A stretch of DNA of 64,000 bases from Dehalococcoidia bacterium. Its GTDB lineage: Bacteria; Chloroflexota; Dehalococcoidia; Lucifugimonadales; UBA2962. The DNA lies in assembly GCA_965250195.1 (NCBI GenBank), contig OZ252295.1, positions 1,568,856 through 1,632,855 of the forward strand, written 5' to 3'. The position numbers were made by a program, and so were the translations under genes. The notes below the pieces were generated by a model that made no database searches, had not been told where the DNA came from, and was given only the letters and a program-made list of their open reading frames with translations. This document shows, piece by piece, positions 1 through 64,000 of this stretch (position 1 is its first letter; the number at the start of each line of letters is the position of its first letter).

Positions 1-60
1 GACGCCCTCTCTTTTTGTCCAGAGCGAACGGAGAGTGCATGGGGGTTGGATGTGGGGTAG

Positions 61-133
<73 letters not shown>

Positions 134-351
134 CCCAGGGGTCGTCCGGCTCCGACCTCTCCCAAATGCCCCCACATTTCTGCCGGGGTGAAAGAACGGA
201 GACGAATCGGGGGAATTTTATCTTCGCGCGGCCGGGCCGGTCAAGACGATGAAAAGCCCGTGCGCCCCTGTTTTACGGTTGCGCCGGGGTCCGGGCAAAG
301 CATAGAATTCGACCGTTCTCGCAGGCCATAGTGGTAGGCGTAATGGTAGGA

Positions 352-369
352 TTGTGAAGTTTTGCACGC
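352..369. promoter_or_regulatory. Rex-like operator upstream of ctaA
   Basis: TTGTGAA-GTTT-TGCACGC compared with the Rex consensus TTGTGAA-N4-TTCACAA. Confidence 0.5.
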
Positions 370-416
370 ACAAGCGTTCCCGTACCCGCCCTCTCCCAAT
401 AGTTGGATGATCTAAC

Positions 417-1421
417 GTGCAGCGTCCCCTCTCACAGGTCGCGGCCCCGTCGAGCGCCGGGCCGCTCATTTTCCGGTTGCTCATACTGGCCGCCATCATT
501 GCCGCCTTCTCCCAGATAACACTGGGCGCATTCGTAAGAGTTCTCGACGCCGGTTTGGCATGCGGCGACGACTGGCCGCTATGCGACGGCAGCTGGATAC
601 CCCCGTTCACGAAGGAGGTCATCCTCGAATACACTCATCGCCTCACCGCTGTGCTGCTGGGCATTTTCGTCCTCGCCGCCGTGGTATCCGTATGGCGGAT
701 GCACCGCGCCAACAAGGTTGTCTTCCGAGCTACGCTCGCCGCGTTCGTTCTCGTAATAGTCGCCGGAGCGTTTGGGGCCGCCACCGTAAAATCCGAGCTG
801 GGCTGGGGACTGCGACTGATCCACCTGGCCCTGGCTGAGGCGCTGATTGCAACCCTGGCCGTCGCTCTGGTCGGCGTCTGGCCGGTAAAAAACGCGCCCT
901 TCAACTCTCCGTCAGCTTCCACTATGGCCGCCGGTACGATGGCCATAGTTGTTATGACGGTACTGACGTTCGTAGTGCTGGTCTCCGGTTCAGTAGTAGT
1001 CGGCCTGGAGGCCTCAACTGCATGTGGGTCCTGGCCGTCGTGTAGCGGCAACAACTTCATCCCTTCGGGCGACTCCAAGTTCGCCATTCACATGGCGCAC
1101 CGCATCGTCGCCGGGCTCGCCGGGCTGCTCATTGTCGGCACCGCCGTGTGGACGTGGCGCATGCGCGAGTGGTGGCCGGGCGTGGGCGGCGCCTCGTTGC
1201 TGCTAATCGTGCTGCTCGTCGGCCAGGTATTTTTGGGCGCTGCCAACCCCTGGAGCGGGTTCGCCGACGGCTGGAAAGCGCTGCACGTCGCCGCAGCTAC
1301 GGCCACCTGGCTGGCCACGGCGGTCCTGGCCGCGCTCATCCTGGTGCCCAGATACTCCGAAGACTCGGGGCCGGACCCGGGAGCCGAGCGATTCCGCGAC
1401 CTGACAGCTTTGACCCAATGA
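417..1421 (+). CDS. ctaA: Heme A synthase (COX15/CtaA family)
   Basis: GLACGDDWPLC, EYTHR, ACGSWPSC and HMAHR motifs; about 8 TM helices; ATGA overlap with ctaB. Confidence 0.9.
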   Translation: MQRPLSQVAAPSSAGPLIFRLLILAAIIAAFSQITLGAFVRVLDAGLACGDDWPLCDGSWIPPFTKEVILEYTHRLTAVLLGIFVLAAVVSVWRMHRANKVVFRATLAAFVLVIVAGAFGAATVKSELGWGLRLIHLALAEALIATLAVALVGVWPVKNAPFNSPSASTMAAGTMAIVVMTVLTFVVLVSGSVVVGLEASTACGSWPSCSGNNFIPSGDSKFAIHMAHRIVAGLAGLLIVGTAVWTWRMREWWPGVGGASLLLIVLLVGQVFLGAANPWSGFADGWKALHVAAATATWLATAVLAALILVPRYSEDSGPDPGAERFRDLTALTQ

Positions 1422-2305
1422 CCGTTTCCGCATCGCCGTCGAGCGGACTGGTGCGCGACTACATCGCGTTGACCAAGCCGCGCATCATCGTCCTGCTTCT
1501 CGTCACGGCTCTGGGCGGCATGTTCCTGGCGGCGAAAGGCATCCCCGACGGCTCAACCATCGCTCTGGTGCTAGTAGGCGGCTCTCTGGCATCCGGTGGT
1601 GCCAACGCGATCAACCACTACCTCGACCGCGACATCGACCACAAGATGACCCGGACTCGCTCAAGGCCGGTAGCGGGAGGCCGCATCGTGCCCAGGGACG
1701 CGCTCATATTCGGAGTCGGTCTGAACATAGCCGCCTTCGCGCTGCTCAGCACCCTCGTCAACCCACTCAGCGCCGGTTTGACCCTCGCCGCCACCTTGGT
1801 CTACGTCTTCGTGTACACATTGGGACTAAAGAGAACCTCGCCCCAGAACATCGTTATCGGCGGTGCGGCCGGTGCGTTCCCCCCGATGGTCGGGTGGGCT
1901 GCGGTGCAGGGCGACATCGGCATCGCCGCCGTGTACTTATTCGCCATCGTCTTTTTCTGGACGCCGCCGCACTTCTGGGCGCTGGCGCTGATGCTCAAAG
2001 ATGACTACTCCGAGGCGGGCATTCCCATGTTGCCGGTGGTGAGGGGTGAGGCCGAGACCAAACGGGCCATCGTCCTCTACGCGATGCTTCTCCTGGCCCT
2101 GACGGAGATGTTCGTAGTCACCCGCGAGGTGGGATGGATCTACGGAGTCTCCGCCGCCGTGCTGGGACTCGGTTACCTCTACTATGCCGTGCGTCTGCTC
2201 ATCTCTCCGGGTATCGAGCGGGCCAAGCCGGCCTATCTGTTCTCGCTGGCGTATCTTGCTCTGCTTTTCACGGCCGTGATGATAGACGCCTCGGTGCTGT
2301 CATGA
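1418..2305 (+). CDS. ctaB: Protoheme IX farnesyltransferase (heme O synthase)
   Basis: LTKPRI, DRDIDHKMTRTRSRP and FFWTPPHFWALA motifs; start moved to ATG 1418, which overlaps the ctaA stop. Confidence 0.95.
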   Translation: MTVSASPSSGLVRDYIALTKPRIIVLLLVTALGGMFLAAKGIPDGSTIALVLVGGSLASGGANAINHYLDRDIDHKMTRTRSRPVAGGRIVPRDALIFGVGLNIAAFALLSTLVNPLSAGLTLAATLVYVFVYTLGLKRTSPQNIVIGGAAGAFPPMVGWAAVQGDIGIAAVYLFAIVFFWTPPHFWALALMLKDDYSEAGIPMLPVVRGEAETKRAIVLYAMLLLALTEMFVVTREVGWIYGVSAAVLGLGYLYYAVRLLISPGIERAKPAYLFSLAYLALLFTAVMIDASVLS

Positions 2306-2376
2306 CCGGCCTGCACGCGAGTCCCGAGCGAACATATTTTGGGCTACGGCTGGCTATAGACAGGCATAAATTGAGA

Positions 2377-2416
2377 TTGTGAAATGCTTGACTAGCGAAA
2401 AGTGCTCTGTTAGATT
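2377..2416 (+). promoter_or_regulatory. Sigma70-type promoter of ctaC overlapped by a Rex-like box
   Basis: TTGACT (2388-2393)-N17-TAGATT (2411-2416) with TG extension; TTGTGAA-ATGC-TTGACTA at 2377-2394 covers the -35. Confidence 0.6.
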
Positions 2417-2487
2417 TGCTAACCGTCGCAGGGGCTTTTAACCCCCTCGAATAACCGCCCCGAAGCAGGAGTTTCTGTTCCCGCGTA

Positions 2488-3531
2488 ATGTCGATTTTTA
2501 AGCGACGACCGTTAGTCGTATTCGCGGGATTGGCCCTGGCGCTCGCTGCGGCCTGTTCAGACCCCCACCCCCAATCGACCTTCGACGCCCAGGGACCGGT
2601 TTCGGCGTCCCAGGCCAATATCTTTTACATCATCATGTACGCCGGGCTGGTGGTGTTCATCGGGGTAATGGCGCTCATCATCTACGCCGCCATCAGGTAC
2701 AGGCGACGTTACACCGACAAGGACCCGGAGCAGGTTCACGGCAACTCCAACATGGAGATCGCCTGGACCGTGGCGCCCGCCCTGTTACTGGTGGCCGTCG
2801 CGATACCCTCACTGCAAACACTGTGGAACAACGCCATCTCGCCCGACCCCGATGCCATGACCGTTCGCGCCACCGCGAGCCAGTGGTGGTTCGAGTTCGA
2901 AATCGAGGAATTGGGCCTGGTCACAGCCAACGAGCTTCACATACCGGTTGGTGAAGTCATCAACTTCGACCTCGAGTCAAGGGACGTCATCCACAGCTTC
3001 TGGGTGCCCAAGCTGGGCGGCAAGCTCGACATGGTGCCCAACAACACCAACACCATGTGGCTGCAGGCCGACGAAGCCGGCAATTTCTTGGGTCAATGCG
3101 CCGAGTTCTGCGGCGAGTCCCACGCCAACATGCGTTTCAGGGTGATAGCCGAGTCACAAGAGGACTTCGATGCCTGGGTCGAGCACCAGCTGTTCGATGC
3201 GGTGGCGCCGTCCGACCCTCTTGTTCAGCAGGGTCACGACCTGTTCATGTCCATCGAGGCGGGCTGCTGGGCTTGCCACACCATCCGCGGCAGCGCCAAC
3301 GCCTTCGGCCAGGTGGGTCCAGACCTGACTCATTTCGCCAGCCGGGCGCACATGGCCTCCGGCATCATGGAAAACACCCACGAAAACCTGGTCCGCTGGC
3401 TGACCGATCCGGACTCCGTCAAGCGGGGTAACGTGATGGCCAGGGACGCGGCCGTATACAACGACCCCGACCAGGCGCTCACCGAGCCCGAGGTCGCTGC
3501 CCTCGCGTCATACCTGAGGAGCTTGGAATGA
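2488..3531 (+). CDS. ctaC: Cytochrome c oxidase subunit II with fused cytochrome c (caa3 type), lipoprotein
   Basis: Lipobox LAAAC; DVIHSFWVP; CuA motif CAEFCGESHANM; C-terminal heme c motif CWACH. Confidence 0.95.
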   Translation: MSIFKRRPLVVFAGLALALAAACSDPHPQSTFDAQGPVSASQANIFYIIMYAGLVVFIGVMALIIYAAIRYRRRYTDKDPEQVHGNSNMEIAWTVAPALLLVAVAIPSLQTLWNNAISPDPDAMTVRATASQWWFEFEIEELGLVTANELHIPVGEVINFDLESRDVIHSFWVPKLGGKLDMVPNNTNTMWLQADEAGNFLGQCAEFCGESHANMRFRVIAESQEDFDAWVEHQLFDAVAPSDPLVQQGHDLFMSIEAGCWACHTIRGSANAFGQVGPDLTHFASRAHMASGIMENTHENLVRWLTDPDSVKRGNVMARDAAVYNDPDQALTEPEVAALASYLRSLE

Positions 3532-5378
3532 CCACCCTCCCGATTCCTGTCATCAGCCGGCCGGTACATCCCGAGGGGGTATGGAACTGGGTCACGACCA
3601 TCGACCACAAGAAGATCGGCATCCTCTACGGTGTCACGGCCTTCATCAACTTCCTTATTGGTGGCATAGAGGCCCTCATCATGAGGGTGCAGTTGTCCGG
3701 CTCCAACGCCGACCTCGTCAGTCCCGAGGTCTTCAACCAGCTCTTCACCATGCACGGGACGACGATGATCTTCCTGGCGATCATGCCGCTCGGGGCCGCC
3801 TTCTTCAACTACATGATCCCGCTACAGATAGGCGCACGCGATGTCGCGTTCCCCAGGCTCAACGCTTTCAGCTACTGGGTCTTCCTCGCCGGTACGTTAA
3901 TACTGCACCTGAGCTGGTTCCTCGGTGAGTCCCCGAACGCCGGATGGTTCGCCTACGCTCCGCTCACAGAGCTGGCATACAACCCCGGCCACGGCATCGA
4001 CTTCTGGGTCGTAGGCTTGCAGGTCCTTGGCATCGCATCGCTGGCGGCCGCGTTCAACTTCGTCGTGACCATCATCAACATGCGGGCGCCGGGCATGAGC
4101 ATGATGCGCATGCCGCTGTTTACCTGGATGACGCTCATAACGGCCATTCTGCTCGTACTGGCCTTCCCGGTCATCACCGTCGCGCTCATTGAGCTGCTGT
4201 TTGACCGCAACTACGGCATGAACTTCTTCTTCGCGGCGGCCGGGGGCGACCCGGTACTGTGGCAGCACCTGTTCTGGGTCTTCGGTCACCCGGAGGTATA
4301 CATCCTCATCCTGCCCGCCATGGGCGTTGTGTCCGAGATTCTGCCGACATTCTCCAAAAAGCCCCTGTTCGGCTACTCCACCGTCGTGCTGGCGGGAGTA
4401 ATAATCGCGTTCATGGGTTGGCTCGTGTGGAGCCACCACATGTTCACCGTGGGGTTGGGGCCCATACCCAACTCGGTGTTCACCATTACCACCATGGCCA
4501 TCGCGATTCCGACCGGGATCAAGATATTCAACTGGATATTCACTATCTGGAAGGGCTCAATAGACTTCAGAACCCCCATGCTGTTCGCTGTCGGGTTCAT
4601 AGTCACCTTCACCATCGGAGGCATAAGCGGCGTTATGCACGCCATGTCGGCGTCCGACGCCCAGCAACAGGACACATACTTCGTCGTCGCCCACTTCCAC
4701 TACGTCCTGTTCGGCGGCGCAATAATGGCCCTTTTTGGAGCCATCTACTATTGGTTCCCCAAGTTCTCCGGCAGGAGGTACAACGAGGGCCAGGGCAAGA
4801 TGCACTTCTGGCTCATGTTCATCGGCCAGACCCTCACCTTCTTCCCCATGCACTTTTTGGGCATGGACGGGATGCCCCGCCGCATCTACACCTACGGTGC
4901 GGACATGGGCTGGACCGAGATCAACGCACTTCAGACCGCTGGCGGCTTCATCATCGCTTTGTCGATCCTGATCATGATGAAGAACATCATCAGCAGCTGG
5001 CGCTCCGGGCCGGTCGCGCCTAGCGATCCCTGGGACGCCAGGACACTTGAGTGGTCGATCTCCTCTCCGCCGCCGGAGTACAACTTCGAAGAGATACCCC
5101 TGGTGCAGGACCGTGACGACTGGTGGGCCCGCAAGCGCGGCCTGGTCCCGCAGCAGGCGCCTTCCGGTGGCTCCGGCGACGGGCACGGCATCCACCTGCC
5201 TCAGCCCTCGTTCTGGCCGCTGGTGACCGCGATCGGCATATTCATCGGCGCCTGGGGCGCCATCTACAGCGTCCCGGTGCTCATAATCGGCGCGGCGATC
5301 ATGGTGGTCGGCGTTTACGCCTGGTCATTTGAGCCGGTCAACGACCCTGAACCCGAAGCCACGGGCGAGCAGAGCTAA
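3528..5378 (+). CDS. ctaD: Cytochrome c oxidase subunit I (A1 type), with two extra C-terminal helices
   Basis: TMHG, WVFGHPEVY, VWSHH and VAHFHY ligand motifs; C-terminal HLPQPSFWP segment resembles the subunit III N-terminus, as in Bacillus caa3 and E. coli bo3. Confidence 0.97.
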   Translation: MTTLPIPVISRPVHPEGVWNWVTTIDHKKIGILYGVTAFINFLIGGIEALIMRVQLSGSNADLVSPEVFNQLFTMHGTTMIFLAIMPLGAAFFNYMIPLQIGARDVAFPRLNAFSYWVFLAGTLILHLSWFLGESPNAGWFAYAPLTELAYNPGHGIDFWVVGLQVLGIASLAAAFNFVVTIINMRAPGMSMMRMPLFTWMTLITAILLVLAFPVITVALIELLFDRNYGMNFFFAAAGGDPVLWQHLFWVFGHPEVYILILPAMGVVSEILPTFSKKPLFGYSTVVLAGVIIAFMGWLVWSHHMFTVGLGPIPNSVFTITTMAIAIPTGIKIFNWIFTIWKGSIDFRTPMLFAVGFIVTFTIGGISGVMHAMSASDAQQQDTYFVVAHFHYVLFGGAIMALFGAIYYWFPKFSGRRYNEGQGKMHFWLMFIGQTLTFFPMHFLGMDGMPRRIYTYGADMGWTEINALQTAGGFIIALSILIMMKNIISSWRSGPVAPSDPWDARTLEWSISSPPPEYNFEEIPLVQDRDDWWARKRGLVPQQAPSGGSGDGHGIHLPQPSFWPLVTAIGIFIGAWGAIYSVPVLIIGAAIMVVGVYAWSFEPVNDPEPEATGEQS

Positions 5379-5393
5379 CGGGGCGATTCGAAA

Positions 5394-6194
5394 ATGACTA
5401 CTTCAGAAGACATGGCACAGGCGCCCAATGCCCATGAGGCGTCAGCCTCCGAGCCGCAACCCCCCGTGCAGCAATCGGGCGGTGACCACGAAGCGACCAC
5501 CACCGGTCTGAGCCACAGGAAGCTGCTCATGTGGGCGTTCCTGGGTTCGGATTGCATGTTCTTCGGCACCCTCATAGCTACTTACCTCGTGTACAAGGGC
5601 AAGAGCACGGCCGGGCCACTCCCCGAGGACGTGTTCAGCATCCCCGTAACCTCGGTCAGCACCTTCGTGCTTCTTATGAGTTCGATGAGCATGGTGCTCG
5701 CCTACGCCGCCCTGCGGCGCGGATCTATAAAGGGCTACCGGGTCTGGCTGCTCTCTACAATCCTCCTCGGGTCGACCTTCCTGGGCTTCCAGACATTCGA
5801 ATTCTTCGAGTTCGTCAACCACGAAGTAACCATCGACTGTCACGAATACGCCGCGGACCCGGACGAGGACTCCCAGTTCGAGTCGGGCATCGCCGAGGCC
5901 GAGTGCACCGAGGGAGTCGACGAGTACGAAGGCACCCACGGCCTGACCCCGCGGACCAACCTGTTCGGCACGACCTTCTTTACCCTTACAGGGTTGCATG
6001 GCACCCACGTGACCATCGGCGTCATCTGGCTGCTGGCCTTGTTTTTCTACTCGTTCAAAAAGGGCGGCGTCACCCCGGCCCGCCACCTCGACACCGACCT
6101 GGCCGCGCTCTACTGGCACTTTGTCGACGTCGTGTGGATAGTCATCTTCCCTGTGGTTTATCTATTCGGAGTGTTTGAGGGGTTCCCCACTTAG
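5394..6194 (+). CDS. ctaE: Cytochrome c oxidase subunit III
   Basis: MWAFLGSDCMFF, FFTLTGLHGTHV and YWHFVDVVW motifs; operon position. Confidence 0.93.
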   Translation: MTTSEDMAQAPNAHEASASEPQPPVQQSGGDHEATTTGLSHRKLLMWAFLGSDCMFFGTLIATYLVYKGKSTAGPLPEDVFSIPVTSVSTFVLLMSSMSMVLAYAALRRGSIKGYRVWLLSTILLGSTFLGFQTFEFFEFVNHEVTIDCHEYAADPDEDSQFESGIAEAECTEGVDEYEGTHGLTPRTNLFGTTFFTLTGLHGTHVTIGVIWLLALFFYSFKKGGVTPARHLDTDLAALYWHFVDVVWIVIFPVVYLFGVFEGFPT

Positions 6195-6197
6195 GCC

Positions 6198-6548
6198 ATG
6201 TCAACCGAACAGATGACAGACGACCAAACTCTCGCCGTAGGGGCAGGGCCCACAGGGGGAGAAACCCACAGCGAGCACCCCACACCGCTAATCTACTTCA
6301 AGGTGGCGATGACCCTTGTGGTCCTGACCATCCTGGAAGTCGTCCTTTTCCTCGTTGATGCCCTGAGCTACGGCATCATCCCCGTCATCGCCGTCCTGTC
6401 GGTCGCCAAGTTCGTGTTGGTGGGCATGTTCTACATGCACCTGCGCTACGACCACAAGCTCTTTTACACCATGTTCGTGTCAGGGCTCATCCTGGCCGTC
6501 AGCGTGGTCTTCGCGGTGATTGGCCTGTTCAGCTGGTTCGACGTATAG
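6198..6548 (+). CDS. ctaF: Cytochrome c oxidase subunit IV family protein
   Basis: Three TM helices, KFxLVxxFYMHLRYD motif, follows subunit III. Confidence 0.85.
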   Translation: MSTEQMTDDQTLAVGAGPTGGETHSEHPTPLIYFKVAMTLVVLTILEVVLFLVDALSYGIIPVIAVLSVAKFVLVGMFYMHLRYDHKLFYTMFVSGLILAVSVVFAVIGLFSWFDV

Positions 6549-6575
6549 GGCCGTTAGGCCAGACCGAGCCGCCCA

Positions 6576-7451
6576 TTGCCCGATAGCTCTCCCGTTTGGA
6601 ACCATTGGCACGCCCACCCGGACGTGATCATTGGCCTGGCAGCGCTCCTCGGAGCTTACCTGTACGCCGTTGGCCCTCTCCGCGTTCGCCTGGGTCTGGC
6701 ACAAGAGATCGAGCCCCGGCAGGTGGCCATGTTCACGGCCGGTGTGCTGATCATCCTACTGGCGCTGACGTCGCCGCTGCACGAGTTGAGCAACAACTAC
6801 CTGTTCTCCGCTCACATGGTCCAGCACGTGCTACTCACCCTGGTCGCGCCCCCGCTTCTGATCGCCGGTACGCCTGGGTGGGCGCTTACTCCAGTTCTCA
6901 GGGTCCGGCCAATCCGTGTCGTTGCCAGAGTGCTGACACACCCCATCGTGGCGTTCGCGGCATTCAACCTCATGTTCTCGTTTTGGCACTTCCCGGCGCT
7001 GTACGCGGGTTCCGTCAACTTCCACGGCATCCACATTGCCGAGCACCTCGCGTTCATGGCGACCGGTGTGATGGTGTGGTGGCCGCTGATGAGCAACTCG
7101 CCCGAGTTGCCCCGTCTATCGGAACCCATGCAGATGATCTACCTCCTGTTCATGTCCATCGCCCAGATACTGGTATTCGCCCCGATCACGTTCGCCGAGC
7201 AGCCCATATACCAGTACTATGTCGATGCGCCAGGCATCTGGGGCGTAAGCGACCTCGCCGACCAGCAGGTGGGCGGATTGATTATGAAGGTCGGCGGCGG
7301 CGTATTGTTCATGACCCTCCTGGTGGTCACCTTCTTTAGGTGGTACGCGCGGGAAGAGGCCGAAAGTGCCGCCGAGCGCCGAGAAAATCTGCGCCTCGCG
7401 GGCGGGATGCGGCAAGTGCGGGTCCGCGGTGTCGGTCCGTCGCGCCCATAG
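6576..7451 (+). CDS. ctaG: caa3-type oxidase assembly factor CtaG
   Basis: FSAHMVQH, WHFP and DQQVGGLIMK motifs. Confidence 0.88.
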   Translation: MPDSSPVWNHWHAHPDVIIGLAALLGAYLYAVGPLRVRLGLAQEIEPRQVAMFTAGVLIILLALTSPLHELSNNYLFSAHMVQHVLLTLVAPPLLIAGTPGWALTPVLRVRPIRVVARVLTHPIVAFAAFNLMFSFWHFPALYAGSVNFHGIHIAEHLAFMATGVMVWWPLMSNSPELPRLSEPMQMIYLLFMSIAQILVFAPITFAEQPIYQYYVDAPGIWGVSDLADQQVGGLIMKVGGGVLFMTLLVVTFFRWYAREEAESAAERRENLRLAGGMRQVRVRGVGPSRP

Positions 7452-7499
7452 CGCTTCGCATTAGAATACGAACAAGTTGGAGAAAACCCGGAGAAAAAC

Positions 7500-7718
7500 A
7501 TGAACCCAGACCAGATGAAACTCGCCATGTTGATCCCCATAATCTCCGTCGTCATAGTGGCGGTGGTCGGCGGGGGGCTGGGGTTCATATTCATCGGCGC
7601 GGGCAAGGCGGGGGCTGGTGAGTGGGGCGCAATAGTCATCGGGTTGGCGCTGGTGGTCCTGGTTCCGGTGGCGGCGTTCTTGATCGAGCGGTCGTTCGAC
7701 AAAAAAACGACCGGCTAA
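7500..7718 (+). CDS. Small two-TM membrane protein within the cta operon
   Basis: 72 aa, two hydrophobic helices, GGAGA SD upstream, located between ctaG and sco. Confidence 0.7.
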   Translation: MNPDQMKLAMLIPIISVVIVAVVGGGLGFIFIGAGKAGAGEWGAIVIGLALVVLVPVAAFLIERSFDKKTTG

Positions 7719-7762
7719 TCGCCCGGCAAGCCGCGGTCCATCAGGGCCGCGAGGGAGAGGGT

Positions 7763-8452
7763 GTGCCGGGACCAGCGAGGTGGAGGGTGAGGCGGTCGGC
7801 GCTGTTGGGAGTGGCGGCCATCATGACGGCGGTGTTGCTGGCGGCTTGCGGAGAATCGAGCCCGGCCGAGCTACGGGGCACCATCCTTAACCCACCGCAG
7901 CGGGCCACCGATTTCACACTCGTCGACCAGTTTGGCGAATCGGTGTCTCTCTCACAAAAGCGGGGCGAGGTAGTCGTCCTGACCTTCCTGTACACATACT
8001 GTCCGGACATCTGTCCGGTTGTCGCCAGCCACCTCACCGACATCCATGAGCAGCTAGCCAAGGACGGTGACATCGTCAAAGCGTTCTCCATAATCGCGGT
8101 GAGCGTGGATCCGGAGCGTGACACGGTCGAGCGCGCCCACGAGTACTCCACCCAGTACGGCATGCTTAGCGATTGGGCCTACTTAGTCGGCACCGAGTCC
8201 GAGCTGTCTGAGATCTGGGACGCCTACTACGTGTCTCCCGCCCCCAGACAGGGCGACGAGCCGGAGACCGACCCTCTGGACCAGGACGGTTCGATAGACG
8301 CGCTGCTCGACCTCATCGGCGCCGCCTACACCGTCGATCACCAGGCACCCGTCTACGTCATCGACCGCGATGGCATGATGCGCTCGCTCTTCACGCTGCC
8401 GTTCAGCCCCGAGGACATCGCAGCCGACGTTCGATCCCTGTTAGGCCGATAG
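7763..8452 (+). CDS. SCO1/SenC copper chaperone, lipoprotein (start uncertain: 7763, 7787 or 7823)
   Basis: FLYTYCPDIC (CxxxC), SVDPERD and VDH motifs; lipobox LAAC. Confidence 0.88.
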   Translation: MPGPARWRVRRSALLGVAAIMTAVLLAACGESSPAELRGTILNPPQRATDFTLVDQFGESVSLSQKRGEVVVLTFLYTYCPDICPVVASHLTDIHEQLAKDGDIVKAFSIIAVSVDPERDTVERAHEYSTQYGMLSDWAYLVGTESELSEIWDAYYVSPAPRQGDEPETDPLDQDGSIDALLDLIGAAYTVDHQAPVYVIDRDGMMRSLFTLPFSPEDIAADVRSLLGR

Positions 8453-8474
8453 CGCCGCCCTAAACGGGCGCAAG

Positions 8475-8503
8475 AAGGCCCGCCGTGCGGGGGCGGGCCT
8501 TTT
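8475..8503. terminator. Rho-independent terminator between convergent sco and rplT (possibly bidirectional)
   Basis: AAGGCCCGCC-7 nt loop-GGCGGGCCTT followed by a T run. Confidence 0.75.
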
Positions 8504-8533
8504 GGCTTGTTGAGGTGTAAGGACGGGAACTTG

Positions 8534-8899
8534 TTAGGCGGCGGCGGCGAGCTGCTCCTTGGCCTTATCGACGACAGCCTCGAACCCGGCGGGGTCCAGG
8601 AGTGCCAGATCGGCCAGCATCTTCCGGTCGATCGCTGCGCCCGCCAGTTTCAGGCCGTGGATAAGCCTGCTATACGAGAGGCCGTTCAGTCGGGCCGCGG
8701 CGCCGATTCTGACGTTCCACAGCCTGCGCATGTCGCCCTTTTTCTCCCTGCGGTGTGCGTAGGCGTAAGACAGAGCGTGGAGCATCGACTCGTTCGCCTG
8801 CCTGAACAGGTTGTGTCTGCCGGAGTGATGACCCTTGGTCAGCTTCAGCAACTTCTTGTGGCGACGGCGCTTGGTGACGCCTCGTTTAATCCTGGTCAT
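8534..8899 (-). CDS. rplT: 50S ribosomal protein L20
   Basis: MTRIKRGVT...RRLWNVRI...IDRKMLADLA; start set to ATG 8899. Confidence 0.97.
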   Translation of the reverse strand: MTRIKRGVTKRRRHKKLLKLTKGHHSGRHNLFRQANESMLHALSYAYAHRREKKGDMRRLWNVRIGAAARLNGLSYSRLIHGLKLAGAAIDRKMLADLALLDPAGFEAVVDKAKEQLAAAA

Positions 8900-8961
8900 G
8901 TCAGCTCTCTCTGGGGTGGGGTGCCCGGACGGCACCCGGACGACGCCCGAACAACGAAGGT

Positions 8962-9165
8962 TTAGGGCAAGCCGTTGGGAAGAAGCCTTCTCAGGTTCTT
9001 CTCATCGGCCTTGGCCACCGGCAGCTTGTGCGAATAGAGCCGCTTGGTGCTGGCGGGTTTCTTGCGCCGCAGGTGGCTGCGGTGCCCCTTCATGCGGCGA
9101 AGCTTGCCTGTTCCGGTAATGCGGAAGCGGGCGGCCGCCCCCTTGTGGGTTTTTAGCTTGGGCAT
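8962..9165 (-). CDS. rpmI: 50S ribosomal protein L35
   Basis: MPKLKTHKGAAARFRITGTGK; synteny infC-rpmI-rplT. Confidence 0.97.
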   Translation of the reverse strand: MPKLKTHKGAAARFRITGTGKLRRMKGHRSHLRRKKPASTKRLYSHKLPVAKADEKNLRRLLPNGLP

Positions 9166-9170
9166 TTTCT

Positions 9171-9740
9171 TTATTGACTCGCTGCCATTGAAGGCTCCGA
9201 CTCGGTCCCCGTTGTGGGCTTGTTTTTCGCGGGCATCAGGATCATCGTCAAAAAGCGGCCCTCAAACGATGGGGCCTTCTCCACCAGTGCATCCTCGGTA
9301 AGTTCGTCAGCCACCGCCTTGAGCACGCTCATGCCCACCTCGGGGTGGGTGATCTCCCGCCCCCGGAACATCACAGATACCTTAACCTTCGCTCCTCGAC
9401 TGAGGAGCCTTTTGACCAGTCGGGTCTTGGCGCTCCTGTCGTGAATGCCGATGCGGGTCTTGAAGCGCACTTCCCGCAGTTCGTTCGTCGTTTTGGACTT
9501 CTGTGCCTTGCGGGCGGAGCGTTCCTTGCGGCTGGCCTCGTACCGGAACCGTCCGTAGTCCATTATCCGGCACACGGGCGGCCGTGCGGACGGAGCTACC
9601 TCGACCAGGTCGAGCCCTCGTCCCTCGGCCAGGGCAATGGCCTCGTTCGTGGGCATGACGCCAAGCTGCCCCCCCTCTTCGTCGACCAGCCGGACCTCCC
9701 GAATTCGTATGCGCCCGTTGACTCGGTAGTCTTTAGCTAT
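9171..9740 (-). CDS. infC: Translation initiation factor IF-3, non-canonical ATA start
   Basis: Frame extends 28 codons above the track start (AKDYRVNGRIRIREVRLVDEEGGQLGV) to ATA at 9740, 7 nt after GGGGG; LDLVEVAP and PPVCRIMDYG motifs. Confidence 0.93.
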   Translation of the reverse strand: MAKDYRVNGRIRIREVRLVDEEGGQLGVMPTNEAIALAEGRGLDLVEVAPSARPPVCRIMDYGRFRYEASRKERSARKAQKSKTTNELREVRFKTRIGIHDRSAKTRLVKRLLSRGAKVKVSVMFRGREITHPEVGMSVLKAVADELTEDALVEKAPSFEGRFLTMILMPAKNKPTTGTESEPSMAASQ

Positions 9741-9853
9741 TTTGCAGCCCCCAGCTCCCTTACCGCCTTACCCATTTACCCAATTTCATTACGATAAAAT
9801 CAGCGCCCGTTTACGCGAAGCGCCGCTGGCCAGGCAGAACCTGGGCACCATCG

Positions 9854-9862
9854 ACTATAGCA
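9854..9862 (-). promoter_or_regulatory. Extended -10 box of the infC-rpmI-rplT operon
   Basis: TGCTATAGT on the minus strand about 115 nt above the infC start. Confidence 0.5.
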
Positions 9863-9973
9863 TAAGGCAGGAGCCCCGGCAACACGGGGCGCACGGGTCA
9901 TAGAGGGTCATTTGCAAACCCGATTTGGACGCGCCCGCATCCAAACAATCGTCAGGTAGGAGGCCACCAAACA

Positions 9974-11185
9974 ATGCAGAAGCCAGAAATCACCATTTAT
10001 GGGGCGCCCTGGTGCCCCTACTGCGTCCGCGCCAAGCGATTTCTCACCGAGATGCGCACGCCGTTCGATTGGGTAGACATAGACGACCATCCAGAGGCCT
10101 TGCCCTTTCTTGAAAAGGTCAACGACGGCAACCACACCATCCCCACCATCGTCTTCGGTGACGACACCATCATGGTCGCTCCGACCAACGCCGAGTTGGC
10201 GGCCAAGATCGGGCTGGAGCCGAAGGCCATGGGGGATTTTTACGACCTCATCGTCATCGGTAGCGGGCCGGCCGGACTGTCCGCCGCTATCTACGCCGCC
10301 CGCGAAGGCTTCGAAACCCTCGCCATAGACGCCGCCGGCGTCGGGGGACAGGCCGGAATCACCGACCGCATCGAAAACTACCCCGGCTTCCCCCAGGGCG
10401 TCGGCGGGGCCGAGTTGGCCGACGACATGGCCAAGCAGGCTCGTAGGTTCGGGGTGGAGATACTGCAGGCCCAGCCGGTAGACAGTCTCAGCGAGTTGCC
10501 ACTATGCAAGGTCGTAAAGACAGCATCGCAAGACGAGTATGCTGCCTCAGCCGTGCTACTGGCCACCGGTAGCAAGTACCGCAAGCTGAACGTGCCGGGC
10601 GAAGATCACCTCATCGGCAAGGGAGTCCATTTCTGCGCCACATGCGACGGTCCGTTTTACAAGGACCGCGAGCTTCTCGTGGTTGGCGGCGGCAACTCCG
10701 GCCTAGAGGAAGGTCTGTACCTGACCAAGTTCGCCAGTAAGGTCACCATCGTGGAATTCGGCACCAAGCTTCGGGCCAGCAAGGTTCTGCAAGAAGAGCT
10801 GGCCAACCACCCAGAAGTCGAGGTCAGGCTGGGAACCACCGTCAGTGAGTTTATTGGCAACGGCACCCTCAGCTCCGTGATATTGAAAAACGTCGCCTCG
10901 GGAGAGACCGAAGAGATCACCCCCGCGGGCGCTTTCATATTCATCGGCCTCACCCCCAATATCGCCTTCGCCAAGGACTTCGTAAAACTCGACCAGTGGG
11001 GATTCATCCAGACCGGCCTGACAATGGAGACCAGCGTGCCGGGCGTTTACGCCGCCGGGGACGTGCGCGCGGGCAGTACCAAGCAGGTGGCCGCTGCCGT
11101 CGGGGAGGGCGCTACGGCCGCCCTGATGATCCGGGCATTTCTGGAGAAGACCCAGGGCTCTCGTGGCTATGCTGGCGACAGTTAA
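9974..11185 (+). CDS. Glutaredoxin/mycoredoxin-like domain fused to thioredoxin reductase (TrxB/AhpF-like)
   Basis: N-terminal WCPYC...VNDGNHTIPTI; then GSGPAG, CATCDG, GGGNSG and TSVPGVYAAGD. Confidence 0.9.
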   Translation: MQKPEITIYGAPWCPYCVRAKRFLTEMRTPFDWVDIDDHPEALPFLEKVNDGNHTIPTIVFGDDTIMVAPTNAELAAKIGLEPKAMGDFYDLIVIGSGPAGLSAAIYAAREGFETLAIDAAGVGGQAGITDRIENYPGFPQGVGGAELADDMAKQARRFGVEILQAQPVDSLSELPLCKVVKTASQDEYAASAVLLATGSKYRKLNVPGEDHLIGKGVHFCATCDGPFYKDRELLVVGGGNSGLEEGLYLTKFASKVTIVEFGTKLRASKVLQEELANHPEVEVRLGTTVSEFIGNGTLSSVILKNVASGETEEITPAGAFIFIGLTPNIAFAKDFVKLDQWGFIQTGLTMETSVPGVYAAGDVRAGSTKQVAAAVGEGATAALMIRAFLEKTQGSRGYAGDS

Positions 11186-11191
11186 ACCGCG

Positions 11192-12934
11192 CTAGGCCTT
11201 GCTCGCGACCTCGCCAGTAATGCGCTCGACGAGATCGTCGAGCGGCGTCGCGCCCAGGTCCTCGCCGGAACGCAGGCGAACGGCTGCCGCTCCGGCTTCG
11301 GCCTCGCGGTCCCCGACCACCAGCATGTAGGGGACCTTCTGCTTTTGGGCGTTGCGAATCTTCGCTCCCATGCGGTCGTTGCCGTCGTCCAGCTCCGCCC
11401 TGAGCCCGGCCTCTGTGAGCCGGTCCACAATGGTTTGCCCATACTCCTGATGGCGGTCGGCGATGGGGATCACCGTCGCCTGAACCGGGGCGAGCCAGGT
11501 TGGGAAGGCGCCGCCGTAGTGCTCGATGAGAACGCCCATGAAGCGCTCCATAGAGCCCAGCAGGGCCCTGTGAATGACGTACGGCTGGTGCCGGTCGCCA
11601 TCCTCCCCCACGTATTCGAGGTCGAAACGCGCGGGCAGGTTGAAGTCGAACTGGCAGGTCGTGATCTGCCACAACCGGCCGATGGCGTCGCGGATGTGCA
11701 CGTCGATCTTGGGGCCGTAGAATGCCCCGCCGCCTTCGTCGACCGTGTACTCGTGGCCCCGGTCCTCCAAAGTCTCCCTCAATGCCTCAGTGGCGACATC
11801 CCACTGGTCGTCGCTGCCGACCGCTTTTTCAGGCTTGTTGGCGAGCATGATCTCGAAGTCCGTAAAGCCGAAACTCGTCAGCAGGTGGAACGTCAGGTCG
11901 AGAACGCCGTTCACCTCGGCCTTGACCTGGTCCTCGCGGCAGAAGATGTGCGCGTCGTCCTGCGTCAGGCCCCGCACGCGCAGGAGGCCTGCCAGCACGC
12001 CGCCGCGTTCGTAGCGGTAGACCGTGCCCAACTCGCCGGTCCGAATTGGCAGGTCGCGATAGCTTCGCAGATCGGTCTTGTAATAGGTCATGTGGAACGG
12101 GCAGTTCATCGGCTTCAGGTAGTAGTCTTGCCCGTCCATGTCCATGGCCGCGAACATGTTCTCTGCGTAGAAATCCAGGTGTCCTGAGGTTTGCCACAGG
12201 TCAGCCTTGCCGATGTGCGGGGTGTAGATGATCGAGTACCCGGCCTTGACGTGCTCGTCCCGCCAGAACTCCTCGATCAGTCCCCGAATGCGAGCACCCT
12301 TGGGATGCCATATGACCAGACCGGGCCCGACCTCGTCCGAAATGGAGAAGAGGTCCAACGCCCGGCCGAGCACGCGATGGTCGCGCTTCTTCGCTTCCTC
12401 AATCCGGTCCAGGTGTGCATCTAATTCACCCTGGCTCTCAAACGCCGTGCCGTAAATGCGCTGGAGCATCGGCCGCTTCTCGTCGCCGCGCCAGTAGGCC
12501 CCCGCCAGGCTGAGCAGCTTGTAGGCGACGATCTTGCCGGTCGAGGCCACGTGGGGGCCGCCGCACAGGTCCTCGAATCGGCCGTGCGTCCAGGTCGAAA
12601 TCGCCTCGTCTTCCGGGATGTCGTCGATGATCTCCAGCTTCAGGGGCTCATCGGCGTTCATGCGCTTCGCCTCGTCACGCGGGTACTCGGCGTAGACGAA
12701 CGGCAGGTCCTCGTCGATGACGGCCTGCATTCGCTTCTCGATATCCTCCAGCTCATCGGGAGAGAAAGTCCGGTCGGTGAGGAAGTCATAGTAGAACCCG
12801 TCGTCCGTCGGCGGGCCGATCCCCAGGCGAATGTCCGGGTGCAGTCGGGTGACGATATCGGCCATCACATGGGCGGCCGAGTGGCGCATGCGCTTTCGCA
12901 GTTCAATCAGTTCAGGGTCTGTTTTTGGGGCCAT
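11192..12934 (-). CDS. thrS: Threonine--tRNA ligase (short form lacking the N-terminal TGS domain)
   Basis: RHSAAH, DLCGGPH, KPMNCP, RYE and GAFYGPKID motifs. Confidence 0.97.
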   Translation of the reverse strand: MAPKTDPELIELRKRMRHSAAHVMADIVTRLHPDIRLGIGPPTDDGFYYDFLTDRTFSPDELEDIEKRMQAVIDEDLPFVYAEYPRDEAKRMNADEPLKLEIIDDIPEDEAISTWTHGRFEDLCGGPHVASTGKIVAYKLLSLAGAYWRGDEKRPMLQRIYGTAFESQGELDAHLDRIEEAKKRDHRVLGRALDLFSISDEVGPGLVIWHPKGARIRGLIEEFWRDEHVKAGYSIIYTPHIGKADLWQTSGHLDFYAENMFAAMDMDGQDYYLKPMNCPFHMTYYKTDLRSYRDLPIRTGELGTVYRYERGGVLAGLLRVRGLTQDDAHIFCREDQVKAEVNGVLDLTFHLLTSFGFTDFEIMLANKPEKAVGSDDQWDVATEALRETLEDRGHEYTVDEGGGAFYGPKIDVHIRDAIGRLWQITTCQFDFNLPARFDLEYVGEDGDRHQPYVIHRALLGSMERFMGVLIEHYGGAFPTWLAPVQATVIPIADRHQEYGQTIVDRLTEAGLRAELDDGNDRMGAKIRNAQKQKVPYMLVVGDREAEAGAAAVRLRSGEDLGATPLDDLVERITGEVASKA

Positions 12935-12972
12935 GTTGTCTATCTCAGTATTCGGTTTGTCGGCTGTCGGGG

Positions 12973-14559
12973 TTACGGGGTCGCCTGGCCGGCCATCACG
13001 CCGGTGCACACCTCGTCGTCCACCGCGATCTGTCCGTTGACCAGCACGTACGGAATACCGACCGGGAACTGGTTCGGGTCATCGAACGTCGCCGTGTCGA
13101 TAATCGCGTCGGGGTCAAACACCACCAGGTCCGCGAAATAACCGGCCTGGACCCGTCCCCGGTCCGTCAGACCGAACCGCCGGGCCGGGTTGTCGGTAAA
13201 TCTCTGAATCATCGTTTCGAGAGACATTACGTCTGGCATCCCCCGCCTGAAACGCCCGAGAAATCGAGGGAACGTCCCGTAGGCGCGGGGGTGTGGCAGT
13301 CTACCGACCGGGATCTGGTCGCTTCCCACCATGTAATCGGGGCGTGCCAGGAACTCCATCTGGTCCCGTGCCAGCGAGCGCGTGATCGCCACGCTGATCG
13401 GCGGAGCGCCCCGAAAGCCCACCTGCAGGTTTTCGGCGAGCAGCAGGTCGCAGACCACCTCGCCCGCCGACTTGCCCTGCAGGGCCATGATATCGACCAG
13501 GCTCATGCCTTCTAGCTTCGGCTGATTGGGCAGGTTCGTAAACACCATCAGGTCCAACGGCCTGGCGTCATAGCCGTCGATCGATTGGGCGACCTGCTTG
13601 CGTGCTTCAGGGTCGCGCAGACGTTTGAGAATAGCGTCGCTGCCGCCCTCCTGAGACACTGAGTGCAGGGCCATCAAGATGAAACTGCTGCCGATGGGGT
13701 AGGGATACAGTTCCAGCGTCGAGTCCACCTCGTCCTTGGCCGCGTCGATAGGAGCGATCTTCTCGGCCGCGGTCATCACCCCGAAATCCTCGGGCACCGT
13801 GCGGAAGTGGGAGAAGTGCACCTTTACCCCCGACAGGCGCCCTATTTGAAGGGCCTCGGCCACGCCACCGCCGCCGAAGCCACGCTCTGTATGCACATCC
13901 CGCAGGTGCGTCACGTACAGGCCACCCGCCTCATCGGCCGCCCTGCACAGCTCCACCAGTTCGTCCGTCGTGCTCCAGGCGTTGGGGAAATACGACATGC
14001 CCGTCGAGAACGCAACGGCGCCCTGCTCCACGGCTTCGCGCACCATGCCCTTGGCCTTGTCCATGTCGGCGCCGGTAAGTGGGGCGTCGGTAAAGCCGAC
14101 CGTCGAGAGGCGGATGGCGCCGTGCGGTACGCAGTAGGCCGTATTGATCGCGCACTTTTTGTGGTAATTGGCCCGGAACGCTGGGACGCTGGACATGTCT
14201 AGATCGGGGGAAGGGAGCCCGAGGATGCCCGAGAGATAACGCCGATACATATCGTAGTTCTGTGGCGACATCGGTGCATAAGAAAGGCCGTCCTGCCCCA
14301 GGATCTCCGTCGTTATGCCCTGGCGCAGGCCGGAAGCGTGCTGCGGGTCCACCAGCAGCGCGCCGTCGGTGTGGGCGTGGGCGTCGATGAACCCTGGCGA
14401 GACCACGTGTCCGGTCGCATCAATTACGCGCCGCGCCTCTGCTGTCGACAGGTCGCCGACTGCCTCGACCCGTTCGCCGGTGACACCGACGTCGGCCTTG
14501 ATGGCGGGCTCGCCGCTTCCATCCACCACCGAACCACCCTCAATCAATACGTCGAACAT
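12973..14559 (-). CDS. N-acyl-D-amino acid deacylase (D-aminoacylase family amidohydrolase)
   Basis: PGFIDAHAHTD, THLRD, VGSD and HPRAYGTFPRFLG motifs. Confidence 0.85.
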   Translation of the reverse strand: MFDVLIEGGSVVDGSGEPAIKADVGVTGERVEAVGDLSTAEARRVIDATGHVVSPGFIDAHAHTDGALLVDPQHASGLRQGITTEILGQDGLSYAPMSPQNYDMYRRYLSGILGLPSPDLDMSSVPAFRANYHKKCAINTAYCVPHGAIRLSTVGFTDAPLTGADMDKAKGMVREAVEQGAVAFSTGMSYFPNAWSTTDELVELCRAADEAGGLYVTHLRDVHTERGFGGGGVAEALQIGRLSGVKVHFSHFRTVPEDFGVMTAAEKIAPIDAAKDEVDSTLELYPYPIGSSFILMALHSVSQEGGSDAILKRLRDPEARKQVAQSIDGYDARPLDLMVFTNLPNQPKLEGMSLVDIMALQGKSAGEVVCDLLLAENLQVGFRGAPPISVAITRSLARDQMEFLARPDYMVGSDQIPVGRLPHPRAYGTFPRFLGRFRRGMPDVMSLETMIQRFTDNPARRFGLTDRGRVQAGYFADLVVFDPDAIIDTATFDDPNQFPVGIPYVLVNGQIAVDDEVCTGVMAGQATP

Positions 14560-14673
14560 TCATCTCCTCATGTTCAAAAAATAACCCGGCCTCCACCTGC
14601 ATGAGGCGATGCCGACCCCGGCCGCAAGACGAAATCGGCGTGCTGGCAAGCGATCGCAAGAGCGGGGTGAAAC

Positions 14674-14949
14674 TTAGGCGGACGCTTCGATGCGCTCCCG
14701 GATCTGCGCCCTGATCTCCTTCACCCTGGGAAGGGTGGGGAACTGGCCGCCCTCGTCCGCCTTGTCGTAGAGCTTGTCTCCGTCGGCGAAGACCTGCAGC
14801 ACGCCCCCGGTGCCGGGCGTAATCGTTATCGCCACGTCCTTGCCCCCCTGGGCGAAAATCTCGGTGGCCATCCAGGCCGCCGTGCCGTGGTGGCTTCAAG
14901 GGACGCAGTAGCGAATCTCCACGTTCACTTTCGCGATGGGTTCCGTCAT
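14674..14949 (-). CDS. Rdx/SelW-like selenoprotein (CxxU; Sec at TGA 14896-14898)
   Basis: AGGAG SD then ATG 14949; MTEPIAKVNVEIRYCVP-TGA-SHHGTAAW reads in frame into ...ITPGTGGVLQV...GQFP; hairpin after the UGA. Confidence 0.85.
14863..14881 (-). promoter_or_regulatory. Putative bacterial SECIS hairpin of the Rdx gene
   Basis: GGC-GGCC-TGGAT-GGCC-ACC; loop starts 22 nt after UGA, with G at loop position 2. Confidence 0.55.
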
Positions 14950-14997
14950 GTGATGCTCCTTGTTGTCGATCCAAATTCTGGGTCTGCAAACGACCGC

Positions 14998-16014
14998 TTA
15001 AATAGCCTGTGCGGGGTGTCGGTTGGGAATCTTGCGAGCCACGTCCGGGTTCACCAGAGACATAGGGTACATGCCCTTGAGGATGCGGGCGGCCTCCTCG
15101 CCCAGCCGCGTCCTGCCCGCCACGTTGGAGTGGTCGGACGCCCCCGCTGAGTGTGGCGTCGCGATCACGTTGTCCATAGCCAGCAGCGGGTTATCGGCGG
15201 GCGTCGGCTCCACCTCGAACACGTCCAGCGCGGCCCCGGCGATCGCTCCCGCGTTCAGTGCTCTAATCAGCGCCGCTTCGTCGTGAGTGGGTCCACGGCA
15301 GGTGTTGATGAAAAACGCCGTCGGCTTCATCGCCTTAAACAAGTCGTCGCCCGCCAGGCCCCTCGTCTCCTCGTTGAGCGGCACGTGCATCGACACATAG
15401 TCCGAGGCGGCGGCCAGGGCCTCCATTGAGTTCACCCTCGTAACCTCGTACTCCTCGGCCACCCAGGGTTCCAGGTACGGGTCGTACACCAGCACGTCCA
15501 GCCCGAATGCTTTGGCTTTGCGAGACGTCGGCCGACCTATGTTGCCGAAGCCGATCAGGCCGAGCGTCTGTCCATAGACGCCGGGCATCGGGAACAGGTG
15601 CGGGTGAGTGCTTGCATCCCATCCACCTTCACTCATGACCTTATCCAGATGGACGAGCCGTTTGGCACATGCCAGCAGGAACATGATCGCGTGGTTCGCC
15701 ACCTCGTCCGAGCAGTAGCCCGCGCAGTTGGTGAGCATCACCCCCATGTCGGTGGCGGCCTCGTCGTCGATGTGATTGAAGCCGTGGCCGAGGCTGACAA
15801 TCGCCGTGGCGCCGCTCATCGACTCGATCACCGTGCGGCTCAGCGGCACCACCTCGTCGATAACCAGGTCCGCTCCCTTGACCGCCTCAATAATCTCGAC
15901 CTCGCTGGAGACGATATGACGTTCGAATTCGTGATCCACCCCGGCCAGCTGGTCCACGGTCCAGGAGATATCGGAATCACTGGGGGATATATATGCGACT
16001 TTCAGTTTTGCCAT
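14998..16014 (-). CDS. D-isomer-specific 2-hydroxyacid dehydrogenase (CtBP/SerA-like)
   Basis: GLIGFGNIG, INTCRG, ALDVFEVEP and TPHSA motifs. Confidence 0.88.
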   Translation of the reverse strand: MAKLKVAYISPSDSDISWTVDQLAGVDHEFERHIVSSEVEIIEAVKGADLVIDEVVPLSRTVIESMSGATAIVSLGHGFNHIDDEAATDMGVMLTNCAGYCSDEVANHAIMFLLACAKRLVHLDKVMSEGGWDASTHPHLFPMPGVYGQTLGLIGFGNIGRPTSRKAKAFGLDVLVYDPYLEPWVAEEYEVTRVNSMEALAAASDYVSMHVPLNEETRGLAGDDLFKAMKPTAFFINTCRGPTHDEAALIRALNAGAIAGAALDVFEVEPTPADNPLLAMDNVIATPHSAGASDHSNVAGRTRLGEEAARILKGMYPMSLVNPDVARKIPNRHPAQAI

Positions 16015-16026
16015 GCGCTCTCTTTC

Positions 16027-17112
16027 TCAGGCGCCGATCAGGCGCGAATAGTCTTTTTGCCATCGTTCGGCGAACGCGACTTCCTTGTCTCTTTCGGCGT
16101 ACTGGGCCGAGTCATCGGCCGGGTTGTCCCTGTACCACTGGACAGTTTCGGCCACCCAATCGGCCAGGGGCGTGACGTGCAGGTCAAAGTCGCGCCTGGC
16201 TTTGGCAATCGACATGACGTAGGTAGTGGGAAGGGAAAACGGGTCATAGCTCCAGTCGTCCCAGGGCAGGCCGGAGAGCCGGTCGCAGGCATCGGCCGGT
16301 GCGGAGGTCGTATTCAACTCAACCCCACACGCCTCGGCCAGGACCGTGAGGTAGTGCGCCAGCGTCGGAATCTCGCCCTGGCAGATGTTGTAAACGTTGC
16401 CAGCGGTGTTGGGCGAATCCATCGCGTCGATGAACGCCCTGGCCACGTCGTCCCGGAACCCTAGCCGGAAGGCGTTCGCGCCCCCGTCCCGCAGCACGAT
16501 GGGCCGACCGTCCTGCATCCGCTGCTGGTACCACCAAAAGCGCAGGCTCGGGTCCTCCGGCCCCATCGTCGCAGGCACCCGCATCGCGACCCAGGGGAAA
16601 TCCCCGGATTCCATCAGGAACCGTTCTATCTGGCGCTTTCCCTGGGCGTATTCGTGCTCGCTGTCGTCGTAGGAGTACGGCACCGTGGCCGAGTCCACGG
16701 AGCGTTCCGTCATAGGCGCCTCGGCGTTGAGATCGACGAACTGGTCGGTGTGGTCCATCGGTCCGGTTCCGGTCAGCCGACGGGTGTGAGCGTGGCCGGG
16801 GCCCCCATAAATGGAGACGGTAGAGGCGACGAGATATTTACCGGTCTTGCCTCTTAACGTTTTGACCACCGACGCGACGTCCTCAGTGCGGTAGGCGAGA
16901 TTGTCGATCACCGCGTCGAAGCTTTTGCCCGAGAGTTTCGCATCGAAATCATCGCAATCGGTACGGTCTCCAACAATGTGCTCGCAGTCATCCCAGAAGT
17001 CCGGGCGAGTGTTGCCGCGGGAGTAGATCGTCACCTCGTCGCCGCGTGCGAGCAGGTCCCTGACAATCTTCTTGCCGAAATAGAGGGTGCCGCCGATCAG
17101 TAGGACTTTCAT
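16027..17112 (-). CDS. NAD-dependent epimerase/dehydratase (extended SDR)
   Basis: N-terminal IGGTLYFG and YAQGK (YxxxK) motifs. Confidence 0.8.
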   Translation of the reverse strand: MKVLLIGGTLYFGKKIVRDLLARGDEVTIYSRGNTRPDFWDDCEHIVGDRTDCDDFDAKLSGKSFDAVIDNLAYRTEDVASVVKTLRGKTGKYLVASTVSIYGGPGHAHTRRLTGTGPMDHTDQFVDLNAEAPMTERSVDSATVPYSYDDSEHEYAQGKRQIERFLMESGDFPWVAMRVPATMGPEDPSLRFWWYQQRMQDGRPIVLRDGGANAFRLGFRDDVARAFIDAMDSPNTAGNVYNICQGEIPTLAHYLTVLAEACGVELNTTSAPADACDRLSGLPWDDWSYDPFSLPTTYVMSIAKARRDFDLHVTPLADWVAETVQWYRDNPADDSAQYAERDKEVAFAERWQKDYSRLIGA

Positions 17113-17185
17113 GTGCATCCGTCTCCCAAAATGGGCTCTGAATGTAGGCTCTGAAAAAGGGCCGCCCAGAGGGCGGTCGAGCGGC

Positions 17186-17219
17186 ATTATAAGGGCGGCG
17201 TATGGTCCGGTGCTAAGAT
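17186..17219. promoter_or_regulatory. Divergent -10 boxes for the epimerase and DsbA-fold genes
   Basis: TATAAT on minus (17186-17191) and extended TGCTAAGAT on plus (17211-17219). Confidence 0.5.
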
Positions 17220-17252
17220 TGGCCCGGAAACGAACCCTGGGGGTGAGACGCG

Positions 17253-17870
17253 GTGGTGAAGGTACAGATTTTCTACGACTACATATGACCCTACGTACAC
17301 AATGCAGCCGTGTGGCTGCACAAGGCCGCCGCCGATGGGGTTGAGTTAGACGTGACCTGGCGGGCGTTCGTGCTCGACGAGGTGAACCGCAAAGAGGGCG
17401 ATACCCCCACCTGGGAAAAATCCGAGGGCGAGCGAGGGCGTTCGCTACTGTCCCTGGTGGCGGGCAAGGCCGTGCTGCGGCAGGCCCCGGAACTGTTCGA
17501 AACCTTCCACCGGGCCATACTGGCGGCGCGTCACGATGGCGCCCGCATCCGGCTCGATTTACCCGATCCTCTACTTGAAATCAGTTCGCAAGTCGGCCTA
17601 GACACAGACCGGCTCCAACGAGACATGGACGATCCAGAATTACTGGCGGCCGTGGCTGTGGATCATACCGAGGCCTCCCAGACCCACGGCGTGTTCGGTA
17701 CGCCCACCTTCGTGTTCGAGAACGGCCAGGCCGTGTTCGTAAAAACCTTCATCCCTCCGGACGACCAGGCGGCCGACGCCCTGACCAACTTCGTGGGCCT
17801 CATGGCGGAGCGGAGCTACATCGGCGAGGTAAAGCGCCCGCAGCCGCCCTGGCCCAAGGGCGCCGTCTAG
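17253..17870 (+). CDS. DsbA-fold (Rv2466c/mycoredoxin-2-like) selenoprotein (Sec at TGA 17286-17288)
   Basis: GGGGGTGAG SD then GTG; VKVQIFYDYI-TGA-PYVHNAAVW is in frame with the track ORF at 17310; GVFGTPT cis-Pro loop; perfect hairpin after the UGA. Confidence 0.85.
17303..17320 (+). promoter_or_regulatory. Putative bacterial SECIS hairpin of the DsbA-fold gene
   Basis: TGCAGCC-GTGT-GGCTGCA, a 7-bp perfect stem with a G-initiated loop starting 22 nt after UGA. Confidence 0.7.
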
Positions 17871-17874
17871 GAGA

Positions 17875-18600
17875 GTGGCGTCACCGACGCCCCGCCCGAA
17901 AGTGACCGGAGACCGGGCCGCGGTGGTTGCAGAACTGAGCGCCCGCCTGGGCCTTGAGTTCCGTGACCCGGAGCTGCTGGCGTTGGCGCTCGTGCACCCT
18001 TCCTTAGTCAACGAAGCTGGTCTGGACCGCACCCTCTCCAACCAGCGCCTGGAATTTCTGGGCGACGCCGTCATCGGTCTCGTTGTCGCTGAGGCCCTGT
18101 ATCTGAAGCATCCAGATTGGACCGAGGGTCGCTTGACCGTGGCCCGGTCGAGCCTCGTCAGTGGAGACACCCTCGCCGCCGTCGCACAAGACATCGGACT
18201 GGGCGCACACCTCGTCATGGGGAAGGGCGAGGAGTCGGGTGGAGGCAGGGAGCGGCCGACCAACCTCGCCGCGGCGCTAGAGGCCGCAATCGGAGCGGCG
18301 CTGCTCGACTCGGGCCACGAGGTCGCGTCTGCGCTGACGCTGCGGCTACTGGGAGATCGCCTCGAGACGGCCGACGGCGAAACCGGCCCCAACGCCAAGT
18401 CCGCCCTGCAAGAGCTGATCCAGGGCCGGGGGCTGGCCACGCCGATCTACCAGATAGTCGGCCAGTCTGGCGACCCGCACGAAATGTCGTTTACCGCCGA
18501 GGTCGAAGTAGACGGGAAGGTTGCCGGTCGCGGCTCCGGCCCCCGCAAGTCGGCCGCCGAACAGGCCGCCGCCAGCTCTGCATTGGCGGCGCTTACCTAG
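17875..18600 (+). CDS. rnc: Ribonuclease III
   Basis: [11 protein letters not shown] signature plus C-terminal dsRBD (KSALQE...KSAAEQAAA). Confidence 0.95.
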
Positions 18601-19841
18601 CTCTCGATACCGGGCACGGGAAACCGGTCAGTCAGCTTTACGACTTCCTGTCGCACTGAGTCTTCCACCCCGGCTTCGTCAATGCCCTTTAGGGCGGTGA
18701 CGATCAACTCCCCCACCTTGCGGGTGTCGTCGGCCGAGAACCCACGGGAGGTGATGGCAGGAGTGCCGAGCCGCAGTCCACTGGTCACCCTGGGTTTCTC
18801 CGGGTCGTAGGGAATTGCGTTGCGATTGGTCGTGATGAAAACACGGTCCAGCGCTTCTTCTGCCGCCCTGCCCGTAAGGCCCAAGGGTCGCAGGTCCACC
18901 AGCACCATGTGGTTATCCGTGCCGCCGGAGACGATGCGGGCTCCCCCGGCCCCCAGCACCTCGGCCAGCGCGGCCGCGTTCTCCGTTATGGCGGAGGCGT
19001 AAACCTTGAACTCCGGCGTCAGCGCCTCACCGTAGGCGACGGCCTTTGCCGCGACCGCATGCATGAGCGGCCCGCCCTGCACGTTCGGGAACACCCCCCG
19101 GTCGACGGACTTCGCCAGCGCCTCCGTGCTGAGAATCATGCCGCCCCTGGGACCACGGAGAGTCTTGTGCGTAGTTGACGTGACCACATGCGCGTGGGGA
19201 ACCGGCGAGGGGTGAGCGCCCCCGGCCACCAGCCCGGAGAAATGAGCCATATCGACCATGAGCAGCGCGCCGACGCCGTCCGCGATTTCCCGGAAGCGCG
19301 CGAAATCAAAAAAGCGCGGATAAGCGGTAGCCCCGGTGACCAATATCTTGGGCCGATGCTCCTGGGCCAGCCGAGCCACCTCGTCCATGTCGATCAGCTC
19401 GGAATCCTTATCCACGCCGTAAGAGACGAACTCGTAGTGCTTGCCCGAGAAGTTCACCTTGCTGCCGTGAGTGAGGTGCCCGCCCTGGTCCAGCCGCAGC
19501 CCCATCACCGTGTCCCCCGGCTGGAGTTGAGAGTGATACACGGCCATGTTGGCCTGGGCGCCGGAGTGTGGCTGCACATTAGCGTGGTCGGCCCCGAACA
19601 GCTGCTTGGCCCGGTCTCTCGCCAGGTCCTCGGCCACGTCCACGAACTCACAGCCGCCGTAGTACCGGCGGCCCGGATAGCCCTCTGCGTACTTATTGGT
19701 AAGCACCGAGCCCTGCGCCTCCAGCACCGCCTCGCTGGCGTAATTTTCCGAGGCGATCAGGTTGACATTGCGGCGCTGGCGCATGCGCTCGTCGGCAATC
19801 GCCGATGCGAGTTCAGGGTCGCGGCTTGTCAAAACGGACAA
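18597..19841 (-). CDS. glyA: Serine hydroxymethyltransferase
   Basis: [21 protein letters not shown] and [12 protein letters not shown] motifs. Confidence 0.97.
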
Positions 19842-19921
19842 ATCAACTCCTCTGCCGGGGCGTGGCGGAACCCGACTGCGGGCATTGGCGCGAAACCGAC
19901 CGATGCGTTGAGAAAGGCTGT

Positions 19922-20530
19922 TTAAGCGATGAGCTCGGGCTGAATCAGACCGTAGTCGCCGTCACGCCTGCGGTAGACCACGCTGTACTCTTGCGAGTCC
20001 AGGTCATAAAACAGAAAAAAGTCATGGCTAAGCATCTCCATCTCTTCGATAGCATCCTCTACGTGCATCGGAGTCATGGGGAACCGCTTGGTGCGAATCA
20101 CGGCACCGTCCGCTCGCTCCTCATCGGCCTCCGGTTCCGCCTCGATGGGTAGCGCGTCCAGCATCTCTGCGGCCGGGGCCGACCGGGCGGATCTGCGAGC
20201 GACGGAAGTGCGGGAGAACCTCGTCTTATGCCGTCTTATCTGGCGATCCAGGACCGCGGCGACCAGATCGACCGCCTCCCGAATCGTCGCACCGCGCTCC
20301 TGGCCTCTGAGAACCCGGTCGTTGGCGGTGATCGTTAGCTGCGCGATCACGCGATCCTCGGCTCGTTTGGAGGCCGTCTTGGAAATCTCCAGCTCGGCGG
20401 CGGCCATCGGGCGCATGTGGCGTTCGAGCCTGACGAACTTGCGCCGAATATAGTCCTCCGTCGGGCGGTTAATGTCGATGTTTCTGGCGTGAATCTGAAG
20501 GTCCGGTCCGCGCGTCGAGTCCTTGGGCAT
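19922..20530 (-). CDS. hpf: Long ribosome hibernation promoting factor (HPF/RaiA)
   Basis: N-terminal S30AE domain; C-terminal [16 protein letters not shown]...[12 protein letters not shown]. Confidence 0.92.
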
Positions 20531-20669
20531 GGCAACTTCATTCTATGGCCGCTTGCCGGCGGGTACAAGTTTAACGAATGCCGTGTCCAAGGGGCTCGTC
20601 GGCCCCGGGCGTCTTGTTGTTGGGGTGGTGCTGTGGTAGCTTGGCTCGCGGTTCGTAGGGAGGATCGCG

Positions 20670-21689
20670 ATAGTAAATCTGACAATTACAGAGGCGGAAC
20701 CCGGCGCACAAGACCCGTTCGCGCTCGACGCGGACGCTCGCGAGGCTCTGGTGGCGCGGATTGCCTGCCCCACCGTGTTTCTCGCGCCGTGGTGGATATC
20801 GGCCTGGCACGACGTATTCGGAAGCGGGACACGACCCAGAGTCATCGAGATACGAGACGGCGAAGATCTCGTCGGTGTGGTGCCCCTCATCCAGCGTGGC
20901 GACTCGCTCGTATTAGCTGGCGATCCCGACCTGTTCGATTACCAGGACCTCGTGCTCCTAAAAGGGCGGGAGCCGGAGTTGGCCGGCGCCCTGCTCGACT
21001 ACCTCTCTGGCGCCGACGGGCAGGCGCAGGGCTGGGCCACGTTGGACCTCCCCTCCGTACCCGCGGACTCAGCCACGGTTGGTGCCATCTCCGGCGCCGC
21101 CGAAAGCCGGGGCTACAGTGTCGAGCGCAGCGAAGCGGCGATGGCGCCCGTGGCGGAACTCCCGGGTAGCTGGGACGAGTTTCTCGCGGGCCTCGGCAAA
21201 AAACACAGGCACGAGTTGCGGCGCAAGATACGCAAGCTGGAGGCGGCGGGAGACGCTCGCCAGGTCACGATCACCGAAGAAAAGGGCCTGGAACAAGAAG
21301 TCGAAGATTTCCTGCGACTAATGAGCAGTACCAACGAAGACAAGGCCGCTTTCCTGACACCTGAGCGCCGCCGATTCTTTCACCTTCTCGCTGCCCAGGC
21401 TGCGAGCAGCGGAGCGCTCAGGCTCTCTTTCCTGGAGCTGGACGAAGAGCGGTTGGCCGCCTGCCTTGTATTCGATTATGCAGGCGTTTTCATGCTATAC
21501 AATAGTGGTTACGACCCGGCCCGGTCCGACCTCAGCGTCGGCCTCATCAACAAGGCATTCGCTATCAGGCAAGCCATCGAGTTGGGGAGGCGCCGGTTCG
21601 ATTTCCTCAAGGGTGCCGAACGTTACAAGTACGCTCTGGGTGGCCAGGACAGGTCCATCTACCGGGTCATCTTGACCCGGTCCACATGA
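20670..21689 (+). CDS. CelD/BcsL-like GNAT acyltransferase (Acetyltransf_6); probable ATA start (first canonical GTG at 20751)
   Basis: TVFLAPWW, LPGSWDEFL, KKHRHELRRK, YNSGYDP and FDFLKGAERYK motifs; GGGAGG SD 6 nt before an in-frame ATA. Confidence 0.8.
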   Translation: MVNLTITEAEPGAQDPFALDADAREALVARIACPTVFLAPWWISAWHDVFGSGTRPRVIEIRDGEDLVGVVPLIQRGDSLVLAGDPDLFDYQDLVLLKGREPELAGALLDYLSGADGQAQGWATLDLPSVPADSATVGAISGAAESRGYSVERSEAAMAPVAELPGSWDEFLAGLGKKHRHELRRKIRKLEAAGDARQVTITEEKGLEQEVEDFLRLMSSTNEDKAAFLTPERRRFFHLLAAQAASSGALRLSFLELDEERLAACLVFDYAGVFMLYNSGYDPARSDLSVGLINKAFAIRQAIELGRRRFDFLKGAERYKYALGGQDRSIYRVILTRST

Positions 21690-22966
21690 AAAGCATTGCC
21701 CTTTTAAGTCTGCACGGCTGTCCGGTCGCCCGGTTGGGCGAGCGCGACACCGGCGGAATGAACGTCTACCTGTTGCAGGTTGCGCGTGAACTGGGTCGCG
21801 CGGGAATCCGGGTGGATGTATTCACTCGCTTCCACGACCCGGCGGACCCGCAGGTCATTGCACTGGGTCAGAACGCTCGCGTCATCCACATCACCGCGGG
21901 TGGGTTCGAGGAGCGCAAAGAGAACCTCTACGGCGTCATCCCCGAGTTTTTAACGAATCTGGAAGCTTTTCAGCGTGGCGACGGCGTCAGCTACGACCTC
22001 GTCCACTCTCACTACTGGCTGTCAGGCAGGGCGGGAATCGAGCTGTCACGCAAGTGGGGCGTTCCGCATGTCGCCACATTCCACACGCTGGCGCGGCTAA
22101 AGATGCAGGCGAGAGTGGGGGAGAACGAATCCTCCCTCAGGGTCGAGACGGAGGGCGCGGTAATGGAATCGGTCGACGGCGTAGTCGTCTCAACCGATGC
22201 CGAAGCCACCGAGATATCCCGGCTATACGATGTCTCGCCTTCCCGCGTGGAGGTCATCGCACCGGGGGTCGATCTTGACCTGTTCAAGCCGACGGACATG
22301 CAGGCGTCCAGAAACTCTTTGGGCGTGACTGAAGACAACGTCGTCCTCTACGTAGGTCGGCTGGAGCCGCTCAAGGGCGTGGACATACTGGTTAATGCCG
22401 TCGCCGACCTGGAAATGGTCGGGAGCACCCGGCTGCTCATCGTCGGGGGCGACCCCGTGACTGGCGGCTCAGGTGATAACGGCTCACTGGCGGGGCAAAT
22501 GGGCACCGTCGCCGGTCGACTGGGCCGGTTGGCCGGTTCGCTGGGAATCGCCGAGAAAGTAACATTCACCGGACCGGTCCCCCAGTCCGATCTGCCCACC
22601 TACTACGGGGCGGCCGACGTGCTCGTATTGCCGTCCCATTACGAAAGTTTCGGCCTCGTCGCCCTGGAAGCCATGGCCTGCGGGACGCCCGTGGTCGTGT
22701 CCCGGGTTGGGGGCCTGAAGACATTCGTGAGGAACGGGGAGAGCGGCTACCTGATACCGTGGCGTTGCCCCGATCCCTTCTCCCAGCAAATCGAGGTCAT
22801 GTTGGCCAACCCGTCTCTGCGCAGAGCCATGGGGTCGGCGGCGCTGGAGACGGCGCGACGGATGGGGTGGGGCGGCGTGTCGTCGCGGCTCATCGATTTT
22901 TACGAAAAATTGATCGATGGCCCCGATACTTTATCCAACCCCTACGTAGGTGCGGCTCCAGCGTGA
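21686..22966 (+). CDS. mshA: GT4 glycosyltransferase, MshA-like (D-inositol-3-phosphate glycosyltransferase)
   Basis: HGCP...GERDTGGMNVY, HSHYWLSG, HTL and ESFGLVALEAMACG match the MshA pattern; orthology not tested. Confidence 0.7.
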   Translation: MKSIALLSLHGCPVARLGERDTGGMNVYLLQVARELGRAGIRVDVFTRFHDPADPQVIALGQNARVIHITAGGFEERKENLYGVIPEFLTNLEAFQRGDGVSYDLVHSHYWLSGRAGIELSRKWGVPHVATFHTLARLKMQARVGENESSLRVETEGAVMESVDGVVVSTDAEATEISRLYDVSPSRVEVIAPGVDLDLFKPTDMQASRNSLGVTEDNVVLYVGRLEPLKGVDILVNAVADLEMVGSTRLLIVGGDPVTGGSGDNGSLAGQMGTVAGRLGRLAGSLGIAEKVTFTGPVPQSDLPTYYGAADVLVLPSHYESFGLVALEAMACGTPVVVSRVGGLKTFVRNGESGYLIPWRCPDPFSQQIEVMLANPSLRRAMGSAALETARRMGWGGVSSRLIDFYEKLIDGPDTLSNPYVGAAPA

Positions 22967-22969
22967 CCA

Positions 22970-23671
22970 ATGGACGAATCCAAGCCACCCCCGCCGAGAG
23001 ACCCCCCCCAGCCTGAGGGTGCGCCGGTCAGGGTCAACTTCCTGACCAGGGCCGAGCGCCATCTCTGGCGAAAAATCTTTTCCGGCTTTCTGGTGGTCGT
23101 GCCATTGGCCGTCACCTTCATAATTGTTAGATTCGTCGTCGTGTTCTTGGACGACATCCTCCGGCCATTCCTCCAAGACACCTACCTCGACTTCCCCGGC
23201 ATCGGCCTGGCCATACTGCTTATCGGCCTGTACCTCGTCGGTGCGATAGTCTCGGCCAGGCTGGGCCGCAAAGCCTTCGACGTCCAGGGCGCGGTGCTGA
23301 CGAGAGTTCCCGTCGTGAACTCGATCTACATGCTCGCCAGGCAGGCCACCGACGCTCTCTCCACTCCCATGGAGCGCGAGATCAACCGGGTGGTTTTCAT
23401 CGAGTGGCCCCGTCCGGGCTTCATGGCTCTGGGGTTCGTCACCGGACAGACCACCGCATTTGAAGAGGGGGGATCGCCCAGGCTAATCGTCTACGTTCCC
23501 ACCGTTCCCAACCCCACCTCCGGCAACCTCGCATTCGTCGCCGAAGAGGACGTCATCGACACCGACATCACCGTCGAAGAAGCGATGAAGACCGTCTTCT
23601 CTGGTGGAATCGTGCCCCCCGATATCAGGCAGAGGGCTGACATCGGTTCGAAGACCAACGACGGCGCCTAG
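22970..23671 (+). CDS. DUF502 membrane protein
   Basis: SGFLVVVPLAVT, RVPVVNSIY and VYVPTVPNPTSG motifs. Confidence 0.85.
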   Translation: MDESKPPPPRDPPQPEGAPVRVNFLTRAERHLWRKIFSGFLVVVPLAVTFIIVRFVVVFLDDILRPFLQDTYLDFPGIGLAILLIGLYLVGAIVSARLGRKAFDVQGAVLTRVPVVNSIYMLARQATDALSTPMEREINRVVFIEWPRPGFMALGFVTGQTTAFEEGGSPRLIVYVPTVPNPTSGNLAFVAEEDVIDTDITVEEAMKTVFSGGIVPPDIRQRADIGSKTNDGA

Positions 23672-23691
23672 GTCTGGGTTCGGGGGCGCAA

Positions 23692-24612
23692 TTAGCTGGA
23701 AAGATTCAGCTCGTACCAGACCGTCTCTTCCACCAGGTCGAACCCGAGCGAAAGGTAAAGCTCCCTGGCGGGTTTATTGGAGTGATCGACCTCCAATTTT
23801 ACGGTCCGGGCACCCTTCGTTTCCAGGTACGACATCCCGGCTGCGACGATAATCCGGCCCAGGCCTCTGCCCCGCCGGTCCGGGTGAACCCCGGTCATGC
23901 CGATGTAGCCGGTAGGTGTCTCGGACCGTTTTGGTCGCTGGGTCCAGTTGTAGCCGCACGGCTTGCCATCGGCCTCCAGCATGAGAATGCCGTCAGACTC
24001 CCAGGGCCGCATTCTGACCCTGGCGGCAATCTCTGCGACCGTGTTGGGGGCGAAGCCCCAGCTTCCGCTGAAGGCCGCGTTTTGCAAATCGGTCAGGGTC
24101 TGCTCGTCGCCGCCGAGTGCGAACGGCCTCATGGAATAGCCAGGGGGCAGCGGCGGGACCGCGACTCCGTCCACGTCGGAGGCCAGGCGCCAGTAACGCC
24201 TGGCCGCGTAAAAGCCCGCGTCCTCAAGCAAAAATCGACCCCCCCTGCTGAGCACCGGAACCTGGATGTGCAGCACCGAGGCGCCTAGCTCCCGCACACG
24301 CTCGATCGCCGTGTCCAGTAGCTGGCGCCCAACGCCGCGCCTGCGGTGCCGGGGCAGAACGGCAAGTTCCGCCACGGCCCGGCTTATCGAGGGCTCGTGA
24401 GAAATCCGGGCCATCCCGGCCGCTTCGTCACCGACCTCGGCGATAAAGCAGTCGGTCTCGGCACTCAGGTTGGGTTGGGAGAGGAACAGGTGTTTGAAAT
24501 CCGTATCGACAGCCTCGTCGCCCCCGGTCGTACCGGAAAGTTCATTGACCAGGCTCGTCCAAACCGGAAGGTCCGGCCAGGCGAAATCGCGGATTGAAGC
24601 GTTCTGTGGCAC
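23692..24612 (-). CDS. Tandem-GNAT acetyltransferase, MshD (mycothiol synthase)-like
   Basis: Two GNAT domains; the C-domain NAAF...R..PW...GYNWT...GYIGMTGVHP..RGRGLG...LEVD..N.PA..LY..LGF resembles MshD. Confidence 0.7.
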   Translation of the reverse strand: MPQNASIRDFAWPDLPVWTSLVNELSGTTGGDEAVDTDFKHLFLSQPNLSAETDCFIAEVGDEAAGMARISHEPSISRAVAELAVLPRHRRRGVGRQLLDTAIERVRELGASVLHIQVPVLSRGGRFLLEDAGFYAARRYWRLASDVDGVAVPPLPPGYSMRPFALGGDEQTLTDLQNAAFSGSWGFAPNTVAEIAARVRMRPWESDGILMLEADGKPCGYNWTQRPKRSETPTGYIGMTGVHPDRRGRGLGRIIVAAGMSYLETKGARTVKLEVDHSNKPARELYLSLGFDLVEETVWYELNLSS

Positions 24613-24798
24613 CCGGTCTAAGTTCCTAAATATGGGTTGAGGTCGAAAGACATGCGGTAAGGGGTGCTTCGAAGCTCAGGGAGTTTAGCAGAGCGGGGTG
24701 AAGGCAACAATCGATCCGACGAGACATTTGGGCGAGAATTCAGCGGAGTTGCTCAGAGCGACTCACCGGGCCTACCATTCCAACCTGGGACGCACCAA

Positions 24799-25578
24799 AT
24801 GTACGATCTCCACGCCCACATTCTCCCGGCCCTGGACGATGGGGCCACGTCCGAAAATGTAACCCTGGAAATGGCGGCCGTGGCGGCCCGGTCAGGGATC
24901 AGAGTCATGGTTGCCACGCCCCACATGAAGGACGTCAACGAGGGCTCGTCGCCCGACGCCGCGGCGCGGTTGTGCTCAGAGATGGCCGGCAAGATAAGGG
25001 ACAGAGGTACCGACCTGGAACTGGTCATGGGTATGGAAACCCACGTCGTCCCCGAGATGCCCGAGATGCTTAAGGACGGCCGCGCCCTGCCCATAAACGG
25101 AACCAAATATGCGCTCGTCGAAATGCCGTTCTTCGGGCACCCCAACTATCTAGAGGAAACGCTGTTCGGCGTTCAGCTCCTCGGAATAGTCCCGGTCCTT
25201 GCCCACCCCGAGCGTATCGAATTGGTGCAGCAAAGGCCCGAGATACTGCGGGACTTCGTGGAAAGGGGCATGCTGTCCCAGATCACGGCGGGCAGTCTGC
25301 TCGGCCACTTTGGTGCAAACGTTCGACGGTTCACTGAAGACCTCGTCCGCAACGAGTTGGCCCACGTGATAGCTTCAGACTGCCACTTCCCGGACGGCCC
25401 ACGGTTGCCGGGCCTTACGAAGGGCAATGAGGCGGCGGCGAGACTTGTGGGAAAAGACAGAGCGGCCCAGATGGTCGATGAGGTCCCCCGGGCCATAGTC
25501 GAAGGGCGCGCAGTGACGGTGAAAGAGGCCGGAACGATTCGGCCAATGCGAAAACGCGGCTGGCCGCGTTGGTTCTGA
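24799..25578 (+). CDS. PHP-family Mn-dependent protein-tyrosine phosphatase (CpsB/YwqE-like)
   Basis: DLHAHILP.LDDG, ATPH, AHPER and ASDCH motifs. Confidence 0.88.
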   Translation: MYDLHAHILPALDDGATSENVTLEMAAVAARSGIRVMVATPHMKDVNEGSSPDAAARLCSEMAGKIRDRGTDLELVMGMETHVVPEMPEMLKDGRALPINGTKYALVEMPFFGHPNYLEETLFGVQLLGIVPVLAHPERIELVQQRPEILRDFVERGMLSQITAGSLLGHFGANVRRFTEDLVRNELAHVIASDCHFPDGPRLPGLTKGNEAAARLVGKDRAAQMVDEVPRAIVEGRAVTVKEAGTIRPMRKRGWPRWF

Positions 25579-25593
25579 GGTCTTTAAGGCCGA

Positions 25594-26001
25594 TCAGTCA
25601 TCGAAAAACGTGATCGTCTTATCGGCGGTAATCGTAATAAGGATGAAAGTTTCCTCCGCCTGAGTCTTTACCGCATACTCATGGCCCTTTTCCTTGCCCA
25701 TGTAGTGGTAGGCAAGTTTGAACAAGAGCGGGTCGGTGTCAACGTCCGAAACCGAGGATGTGCCTTGTACCAGCACATAAGAATAGGGCGGCAACCGGGA
25801 GGCGATCGACATCGCTATCCGGGCGTCTGAGGTCATGTTCCGCACCTTCACCGTAGTGGGTTCAGCCAGCACGAAATAAGACTCCCCGTCCCACGAGTAC
25901 CACTCCGGTGCGACATGAGGCGCCCCGTCCGGCATCAGCGTAACGAGGTCCGCTAAGTGGGGCTCTGCCAAAAACGTGGCTATCTTCTTTTGATCGTCCA
26001 T
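25594..26001 (-). CDS. Pyridoxamine 5'-phosphate oxidase-like (PPOX class, probably F420/FMN-binding) protein
   Basis: LVTLMPDGAPHVAP.W...KVRN...D.R pattern; GAGGA SD before ATG 26001. Confidence 0.75.
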   Translation of the reverse strand: MDDQKKIATFLAEPHLADLVTLMPDGAPHVAPEWYSWDGESYFVLAEPTTVKVRNMTSDARIAMSIASRLPPYSYVLVQGTSSVSDVDTDPLLFKLAYHYMGKEKGHEYAVKTQAEETFILITITADKTITFFDD

Positions 26002-26020
26002 TTGTGTCCTCGGTTCGCGC

Positions 26021-26788
26021 TTAAAACAGGTTCGGTTGATTGATGTCTGTCTGCTCCGCTCCGACGTCTTCGGTGCTGTCGGTTGGTCTTTCGTCAACCT
26101 CCGGGGTTATGCTCCGGATCACAGAGTCTGCGAGTGCCCTTATGTCCCGCGCAACCTCATCTTCCGGCTGCGTCCCGTCCACCACTCGCCACCGTTCCGG
26201 CTCCTCTTTCGCCAACTCCACGTAACCCTGGTGGACGCGTTCATGGAAAGCCGTACTCTCCTCCTCGAATCGGCGCATGTTTCCCGGCTCGTCGCGACGA
26301 TCGGCCGTGACCCCGGATGCTTCGTCGGGGGCGGACGCCAGGTCGACGCGTCTGAGTGCGACTGAGGGAGGCACATCGATGAATAGAGTTAGATCGGGTA
26401 CCGCCCCGTCGAGAGCGATGGCATTCAGCCCATTGACCATCCCAATTTCCAGACCACGGCCGTAACTCTGATAAGCGACCGTTGAGTCGATGTAACGATC
26501 GCAAATGACTACCGCGTCGGGTCGTAAGAGGGCCGGCTTTATTACCTCGGCCACGAGTTGAGCCCGGGCCGCGACGAACAGCAGGAGCTCGGAGACCGGC
26601 GAAAGTGAATCGGTGTCAGTTTTTTCACTCTTGAGCCATTTACGCAGATAATTCCCGAGACTCGTGGAGCCTGGCTCATGGACCCCGACCACGTCGTGGC
26701 CTTCATCCGTGAGGCGTTCATTCAGCAGCGCGGCCTGGGTTGACTTACCTGAGCCGTCGCCGCCCTCGAAGGTGATCAGGACCGACAC
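26021..26788 (-). CDS. tmk: Thymidylate kinase
   Basis: FEGGDGSGKSTQ and CDRYIDSTVAYQ motifs. Confidence 0.95.
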   Translation of the reverse strand: MSVLITFEGGDGSGKSTQAALLNERLTDEGHDVVGVHEPGSTSLGNYLRKWLKSEKTDTDSLSPVSELLLFVAARAQLVAEVIKPALLRPDAVVICDRYIDSTVAYQSYGRGLEIGMVNGLNAIALDGAVPDLTLFIDVPPSVALRRVDLASAPDEASGVTADRRDEPGNMRRFEEESTAFHERVHQGYVELAKEEPERWRVVDGTQPEDEVARDIRALADSVIRSITPEVDERPTDSTEDVGAEQTDINQPNLF

Positions 26789-26815
26789 GTCTGGCTCCTG
26801 CGCCCCGAAAGCCGG

Positions 26816-28486
26816 TTAACGATAGATGACCACCTTGCGCCAGGGATCTCGCCCGGTGCTGGTGGACGATAGCCCGTACTGGTCGGCGATGGCGTGCTGT
26901 AAGTGGCGGACGTAGGCGCCCTGAGGCGTAAGCTCAATTTCGTCCCGGTCTCCGGTTTTGGCCTTTTCTATCGCCTGCTCGGCCTCCGACAGCGCACTGA
27001 CCACGGCGGTACTCTCTTGGGACTGGCCGTTTTGACGGGCGATGGCCTTGATGAACTGTTCGATTTGCGACAGGGTGTTGCGGCGCAGGACGTAGACCGG
27101 CTTGCCTTGCTGCTCGGCCGAGCGAAGGGCGGCTGTGCGCCGCCTGTAGTAGTTCTTCGTCGTGAGCAGCAGGTCGGCAGCCTTGATGTCGTTGACCACG
27201 TCGATCGCCAGTCCGGACGCCGCCACCACGGATTGCAGTCTGCCTTTGTTCACACCGTAAGGCATTATTCGGGTAGTTCTTTGAGTAACCGAAGGGACGG
27301 TCTCCGGGTCGGGGTCCGGTCCCGAGTCGATTTCTTGCCCGTCCGTATCTCGTGAAAGCCCGTTCGTCAACAGCCCAGCCCCGGGAGCGTCAAGGAGAGA
27401 CGGCCCGCGCCGTTGTTGGGTTCTGCTGTGTGTGGGCGCTGACGTAGTCGGCCGGGTGCGGGCCACGTTGCCTTCCGTATCCAGGGTCCGAATCTCCGGT
27501 GCAGGGGGCGCGCCGCGCAGCATCCGATCGACCACAGAGGCAACGTCGTCGTGGACCGCGACGGTGGTCCAGTCCTGGATTTCTACAAGGACGTCAAACG
27601 TAGAGGGCGATCGCCGCTCCAACACCGTTTTTTGCGTGCGCCGTCGGCGGGCTTCGTCATCCCCCAGCGTGACAGTGTGTATGCCGCCGATCAGGTCGGA
27701 GAGCGTGGGGTTGCGGATCAAATTTTCCAGCTCGTTGCCGTGAGCTGTGGCCACCAGCTGGACGCCCCTTTCGGCAATGGTGCGGGCGGCGTCAGCTTCC
27801 AACTCGGTGCCGATCTCGTCGATGACGATGACCTCCGGCATGTGGTTCTCGACGGCCTCGATCATCACCGCATGCTGATGGGCGGGGCTGCCCACCTGCA
27901 TGCGCCGTGCCGCGCCGATGCTGGGGTGAGGGATGTCGCCGTCTCCGGCGATCTCGTTAGAGGTGTCTACGATGATCACTCGTTTACTTGCTGAATCTGC
28001 CAGGACCCGCGCCACCTCCCGGAGCATGGTTGTCTTGCCCACTCCGGGACGGCCCAGCAAGAGCGTGCTCTTTCCGGTCAGGACCAGGTCTTCGATGACT
28101 CTGATGGTGCCGAATATGGCCCTGCCAACTCTGAGGGTCAGGCCCACTACTCGGCCGCTCCGGTTACGAATGGCGGAGATGCGGTGGAGGGTCCTTTCGA
28201 TACCTGCTCTATTGTCCTCGCCGAAGTCCCCGATACGGTCGGTTACGTGGGCGATGTCGGCTTCGGTCACCTCTCGCTCGCCCAGTGCTGAGACGTCATC
28301 AATGAACCGCGCCTCCGGGGTGCGGCCCAGGTCCATCACGACCTCCAGCAGGCCCGAGAGGTCGGCTCTGGCCGCCAGGGCGTCCTGGATGCGGTCCGGT
28401 AGCACCGCCACCAGCACTTGGAGGTCCGAGGCGTCTCTGCTATCCATTTCTTCTGGCACCATTTCTGGCGGCTTAGGGAGAGACAA
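26816..28486 (-). CDS. SpoIIIAA/Ycf45-like AAA ATPase with C-terminal R3H domain (start may be 28462 or 28447)
   Basis: GRPGVGKTT, VDTSNEIAGDG, NHMPEVIVIDEIG and ATAHG motifs; terminal RHLQH (RxxxH). Confidence 0.88.
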   Translation of the reverse strand: MSLPKPPEMVPEEMDSRDASDLQVLVAVLPDRIQDALAARADLSGLLEVVMDLGRTPEARFIDDVSALGEREVTEADIAHVTDRIGDFGEDNRAGIERTLHRISAIRNRSGRVVGLTLRVGRAIFGTIRVIEDLVLTGKSTLLLGRPGVGKTTMLREVARVLADSASKRVIIVDTSNEIAGDGDIPHPSIGAARRMQVGSPAHQHAVMIEAVENHMPEVIVIDEIGTELEADAARTIAERGVQLVATAHGNELENLIRNPTLSDLIGGIHTVTLGDDEARRRRTQKTVLERRSPSTFDVLVEIQDWTTVAVHDDVASVVDRMLRGAPPAPEIRTLDTEGNVARTRPTTSAPTHSRTQQRRGPSLLDAPGAGLLTNGLSRDTDGQEIDSGPDPDPETVPSVTQRTTRIMPYGVNKGRLQSVVAASGLAIDVVNDIKAADLLLTTKNYYRRRTAALRSAEQQGKPVYVLRRNTLSQIEQFIKAIARQNGQSQESTAVVSALSEAEQAIEKAKTGDRDEIELTPQGAYVRHLQHAIADQYGLSSTSTGRDPWRKVVIYR

Positions 28487-29432
28487 CGTTGTAGGCTCCG
28501 ACCTCCTTCAAAACTTTTTCGGTCGCTCTTGCCGCCCGAACTTGCACCTGTAAATTCGCCTCGATTTTAAAACCCTCATCTGCCGCCGCTCGCGCCGCGG
28601 CGGCTTCGTAGCCGGGTACCAGCAAATTAGCCGACCGCCCTTCGGGCACCCGCGACAGGCCGAGTTTGAGCAATGCGGCCGCGTCCTCGTAACTTCGCTC
28701 GGGACTAAGCATAACGGTCAGGTCGGCTGTTCCCAAGCGCCTGTTTACGATCCTGAGCCAACCCACTATGACTGACTCGGCCTCCAGTACGTACTCAGAT
28801 ACGGTTACGAACCTCGAAGAGCATGCCCATTTAGATGCGGCCCACTGGTCGAGGGTCATTCCCTCCAATGCGCGCACTTCGGACGGTGTGGCGGCGCTGT
28901 AGAGTCGGAACAACCCGTGCTCGTCCGCGGCGGCCGTTGGCCGGGTTCCTATCGGCATGCCCAGGATCTGAGGCCCCCGGGACGGGCCTGTGCCTCGAGC
29001 CCGGTAAAGCGCCTCAGATCGCGACGGGAACAGCCCCGCCCGCCGAAGCTCCTCGCCTACGGCGTCGGTGGCGATTGTCCTAGCAGATATCTGCGTCGCG
29101 CCCCTTAAGAAAGCGGCCCCGGTCACTGCGTTTACCAGGTCGCTCACGGTATCTTGATAACCGTCGCGCGCCTGCAATCGAGAGAGTTCCCAACTGGTGG
29201 GACCGGATTTCTGGGTCGCTACCGCGAGTGAGGCTATGCGTAATCCGTCGGTCTGGGCCATCGCCAGCACCCGGCCGGACTTGGAAAGGGCCCGGAATGA
29301 GTCGCCGGTCAATCCGATAAGTGTGGGCAGGGCGTGGCTCAGCGATGCTCGCGTAAAGACCCGGTTGCGCAGTCCGGCCTGGCCCATGAGCAACCAGCGA
29401 GGCAGGTCGGTCGGCTGGAGAGCCCGGATCAT
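28473..29432 (-). CDS. Hypothetical protein, degenerate tandem GNAT-like fold
   Basis: Starts MIRAL; internal RPTAAADEHGLFRLY resembles a second GNAT start; operon-like spacing after pdxT. Confidence 0.55.
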   Translation of the reverse strand: MIRALQPTDLPRWLLMGQAGLRNRVFTRASLSHALPTLIGLTGDSFRALSKSGRVLAMAQTDGLRIASLAVATQKSGPTSWELSRLQARDGYQDTVSDLVNAVTGAAFLRGATQISARTIATDAVGEELRRAGLFPSRSEALYRARGTGPSRGPQILGMPIGTRPTAAADEHGLFRLYSAATPSEVRALEGMTLDQWAASKWACSSRFVTVSEYVLEAESVIVGWLRIVNRRLGTADLTVMLSPERSYEDAAALLKLGLSRVPEGRSANLLVPGYEAAAARAAADEGFKIEANLQVQVRAARATEKVLKEVGAYNVVSP

Positions 29433-29439
29433 AGCTCCC

Positions 29440-30021
29440 CTATCCCAAATCCTCCGCCATGTCTGCGAAGAGTCTGTGCATACGTGAGTCGCCCGTAAGT
29501 TCTGGATGAAAGGCGGTCGCCAGCAGCGCGCCCTGGCGCACGGCGACGGGACGCCCGTCATCCAGTTTCGAAAGCACCTCTACGTCCGGCCCCATCTCGT
29601 TTACCACAGGGGCCCGTATGAAAACCGCACGAAACGGGGTTTCGTCCAATCCGGCTACGCTCAGGTCTGCTTCGAAACTGTCTACCTGCCGGCCAAAGGC
29701 GTTTCGAGAAACCTCTATGTCCATGAGTTTGAGGGGGTCGGGCCTCCGATCCGAGAGGCTTTTCGCCATTACGATCATCCCGGCGCAGGTGCCCCATATG
29801 GGCAGGCCGTCGCCCGCCGCCTTCTCCAGAACGGACCTGAACCCGTAGATGTCGATGAGCTGGACGATGGTCGTGCTCTCACCGCCGGGGATGATGAGCC
29901 CGTCCAGCCCGTCGATCTGATGGGGCAGGCGAACTTCAGGAGCATCGACGCCGACGCACTCGAGGACGTGCTGATGCTCGATGAAGTCGCCCTGTACAGC
30001 CAGGACGCCGATCGTGGTCAT
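29440..30021 (-). CDS. pdxT: PLP synthase glutaminase subunit
   Basis: GVLAVQG, PGGESTT, GTCAG, FIRAP and FHPE motifs. Confidence 0.96.
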   Translation of the reverse strand: MTTIGVLAVQGDFIEHQHVLECVGVDAPEVRLPHQIDGLDGLIIPGGESTTIVQLIDIYGFRSVLEKAAGDGLPIWGTCAGMIVMAKSLSDRRPDPLKLMDIEVSRNAFGRQVDSFEADLSVAGLDETPFRAVFIRAPVVNEMGPDVEVLSKLDDGRPVAVRQGALLATAFHPELTGDSRMHRLFADMAEDLG

Positions 30022-30048
30022 TGACCCGGCTATAGACCCTCTGGTCCC

Positions 30049-30963
30049 TTACCAGCCACGGGTGGCCAGCTGCTCTTCGATGGGCATGGTGCGCACGTCC
30101 AGGCCGGGCATGGCGTCACCAAGTCCCGTGGACACATCGGCGATGATTTCGGCGTCCATGAAGTGGGTGGTCGCCTTGACGATGGCGTTGGCCACCAGCG
30201 AGGGCTCGGAGGACTTAAAGATGCCGGAGCCGACGAATACGCCCTCGACACCGAGTTGCATCATGAGCGCTGCGTCCGCCGGGGTGGCGATTCCCCCTGC
30301 TGCAAAATTCACTACCGGGAGTTTGCCGGTCTCGTGAATTTCCTGCACCAACTCGAACGGGGCTTTTAGATCACGTGCCGTGGCCATCAATTCTGCCTCG
30401 TCCATGCTCTGGATGCGGCGAATCTCGCCCAGGACCGTGCGGGCGTGCCTGACGGCCTCGACGATGTTGCCGGTGCCCGCCTCGCCCTTGGTGCGAATCA
30501 TGGCAGCGCCCTCGCCGATGCGCCGCAGAGCCTCACCGAGATCGCGACAACCACAGACGAACGGGACGGAGAACTGGTGTTTGTCGGTATGGTTGTTTTC
30601 GTCGGCCGGGGTCAGCACCTCGGACTCGTCGATGTAGTCGACACCCAGTGACTCGAGTACCTGGGCCTCTACGAAGTGGCCTATGCGGGACTTGGCCATG
30701 ACCGGGATGGTGACCGCGTCAATTATCCCTCTGATCATGGTTGGGTCGGACATTCGCGCGACGCCGCCGTCTTTGCGGATGTCGGAAGGGACGCGTTCCA
30801 GCGCCATGACTGCCACGGCGCCGGCGTCTTCGGCTATCTTCGCCTGCTCGGGGGTGACGACGTCCATGATGACCCCGCCCTTGAGCATCTGGGCCAGGCC
30901 GCTCTTGACACGCCAGGTGGCCGTTTGGGTGGCGTTGGACTCGGTCTTTGTGTCGATTGCCAT
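30049..30963 (-). CDS. pdxS: PLP synthase lyase subunit
   Basis: [23 protein letters not shown] and [12 protein letters not shown] motifs; GAGGAG SD before ATG 30963. Confidence 0.97.
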
Positions 30964-31187
30964 TAGTCTTCTCCTCGTTTCAGCTTTTTTGGCTCGTGCC
31001 ATCTCGCTGTCTGGTTTGGCCGGGCTCGTGACTTCCGGCTCGTTTTGCTTGGCTTGCCGATTGGCGAGCTTTACGCAGCGGATATCATGGACTGGCATAA
31101 TGGCTCCACACAAGGGCCAGTTTTGTACAATCATGGGGTACCAATTATTCGATTGCCTGGTTCGTCCAGCCCGCAAGGAGTGCACAC

Positions 31188-32660
31188 TTGTCGTTTCCGT
31201 TTGTCGGGCTTGCCGTAGACCCGTCTTCTAAGGACACGATCAACAAGCAGATATACGACTACATTCGACGAATGGTGCTGAGCGGGGGCATATCTCCCGG
31301 CTCCCGTCTGCCGTCGAGCAGGGACCTGGCACGCCAGGTGGGCATATCTCGCAACACGGTCCTGGCGGCGTACGATCAGCTAACGGCCGAGGCCTACCTG
31401 GAGGGCAGGGTGGGTTCCGGCACGTTCGTGGTGAGGAACCTTCCGGACGCTTTTCTCCGTGCCCAGCTCCGTTCACCCCAGGCGCGGGAAGTGGCAGGGG
31501 AACGGGCCAGCCGGCAGAGTGGGATTTCGGCGGCCCTAGCGATAGCACCCAAGACGCAGCCACGAACTCTGCGCGCCTTCCGCACCGGGCTGCCAGACGC
31601 CGACGCCTTCCCGTTCCAACTCTGGTCACGGCTGGTTTCCCGCCGGTACCGGGACCGGGCGCCCGAGCTTTTCGATTACCAGGACCCGGCCGGGTATGGA
31701 CCCCTGCGGGAGGAGATCGCCAAGTACCTTTCCTCAACAAGGGGCCTGCGCTGCACTCCCGAGCAAATAATTGTCGTAGGAGGGTCGCAGCAGGCCCTAG
31801 ACTTGGCGATGCGTCTGCTGGTCGGCCCCGGCGACGTCGCCTGCGTGGAGGACCCTGGCTATGCGGGCACTCTGGCTGCCGTGAGTGGTTCGGCAGCCAG
31901 AGTGGTTCCGGTCCCGATAGATGACGAAGGATTTGAAGTGGCAACGGCCAGGCGCCTTGCTCCGGACGCCAGGCTGATCGCCGTGACCCCGTCCAGGCAG
32001 TATCCGCTGGGCGTGACGATGTCTCTTGTGCGAAGGCTGGAGTTATTAGAGTGGGCGTCCCAGGCGAATGCCTGGATCCTGGAGGATGACTACGACAGCG
32101 AGTACCGCTATGAGGGCCTGCCCCTGGCCGCGTTGCAGGGGCTGGACAACGAGGGCCGAGTTATCTACATGGGCACGTTCTCCAGGCTGATGTTTCCCAC
32201 CCTGAGGCTGGGTTATGCCGTGGTTCCACCTGACCTGATCGACAGTTTCAGGTCAGCGCGGGCCGTCAGCGACAGGGGATCGTCCTGGGTGGAGCAGTCG
32301 GCGATGGCGGAGTTCATTTCTGAAGGCCAGTTCGCCCGCCATGTGCGCAGGATGCGAGTGCTGTACGCCAAGCGCCAGGGCAAGCTGGTGGCGGAGGCCG
32401 GGCGACGGCTCGCCGGGCTGCTGGATGTCAGCCCCGAGCCAGCGGGGATGCACCTCGTAGGATGGCTGCCCCAGGGCCGCGATGACGTGTCGGCTTCGGA
32501 AGCCGTGGCGCGACTGGGCGTGGAGGCCGAGCCGCTTTCGGCACTATCGATCGAAGCGACTCGCCGGGGCGGCCTGATGCTGGGCTATACAGGTGTTACC
32601 GACGCCGAGATCGAACGCGGGGTGGCCGCGATGGCCGAGGGCCTGGGCTCGCTCGCCTAG
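31188..32660 (+). CDS. pdxR: MocR/GabR-family regulator divergent from pdxST
   Basis: wHTH (RLPSSRDLA...ISRNTV) plus aminotransferase-like domain ([10 protein letters not shown]); divergent position. Confidence 0.85.
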
Positions 32661-33673
32661 ACGCCTTTGGCCGCGACGAAGGCGGCCAGGTCGGATGTCC
32701 GGCAGCTGTAGCCCCATTCGTTGTCGTACCAGCCCAGGACTTTTACGAAATTGCCGTCCAGGCAGATGGTCGCCAGGCCGTCGATTATGCAGCTGTGCGG
32801 GTTCTGTTTGAAGTCGGAACTGACCAGGGGGTCATCTGTGTAGTTGAGTATGCCCCTGAGGCCGTTCTGAGCCGCCGCACCGTAGGCATCGTTGATGCCT
32901 TCAACGGTGGTTGAGCTTTTCAGCGTCGCGGTGAAGTCGGTCACCGACACTGTGGATGTTGGTACACGGTAGGCCATGCCGTGGATCTTGCCGTTGAGAT
33001 GCGGCAACACCAACCCCACTGCTTTCGCTGCTCCGGTAGACGTTGGGATGATGTTCATGGCGGCCGCGCGCGCGCGCCTGAGGTCGGAGTGCTGCTGGTC
33101 GAGGATTTTCTGGTCGTTGGTGTAGGCGTGAATAGTGCTCATGAGCCCGTGCTCAAGGCCAAAGGCCTCGTCCAAGACCTTGACCATCGGGGCTATGCAG
33201 TTGGTCGTGCACGACGCGTTGGATACGACGTGATGAGAGGCCGGGTCGTATTTGTCCTCGTTTACGCCCATCACCATTGTCAGGTCCTCGCCCTTGGCTG
33301 GGGCCGAGATGATGACCTTTTTAGCGCCTCCCTGAAGGTGTCCGGCCGCCTTCGCGGCGTCGGTGAAAAAGCCGGTCGACTCGACGACGATTTCGACGCC
33401 GTGGTCGCCCCAGGGCAGTGCCGCCGGGTCGCGCTCGGCGATGACCTTGATGGGCTTACCGTCGATGACGATGGCGTCGTCGGTGGCCTCAACGCTGGAC
33501 GTAGACACGCCGTAGTTGGTGTCGTACTTGAACATGTGGGCGTTGGTCTTGGTGTCGGTCAGGTCGTTGACGGCTACGACTTCGAGTTCGTCAGGATGGC
33601 GCTCCATCACCGCCTTGAGTACCTGCCTGCCGATTCTCCCGAAACCGTTGATTCCAATGCGCGTCGCCGCCAT
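32657..33673 (-). CDS. gap: Type I glyceraldehyde-3-phosphate dehydrogenase
   Basis: GINGFGRIGR, ASCTTNC and WYDNEWGYS motifs. Confidence 0.97.
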   Translation of the reverse strand: MAATRIGINGFGRIGRQVLKAVMERHPDELEVVAVNDLTDTKTNAHMFKYDTNYGVSTSSVEATDDAIVIDGKPIKVIAERDPAALPWGDHGVEIVVESTGFFTDAAKAAGHLQGGAKKVIISAPAKGEDLTMVMGVNEDKYDPASHHVVSNASCTTNCIAPMVKVLDEAFGLEHGLMSTIHAYTNDQKILDQQHSDLRRARAAAMNIIPTSTGAAKAVGLVLPHLNGKIHGMAYRVPTSTVSVTDFTATLKSSTTVEGINDAYGAAAQNGLRGILNYTDDPLVSSDFKQNPHSCIIDGLATICLDGNFVKVLGWYDNEWGYSCRTSDLAAFVAAKGV

Positions 33674-33725
33674 GTAGTTTCCCCTCTGATCTTGTGTTCT
33701 AACTGGTTTGCTATTAAGGGTCGGA

Positions 33726-35081
33726 TTATTCCGACGGGCCGATGATCGACTCGTACGCCTCCCGCCCCGCGAACGTAGCCTCGCCGCCCAGCTCCAACTC
33801 GATGTGCAGCAGCCGGTTGTACTTGGCGGTGCGCTCGCTTCTCGCCGGGGCACCCGCTTTGATCTGTCGGGCTCCGGTGCCGATGGCTAGGTCCGCGATG
33901 GCGGTGTCTTCGGTCTCGGCCGAACGGTGGCTGATGATTGCCCTCCAGCCGGTGTCGCGGGTCAAAGCGACGGCATCCAGTGTCTCGGTAAGGGTGCCGA
34001 TCTGGTTGGGCTTTATGAGCACTGCGTTGGAGGCCTTGCGGGCGATGCCCTTTTTAATGATGCCCGTGTTGGTAGCGTAGAGGTCGTCGCCCACCAACTG
34101 CACTCTGGACCCGATTCGGGCCGTCATGGCGGTCCAGCCGCCCCAGTCGTCTTCGGACATGCCGTCCTCGATGCTGACGACGGGGTATTTGGTTACCCAG
34201 TCTTCGAAGACGTCTATTAGTTGCTCGGATGTAAGCGTGGTGTCCAGGCTGGTCAGGTCGTAGTAGACGTCGCCGGGAGCGGGGCTGATGCCGTTGCCGT
34301 TGCGACGACGTAGCTCGGACGCCGCGACGTCCAGCGCGATGAAGCACTGGTCGCCGGGCAGGTACCCGGCTCGCTCGATGGCCCGCAGCAACCACTCCAC
34401 CGCCTGGCGGTTGTTTTTGAGACTGGGGGCGAAACCGCCCTCGTCACCGACGATTGTGGACTTGCCCCTCTCCTGAAGCATGTCCTTGAGGGCGTGGTAG
34501 ATCTCGGCGCCGGCGCGTAAGGCTTCTCCATAAGTATCGAAGCCGGCGGGGACTACCATGAACTCCTGGAAGTCGGTGGACTCGAAGGCGTGTTTGCCCC
34601 CGTTGATGATGTTGAACATGGGTACGGGGATGGTGTACCCACTTTGCGGCTTTGGGCCGGTGTACTCGTGGCCGATGTAGCCGTACAGGCTCTCTCCCGC
34701 GCTGGCCGACGCCGCCTGCGCATAAGCGAGAGACACGGCGAGTACGGCGTTTGCACCCAGCCGGGCCTTGTTGGCGGTGCCGTCCGCCTCGATGAGCCGG
34801 GCGTCCAGCGCTCGCTGATCGGTGACGGTGTGGCCTTTTATGGCGTCGGCGATTTCGGTGTCGATGTTGGCGACCGCTCGCAAGACTCCGAGTCCCCCGT
34901 ATCGCCTGGGGTCGCCGTCACGTAACTCGATGGCTTCCAGGGACCCGGTGCTTGCTCCTGACGGGACGGACGCCCGCCCAAGCGAGCCGTCTGACAGGCG
35001 TACGTCTGCCTCTACGGTGGGGCCGCCTCGCGAGTCGAGTATCTCCCGGCCCGAGACCGACGCGATGGTGACGGCGCTCAA
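33726..35081 (-). CDS. eno: Enolase
   Basis: [30 protein letters not shown] and SHRS motifs. Confidence 0.96.
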
Positions 35082-35614
35082 GAGCGGACCTCTTTAGGGG
35101 ACGTGGACCACGGCGTCGGAGTGGGCCCACGCCGCGATTTTGCCGCCGCCAGCGCACGCTCTACGGCGTCTACGGGGTCAGCGGCGATTTCGATTGCGCC
35201 GGACGTCGGTCCGGATTGGGGCAACGACCAAGTCTCGAGGCCGATAACCGGGATTCCGTCGGCCAGTGCGTGGCCTATTTCCGATAGGGTTCCAAAGGCG
35301 CCGCCGACTGCAATGACGGCGGAGCCGGTTTTAACGACAATCACGTTTCGAGCGTATCCGATGCCGGTGCATATGGGAATGTCCACGTAGGCGTTTGCGT
35401 CCGATGGGTCGTTGCCGGGCAAGATGCCGATGGTCCGACCACCGGCACTTTTCGCCCCCTTGCACGCGGCTTCCATCACACCACCGAGGCCGCCGCACAC
35501 CACGGTCACTTCACGATCCGCGAGCTCGCGGCCGACGGCCTCTGCGAGGGCGTCGAGGGGGGCGTTGGCACTGGACGATGCGATTACGGAGATGATCATA
35601 GGCGTCTCTATCAT
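35078..35614 (-). CDS. LOG/DprA-like Rossmann protein (TIGR00725-like)
   Basis: [13 protein letters not shown] and [10 protein letters not shown] motifs. Confidence 0.85.
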
Positions 35615-35697
35615 ATAATCGGTCTCTTGGTCCGGGGGTAACTCTGGCGGCCCTGGGTGGCCCTGGGGTCATTCTGGTTCTGACGACCGGTCAACTA

Positions 35698-36552
35698 ATG
35701 GCAAACCACCAGCTCAAAAACGTTCTCATTACCGGTGCGTCTACAGGCATTGGCAAAGTGGCGGCCGTCTATCTCGCTGACAAGGGATACAAGGTGATCG
35801 GCACCAGCCGTTCCATGGCCAAACTGGGCCCGGTAGTGGAGGAAACGAACGGTGCTTCCGGCAGTTTCGTGCCGGTCGAGTTGAACATAAACCTGCCCTC
35901 CGGCGTACCCGGCTGCATGGAAGAGGTTATGCCCTTTCTCGCGCAGGAACATGGCGCCATAGAAGTGCTGGTCAATAACGCGGGATACGCACTCTGGGGA
36001 CCCCTGGAAGGGATGAATCCGGAGCAAATGGTTGACCAGTTCACGACCAATGTTTTCGCGCCGTTCAGGATGGCCAATCTGGTTATCCCGTCTATGAGAG
36101 CAAAACGGGACGGCCGCATCATCAACATCAGCTCGGTGGCCGGCTCGGTGGTTACCCCGTTTAACGGGGCTTACGCCTCCAGCAAATTTGCCCTCGAAGC
36201 CCAGTCACAGGCGCTGCGCATGGAGCTGTCACCTTTTGGGGTCAAGGTGTCTCTGATCGAGCCCGGTCTCTTTGACTCTGAGTTTCAAAACAACACCGTG
36301 GACGGGGAGCGGGCCGAGTCGCCCGATCTACCTTATGGTCCCCACATCGCGGCCTACCGGCGCAAGCATGGCCGTTTCAACGTGCTAACTCGCGACCCGA
36401 TAAGGATTGCCCGGTTGATTGAGCGGATCATCAAGACTCGCAACCCGAAGCTGAGCTATCCGATCGGCTTTGAAGCCCACATCGGCATCATGGCGTCCAA
36501 GTTGCTGCCCGGCTGGCTGTTCGAGCGCATGGTCGCCAAGACATCCATGTAG
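35698..36552 (+). CDS. Short-chain dehydrogenase/reductase
   Basis: TGASTGIG, NNAG and YASSK motifs. Confidence 0.9.
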   Translation: MANHQLKNVLITGASTGIGKVAAVYLADKGYKVIGTSRSMAKLGPVVEETNGASGSFVPVELNINLPSGVPGCMEEVMPFLAQEHGAIEVLVNNAGYALWGPLEGMNPEQMVDQFTTNVFAPFRMANLVIPSMRAKRDGRIINISSVAGSVVTPFNGAYASSKFALEAQSQALRMELSPFGVKVSLIEPGLFDSEFQNNTVDGERAESPDLPYGPHIAAYRRKHGRFNVLTRDPIRIARLIERIIKTRNPKLSYPIGFEAHIGIMASKLLPGWLFERMVAKTSM

Positions 36553-36580
36553 ATGTGCCCCGGCCCAGAGGGCCGATGAC

Positions 36581-37372
36581 TTAGGCCCCGGTCGGCTCCC
36601 GGTTCAGCGTCTTAAGGAATCTGCTCGACCTGACCTCGCGGTCGAGGTGATGGCGCAGGTGCGCGTCGAGCAGCCCGTTCGCCTCGGCAGTCACTCCGGG
36701 GGGCGCATCCAACTCAAGGGCCTCATCGAGGCTTCGGGACTGGAAGAACCGCAGCAGCTTGATCGCACCTACCGAGATGGAGAGAAACGGGCCCGGCGCA
36801 CCGGCCACGCAGTCGGGGCAGGCAATGCCGCCACCACCTGCGCTGTAGGCGTGGCTGCGCTGCTCAAGTACGCGCCCGCACTCAACACACACCGTCAGTT
36901 CAGGGGACAGCCCTGATAAGGCGAGCACTCCGACCTGAAAGTACGCCAGCAGCACGTCCACGCGCTGGCCCTGGTCCAGCCGGTTCAGTGTACGCACCAG
37001 CAGTGCGTACATTTCTCGGCCCTGGGCGTCCGGAGGGCCGTGCCCTTCCGGCATAGCGAAGCCGTCTACCAGTTCGGCTAGGAACATGCCCGCCGATACG
37101 CAGTTGAGATCGTCCCTCAGCGTCGGGAACCCGTCGATACACTGCGCTTCTGTCACCACATCCAGCCTGCGACCCTCGGCCACCGATACTTCGACACGGT
37201 TGAGCAACTCGAGGTGACCGGTGAGCCTGCCAGTGGAGCGTCGAACCCCCTTGGCCACGGCCCTTATCCGACCGTACTCGGGCGACAGCATGGTAATGAC
37301 CCGGTCGGCCTCGCCCAAAGGCGACTGCCTGACCACCACGGCCTCGGTCTTGTAGACCCTCGGCTTAGCCAT
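36581..37372 (-). CDS. recO: DNA repair protein RecO
   Basis: GEADR, AKGVRR and Zn finger CVEC...CPDC. Confidence 0.93.
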   Translation of the reverse strand: MAKPRVYKTEAVVVRQSPLGEADRVITMLSPEYGRIRAVAKGVRRSTGRLTGHLELLNRVEVSVAEGRRLDVVTEAQCIDGFPTLRDDLNCVSAGMFLAELVDGFAMPEGHGPPDAQGREMYALLVRTLNRLDQGQRVDVLLAYFQVGVLALSGLSPELTVCVECGRVLEQRSHAYSAGGGGIACPDCVAGAPGPFLSISVGAIKLLRFFQSRSLDEALELDAPPGVTAEANGLLDAHLRHHLDREVRSSRFLKTLNREPTGA

Positions 37373-37419
37373 TATTCATCGAATATTCGCGAACCCCGCT
37401 CTTCGGGAACTCGGGCGGC

Positions 37420-38031
37420 CTAGAACGGCTGGCGGCCGTCCATCGCCCTGGAGAGCGTCACTTCGTCGGCATACTCCAGGTCGCCGCCCACCGGGAGGCC
37501 GCGGGCCGGACGGGTAATGCGAGTGCCCAGCGCTTCCAACAGCCTTTGCAGGTACATGGCCGTTGCCTCCCCCTCCACGTTTGGGTTGGTGGCGATGACG
37601 ATCTCTTCGACTCCATCGACCTTGAGGCGTTCCAGTAACGGCCGTATTTTCAGGTTGTCAGGGCCGATGCCGTTGATCGGCGAAATGACCCCGTGCAACA
37701 CGTGATAAAGGCCCTGGTATGAGCGGGTTCGCTCCAGCGCCCGGATGTCCAGAGGCTCCTCTACCACGCAGATGCGTGTGCGGTCCCGGCCGGTGTCCTC
37801 GCAGATGGAGCAGGGGTCGGACTCGGTGATGTCGAAGCACCGAGAGCACAGGATGATGCGGTCTTTGACGGCGCCGATGGCCTCAGCCAGGCCCCGGGCC
37901 TCTTCGGAGGGCATCCGTATGAGGTAGTAGGCGAGCCGCTGGGCCGACTTGGGACCGATGCCCGGCAGCTTGTGGAGTTCATCGACGAGTCGGCTTACCG
38001 GCCCGACTTCGCTGCGGCCGCTCTGAGTCAA
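37420..38031 (-). CDS. recR: Recombination mediator RecR
   Basis: LPGIGPKSAQRLA, C4 finger, YHVLHG and EGEATA motifs. Confidence 0.96.
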   Translation of the reverse strand: MTQSGRSEVGPVSRLVDELHKLPGIGPKSAQRLAYYLIRMPSEEARGLAEAIGAVKDRIILCSRCFDITESDPCSICEDTGRDRTRICVVEEPLDIRALERTRSYQGLYHVLHGVISPINGIGPDNLKIRPLLERLKVDGVEEIVIATNPNVEGEATAMYLQRLLEALGTRITRPARGLPVGGDLEYADEVTLSRAMDGRQPF

Positions 38032-38075
38032 ACGATTTTTCCGACCGGGCTGCGTCCGCTCTTAGTCAAGCGTTG

Positions 38076-38378
38076 TTACGTGAGGCCTGGGATGTTGAGG
38101 CCCCCGGTGAGCGCGCCCATGCGTCCGGCCGCCATCTCTTGGGCCCTGTCGAGTGCGTCGTTGACTGCCGCCGCGACGAGGTCCTGTAGCATCTCGACGT
38201 CGTCCGTCGCGACCTCCGGATCGATGTGAATGGATTCAAGATGCATCTTGCCGGTGACCACGACCTTGACCACTCCGCCGCCGGCGCTACCCTCGACGGT
38301 GGCGCTCTCCAACTCTTGTTGCATTTGAGCCATCTGCTTTTGCAGCTGCTGGGCCTGTTTCAGGAACTTTTTATTCAT
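38076..38378 (-). CDS. ybaB: YbaB/EbfC nucleoid-associated protein
   Basis: GSAGGGVVKV...LQDLVAAAVNDA; dnaX-ybaB-recR synteny. Confidence 0.93.
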   Translation of the reverse strand: MNKKFLKQAQQLQKQMAQMQQELESATVEGSAGGGVVKVVVTGKMHLESIHIDPEVATDDVEMLQDLVAAAVNDALDRAQEMAAGRMGALTGGLNIPGLT

Positions 38379-40077
38379 CGGTTCCCCTCGTTTCGCTCTG
38401 TTCGAGTGTCTCTGACCCAGTCCCGCCAACTACCTGCTCGCCGACTACCTGGGCACCCATCGCCTGGGCGGCCCTAACGAGTGGACTGTTGCGCGCTGCA
38501 CTAGTATTGGCACCAGCCTCAGCACCTGAGGTCAACTCTACCCGTACATCATAAGCCTTGCCCATGACACGGGCAAAAGCGTCGTGCAGGTGCTTTCGGC
38601 TGGCCGGTATCTCCAACTCTTGCTGCATTCTCTCTTTGTGCGAGGGGTGGGGGAACCGCAGGGTTATTGAGTCTTCGGAGACCTCTCGAACGTTGCTGGC
38701 GCGCAGCAAAGCCCCCAGGTTGAATTTGTCGCCTTTAACGGTGCGCAGCGATGACGTAAGTGCGCCCCACTGCGCCTCCAGCCGCGCCGCCGGGTCCGAC
38801 GGCAGGTCGGCCTCTGCGTTGAGCGGCTGGGTGTCGGGCCGGCGCGGCGTCGCGGGAGCGGGCGTCGGGGCCACAACGGTCGGCGCAGGCGAGGGAGCAG
38901 GGCTGACTGCGGGCGCGGGAGCAGGGCTGGGCGCACGTGACGCTGCATGGATGGGCGCGGGGGCCGAGTCGGGTGCGCGCGCGGGCACTGTAACGGGCGC
39001 GGGCTCCGGTTCTAAACCGGCCTCGACGATGGCCAACTCCAGCGGCAGGGTGGACGACGGGTCCTGGCGCATGTCCGCCCGAGTGAGTTGTTTGATCGCC
39101 CGGACGATTTTTTCCAGCCCGGTGGACTGTGCCAACTCCCTGATCTGCCCGGCTGCCTCGTCCGTATAGCCGGGGTCGAGGTCCGCTCCGCTGCTCACCA
39201 GCAGAGCGCTGCGCAGGTGGTCGATGAGACCCCGACGGAGCTGACGCAGGTCACTGCCCTGGGCCGCCACTTCGTTGACGGTACGCAGGGCGCCCGTCGT
39301 GTCGCCCTTCAGTACCTGTGTCGAGAGAGTAAGGGACGCTTCGTCGCCGCCCATGTCCAGCAGGTCGCGCACATTGGCTTCGGTGACCGGGGGGTCGTAG
39401 GACACGATGGCCTGCTCCAGCAGGTTGACCGCGTCCCTCAGACCGCCTCCGGACGCACGCGCTATTAGCTGGAGCGCGGCTGGCTCGGCCTCCACGCTCT
39501 CACCTGTGCATATGTGCGCCAGCCGACCAGCGATGTCGTCGAGGGTGATGCGGCGAAAGTCGAAGCGCTGGCAACGCGAGGTGATGGTGGGCGGGATTTT
39601 GTGCGCCTCGGTCGTCGCCAAAACGAAGGCCACGTGGGCCGGTGGCTCCTCCAGAGTCTTGAGCAGGGCGTTGAAGGCCGGCTCGGTGAGCATGTGCGCC
39701 TCATCGACGATGTATATCTTTCGCCTGGCTTCGGCGGGCGTGTACTGCACCCGCTCCCGCAGGTTTCGGATGTCGTCGATGCCTCTGTTACTGGCCGCAT
39801 CTATCTCTATCAGGTCCAGCGCCCGCCCTTCGTTTATGGAAGTGCAGATGGAGCATGAGTTGTCCGGCTCGCCCCCACTCGGCGAAAGGCAGTTCACGGC
39901 CTTCGCCAAAATACGCGCCGTGGACGTTTTGCCGGTTCCGCGAGGTCCGCAGAACAGGTAGGCGTGGGCGACGCGATCGCCGCTTACTGCCCGGAGAAGG
40001 GTCTGGGTAGTGGTCGGCTGGCCAACTACGTCGGCGAATGCGGCCGGGCGCCACTTTCTGTACAGGACCTGACTCAT
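38371..40077 (-). CDS. dnaX: DNA polymerase III subunit gamma/tau
   Basis: LYRKWRP, GPRGTGKTS, DEAHML and SRC motifs; Pro/Ala-rich linker. Confidence 0.96.
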   Translation of the reverse strand: MSQVLYRKWRPAAFADVVGQPTTTQTLLRAVSGDRVAHAYLFCGPRGTGKTSTARILAKAVNCLSPSGGEPDNSCSICTSINEGRALDLIEIDAASNRGIDDIRNLRERVQYTPAEARRKIYIVDEAHMLTEPAFNALLKTLEEPPAHVAFVLATTEAHKIPPTITSRCQRFDFRRITLDDIAGRLAHICTGESVEAEPAALQLIARASGGGLRDAVNLLEQAIVSYDPPVTEANVRDLLDMGGDEASLTLSTQVLKGDTTGALRTVNEVAAQGSDLRQLRRGLIDHLRSALLVSSGADLDPGYTDEAAGQIRELAQSTGLEKIVRAIKQLTRADMRQDPSSTLPLELAIVEAGLEPEPAPVTVPARAPDSAPAPIHAASRAPSPAPAPAVSPAPSPAPTVVAPTPAPATPRRPDTQPLNAEADLPSDPAARLEAQWGALTSSLRTVKGDKFNLGALLRASNVREVSEDSITLRFPHPSHKERMQQELEIPASRKHLHDAFARVMGKAYDVRVELTSGAEAGANTSAARNSPLVRAAQAMGAQVVGEQVVGGTGSETLEQSETRGTDE

Positions 40078-40090
40078 GGCCCGGGCGCTT

Positions 40091-40594
40091 TCATGATGGG
40101 TATTTTATGGTGATTGACGAGGCCGAGGGGCCGAGCATGGCGATGAGCAACTTTTGATGGCGATGCTCCATCTCTCTTCGTTCCTCTGGCTCTTCGTGGT
40201 CGTGACCCATGAGGTGGAGTATGCCGTGCGCTAGCAAAAAGGCAAGTTCTTCGGCTGGCTCGCGTCCGTTCTGCGCAGCCTGCCTGGCCGACTGCGGCCC
40301 GGAGATGATGACTTCGCCTATTGAGCCCGCCTCTCCTACGTCGGGCGGCAGAACGAAGCCGGTCTCATTCGGGGCTGCGGAGAAAGACAGGACGTCGGTG
40401 GTCTCGTCCAGACCCCGGTGACGCAGGTTGAGCTCGCGCACGGTGTCGTCGTCGGTTATCACGATTTCTATGCCCGTGTCGCTCGGGAGTTTGAGGGTCG
40501 ACAGAGCCCGGTCGGCTATGTCGGCGAGCCAGCTCTCGGAGAGGACGCCGGGTTGGCCGGGGTGCACCGTAACTTTTGTCGGTCTACCGGGCAA
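40091..40594 (-). CDS. ybeY: rRNA maturation RNase YbeY
   Basis: TDVLSF and HGILHLMGHDH motifs. Confidence 0.93.
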   Translation of the reverse strand: MPGRPTKVTVHPGQPGVLSESWLADIADRALSTLKLPSDTGIEIVITDDDTVRELNLRHRGLDETTDVLSFSAAPNETGFVLPPDVGEAGSIGEVIISGPQSARQAAQNGREPAEELAFLLAHGILHLMGHDHEEPEERREMEHRHQKLLIAMLGPSASSITIKYPS

Positions 40595-40630
40595 TTGCGG
40601 GCTCCCTCTGTCCGGCGGGTCGGGTGGCCG

Positions 40631-41791
40631 CTAGGAGCAGAGGCGCACGTTCGCACCGTTGGTGCTCACGTGGTAGGTGTACGTCACGCCCAGGAGGGTC
40701 AGATCGACGGAGTAGCCCGCCGTCACGACCTGGATGTACGACTCGCCCTCGGTCGGGCAGCCGAGAGAGGCGTCTCCCCACTCGTCGGCCGTTACGCCGA
40801 TGAGGATGGGATCTTGCTCGTCAACCTCCAGCAGCGCCGCCAGGTCAACCCGAGCAGCGTCAGAGACGATCTGCTCATCGGAGCCGAGGGCGAATTGCAG
40901 GCCGCTGAGGCCGGTGTCGTCCGGGGCTTCGCCGGGCGACTGCAAGAACGCGAACAGGTCGCTGTCGGCCGGTAACACCACGGTGGCGTTGGTGGTGAGG
41001 AAGTTCTTGTACGCCTCCAGCGTGCGCTGGAACCGGTAGAACTCCGGGTCCTGCTCAAGAGCCGCGGCGAATATGGAAACGGCCTCCGCCTCGCCAATTC
41101 CTCGCAGGATGTTGGCGTCTCTTTCCGCTTCTGCCCGGATGATGGTCGCTCGCCTGTCCACGGTGGAGCGGATTTCCAAGTCTTGCTTGGCGCCCGCGGC
41201 CCGCTCGGCGTCGGCGATTCTCTTGCGCTCGGCCTGCATGCGGGCGTAAACGGCGGTGGCGATCTCGTTGGGGAAGTCGGCACGCTTGATGCGGACGTCG
41301 ACGGTCTGGATGCCGAACTCCGCCAACTTCGGTTTAACCGCCGTCTGCACCGCCGCCATGATCGCCTGGCGGTTGTTCTTGATGACGTCGATCTGGTCGT
41401 CGTTGGCGATTTGCTGGCGCAGCTCGGAAGCGACGATGTCGTTGCCTCGTGTCACGGCCCGCTGGGCGCTCTGGACGGTCTCGCGGAACAGGAGCGGATC
41501 GGTGATCCGGCCGATGGCGTAGGCATCGACTACCAGACGTCGCTTGTCGGCCGTGATGATGGCGTCCGGGTTGGCGTCGAAGAGCGTCAGGCGTTTTTCG
41601 TAGTAGGTGACGGTGTCGACGAAGGGCGTCTTGGTGTGCAGCCCGGGCTTGGTGATGGCCTGTTGCACCTCACCGAACCGGGTGACGATGGCGACCTGGG
41701 TCTCATCGACCGAGAAGAAGGCCTGAGGCCCCAGAATCCCTGTGAGGATGACCAGGACGAGGAACAGTATTGCGGCTCTGTTAAGGGTCAT
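40631..41791 (-). CDS. hflC: HflC (SPFH) with an extra C-terminal two-Cys domain
   Basis: N-terminal TM, VDVRIKRAD, RMQAER and DPEFYRFQRTLEAY; about 100-aa extension. Confidence 0.88.
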   Translation of the reverse strand: MTLNRAAILFLVLVILTGILGPQAFFSVDETQVAIVTRFGEVQQAITKPGLHTKTPFVDTVTYYEKRLTLFDANPDAIITADKRRLVVDAYAIGRITDPLLFRETVQSAQRAVTRGNDIVASELRQQIANDDQIDVIKNNRQAIMAAVQTAVKPKLAEFGIQTVDVRIKRADFPNEIATAVYARMQAERKRIADAERAAGAKQDLEIRSTVDRRATIIRAEAERDANILRGIGEAEAVSIFAAALEQDPEFYRFQRTLEAYKNFLTTNATVVLPADSDLFAFLQSPGEAPDDTGLSGLQFALGSDEQIVSDAARVDLAALLEVDEQDPILIGVTADEWGDASLGCPTEGESYIQVVTAGYSVDLTLLGVTYTYHVSTNGANVRLCS

Positions 41792-41794
41792 CGT

Positions 41795-42862
41795 CTACGG
41801 CTCCAACGGGCCGAAATTGCCGCCCGTGCCGTCGGTTCCTTCGTTTGTCAGGGGGAGGAATTGGAGCAGGTTGCCGCCCGATTCGTCGGCGATGATGTAC
41901 TTGGTGATGCCGGGCAGGATCTCTTCCATTGCCTCTAGGTAGAGCCGCTGCCGGGTCACGTCCTTCGACTTGCGGTACTCGGTCAGGACGGCGAGGAAGC
42001 GCTCGGACTGGCCCGTCGCGTCCGCGACCTTCTCCTGTTTGAAGGCCTCGGCCAACTCCAAGACGCGCTGTGCCTCGCCCTCGGCCCTGGGCAGGATGTC
42101 CGCCTCGTAGGCCTGGGCCAGGTTGACGATGCGGTCCTTGTCCTCACGGGCCCGGACGACGTCGTCGAATGCGTCCTGCACCTGCGAGGGAGGCCGGACG
42201 TTCTGCAGCTTGACCTCGGTGACGTTGATGCCCGTCTCGTAGACGTCTAAGAGACGCTGTAGCTCCGCCCGGGTGTCGGCCTGGACGGCCTCTTTCTCGG
42301 TGGTCAGCACGTCGTCGATGACGCGCTGGCCCACCACCAATCGCAGGGCGGACTCGGCGGCGCCCTTTATTACGGCACCCCCGGGATCAACCACCCGGAA
42401 AAGGAAGTTCTCGACGTCTTTTACGTTGTATTGCACCAGCAGCTGGACGTCAACGATGTTGGTGTCCCCGCTGATCATGAGCGACTCTACGGGGATAGGG
42501 GTGTTGCCCCGGATGCCCAGCTCCAGCCGCCTGATCTCGTCTACCTGGACGATGCTCTTGGTGCCGATGGGGGCAGGGAAGTACCAGTGCAGCCCCGGCT
42601 CGGTGCCACCGATGAAGCTATTCGACTCGCCTCGTTGGAAAATACCGAACTTGCGGAGTGCGGCCTGCTCGCCCGGCTGCACGGTGTAGAAACCGGTCGC
42701 GAGCCAGATGATGAAGGCCAGGGTGAAGATGCCGAAGATGAAGAGCCCCAGGCCCTTGCCGCGTACCGCGCCACCGCCACCGCGATTGCCGAATATCGAC
42801 CGGAGTTTTTCGGCCACCTGGTCGAAATTGATCTCCGGCTGTTCCTGCTGGTTGGGGTTCAT
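41795..42862 (-). CDS. hflK: HflK (SPFH) FtsH modulator
   Basis: LMISGDTNIVDV, VQDAFDDV and VTRQRLYLEAMEEIL motifs. Confidence 0.92.
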   Translation of the reverse strand: MNPNQQEQPEINFDQVAEKLRSIFGNRGGGGAVRGKGLGLFIFGIFTLAFIIWLATGFYTVQPGEQAALRKFGIFQRGESNSFIGGTEPGLHWYFPAPIGTKSIVQVDEIRRLELGIRGNTPIPVESLMISGDTNIVDVQLLVQYNVKDVENFLFRVVDPGGAVIKGAAESALRLVVGQRVIDDVLTTEKEAVQADTRAELQRLLDVYETGINVTEVKLQNVRPPSQVQDAFDDVVRAREDKDRIVNLAQAYEADILPRAEGEAQRVLELAEAFKQEKVADATGQSERFLAVLTEYRKSKDVTRQRLYLEAMEEILPGITKYIIADESGGNLLQFLPLTNEGTDGTGGNFGPLEP

Positions 42863-44412
42863 GAGTAAAAAGAGACGGCCCGCCGACCCGGCTCACCGGG
42901 TCCGACCATACTTGTTTCGTCCGACCGCCTAGGGTCCAGCGACGACGCAAAAGATGTTACCACGTTGTGAACTTCTTCTTTGTCTGGTTCGTCTGCTATG
43001 GACGACACGTCCCGGTCTGGTTCGTCTGCTATAGACGACACGCTCTCTGCCCTCAGGGCGTCGAGTTCGGCCAGGAAATCCGCGTAGCTTGAGATGGACG
43101 ACACCCGGTCGATAAACGAGCCCAGGTCGGGCGACAGGTCTCTATACTCTCGCACCTGGCCTCCAACGGGACTGGCCGACGCCCCGCTCTCGGCGTAGGT
43201 GCCGTTGAAGGCGAAGTACGCCTGGTTCAGCTTGCGTATGTTGAACCCGTTGGCCTCGAACACCCCTCGGCGCGCTTCCATATAAGCCTCGGCGTCGACT
43301 GTCTTGCCGTCCGCCAGCAGTTCGTCGGTCCGCAATCGCGTGACGCGCATTTCTGCCTGAAAATCAAAAGTTTTTTCTTTGTCTGGTTCGTCTGCAATAG
43401 ACGACACTCTGATGTCTCGTTCGTCCGCTGGTTGCTCAGGCCCGACAAGGCCGCCGAGCATTACGAATGCCCGGTCGCCCATCTCCCGTCCTATCAGGTC
43501 CGCGATAGTCTCGTTAAGTGTCTGCATTTCCCCCGAGTCGAACATGTTGAAGCCCAGCGGCCGGAAAAACAGGTAGTGGTGCAACCACTCGTGCGCCGCC
43601 AACTGGAGCGTCCACCTCAGACCCCTGTCGCTGAAGATGGAGGCCGGGTAGGTCGCCACTCCGCCGATGGGTATAACGAGCGCCGAGAGGTTTTGTTGGG
43701 CCTCCAGCGTTTCCTCGATGGCAACGCTTTCAGCGAGCGTTGTGCTGGGTCTCAGCAATGCTTCGTCGCCCCGCTCTATACGGTCACGAGGCGAGGTGAT
43801 CAGGGCGTAGGGCGGCCGGGTGAGCAAGAAGTCAACGGGCGGGAAGATGAGGCCGCCAATGGAAGAAAGGCCCTCCTCAACGATGACCGCGCTTATGATG
43901 CCCTCGAGCGTCTCCTCGACGTCGGCCCGCAGGCGCTCCCGGCTTCGGTCCAGGGCCTCCATCTGCGCTTTCAACTGCTCCAACTCAGCTTCGCTTTTTT
44001 CTCTTTTGCCTCTTCTCTCTCCGGCGTCCCCGTTCGCCAGCTCGTCTGCGATCGCCAGCTCATCCGCGATCGCCGCTCGGGCGGCCGTCAGGGCGAAGTA
44101 ATCGTCCACTTTCTGCGCTTTCTCGTCGGGAGTATCGGAGGCCCAGGGGAACACGGAGACGGCCCGGTGAACCCACTTGTCGAGGAAATTGGACAGCTCC
44201 CACTGCACCAGGCTGTAGAGGTGGGGGGATGCGACTCGCTCGGCGACGTTGAGCCGCAATACGTCGGCGGTAAAAAGTATCGAGGACAAAAGCAGCAAGA
44301 TCAGCAACGCCTTGGCGCCCTTCGAAAGAAAACTGCGCAATCGAAGTTTGGGACCCAGGCGCGGCCAACCCAGGCGGGGCCGAGTGCTAGACTCTGTGCT
44401 CTGAATTTCCAT
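42859..44412 (-). CDS. Membrane-anchored hypothetical protein with HExxH zinc-peptidase motif
   Basis: N-terminal TM, coiled-coil, AHEWLHH and downstream LNE; stop overlaps the hflK ATG. Confidence 0.65.
   Translation of the reverse strand: MEIQSTESSTRPRLGWPRLGPKLRLRSFLSKGAKALLILLLLSSILFTADVLRLNVAERVASPHLYSLVQWELSNFLDKWVHRAVSVFPWASDTPDEKAQKVDDYFALTAARAAIADELAIADELANGDAGERRGKREKSEAELEQLKAQMEALDRSRERLRADVEETLEGIISAVIVEEGLSSIGGLIFPPVDFLLTRPPYALITSPRDRIERGDEALLRPSTTLAESVAIEETLEAQQNLSALVIPIGGVATYPASIFSDRGLRWTLQLAAHEWLHHYLFFRPLGFNMFDSGEMQTLNETIADLIGREMGDRAFVMLGGLVGPEQPADERDIRVSSIADEPDKEKTFDFQAEMRVTRLRTDELLADGKTVDAEAYMEARRGVFEANGFNIRKLNQAYFAFNGTYAESGASASPVGGQVREYRDLSPDLGSFIDRVSSISSYADFLAELDALRAESVSSIADEPDRDVSSIADEPDKEEVHNVVTSFASSLDPRRSDETSMVGPGEPGRRAVSFYS
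42982..43407. repeat. 27-bp element in three copies encoding VSSIADEPD
   Basis: GTCTGGTTCGTCTGCWATRGACGACAC at 42982-43008, 43015-43041 and 43381-43407. Confidence 0.9.
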
Positions 44413-44490
44413 AGGCGTACCTATTTTATAAATACGCTCCCGCGCTAATAACGGTGTTGCCGGAAACACCCTATATAGGAGGACCGGACC

Positions 44491-45537
44491 GTGAGCCTAT
44501 CCATTTGTTTTGTGGGATGCGGCGAGTACGCCAAAGACGTGCTGGACCAGATCGACGCCGGTAAGCCGGACGGCATGGCGGTAGACGACATTGAGCTGTA
44601 CTTCGCCAGCCGGGACGTGAGCAAGGCCGAGCAGTTCTGCAAACAGTACGGCGGCGTCGGCTTTTTCGGTTCTTACGAGGAGGCAGCAGCAGACGCACGA
44701 GTGGACGCGCTCTACTTCTTGACCCCCCATCACCTGCATTTGGAGGGCGCTCAGCTGGCTGTCAAGCATGGCAAGCAGGTCCTGATGGAAAAGCCCATCG
44801 GCCGCTATCCGGACGAGGCACGGGAACTGATCGAGACGGTCCGGGCCGCCGGGCTGACGCTGATGATCGCCGAGAACTTCCGCTTCGTGCCGACGGTGCT
44901 CAAGGCCAAGGAGCTGATAGAAGAAGGCGCCATCGGCGACGCGCGGCTGGTGCAGGTGCAACGTGAACTCGACGTCTTTACCGGGGGCGTCTTCGGTTCG
45001 GCGGACAATTTTGCCGCCGACGAGTGGCGCAATGACCCGGAGAAGGCCGGGGGAGGCCTGTTTCAGGACGGCGGCATCCATGACGTGGACGCCATGGTGA
45101 ATCTGGGGGGCATGCCGACTACCGTCTACGCGGTCGTACCGACGGGCGACTCGGAACGGGCCGAGCGCCGTCAAGAGGACGGCATGGTGCTGACCGGGAC
45201 GACGGCCGAAGGCACGATCGGGTTGATCCAGTTCTCGTTCGCCACGCCCATCCAGGGCTACCGGGACAACGTGTGGGTGACGGGCTCGGCCGGGATGCTC
45301 AGCTTCGCCACCTTTGGGACCGAGGTGACGGTGGACACGCCGGATGGGACGCGAGTCATCGGCACCGGCGATCACCGCAAGGGGATGGTGGGCATTTTCG
45401 AGGAATTCCGTGACGCCGTCGCAGAGGGCAGGGAGCCGCTGATGTCGGGAACCGAGGCGCTCAACGACCTGAACGTGGTGATGGCCGCCTACGAGTCGGT
45501 CAAGACGGGGCAGGCAGCGCCCGTGGTGAACGACTGA
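44491..45537 (+). CDS. Gfo/Idh/MocA family oxidoreductase
   Basis: VGCG, TPHHLH, MEKP and GGGLFQDGGIHDVD motifs. Confidence 0.9.
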   Translation: MSLSICFVGCGEYAKDVLDQIDAGKPDGMAVDDIELYFASRDVSKAEQFCKQYGGVGFFGSYEEAAADARVDALYFLTPHHLHLEGAQLAVKHGKQVLMEKPIGRYPDEARELIETVRAAGLTLMIAENFRFVPTVLKAKELIEEGAIGDARLVQVQRELDVFTGGVFGSADNFAADEWRNDPEKAGGGLFQDGGIHDVDAMVNLGGMPTTVYAVVPTGDSERAERRQEDGMVLTGTTAEGTIGLIQFSFATPIQGYRDNVWVTGSAGMLSFATFGTEVTVDTPDGTRVIGTGDHRKGMVGIFEEFRDAVAEGREPLMSGTEALNDLNVVMAAYESVKTGQAAPVVND

Positions 45538-45600
45538 GGCGTTTCGCCTGATTGACGCGAGGCCTTTTTGTCGGCCCGCAGGCGCGCTAGCGCTGGCGCC

Positions 45601-46305
45601 CTAACCGCGGCGAAATAGTGACAGGAACCGGTCCTGGTAGTGGTCGAACAGGCCCCAGCGGTCCAACTCGGCCTTCAGGCTGTCCCTGTCGCCGCCGCGC
45701 TCGGCCTGGCCAAACAATCGCTCGATGTCGTTGACGGCGGACCGGGGCGCACCCCCGAACGCCGCTTGGGGGTCCAGAAGGCCACGAGCTGACATTTCGC
45801 CGAGGTTGCCCTGGGCGGAGCGGGAAGTGAACTCGTAGATGAACTTGAGCAGCGCCACGTCCCACCATTCGTCAACACCGACCATCACGACGGACAGGTT
45901 CTCCTTGCGCTCGTCGAGGTCGTCGGAGATGCGGTGGGCGATCTCCGAGGCGTCCCCGGAGACGATGTCCATGTTTTCGGCGCTGTTTTTGTAGCGGTAC
46001 AAGATGCCGGGGTGATTGGGTCCGTATGTAGACGAGGCATGACTGAGGTACTCGTAGGCCTCGGGGCTGAAGCCCTCCAGGTTCATTGCGTATGTGGGCG
46101 TGACTATTGCGGGCTTCTCGGCGATGACCCGGCCCTTTCGCACCACACCCTCGGCCTTGTCGGGCACCATCTCCCGGTAGATGGGCTCGGTCACCACGTA
46201 ATAAGAGATATTGGTGACTCCGAAGGTGGCGAGGTGCTGCTTGGGATAGCGCACGACCCAAGTCTGCTCGACCGCGCGCATCCAGTCCCGTTGGTCTTCT
46301 ATCAC
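45601..46305 (-). CDS. Conserved hypothetical protein (probably leaderless mRNA)
   Basis: 234-aa ORF with globular composition; TATAAT 6 nt upstream of the GTG start. Confidence 0.7.
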   Translation of the reverse strand: MIEDQRDWMRAVEQTWVVRYPKQHLATFGVTNISYYVVTEPIYREMVPDKAEGVVRKGRVIAEKPAIVTPTYAMNLEGFSPEAYEYLSHASSTYGPNHPGILYRYKNSAENMDIVSGDASEIAHRISDDLDERKENLSVVMVGVDEWWDVALLKFIYEFTSRSAQGNLGEMSARGLLDPQAAFGGAPRSAVNDIERLFGQAERGGDRDSLKAELDRWGLFDHYQDRFLSLFRRG

Positions 46306-46380
46306 CTACCGATTATAGCTCTGGCCCATTGCGGTTATAGGGAGGAAGCACCGGGCCTATAATGCACAAACGTTCTAATT

Positions 46381-46683
46381 ATGTTTGTTGCCGTAGCCTC
46401 CATCACTCTGCACATTCCGGAGAGCCACAGCCTTAAGGCCAAGCGCTGGGTGGTGCGGTCCCTGATAGAGCGCATCCGGGCAAGGTTCGATGTCTCGGTC
46501 GCCGAGACCGGGGGGCAGGGGAACTGGCAGAGCGCGAGCGTCGGCGTGGCCTGCGTCAGCGGGTCGGCCGAGATGGCGGAGGAGGTCGTGGGGCGGGTGC
46601 TGGCGTTCGTGGACTCGTCGTCGGCCGAGTTCGAGATGATAGAACGGCACATCGAGACGATGTCGGGCTTCGATCGCGCTTGA
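46381..46683 (+). CDS. DUF503 (YlxP-like) protein
   Basis: SHSLKAKR...RFDVSVAE...W...GVACVS pattern. Confidence 0.85.
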   Translation: MFVAVASITLHIPESHSLKAKRWVVRSLIERIRARFDVSVAETGGQGNWQSASVGVACVSGSAEMAEEVVGRVLAFVDSSSAEFEMIERHIETMSGFDRA

Positions 46684-46693
46684 ACGCTCCGTT

Positions 46694-48979
46694 TTGAATA
46701 CTGGAGCCTTTCTCGAACACGTTCGGTCGCTGCCGTGGTACCGGGAGCAGATGACTCACGTCGAGGACATCCCGGCTCGTGAGCCGACATCCGGTGAACG
46801 GGCGCGACTGTTGCTGCCCGACTTGCAGGCGCGCCTGGACGATCAGGGCATCGCGGGGCTGTACTCCCACCAGGCCGAGGCTATCGACGCCGCACGGCGG
46901 GGCACCCACGTGATCGTCGCCACACCGGCCGCCTCCGGCAAGAGCCTGTGTTATCACTTGCCGGTGCTGGAGGCGCTGCTGGAGGATCGGTCGGCCACGG
47001 CGATGTATCTGTTTCCCACGAAGGCTCTCGCGCAAGATCAGGCCGCGGGGCTGGAACGCCTGACGCCCGAGAGGGCGAGGCTGCATAGCGGCGTATTCGA
47101 CGGGGATACGCCCCGGGACGCCAGGGGCCAGATTCGGCGCAGCGCCAGGGTGGTGATCACCAACCCGGACATGCTGCACATGGGCATGCTGCCCAATCAC
47201 CGCAACTGGTATCGGCTTTTTCGCAACCTGCGCTACGTGGTGATAGACGAGGCACACGTTTACCGGGGAGTCTTCGGCTCGCACGTGGCCAACGTGATCC
47301 GACGGCTGCGCCGCCTGTGCGCCCGCTTCGGTGCGGAGCCGACGTTCATCTTGTGCTCGGCGACGATCTCCAACCCGGCAGAGTACGCCGAGCGATTGTT
47401 GGGCCTGCCGGTGGCTGCGATAGAGACAGACGGCGCACCCTACGGCGGCAAGGATTTCGTGCTGTGGAACCCGCCCCAGATCGATATGGACGCCGGGGCC
47501 AAGCGGCGTACTACCAATACGGACGCCTCGCTGCTGATGACGGAGCTGCTCAAGCGCCGGGTCCGCACGCTGACGTTCGTGCGCTCCCGGCGGATGGCCG
47601 AGCTGTTGTATGTGTACGTCAGGGACCAGTTGAAATCCACCGTCCCCGAACTGGCCAAGAAGCTGGCGCCGTACCGGGCGAGTTATCTCGCGGAGGACAG
47701 GCGAAAGATCGAACGCGACCTGTTCTCGGGTAAGTTGCTCGGCCTCACTTCTACTACAGCAATGGAGCTTGGCATCGACGTGGGCGACCTGGACGCTACC
47801 ATCCTCACCGGCTACCCAGGCAGCTTCGCCTCGACCTGGCAGCAGGCCGGTCGCAGCGGCCGACGCGGCGAGCGTGCTCTCACTGTGCTGGTGACCCAAG
47901 ACGACCCGCTGGACCAGTATCTGATGCGCAACCCGTCGATGTTTTTCGGCAAGCCGTCGGAGGCGGTGCGTATCTCCCCCACCAACCCGTTCGTGCTCAA
48001 GCCGCACCTGCTGTGCGCCGCCTACGAGGCCCCGCTTACGCCGGAGGACGCCGATCTATTCGATACTGATATCACGGTAGAAGCTGACGAGCTGGTCGGC
48101 GATGGGCTGCTGCACAGGTCGGGAGAAAAGTGGCACCTGGAGCCGGAGGTGGACTTCCCGGCTGAGTCGGTCAACATCCGCTCTACGTCCTCTAGCTTTT
48201 TCACGCTGGTGGATAGAGATAGCGGCGCGATATTGGAGACGGTGCAGGAGGCGTCGGCCATGCTCCAACTCCATCCGGGGGCAGTGTATTTACACAAGGG
48301 CGAACCGTACGTCGTCGCCGACCTAGACCTGGAGACGAAGGTGGCCAGGGCGTTTCGCAGCGAGGTGGAATACTACACGCAGCCGTCGGACGTTACCGAG
48401 ACCCGCATTCTTCAAGAGTTCAAGGACAAGCCCGCCGGTCGCACGACGGCGCGTCTGGGCGAGGTCAACGTGACTACGACTGTCACCGGCTTCAGGCGGC
48501 TGTCACCGTTGTCAGGAGAGGTGCTGGGCGAAGAGTATGTCGAACTGCCGCCGCGCAAGTTCAACACGGTCGGCCTGTGGTTCGGCGTGCCGCCCGACAC
48601 GCTGCGCCAGGCACAAGCCGAAAAACTCGACCTGGCCGGGGCGCTGCATGCGATCGAGCACGCGGCTATCGGCGTGCTCCCGCTGTTCGCGATGTGCGAC
48701 CGCAACGACATCGGCGGCATATCGACGCCGCTGCACCCGGACACGGGCAGGCCGCAGGTGTTCATTTACGACGGGACTCCCGGAGGGGTTGGAATCGCCG
48801 AGCACGGCTACGACATCATCGAAGGCCTGTGGAAGGTGACGCTTGACGTGATCGCCGGGTGCGGGTGTGACGAGGGCTGTCCTGGCTGCATCCACTCGCC
48901 GAAATGCGGGTCGGGGAATCGGCCGCTGGACAAGGGCGGGGCCGTGACCATACTCCGAGGTATTCTCGGTCAGACGTAG
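46694..48979 (+). CDS. SF2 DEAH helicase with DUF1998 (YprA/MrfA/SftH-like)
   Basis: ASGKS, DEAH, SAT, ELGIDVG, QQAGRSGR and terminal CGCDEGCPGC. Confidence 0.92.
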   Translation: MNTGAFLEHVRSLPWYREQMTHVEDIPAREPTSGERARLLLPDLQARLDDQGIAGLYSHQAEAIDAARRGTHVIVATPAASGKSLCYHLPVLEALLEDRSATAMYLFPTKALAQDQAAGLERLTPERARLHSGVFDGDTPRDARGQIRRSARVVITNPDMLHMGMLPNHRNWYRLFRNLRYVVIDEAHVYRGVFGSHVANVIRRLRRLCARFGAEPTFILCSATISNPAEYAERLLGLPVAAIETDGAPYGGKDFVLWNPPQIDMDAGAKRRTTNTDASLLMTELLKRRVRTLTFVRSRRMAELLYVYVRDQLKSTVPELAKKLAPYRASYLAEDRRKIERDLFSGKLLGLTSTTAMELGIDVGDLDATILTGYPGSFASTWQQAGRSGRRGERALTVLVTQDDPLDQYLMRNPSMFFGKPSEAVRISPTNPFVLKPHLLCAAYEAPLTPEDADLFDTDITVEADELVGDGLLHRSGEKWHLEPEVDFPAESVNIRSTSSSFFTLVDRDSGAILETVQEASAMLQLHPGAVYLHKGEPYVVADLDLETKVARAFRSEVEYYTQPSDVTETRILQEFKDKPAGRTTARLGEVNVTTTVTGFRRLSPLSGEVLGEEYVELPPRKFNTVGLWFGVPPDTLRQAQAEKLDLAGALHAIEHAAIGVLPLFAMCDRNDIGGISTPLHPDTGRPQVFIYDGTPGGVGIAEHGYDIIEGLWKVTLDVIAGCGCDEGCPGCIHSPKCGSGNRPLDKGGAVTILRGILGQT

Positions 48980-49046
48980 CCTGGGGCCGACGCCCTGCGT
49001 CCGGCCCCGATGCGGTGGAGGGCCAGTGTGCTGTTATGTGGGCCCG

Positions 49047-49055
49047 TGCTATCCT
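49047..49055 (+). promoter_or_regulatory. Extended -10 box of tRNA-Pro
   Basis: TGCTATCCT 11 nt before the tRNA. Confidence 0.45.
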
Positions 49056-49066
49056 TCAGATACGGT

Positions 49067-49143
49067 CGGGGTGTGGCGCAGCATGGTAGCGCACCTGCCT
49101 GGGGGGCAGGGGGTCGCCGGTTCGAATCCGGCCACCCCGACCA
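49067..49143 (+). tRNA. tRNA-Pro(GGG) with encoded CCA
   Basis: CGGGGTG...CCTGC-CTGGGGG-GCAGG...GCCGG-TTCGAAT-CCGGC-CACCCCG-ACCA cloverleaf. Confidence 0.97.
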
Positions 49144-49162
49144 CCGTTAGTACAGTCTTTAG

Positions 49163-49193
49163 ACGGCTCGCCACCCGGCGGGCCGTTTTCTTT
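49163..49193 (+). terminator. Rho-independent terminator after tRNA-Pro
   Basis: ACGGCTCGCC-ACCC-GGCGGGCCGT followed by TTTCTTT. Confidence 0.75.
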
Positions 49194-49214
49194 GTGGACC
49201 CCGATTCACCGGCT

Positions 49215-49500
49215 TGATGGCAACACTGACGGCAACCGGGCTCCAAAACGCCTGAACCCCAGAGAGTCCATGGCCTGTCCTTGCTCCCCTCCTGACTTTG
49301 AAGTGGGGGAGGGGGTGCGTACCTTCCTCGAAACAGGACCAACCGGTCAACCGCTGAGAGTGAGCGCGTGCCAAAGGCTCTCCTGGGTTGCGCGACCGTT
49401 GCCCGCCCCACGGCAACCGTGGGCAACCGTTCAACCGCAAAGCCTCTCTGGCCCCGCCGGTTGGGCCTGGGGGCACCCCTATTTATCTAGATGTGCCCCC
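49215..49500. repeat. Cluster of short GGCAAC-core direct repeats and an 8-bp inverted repeat
   Basis: TGAYGGCAAC x2 (49215, 49227); NGGCAACCGT x2 (49411, 49421); GGGGGCAC-N16-GTGCCCCC (49469-49500). Confidence 0.7.
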
Positions 49501-49813
49501 TCGCACGAAAGTTTTGATTTTTTTCACCGCTCACACCGCGGGGGAGCCGACGCGCCAGCCCATAAAGGCACGACCGGTTGAGCCAGGGCGGGGCCTTATA
49601 GGGGCTAGGAATTGCAAACGATACGGGCACGATTCGATCCCGGTGACCTCTGATATTCATGGCCGCCTGTTTACAACGGCGCAGTCACAGTGAGCGAAGA
49701 GTATTGATATACAGCTGGCAGGGGGTTTCGGCTTCTGATGGGTCAGGTGCGTCGACAGGTCGAGTGTATGATCTGGCCAGTTGTGACGGACGCCGTGGTA
49801 GCTGGAGGCGACA

Positions 49814-51747
49814 ATGCGGGCACGGGCTTGGCTCTTAAGGGTGCCAGTAAACTTGAGCAGCTTCCTGATTGTTGGGGTATTGTTCGCAGTTCTCGCGACG
49901 GCCTGCGTGAACCCGAATGACAACGCCACCGCTCGCCTTCAGGCGACAATCTCGGCAATGGAAAACGACGCCACCGCTCGCCTTCAGGCGACAGTCTCGG
50001 CACTGGAAGCAGAATTAGGTAACCGTTCCGACGCACCGTCCCCCAGTCCAACGCCGATTCCTCCCGATCCGACGCCGACTCACACTCCGACGGTAACACC
50101 GAGTCCAACACCCACGGTAAGTCCAACACCCACGGTGACTCCGACTCCCACGCCGTCGCCCACTCCGACGCCACCAGGCCCGACGGTCACTCCCACCTTG
50201 GCCGACACTGTGGATATCGTCGAGCAGTCGGTCGTGCGGATTGTCACAGAAACGGGAACCGGCACGGGCTTCATCGTCGACAGTGATGGGTTCATTGTGA
50301 CCAACGCACACATGGTCGAGAGATACGAAGAGGTCACAGTGGTTCTCGGAGGCAGATTCGAATTTGTTGGCGAGGTAATCGGCCTCGACGAAGAACTGGA
50401 CCTTGCGGTCGTAAAGATAGAAACGAGAACTCCAGTCACAGCACTCAAGATTTCGGACAGCGACCTTGTTCGGCCTGGCTAGGAGGTGCTGGTAATCGGA
50501 TTTCCGCTCGGGTTCTTAGGTAATGAACCGACCGTCACTCAAGGGATCGTGTCGTCCCAACGCACTTTCGGGATCACCGAGTATCTCCAAACCGACGCGG
50601 CTATTAATCCAGGCAACAGCGGTGGCCCAATGATCACGACTGGGGGGCAAGTGGTGGGAGTGGCCTCCGCCAGGGTTATTGGGGACGCTTCTGAACCAAT
50701 CCAAGGCGTGGGTTCGGCGATTTCTAGCAATCAATTGGTGGAGGCCCTCCCGTCCCTAATGGCGGGGGGAATGATCCTTCTAGGCCCGGACGCGTCCGAT
50801 GGCGACACCGAAGTGGCGGGAGAAGATCCTGTTGATACATCTGGGTGGTTAACCTACGTCAATGGACTAACCGGTTACTCGTTCTCGTATCCACCCGGCT
50901 GGGTCATCGATGATGAGGACCTCAACGAAGTTCTGTTCGAAAGCCCGGATTTGGCATTGAGATTCGTCGTATGGGTGTTCGACACGTGGACTGCTGACTA
51001 CCAAGTATTTATGTCAACTCTAGTAGATCAACGAAGAGACGAAACCCCGGGGGTAGAGGTGCTAGAACAAGGCCCTACCAACTCAGCTTCGGGTGACGAA
51101 GGCGAGTTTATCCTTTTCCGAAATCCAGAAAAGGATGGGTTTTGCGAGTTTATCCGTGCCGAATTCATTGTGATCGGATCAATCGACACATTCCAACCAT
51201 CAGGGAATAATTGCACCGATGCTTCAGATTCTGAAGTAGCAGTTTGGTCGGCGGTGTTCTCTTCCTTCGACGTGCCAGACAGCGCATTTGTCGCGGCGAC
51301 CGCTGGCTACACAAATCCAAAGTACGGTTATTCACTGACACTCCCCAGGAGTTGGGATGTGGACGCGGCGAATTTGAACGCCGTAACGGTGGACGCGGAT
51401 GAACAGGAGACGACTGCCGCCGAAATCTATCTATGGACATTTCCGGATTCTTTCGGACTAACGATCGATGACTGGCTGGACCAAACTATCGAATTTAGGA
51501 GGTCTAAAGCGACCTTCGGTTTCAACATCATTGGACAAGCCAATGTGGACTGGATTCCAGGTGTCGACGCCCGGCTCGTGCAGTACGAAAGAGGGGGGGC
51601 TCGGAATTCTGTGACGTTGATGTGACGCTACTAGTGTTCGTTAGAAACGACGTTGCTTATGAGTTCCTGGCGAGTAGCTGTGATGGGGCTGATATGGAGT
51701 TCAGAGATGAGTTGTTCAGTGCCCTGCTCTCAGTCCGGTTTAAGTAG
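49814..51747 (+). pseudogene. Disrupted trypsin-like (HtrA-type) serine protease lipoprotein with two C-terminal PsbP-like repeats
   Basis: Lipobox LATAC, PT linker, TNAH/DLAV/GNSGGP triad; in-frame TAG at 50480-50482; frameshift at G7 51593-51599, with the shifted frame ending at TAG 51745-51747. Confidence 0.8.
49923..49993. repeat. 45-bp-period tandem duplication (ATARLQAT x2)
   Basis: ACGCCACCGCTCGCCTTCAGGCGACA at 49923 and 49968. Confidence 0.85.
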
Positions 51748-52112
51748 TCAATGAAATTGACCCTGGAACGTGCTGAATCTGACCGCTTACTTGCTCCCTC
51801 CCAACTCCCGGCAATTACCACCGGTAAAGCCTGTCAAACGATATACCGTAAGGATCGGATCACTGTCGCCCCATGAACGGCCAGCATGCGCCCCACGGAT
51901 GCCCGGGTCCGTTCCGTAACTACCCTGAGCGGTAGAAAGGCCAAACAACGCGCGCGTAGGTGTCAGAGCCGTTCCGCATACCTCAAGATCGACCTCACCG
52001 ATATTCCTGACTCTCTCTGCGCTTGGCGCTGGCTGATCTCCCCACGGAGTAGGCGCGGCAGACACGGCTGGTCGGCTGCCGGTTGAGCCAGGGCGGCCGG
52101 TTGCTTGCCCGG

Positions 52113-53597
52113 TCACCGTTCGTAGAAGTTAGCGTCCTCGGTGAATCCGTCGATCTGGTCGCCGATCACGCCGGGGAAGACCTCCACCCTAAGCCTCCGG
52201 TCCTCGACGAGACGTAGCAGGATGACCCCCAGCACGTCACCTGAACTCTCGGCCCGCAGATCGCTTGCCAGGGATCGCCTGTCCCAGTACTGGTCACCGT
52301 CGAAGTACTCGATGCTAACCAGCTCGTAGCGGATCAGCCCGGACTCGACGGTGACGTCTGACGGGAATGGGGAGTTTCCCTTGACGCCGAACTGCTTGGG
52401 CTGGCCGTCGAAATCGCCGATCGACACGATGAAGTGCGAGGGGTCAAGGTAGTTGGGCGAGACGGAGAGATGGCCGATCCAGTAGTTGCTTTGATCGAGT
52501 CCGGCATAACCGTTGGTCCCTTCCTGGAACCAGTTGCCGATGAGCCTGCCGTCGATGTCGTGATCGAATTTGCCGCCGATGGGCTCTGCAGTCCTCAGGC
52601 TCTTCGCGGTGATTTGCTGTTGGACCTCGTCAGCAAAGTAGTCGAGCGTGTGCGGGACGTGGATTTTCCACGGCTCCGAGTCGTAGTGGTCTGCGACGAG
52701 CAGTCCGGGGAGAACAACGGCCTGGTCGACGAGGTTGTAGTCGACGTTTTGGGAGTACCAGCCGATGAACTCCCCCGCCTCTACGGAGATGCTGACGGGG
52801 GAGTAGTCACCCCTGTCGGGGGCCTGCGCGGCGACCCTGTCTGACAGGCGGTCTATGTGGATGTAGATGCTTTCGAGGCCGCAGCCGTGATCGATTACGA
52901 GCCTGAAGTCGGCCCACTCGATCAGTTCGTTGTCCGGGCCACCGAAATAGCTCCCGAACATGTGCTGGAGGCTGGTGATGACCCCGTCGCCGGGGGCGTA
53001 GACTTCGATATCGACTTCGTCGTTGTCGAAATCCTGGAAGTACTGGTGGTACACCGGGGTGACGTGGTTCCCGCTCATGAGACCGAGAGGAACGACGACC
53101 GCGGTCTTGTCCAGGTCGACGGGAGGGAACTGGAAAACGGTCGGTGCATCGCACGCGGTTTCGGCCTGCGCTACCGCTACCGCGTCTACGTCCGGCGCTG
53201 CCTCATCGACATCCGGCGCCTCTTCAACTACAGGCCGGGCCTCTGGCGTCGCCAAGACCTCTACAGGCTCCGGAGAGGTCGTGGAAGTCTCTTCGACGAC
53301 CGGGGTTGCGGGCTCGCTTGCCCCATCCGGTGCCTCTTCCACCGTGAGGCCTTCCACCGGCTCCGGTGAGGGTGTCGGCGCGTCTTCATTCGCCGCCCGG
53401 ACATCGGGGGTGACGTCCTGCTCGGGCTGGGCGCTTTCGGCCGGCTCCTGGGCTGTCGTCGGCGTGCCCTCGACGACCGAGCGCACCTCAGGCTCCTCGG
53501 TCGCTATCGATGCCAGGTTGCTGCCGGTGTTCGTACACCCGGCCACGCCGATGATGACCCCGGCCGTGACAAGCGCCACGGCGATGATCGCCTTCAT
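52113..53597 (-). CDS. Secreted/lipoprotein with acidic Pro-rich linker and possible M23-like beta domain
   Basis: Lipobox VAGC; VYAPGDGVI...VIDHG...SIYIH recalls M23/LytM strands. Confidence 0.6.
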   Translation of the reverse strand: MKAIIAVALVTAGVIIGVAGCTNTGSNLASIATEEPEVRSVVEGTPTTAQEPAESAQPEQDVTPDVRAANEDAPTPSPEPVEGLTVEEAPDGASEPATPVVEETSTTSPEPVEVLATPEARPVVEEAPDVDEAAPDVDAVAVAQAETACDAPTVFQFPPVDLDKTAVVVPLGLMSGNHVTPVYHQYFQDFDNDEVDIEVYAPGDGVITSLQHMFGSYFGGPDNELIEWADFRLVIDHGCGLESIYIHIDRLSDRVAAQAPDRGDYSPVSISVEAGEFIGWYSQNVDYNLVDQAVVLPGLLVADHYDSEPWKIHVPHTLDYFADEVQQQITAKSLRTAEPIGGKFDHDIDGRLIGNWFQEGTNGYAGLDQSNYWIGHLSVSPNYLDPSHFIVSIGDFDGQPKQFGVKGNSPFPSDVTVESGLIRYELVSIEYFDGDQYWDRRSLASDLRAESSGDVLGVILLRLVEDRRLRVEVFPGVIGDQIDGFTEDANFYER

Positions 53598-53622
53598 GGT
53601 CTGCGACGAACGATTCGCGCTT

Positions 53623-54099
53623 TCACGTGGCGTCTTTTTGCGGTTCGACCATCTCGACGCCGTACTCCTCTTCCCGATACTCGCGGGTCTTGTTCCAACC
53701 CTTGCTCAGGTAGAAGGCGTTGGCCCGGTCGTTGTCTCGAAAGCTTTCCAAGCTCAGCAAGTCGGAGCGATCAAACAGCTGAGCTTCCACGTGGGCAAGT
53801 AGCACCGTCCCGAGGCCCCTGCGGTGCAGCTTCTCGTCGATGACTAGCAGGTCGATGTGATTGCCGGTCCCCACACCGTAACCGGCGATTCGGTGGCCGA
53901 CCGTTACTACCGATCCCCGTTCGATGGTCTCGGATGTGAAGGTCTCGACCGCGCCGCTACCGATGTAGGCCTCAACGGCGTCCACCCCGAGGAACCCGGA
54001 GTAGCTTGCGCGAATTGTGCGCCGCAGTAGCTCGTTTAACGCGTCCGCACCCGGTTTTTTCGAAGGACGGATACGCGGGTTTGTCTCGTCCGAGGGCAC
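53623..54099 (-). CDS. GNAT N-acetyltransferase
   Basis: HRRGLG and NDRANAFY..GW motifs. Confidence 0.8.
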   Translation of the reverse strand: MPSDETNPRIRPSKKPGADALNELLRRTIRASYSGFLGVDAVEAYIGSGAVETFTSETIERGSVVTVGHRIAGYGVGTGNHIDLLVIDEKLHRRGLGTVLLAHVEAQLFDRSDLLSLESFRDNDRANAFYLSKGWNKTREYREEEYGVEMVEPQKDAT

Positions 54100-54103
54100 C
54101 CGG

Positions 54104-54445
54104 TTAGTCCTCGTCGGGCGCCGGTTTGACCTCGGGCTGGACGGTGAGGGCCTCTGTGCCCCGGTACAGCTCCCACGGCCGATGGGATTCTACGAACGCC
54201 TTGGCCTCTTCCATTGAGCCGATGCCCTTTTCGGCGCGGCCCGGGTCGTAGCTGACGGTCTTGGCGAAGGCGTCGAAGCCGCGCTTAGTCTCCCGCACGC
54301 CGCCGATCTCCGCGACGCCGTCCTCGCCGTAGTCGAGCATTAGTCTCTGTCCCCGACGCTTTTGCTGCCAGTAGAGCTCCAAGTGGCTCACCTCTCTCTG
54401 TTTGCTACGGACCATCGTAACGGTATTGAGGCTCGTGCCGACCAC
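54104..54445 (-). CDS. Small hypothetical protein (start uncertain)
   Basis: Fills the gap in a minus-strand gene run; normal codon pattern. Confidence 0.6.
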   Translation of the reverse strand: MVGTSLNTVTMVRSKQREVSHLELYWQQKRRGQRLMLDYGEDGVAEIGGVRETKRGFDAFAKTVSYDPGRAEKGIGSMEEAKAFVESHRPWELYRGTEALTVQPEVKPAPDED

Positions 54446-54472
54446 TCAACGTTTCGGGAAGTGATCGAAAAA

Positions 54473-55207
54473 CTAGATGGGCACCATCTCGAAGCTGACG
54501 CCGTAGTCGACGCCTATCGCGGCACCCTGGCCTGCCAGGGACATGGTGAGGAAGGTTTCGGGGTCGAAGTCGTTGCCGAGACCCTTTATGTAGAGCGCGT
54601 GGGCCTGGAGCGACGCGACGCCGATGTCGACGTACTCGGTCACGTCCACGGCGTGGGTGGGCAGGTGCGAGCCGGGTAGCAGCACGGACTTTACGCCGTT
54701 CCAGGGCTCTGCGCCTTCCTTCAACAGTTCTGTAAAAATCCACCGGTTGCCCGCGTCTCTAGCCGCATCAAGGGCCGCAAGGCCCACGTTGCGGTGGTCG
54801 GCCATGTTCAGCGGACCGCCCGGCCCGGCCCAGTTGAGGTGGAAGTTGTTGGTGACGATTGCCTCGGGCTTGAATCGGCGGACTGCCCTGGCGATGTCAA
54901 GCCGGAGCCCCAGGCCGTATTCAACGATGCCGTCGGTGTAGTCGAGGAACTCCACGTCGCTCACACCGCAAACGGCCGCGCTGGCACGCTGCTCCGCCTC
55001 GCGGGCGGGACCGGCTTCGGATGGGTCCATGCCGTCGATTCCTGCCTCTCCCCTGGTGATGAGCAGATACCCGACGCGTTTGCCCATCGCGGTCCAGCGG
55101 GCGATGGCGCTGGCGGCGCCGTACTCCAGGTCGTCGGGATGGGCGACGACCGCAAGCACGCTTTCGAACCCCTCATCGAGGGGTGACAGATTACTTTCGG
55201 CGTTCAT
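54473..55207 (-). CDS. PIG-L/LmbE family deacetylase (MshB/Mca/BshB superfamily)
   Basis: AHPDD, TRGEAG, REAEQ and ADH motifs. Confidence 0.85.
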   Translation of the reverse strand: MNAESNLSPLDEGFESVLAVVAHPDDLEYGAASAIARWTAMGKRVGYLLITRGEAGIDGMDPSEAGPAREAEQRASAAVCGVSDVEFLDYTDGIVEYGLGLRLDIARAVRRFKPEAIVTNNFHLNWAGPGGPLNMADHRNVGLAALDAARDAGNRWIFTELLKEGAEPWNGVKSVLLPGSHLPTHAVDVTEYVDIGVASLQAHALYIKGLGNDFDPETFLTMSLAGQGAAIGVDYGVSFEMVPI

Positions 55208-55310
55208 TGATCTCTCCTCATTTCGCCGGTGGAGCCGGCTGCGAGCAGCCGGGAGTATAGCAGCGCGGGCACTGGGCTATTATTGCGCGATACGCGAGGG
55301 AGGTTTGCCG

Positions 55311-56216
55311 ATGAGCGGACTGTGGCCGGGCGACACCCGGTGTGTTGTAGTGCTGGGATTCGACATTGACGGGCAGGCGGGCGCGATTTACGGTTTCCCG
55401 GAGACGGCCGCACTTCCGGGCACGATGTCCCAGCGCGAGTACGGACCGGCGGTGGGGACGGCCCGGATCCTGGACCTGCTTGCCAGGTATGGGTTGCGCT
55501 CGACCTTCTTCATCCCGGCGTTCGTCGCCGAGACGCATGAAAGCATGGTGCGGCAGATCGTGGATCAGGGCCACGAGGTCGGCCATCACGGCTATATGCA
55601 CGAGCCCCCGGCCAGCCTGACCAGAGACCAGGAAGCGCGCATGTTGGACAGGTCGTCGGCAGTGCTGGAGCGCCTTACCGGCGCGGCGCCAAGAGGCTAC
55701 CGGTCGCCGCTGTGGGACCTGTCGTCTCACTCTATCGACCTGCTGATCGAGCGCGGCTTTCTCTACGACTCCAGCCTGTTCGGCGACGACGCCCCGTACT
55801 GGCTTGAACCCGGTTCCGGATTGGGATCGGGGTCTGGATCGGGGTCTGGGTCAGGAAAGATCGTAGAAATTCCCGTGCACTGGGAGCTGGACGACTACCC
55901 GTTTTTCGAGTTCTCACCGGCCATGGGCGTGATGCCGGTGGCCGCCAGCCCGGACCAGGTGTTCGAGGTCTGGTCTGCCGCATTCGATGGACTCTATCGG
56001 CTCAAGCGCACCTTCGTCCTAGCAATGCACCCGTTCGTCATCGGCAGGCCGGGGCGGCTGCGCATGCTGGAGCGGCTGATCCGCTACATGAAGGGGTTCC
56101 CCGGCGTGCAGTTTGCTACCTGCGAGGAGCTGGCCGGAATGGTCGATCCCGATTTCCCCACGGTCAACCAGACGACGGTAGATCTACCGGGCGACTGGGA
56201 TATGCGCCTTGGCTAG
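55311..56216 (+). CDS. Polysaccharide deacetylase, PuuE/PgdA-like (CE4)
   Basis: FDID, REYG, TFFIP, HEVGHHGYMH, GYRSP and MHP motifs; GGGAGG SD before ATG 55311. Confidence 0.85.
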   Translation: MSGLWPGDTRCVVVLGFDIDGQAGAIYGFPETAALPGTMSQREYGPAVGTARILDLLARYGLRSTFFIPAFVAETHESMVRQIVDQGHEVGHHGYMHEPPASLTRDQEARMLDRSSAVLERLTGAAPRGYRSPLWDLSSHSIDLLIERGFLYDSSLFGDDAPYWLEPGSGLGSGSGSGSGSGKIVEIPVHWELDDYPFFEFSPAMGVMPVAASPDQVFEVWSAAFDGLYRLKRTFVLAMHPFVIGRPGRLRMLERLIRYMKGFPGVQFATCEELAGMVDPDFPTVNQTTVDLPGDWDMRLG

Positions 56217-56225
56217 CGGGAAGCG

Positions 56226-56846
56226 TCACTCACCGACGATGGGGGGCTCCGCGTCTCCACGTTGCACGACGAGTCTCGGCCTGCTCACTCTCGGCACTGA
56301 GAACGACGGCATGACTATGGAACCCAGACCAGAACTGAGCGCCGTTCGCACCCGGCTCAGCCGCCAGATGAGCAGTACGACCGAGAGCAGGAGGGCGCTC
56401 GATCCGCCGTAGAACGCGACCAGGATTACCCATTTAAATATGGCCCAGTCGGTGCCCTCTTGCGCTTCCTTGAACTCCGGTACTATCCCGCCGACGGCCA
56501 CGAAGCCGCCAACAGCCACGATGCCCAACCGGGCTGACCAGGCCAGCAGGTTCCGCCCGCCGCCGCTGTCCCTCACGGCTCCGACAAGGGAGGCACCGGC
56601 AATGAACGCGCCCAATAGCGCGAGGAGGAACGGAGACAGGGCAACAGCGCCGTCCGGCGCCGCGTTGGCGTAGGCCGAGAACCAGAAGATGAGCCCGACG
56701 AAGGCGAAGGCGGCCGCAGTCAGGCCGACCGCCAGCATGATCGCGTCGGCCGTGAGCGTGAAAAAGCCCCCGTTGGACGGCGAACTCTGATCCTGTGTGG
56801 AGTCCTGCATGTTTGCCCGCTCCCGTACCGTAACCACCGGCGCCAT
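56226..56846 (-). CDS. Four-TM hypothetical membrane protein
   Basis: Four hydrophobic segments. Confidence 0.6.
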   Translation of the reverse strand: MAPVVTVRERANMQDSTQDQSSPSNGGFFTLTADAIMLAVGLTAAAFAFVGLIFWFSAYANAAPDGAVALSPFLLALLGAFIAGASLVGAVRDSGGGRNLLAWSARLGIVAVGGFVAVGGIVPEFKEAQEGTDWAIFKWVILVAFYGGSSALLLSVVLLIWRLSRVRTALSSGLGSIVMPSFSVPRVSRPRLVVQRGDAEPPIVGE

Positions 56847-56952
56847 TTTTCCATATCCTTCCTCGGCCCACCAAGCGAAAAGCGCACCATCGCTACTTCA
56901 ATGGATGAATTGACGGGCCGAAAGGCCGCACATAAGATCGGAGCGCTTTTAC

Positions 56953-58026
56953 ATGACCATTTCCGTTAAACCATCGCCCGCGTCCAGCGGCCAGGTCCAG
57001 ACCGTGCTCGGACCGGTCGCGCCCCGGTCACTGGGCCGCACGTCCATGCACGAGCACCTGCTCGCGAGCCTGGATTGCTATTTTTCCGTTCCCGACGAGG
57101 CCTCTGAGCGCTCGTACATTGAGCGGCCTATGTCTATCGACCTGCTCGGCGGACTCCCCGGGCGGTGGAGCCACCACCGCGACTCGATGAACCTCATCGA
57201 TGAGAGGGTAACCATCGAAGAGGCCAGCGAATGGCGATTGAGCGGCGGCGGCACCATCGTCGATGCAACGAGTCTTGGCATCGCCCGTGATCCCCTGGGC
57301 CTGGCCCGGATCTCTCGCGCCACCGGCCTGAACGTGGTGATGGGCGCCGGATACTACGTGCCCACGTCCCACCCGGACGACATGGACCGGATTTCGGAGG
57401 ACGAGATTACGGAGCACATCGTCCGGGACGTGACCGAGGGAGTGGGCGACACTGGGGTCAGGAGCGGCATCATCGGGGAGATCGGCTGCGTGTACCCATT
57501 GCCCGAAAACGTGCTGAAGTCGGTGCGTGCCGCGGGCCGAGCCCAGGCCGAGACCGGCGCTCCTATTCTCATGCACCCAGGACACAGGCAGACGGCCCCG
57601 GCCGAGATACTGGAAATACTCGTCAAGGCCGGTGCCACGCCCGGTAATGTCGTGCTCGGCCACCTCGACGTGCGAATTGTGGACAAAGCCGTGCTGGCCG
57701 ATCTGGCCAAGGCGGGCACGTTTTTGGAGTTCGACACGTTTGGCCTGGAAGAAGGGGCGTACGGGGGAGACCCGACGGCCATCCCCATGCTCAACGATGT
57801 GCAGCGCCTCGATCTGCTCGAATTCCTGCTCGGTCTGGGCCATCGCGACCAGATCGTGATCGCTCACGATGTCTGTTTCCGCTGGCGCCTGGGCCGGTTC
57901 GGGGGCAACGGCTACGGCCACATCCTGACCAACATGGTGCCGAGAATGCGGGCCCGTGGCTTTACCAGCGAGGATATCGACGCGATCCTGGTGCACAACC
58001 CTGCAAGAGCATTGGCCTTCGCCTAG
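56953..58026 (+). CDS. Phosphotriesterase-family protein (PHP/PTE-like)
   Basis: VQTVLG, HEH, GEIG, GHLD and AHD...NPARAL motifs. Confidence 0.88.
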   Translation: MTISVKPSPASSGQVQTVLGPVAPRSLGRTSMHEHLLASLDCYFSVPDEASERSYIERPMSIDLLGGLPGRWSHHRDSMNLIDERVTIEEASEWRLSGGGTIVDATSLGIARDPLGLARISRATGLNVVMGAGYYVPTSHPDDMDRISEDEITEHIVRDVTEGVGDTGVRSGIIGEIGCVYPLPENVLKSVRAAGRAQAETGAPILMHPGHRQTAPAEILEILVKAGATPGNVVLGHLDVRIVDKAVLADLAKAGTFLEFDTFGLEEGAYGGDPTAIPMLNDVQRLDLLEFLLGLGHRDQIVIAHDVCFRWRLGRFGGNGYGHILTNMVPRMRARGFTSEDIDAILVHNPARALAFA

Positions 58027-58028
58027 AC

Positions 58029-60365
58029 ATGGTTTCTCCAGACAAGATCACGGACGCAGAACTCACGGGAGCACTGCCCGACGTCGAGACCGACGTCACG
58101 GTGGACGGCCTGACGGCGACGGTGACGATTACTCGCGACGGTCTTGGCATTCCCCACGTCGGCGCCGCCAACACGCCGGACGCATTTTTCGGACAGGGCT
58201 TTGCCACGGCGCAGGACCGCCTCTGGCACATGGACTACGACCGCATGAAGGCCTACGGGCGCTGGGCGGAGTTCGCCGGCCCGCCCGGAGTTCCGAGCGA
58301 CCTGTTGATGCGACGGATGCAGGTGCAGGCCGCCGTAATACGGGACTATCAAGAACTGGGCGACGCGGCCACGGAGATGCTCGATGCCTACGCGGCCGGG
58401 GTCAACGCATTCGTCGCTTCTACGGCCACGTTGCCATTGGAGTACGGGCTGGTGGACGCCGAGCCGGAACTCTGGCGGCCGTGGGACTGCCTGGCGGTGT
58501 ACTTCATGCGCCACGTGATGATGGGCGGTTTCGAGGGCAAATTGTGGCGGGCCGAGCTGGTCAACGCCCTGGGCCCCGACCGGGCGGCGGAGCTTTACAA
58601 GAGCTACCAGCCCGGCCACCTGTTGCTGGTGCCGCCCGGCATGGAGTACTCGGGCGAGTACGCCGACGGAGGCGATATTTTTCGGGAGCTTGCCGAAACG
58701 GTGCGAAACCTCACCGAACCGGACGCCGGCTCCAATAGCTGGGCCCTGACGCCGGAGCGAACGACGACCGGCGCCCCGCTGATCGCCGGGGACCCGCACC
58801 GGGGCCTGGACGTGCCCAACGTCTACTACCAGAACCACATGTCCTGCCCGGATTTCGATGTGATCGGCTTGTCGTTCCCCGGCTGTCCCGGCTTCCCCCA
58901 CTTCGGGCACAACGCCCGCGTGGCCTGGTGCGTCACCCACGCTATGGCCGACTACCAGGACCTGTACGTGGAGCGCTTCAACCCGAACAACCCCTTCGAA
59001 TATGAGTTCAATGGTGAATGGCGTGCCGCCCAGGTAGTACCCGAGACGATCAAGGTCCGGGGCGAAAGCGACATAAACATTGAGGTGGTCGCGACCGAGC
59101 ACGGCCCGGTGGTTGCGGGAGACCGGCGGGAGGGCACCGCGCTGACGCTGAAGTACACGGCGCTGGACGCCCCGAACCCGTTCGCCAATGCCCTACGCGA
59201 GATGCTGAATGTGACCTCGGTAGAAAGTATGGACGAGGCCATGCGCCCCTGGGTGGACCCCTGCAACAACTTCATGTTCGCCGATGTTGACGGGGGCGTC
59301 AGGTATCTGAACCGCGGGCGCATGCCAATACGGGCCGATGCCAATTTCTGGCTGCCGGTGCCGGGCTGGACGGGCGAGCACGAGTGGACCGGGTTCATAG
59401 CTCACGACGAATTGCCTCGCGTCACCGACCCCGAAGGGGGCGTGATAGTCACCGCCAACCAGAAGATCGTAGGCTCCGAGTTCCCGTACATGCTCTCCCT
59501 CGATTACTCGCCCGGCTACAGGGCCCGCCGCATCTATGACCGGCTGGCCGCTCACGAGCGGATGAGCCCGGCGGAGGCCGCCGCCGTGCACGCCGAGCGG
59601 GTCTCGGTCCCGGCCACGGTTTATTGCCGCTTGCTCGCGGGCGTCCCCGCGCGCGACGACCGCTTCGAGGCGGCGCGGGCGATGCTCACGGCATGGGACG
59701 GGGCGATGGAGCGCGACCGGACCGAGCCGACGATATATTCGGCGATGCGCCTGCACTTGAACCGGCGGTTGGCCGAGCACTGTCTTGGTGCGCTGGCGGG
59801 TGAGGCGATCGACGCGGCAGGCCGGGGTATTCCCGCGCACCTGCGCCAGTTCGAAGCGCTGCTCGTGGCTCACGCCGACGCCGACGATACGTCGCTGTTG
59901 CCCCCGGGCCTGGACTGGACGACCGCGCTGGGGGACGGCCTCGCAGCCGGGATCGATTATCTGGCTGAGCGCCTGGGAGACAACCCGGGAAAATGGGTGT
60001 GGGGATCGGTTCATGGCACCAGGCCCGTGCACACGCTGTCCCCTTCGTTCCCCCAACTGGCTAGCCAGTTGGATCCGCCGTCAGTGGCGATGGGAGGCGA
60101 CGGCGACACGCCTCAGGCCGGGTTCTTCGCTCCCGGTGACCCGTTCACGATGATGTCGATGTCGGTGGCTCGCTACCTGTTTGACCCGTCCAACTGGGAC
60201 GAGTCCAAGTGGATAGTCCCGCTGGGCGCCTCGGGTCACCCCGGTAGCCCCCACTACGCCGACCAGCTGCCGACCTGGGCCGAGGTGGAGATGGTGCCGA
60301 TGACCTACAGCGCCGACGCGGTCCGGTCGTCAGCCCGCACCACGCAGACCCTCAAGCCGCACTAG
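58029..60365 (+). CDS. Penicillin acylase / AHL-acylase family Ntn hydrolase
   Basis: RDGLGIPH, AQDRLW, GSNSW autocleavage site, GDPH and GASGHPGSPHYADQ. Confidence 0.9.
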   Translation: MVSPDKITDAELTGALPDVETDVTVDGLTATVTITRDGLGIPHVGAANTPDAFFGQGFATAQDRLWHMDYDRMKAYGRWAEFAGPPGVPSDLLMRRMQVQAAVIRDYQELGDAATEMLDAYAAGVNAFVASTATLPLEYGLVDAEPELWRPWDCLAVYFMRHVMMGGFEGKLWRAELVNALGPDRAAELYKSYQPGHLLLVPPGMEYSGEYADGGDIFRELAETVRNLTEPDAGSNSWALTPERTTTGAPLIAGDPHRGLDVPNVYYQNHMSCPDFDVIGLSFPGCPGFPHFGHNARVAWCVTHAMADYQDLYVERFNPNNPFEYEFNGEWRAAQVVPETIKVRGESDINIEVVATEHGPVVAGDRREGTALTLKYTALDAPNPFANALREMLNVTSVESMDEAMRPWVDPCNNFMFADVDGGVRYLNRGRMPIRADANFWLPVPGWTGEHEWTGFIAHDELPRVTDPEGGVIVTANQKIVGSEFPYMLSLDYSPGYRARRIYDRLAAHERMSPAEAAAVHAERVSVPATVYCRLLAGVPARDDRFEAARAMLTAWDGAMERDRTEPTIYSAMRLHLNRRLAEHCLGALAGEAIDAAGRGIPAHLRQFEALLVAHADADDTSLLPPGLDWTTALGDGLAAGIDYLAERLGDNPGKWVWGSVHGTRPVHTLSPSFPQLASQLDPPSVAMGGDGDTPQAGFFAPGDPFTMMSMSVARYLFDPSNWDESKWIVPLGASGHPGSPHYADQLPTWAEVEMVPMTYSADAVRSSARTTQTLKPH

Positions 60366-60378
60366 AGGCAACACCGTT

Positions 60379-62301
60379 ATGACAGAAAGCTATGCAGGCT
60401 CGCACCAGACCTACGGGGTCCATTGCGACTCAAACGTCATGATCCCTTCCCGCGACGGCGTGGGGCTGGCCACCGACATCTATCTACCTTCCCTGGACGG
60501 AAAGGCCCAGCCCGGCACGTTCCCGACACTGCTGGAGCGCACCCCATACGACAAGGCGTCGGCGGACAACGTGGCCAAGGGTAAGTTCTTCGCCCGCCGG
60601 GGCTACGTCTGCGCCATTCAAGACGTGCGCGGCCGCTTCGCGTCGGAGGGCGAGTGGTACCCGTTCGCAAAAGAGGCGCCCGATGGCTATGACACAGTTG
60701 AATGGCTGGGAACGCAGCGGTGGTCCGATGGACAGGTCGGGACGATGGGGGACTCATATCCGGGCAGCGTGCAGTCGGCGCTGGCGACGCTGAACCCGTC
60801 GCACCTGAGTACCATGATCGTTGCGGTGGGCGCGTCCAGTTACTACCATTCGTCGATGCGCCAGAACGGGGCGCTGGAGCAACGCTTCCTCATCTACGCC
60901 TTCAGGATGGCGGTGGACAGCAAGGAGGCGGCCGCCGACCCGGCGCTGCGGGCCGAGCTGGAGCGCATGTGGCCGAGCGTGCTGGGCCGGGTCGAATCGT
61001 TTCCCACTTACGAGAGCCGGGACGCGTTGCCGCTGGCAAAGATTATCGAGGCCTTCCCGCTGAAAGAGGGCGCGACGGTCCTGCGGCGACTGCCGAACTA
61101 TGAACGCTGGGCCATCGACATTCTCACCCACGGGACGTACGGGGACTACTGGAGGCAACGGGGCTACGCACCGGGTGAGTACGTAGGCGAGCACGCCGAC
61201 GTTCCCACGCTGTACCTCGGCGGCTGGTACGATACATACCCGCGAAACACGATCAAGAACTTCCTCGATTTCACCAGCGCCAAACACTCTGACCAGAGGC
61301 TGTTGATGGGGCCCTGGACTCACGGGCAGTACGAGATAACGCACTCCGGGGATTCGGATTTCGGCACCGAGTCGCACATCGACTACAAGGACATGCGGCT
61401 GAGCTGGTTCGACCACTACCTAAAGGGCATGGACACCGACGCGGGCCGGTGGCCGCCGGTGCGGTACTTCCTCATGGGGACTGGAGATGGCACCGTCAGC
61501 CATTCGGGCCACCTGAGCAGGGGCGGGCAGTGGCGCGCCTCAAACGTGTGGCCGCCGGAGGGGACCGTTCCAACCGAGCACTTCCTGCACTCGGGCGGCG
61601 GCTTCTCTAAAGTGCGCCCGGACAAGGGCGTCGCGCCCAGTCGCTTCACCTTCGATCCGACCGACCCGGTGCCGACCATCGGCGGATCCATTTCGGCGGC
61701 GCACCCGTGGATGAACCCTGGGGCCTTCGATCAACGGGGCGGACCGAGGTTCATCGGCTCGGAGGACGGGGTGGCGCTGAACAACCGGCCCGACGTACTT
61801 ACGTTCCAAACGACCCCACTCGACAGCGACGTGGAGGCGACGGGGCCGATAATCGTGAAACTGTGGGCGTCGTCGTCGGCTGTGGATACCGATTTCACCG
61901 CCAAGCTCATCGACGTCTTCCCGCCGACCGACCAGTCTCCCGATGGGCTGTCGATCAACATCACCGACTCGATCATGCGAGCCCGGTTCCGTAATGGCTG
62001 GGAGACCGAAGAGATGATGGAGCCCGGCACGCCATATCTGTTTGAGTTCGAGCTTTTCCCCAGTTCGAACCTGTTCCGGGCGGGGCATCGCATCCGTGTC
62101 GATATTTCGTCCAGCAATTCACCTCGGTTCGACGTCAATCCGAACACCGGTGGGCCGCTGGGGCTGGACCGGTCTTACGTCACCGCGATGCAGTCGATCT
62201 ACCACGACGTCGATCGGCCGTCGTGCATCGTGCTGCCCCTTAAGCCGGACCGGGTGCCACCGTCTGAGCCCGGCTCTCAGAGGACGTTCTCGGGTATCTA
62301 G
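60379..62301 (+). CDS. CocE/NonD family hydrolase
   Basis: RDGV.LATD, RTPY, DVRGRFASEG, GDSY nucleophile and GPWTH motifs. Confidence 0.92.
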   Translation: MTESYAGSHQTYGVHCDSNVMIPSRDGVGLATDIYLPSLDGKAQPGTFPTLLERTPYDKASADNVAKGKFFARRGYVCAIQDVRGRFASEGEWYPFAKEAPDGYDTVEWLGTQRWSDGQVGTMGDSYPGSVQSALATLNPSHLSTMIVAVGASSYYHSSMRQNGALEQRFLIYAFRMAVDSKEAAADPALRAELERMWPSVLGRVESFPTYESRDALPLAKIIEAFPLKEGATVLRRLPNYERWAIDILTHGTYGDYWRQRGYAPGEYVGEHADVPTLYLGGWYDTYPRNTIKNFLDFTSAKHSDQRLLMGPWTHGQYEITHSGDSDFGTESHIDYKDMRLSWFDHYLKGMDTDAGRWPPVRYFLMGTGDGTVSHSGHLSRGGQWRASNVWPPEGTVPTEHFLHSGGGFSKVRPDKGVAPSRFTFDPTDPVPTIGGSISAAHPWMNPGAFDQRGGPRFIGSEDGVALNNRPDVLTFQTTPLDSDVEATGPIIVKLWASSSAVDTDFTAKLIDVFPPTDQSPDGLSINITDSIMRARFRNGWETEEMMEPGTPYLFEFELFPSSNLFRAGHRIRVDISSSNSPRFDVNPNTGGPLGLDRSYVTAMQSIYHDVDRPSCIVLPLKPDRVPPSEPGSQRTFSGI

Positions 62302-62633
62302 CGCGTCAGCATGTGGTCCAGGCCGACCCCGGTCGTGATATCGGGGCCGCGCATGTTGTGCTGGTCGAACAGGTCGTACCAGCCCAGTTCGTTCAGTCGG
62401 GCCTCGAACTCCATGGCCGTCGCCCGGTCGGGCATGCGCCAAAGGGCCAGGTACTCGTAACCGGCGCGCTTGTCTGTATCGGCGTCATTGAGGGCGAACC
62501 CGAGCGCCTCCGAGCCGGACTCCAGCAGGTCGGTGACGGCGCCGGTGACTTTTTCGAAAAAAGCCTCACGCTCCGGCCTGGACGACTTGAGCCAGGCCTC
62601 GCGGGCGCTCCAGAGTTCGAGATACAGGTACAT
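62298..62633 (-). CDS. Small dimeric alpha-beta barrel-like protein (DUF6616-like)
   Basis: MYLYLELW...AW.....ER...Y.YLALW.MP...GWY..F pattern; AGGAGG SD. Confidence 0.6.
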   Translation of the reverse strand: MYLYLELWSAREAWLKSSRPEREAFFEKVTGAVTDLLESGSEALGFALNDADTDKRAGYEYLALWRMPDRATAMEFEARLNELGWYDLFDQHNMRGPDITTGVGLDHMLTR

Positions 62634-62764
62634 TTGTTCCTCCTATCGGCGGCGGTTGCTGCAATGGACGCGGCGAGTCTACTCGCGTGTCGGCACCCCG
62701 GGCAACGTATGGGGCAACGCGTGGCCGATCGGTGCCTGTGTGGGGCCGACGACGGGGGTGCCGT

Positions 62765-62773
62765 TGCTATAAT
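62765..62773 (+). promoter_or_regulatory. Extended -10 box upstream of prfB
   Basis: Perfect TGCTATAAT about 105 nt before the prfB start. Confidence 0.6.
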
Positions 62774-62879
62774 CGAACTTGCGGCAGATTGGCGAACGCC
62801 GCAGGCAGGAAAAACCTAACCACCGGGGGCCCGTTCCGTTTACCAGACCGTCGGGGCCGGATAAAAGAGGCGTGAACAA

Positions 62880-63984
62880 TTGCAGGACATCGCTGGAAGG
62901 CTCAAGAAGACGAGAGAACGCATTTCCGAACTAATGGTGCGTCTTTGACCTCCCTTCAAAGCAGAAAAAAATAGACGCGCTGGAAAAAGAGGCCACCGCC
63001 CCCGACTTTTGGGACGACTCCACGTACGCCAAGAAGAAGATGCGACGCCTTGCCGACCTTAACAAGCAGGTCGAGGATTGGGGCGGCCTGCAACAGAGCG
63101 CGGGTAGCCTGGCGGAACTCATTGAGTTGGCGATTGAGGAGAGGGACGACTCCCTGCTCGAAGGCGCGGCGGGGGAGTTCGCCGAGATAGCCGGCACTTT
63201 GGAGCGGCTGGAACTCGATCTGACGCTCTCGGGTGAGTACGACGACCGCAACGCCTTCATTGCGCTGCACGCCGGTGCGGGTGGAATCGACTCACAGGAC
63301 TGGGCGGGGATGCTGACGAGGATGTACGGCAGATGGGCCGAGTCTTCGGGGATGAAGACGGAGTTGCTCGACTCATCGCCGGGCGACGAAGGCGGCTTCA
63401 AGCGAGCGACGTTGCAGGTTAACGGCCCCAACGCGTACGGGTACCTCAAGTCCGAACGCGGCGTGCACCGGCTGGTGAGGCTGTCGCCGTTCGATGCCGA
63501 CCACGCCCGCCATACCTCGTTCGCGCTGGTGGAGGTGATGCCGGAGGTGGAGGAGGGTGTGGACGTGGCAATCGACGACGACGACATAAAGATCGAGGCC
63601 TTTCGTGCGGGCGGGCACGGGGGCCAGAGCGTGCAGAAGAACTCGACTGCGGTGAGGATCACTCACCTGCCCACCGGCCTCAAGGTAGTGTGCCAGAACG
63701 AGCGCTCCCAGTACCAGAACCGAACCATTGCCATGAGGATTCTGCTCTCCCGGTTGGCCGAACTCGACCGGCAAAAACGGGCCGAGGAGCTGGCCGAGAT
63801 AAAGGGCGACCACGTGTCGGCCGAATGGGGCAACCAGATTAGGAGCTACGTTTTGCACCCGTATAAGAAGGTTAAGGATCACCGCACGGGTCACGAGACG
63901 TCCGACGCGGAAAAGGTGCTGGACGGCGACCTCGACGGGTTCATCCGGTCGTACCTGACTTCCACTGTGGGGGCCGCCGGTTAA
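62880..63984 (+). CDS. prfB: Peptide chain release factor 2 with programmed +1 frameshift
   Basis: TTG start gives MQDIAGRLKKTRERISELMVRL, then CTT-TGA-C at 62943-62949; the +1 frame carries SPF and GGQ motifs. Confidence 0.96.
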
Positions 63985-64000
63985 TGCTAGAACGAATCTA

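Follow-up and report, generated by a model that had tools for sequence, protein, structure and literature searches.

A gene for a small SelW-like protein of the Rdx family lies on the minus strand at 14674..14949 of the window, the 64,000 nt stretch of DNA analysed here (positions 1,568,856–1,632,855 of the forward strand of contig OZ252295.1, assembly GCA_965250195.1, from an uncultured Dehalococcoidia bacterium). The in-frame UGA at codon 18 is very likely read as selenocysteine. We consider, with a probability of about 0.85, that the product is a stand-alone cytoplasmic thiol/selenol oxidoreductase and that its gene neighbours are incidental. The family is a known one, to which this gene adds one more member, and the result is a correction of annotation rather than a discovery.

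The reading frame opens with the ATG at 14949, passes through TGA at 14898–14896 (feature 14896..14898, minus strand; the predicted selenocysteine codon of residue 18) and closes with TAA at 14676–14674. The read-through product of 91 residues runs MTEPIAKVNVEIRYCVP-U-SHH...PGTGGVLQV...FP... and contains the motif C15-V-P-U18. The first-pass annotation had proposed this frame, and its coordinates, motifs (YCVP-UGA-SHH) and length all proved correct. Two further points made there hold as well: a standard open-reading-frame caller yields just the piece 14674–14871, the last 65 residues, and a strong Shine–Dalgarno site, AAGGAG (14956..14961, minus strand), stands 6 nt upstream of the ATG. A GGAG, AGGA or GAGG site precedes the start codon in 30 of 30 loci searched with our own script, and the start codons of these loci sit 15–23 codons before the UGA.

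With cysteine substituted for selenocysteine in the scoring, the read-through protein reaches 55.4 bits against Pfam PF10262 (Rdx; cut-off 22.6), covers positions 1–73 of the 74 in the profile and is the sole Rdx match in its genome. The 65-residue fragment alone scores 25.3 bits over profile positions 20–73. Such a rise on reading through the UGA indicates that the extension of the frame is not due to chance, and the Rdx identity first proposed from the letters of the sequence is borne out by the profile. The NCBIfam matches are two SelT/SelW/SelH models only, each under its cut-off: TIGR02174 (CXXU_selWTH), at 32.3 bits against 34.2 and hence 1.9 bits short with C for U, and NF041051, at 39.1 bits against 88. 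Against TIGR02174 the 29 aligned members of the family all give E ≤ 0.001 (best 8.5e-12). Judged by these scores, the gene is to be filed under the Pfam Rdx family and not under the TIGR02174 model. The C-terminal stretch of the Rdx family has been given as tGxFEI/V (PMC10650576). The window protein has TGGVLQV at this position; across the 29 rows the second G is invariant, F is replaced by L or M and E is mostly Q, and distant Rdx paralogs carry GRLEV.

A profile of the 29 homologs retrieved eight solved sequences, namely six bacterial SelW-like proteins, MIEN1 and mouse SelW. The AlphaFold model of the protein (pLDDT 88.3) has the order strand–helix–strand–strand–strand–helix: a strand at 8–14, the CxxU loop, a helix at 21–38, three strands and a C-terminal helix. 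The CxxU motif, invariant across the 29 aligned rows, directly follows strand 8–14 in the model, which places C15 and U18 in the loop that joins strand 1 to helix 1. The 65-residue fragment has neither strand 1 nor the redox motif. In a Foldseek search the model matched 2fa8, 2oka, 2ojl, 2obk, 2p0g and 3dex with TM scores of 0.70–0.78 and r.m.s.d. values of 1.4–3.0 Å; the top 11 rows, in the same range of TM scores, are all bacterial SelW-related or Rdx-profile structures. Mouse SelW (2npb) gave a TM score of 0.79 and classical thioredoxins gave values near 0.5. The predicted structure has the compact thioredoxin-like fold expected of an Rdx protein.

The genome encodes the apparatus for selenocysteine insertion, the lack of which the first-pass annotation had named as grounds for abandoning its proposal. 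The matches to selA (527.7 bits), selB (346.8 bits) and selD (368.9 bits) are all over their cut-offs, the selD gene carries an in-frame TGA of its own and a tRNA-SeC(tca) of 99 nt is the only tRNA in the genome with a TCA anticodon; a normal tRNA-Trp(cca) is also present. These tRNAs bear directly on a reading in which the UGA is decoded as tryptophan (code 4 or similar) to give YCVPW. Several public entries do carry W at the site, but they likely stem from gene callers choosing another code. Besides the tRNA complement, translation table 11 yields normal genes in the window and the natural alternative residue at the site is cysteine; we give the tryptophan reading next to no credence.

The protein is matched in 49 of 61 related genomes, and the codon site is TGA in all of the 30 best loci from this set, its own genome counted. 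Scanning the GTDB genomes turned up 443 relatives, and the best 80 of these were used; all 80 titles name Dehalococcoidia, SAR202 or Chloroflexota/Chloroflexi. TGA occupies the site in 78 of these 80 loci and TGC in the other two, at 56–92% identity, with nine loci probably overlapping the 61-genome set and kin not independent of each other. The coding sequence is conserved on both sides of the TGA in the 78. Among 12 more distant matches, eight have CxxU, three have CxxC (TGT/TGC) and one was unusable. The interchange of TGA and TGC codons that had been proposed as a check is thus seen at both distances.

It is against this pattern that a true stop has to be weighed. Were the gene a pseudogene or the UGA an assembly error, the 65-residue fragment or nothing at all would be made, and the public databases would appear to agree: most entries are the post-UGA fragment, and 96 of 120 listed homologs are without [YFW]CxxC/S, at least 71 of those 96 beginning MAxE. 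A stop is hard to reconcile with a TGA maintained in 78 of 80 loci between conserved coding stretches and replaced by cysteine in the remaining two. The ribosome-binding site, moreover, precedes the upstream ATG, and the fragment would lack the first strand and the active site. We regard a true stop as extremely improbable, and it is very improbable that the codon is anything other than selenocysteine.

Cysteine versions of the protein are not confined to genomes that lack the machinery. Across the 61 genomes, 51 have a selA match. Of the five cysteine versions checked, two are in genomes without such a match (G050, 97% complete, and G062, completeness not given) and three are in genomes with selA (G053, G058 and G061), so that cysteine does not simply follow loss of the machinery. 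The version in G061 (L104) has TGC and retains a full SECIS-like hairpin, and is possibly a recent change from selenocysteine to cysteine. Some homologs have G-V-P-C and others C-V-P-S (P0033, P0037, P0038 and P0065), so that in cysteine-type relatives the first as well as the second residue of the CxxU pair can be lost. In a tree of 79 of the 80 GTDB loci and the window gene (L162, which ends at a contig edge, was dropped), the window gene and nine near relatives form one group (SH-aLRT 95), and the two cysteine genes are separate; this was a quick search with 6 of 69 branches strong, and gain or loss is not datable from it.

A predicted bacterial SECIS element, CGG-C-GGCC-UGGAU-GGCC-A-CCG, lies at 14862..14882 (minus strand) and draws on both folding and covariation. 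It consists of a 4 bp core (14866–14878) plus 3 bp, with a 5 nt loop, UGGAU, that has G at its second position and starts 21 nt past the UGA; the 33 nt segment has a folding energy of −13.6 kcal/mol. The bacterial SECIS criteria listed in PMC13188914 are a loop of 3–9 nt on a stem of 4–16 bp, G in the first two loop positions, a distance of 16–37 nt from the UGA and a minimum free energy of ≤ −7.5 kcal/mol, and the hairpin agrees with all four. The core is whole in 79 of the 80 GTDB loci, the single failure being a TGC gene (L145). Over 29 distinct rows, 11 cells showed changes on both sides of a pair; shuffles gave 2.4, and none of the 500 reached the observed count. The hairpin also outscored all six slid controls. 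Counts of this kind are inflated by relatedness, and the structure was derived from the same sequences. More telling than the raw count is the pair 21–33, in which two wobble positions are coupled and GC, AU, CG and GU all occur. Taken alone, the 60 nt hairpin region has only a modest stability (z −1.97), which 8 of 200 shuffles matched, and it overlaps conserved codons (W-M) that force part of the structure.

If decoding follows the established bacterial scheme, SelB would bind the GGCC-UGGAU-GGCC hairpin within the coding region and bring Sec-tRNA to codon 18. Decoding of this kind implies that in the absence of selenium translation would halt after 17 residues. The family, the motif and the fold suggest that C15 and U18 cycle between a selenenylsulfide and a reduced selenol/thiol pair. 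By analogy with the family, the protein may act on proteins of the cytoplasm, reducing their oxidized cysteines or mixed disulfides, and could itself be re-reduced by a small thiol or by a system of the thioredoxin-reductase type. No hydrophobic leader was seen in the protein on inspection by eye. A redox role has been proposed for prokaryotic SelW-like proteins, the function of which is described as unclear (PMC1088965, PMC2398784; for bacterial proteins also PMC13188914), and our literature search found no paper that deals with what a bacterial Rdx protein does or with the present gene neighbourhood.

A glutaredoxin/mycoredoxin-like domain fused to thioredoxin reductase is encoded on the plus strand at 9974–11185, between thrS and infC. 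This fusion was considered as the reductant of the Rdx protein and rejected, being present in just two of eight same-genus regions (≤12.7 kb) and in none of 20 others.

The neighbours of the gene are those that had been named at the outset. Upstream, a D-isomer-specific 2-hydroxyacid dehydrogenase-family protein of 338 residues, of putative substrate class, is encoded at 14998..16014 (minus strand), its stop codon 48 nt before the Rdx ATG. Downstream, the gene for a 528-residue D-aminoacylase-family amidohydrolase (12973..14559, minus strand) begins 114 nt past the Rdx stop; this is a family-level match, with E 2e-74 against solved D-aminoacylases. A gene of the NAD-dependent epimerase/dehydratase family (16027..17187, minus strand) heads the co-directional run, in which the successive gaps are 12, 48 and 114 nt, and the run continues into the housekeeping gene thrS (11192–13009, minus strand). 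Between 12900 and 17400 we found no sigma-70-like promoter (1.1 expected) and two terminator-like sites (2.6 expected), neither of them beside the Rdx gene, a scan that is uninformative.

An arrangement of this sort invites the idea that the selenoprotein serves the flanking catabolic enzymes as a dedicated redox partner; it might, for instance, hold the 2-hydroxyacid dehydrogenase in its reduced state within a D-amino-acid or hydroxyacid pathway. The genes share a strand, the gap to the dehydrogenase is 48 nt, a scan found no terminator-like site in 12973–17150, and the order epimerase–dehydrogenase–Rdx–aminoacylase recurs in nine of nine same-genus genomes, with a gap after the Rdx gene of about 40–326 nt. 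The 80 GTDB loci, taken with 3 kb flanks and about ten of them cut by contig ends, have the dehydrogenase within 600 nt upstream in 23 cases, above random shuffling. Fourteen of these lie outside the clade of the window gene, 12 of them arranged gltD–dehydrogenase–Rdx. Shared ancestry accounts for this recurrence, and the 14 loci are the only finding that leaves room for a functional link.

Other loci tell against such a partnership. The dehydrogenase is not adjacent in 57 of the 80 and the aminoacylase is not adjacent in 70 (about ten loci end at contig edges); the latter is found within 400 nt downstream in ten loci. Both enzymes adjoin the Rdx gene in nine, and these are the nine nearest relatives, all from the clade of the window gene. 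In the sister genus, the four genomes that have both enzymes on one contig hold them 97–101 nt apart with no Rdx gene between. The block is intact there (glyA–rnc–DsbA-like/dehydrogenase–aminoacylase–thrS), and the genomes have no close Rdx ortholog, only a distant paralog elsewhere. Another genome (G016) likewise keeps the enzyme block without the gene and without a close ortholog. Twelve genomes outside the family carry a close Rdx match (E<1e-20) as well as the dehydrogenase (E<1e-85), and the two genes adjoin in three of them. In 20 regions of 8–13 kb from other families, the dehydrogenase, the aminoacylase and the DsbA-like gene described below were each found three times. Direct Rdx neighbours outside the family, among 42 open reading frames scanned, include CoA-transferase III, DUF503, helicase, gltD, fmt, rimM, a TauE transporter and thymidylate kinase.

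The claim that the gene sits inside a catabolic operon is therefore not upheld by the comparison of neighbourhoods: the order is limited to one genus, joint adjacency occurs in nine of 80 loci, the enzyme pair stands alone in the sister genus and the run enters thrS. The neighbourhood is best read as lineage-level gene order, with possible co-transcription and no shared pathway, and a dedicated partnership is improbable. In G015 and at locus L145 the Rdx gene is present upstream of the region that holds the aminoacylase, which favours its loss from the sister genus rather than a gain in the genus of the window. In four further genomes (G023, G034, G035 and G049) the Rdx, dehydrogenase, aminoacylase and DsbA-like genes all fall within 10–50 kb, a scattered clustering that fits an old chromosome region, shuffled and thinned. 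Since its neighbours are not conserved with the gene, the locus does not reveal what bacterial SelW-like proteins act on.

A different neighbour recurs elsewhere. In seven of the 20 other-family regions (L047, L048, L050, L052, L053, L058 and L062) a tandem CoA-transferase family III gene encoding about 790 residues comes after the Rdx gene on its strand. A 950-residue PMT/PA14 membrane protein is often encoded behind the transferase, and 17 of the 80 GTDB loci have a homolog. As a recurring neighbour the transferase gene is as common as the aminoacylase.

The first-pass annotation had also pointed to a second selenoprotein gene about 2.3 kb away. The gene is real: it encodes a predicted DsbA-like form 2 selenoprotein of 204 residues (17256..17870, plus strand, divergent from the Rdx run) with the motif D-Y-I-U-P, of DxxUP type. 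It lies 2.3 kb from the Rdx start and has its TGA at 17286–17288, and a hairpin of its own with a GUGU loop follows 21 nt downstream of the TGA. The product matches PF01323 with 57.6 bits across the UGA and no NCBIfam family at E 1e-6, and the open-reading-frame caller had cut the gene so that it was listed from 17310. Of the 61 related genomes, 45 match the gene, 41 of these with one in-frame TGA; cysteine replaces it in G028. In the regional comparison it adjoins rnc in all ten loci where it is present.

What did not stand was the significance attached to the closeness of the two genes, which is within chance. A genome-wide scan for in-frame UGA codons, a heuristic of our own, gave 217 candidates, mostly false, of which 20 were checked by profile. 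In 14 of these the UGA lies within a match to a profile of redox type or to a DUF3179, PrdB-like, ArsM-like or rhodanese profile, as is probably the case in a fifteenth. Adding SelD, Rdx and the DsbA-like protein brings the genome to 17–18 or more selenoprotein genes, a floor because only 20 of the 217 candidates were checked. With such a number, some pair within 2.4 kb is expected by chance with a probability of 0.2–0.3 (the simulated values are 0.20 with 16 genes and 0.29 with 20). The genome has two further candidate pairs, 3.6 and 3.8 kb apart.

These figures weigh on the proposal that the Rdx protein and the divergent DsbA-like protein form a two-selenoprotein redox relay and that their closeness has been selected. 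For one given gene, the simulated probability of a selenoprotein neighbour within 2.4 kb is about 0.03, the 2.3 kb spacing is kept in the genus, and among 20 genomes outside the family that have both genes (Rdx E<2e-19) three place them within 5 kb (G015, G021 and G028, in the last 0.2 kb apart) and three more within 14–22 kb. However, the same 20 include five in which a single contig carries the genes over 600 kb apart and nine in which they are on different contigs. The sister genus, furthermore, retains the DsbA-like gene without a close Rdx gene, and the DsbA-like protein of G028 has cysteine. We judge a relay to be decidedly improbable and retain the stand-alone oxidoreductase as the preferred reading. 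For the SAR202/Dehalococcoidia clade with YCVPU as a whole, it is unlikely that these proteins are partners of a co-transcribed dehydrogenase or work in relay with the DxxUP DsbA-like protein; if they did, this would provide the first named substrate of a bacterial SelW-like protein and would tie selenium to the catabolism of dissolved organic matter.

Several other candidates from the scan deserve mention. Three DUF3179 genes (L205, L206 and L207) and three PrdB/GrdB-like genes (L200, L201 and L202) have an in-frame TGA inside the matched domain, and Prx-like, deiodinase-like, ArsC-like, ArsM-like and rhodanese candidates were also seen. A 106-residue frame (L211, G000:C1:1764254-1764574) has a strong coding signal on both sides of its TGA, the motif P-P-I-G-U-G-G and a good hairpin with a GGUC loop 20 nt downstream. 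It has no Pfam or NCBIfam match and, on its sequence features, is a candidate selenoprotein, which we presume may be HesB-like. A nitrile hydratase alpha-subunit gene (L216, G000:C1:2180329-2180964; TIGR01323, 237 bits) has an in-frame TGA at what we take to be a tryptophan position of the family (ARAW). This TGA is likely a nonsense change or an assembly error rather than a selenocysteine codon, and among the 20 candidates checked no other fell at a conserved tryptophan site.

The public databases already hold relatives labelled 'Rdx family protein [SAR202 cluster bacterium]' and 'predicted Rdx family selenoprotein'. Among the matches listed for this clade, the majority are a fragment without the motif or carry the wrong residue, tryptophan, at the site, which leaves the redox site invisible in the databases. 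Our search of the literature on selenocysteine in SAR202 found no paper on the window gene; BSepDB may already list orthologs. SelW-like selenoproteins occur in sequenced bacteria (PMC1794560) and are reported as the most abundant selenoprotein family both in the Sargasso Sea (48 genes; PMC1088965) and in the GOS samples (427 genes in 40 samples; PMC2398784). Neighbouring Prx and SelW selenoprotein genes have been reported before (PMC2398784), and BSepDB lists two Dehalococcoidia, with 46 and 49 genes, among the ten bacteria richest in selenoproteins (PMC13326102, Table 2). With the present gene this most abundant family of marine selenoproteins gains one more representative, in a selenoprotein-rich class. 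Its membership of the commonest known marine family and the likely local nature of its gene order are what make this an annotation fix.

Comparison with known systems places both genes among established types. The D-Y-I-U-P-Y-V stretch of the second gene fits the DsbA-like form 2 motif DxxUP (PMC13188914) and the DsbA 3 motif UxxV (PMC2398784), and we found no difference from the tabulated DxxUP and UxxV families. Mammalian SELENOW (2npb) and MIEN1/Rdx12 (2ljk) share the thioredoxin-like Rdx fold with the predicted model, and SelW has Cys-x-x-Sec (PMC10650576). SELENOW, however, is 13% identical to the window protein, its SECIS element is in the 3' UTR and not in the coding region as here, and its known partner, 14-3-3, is eukaryotic (PMC10650576). 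The solved bacterial SelW-related proteins compared, from Agrobacterium (Atu0228, 2fa8), Pseudomonas (2oka and 2obk), Vibrio (2p0g), Bordetella (2ojl) and Streptomyces (SAV_2001, 3dex), have the same fold as that predicted here, and the two alignments displayed share YCxxC, AxW and P-G/S-TGG. The displayed proteins have CxxC (CTQC) where the window protein has CxxU, at 24–34% identity. Closest in kind are the SelW-like CxxU proteins of the Sargasso Sea and GOS sets (PMC1088965, PMC2398784), which the window protein resembles in size, in the CxxU motif, in the in-frame UGA with a SECIS element downstream and in its profile match. Unlike the proteins described there, the Dehalococcoidia/SAR202 clade to which it belongs has YCVPU as a fixed motif and L instead of F in tGxFEI/V, and the window protein scores 1.9 bits under the TIGR02174 cut-off.
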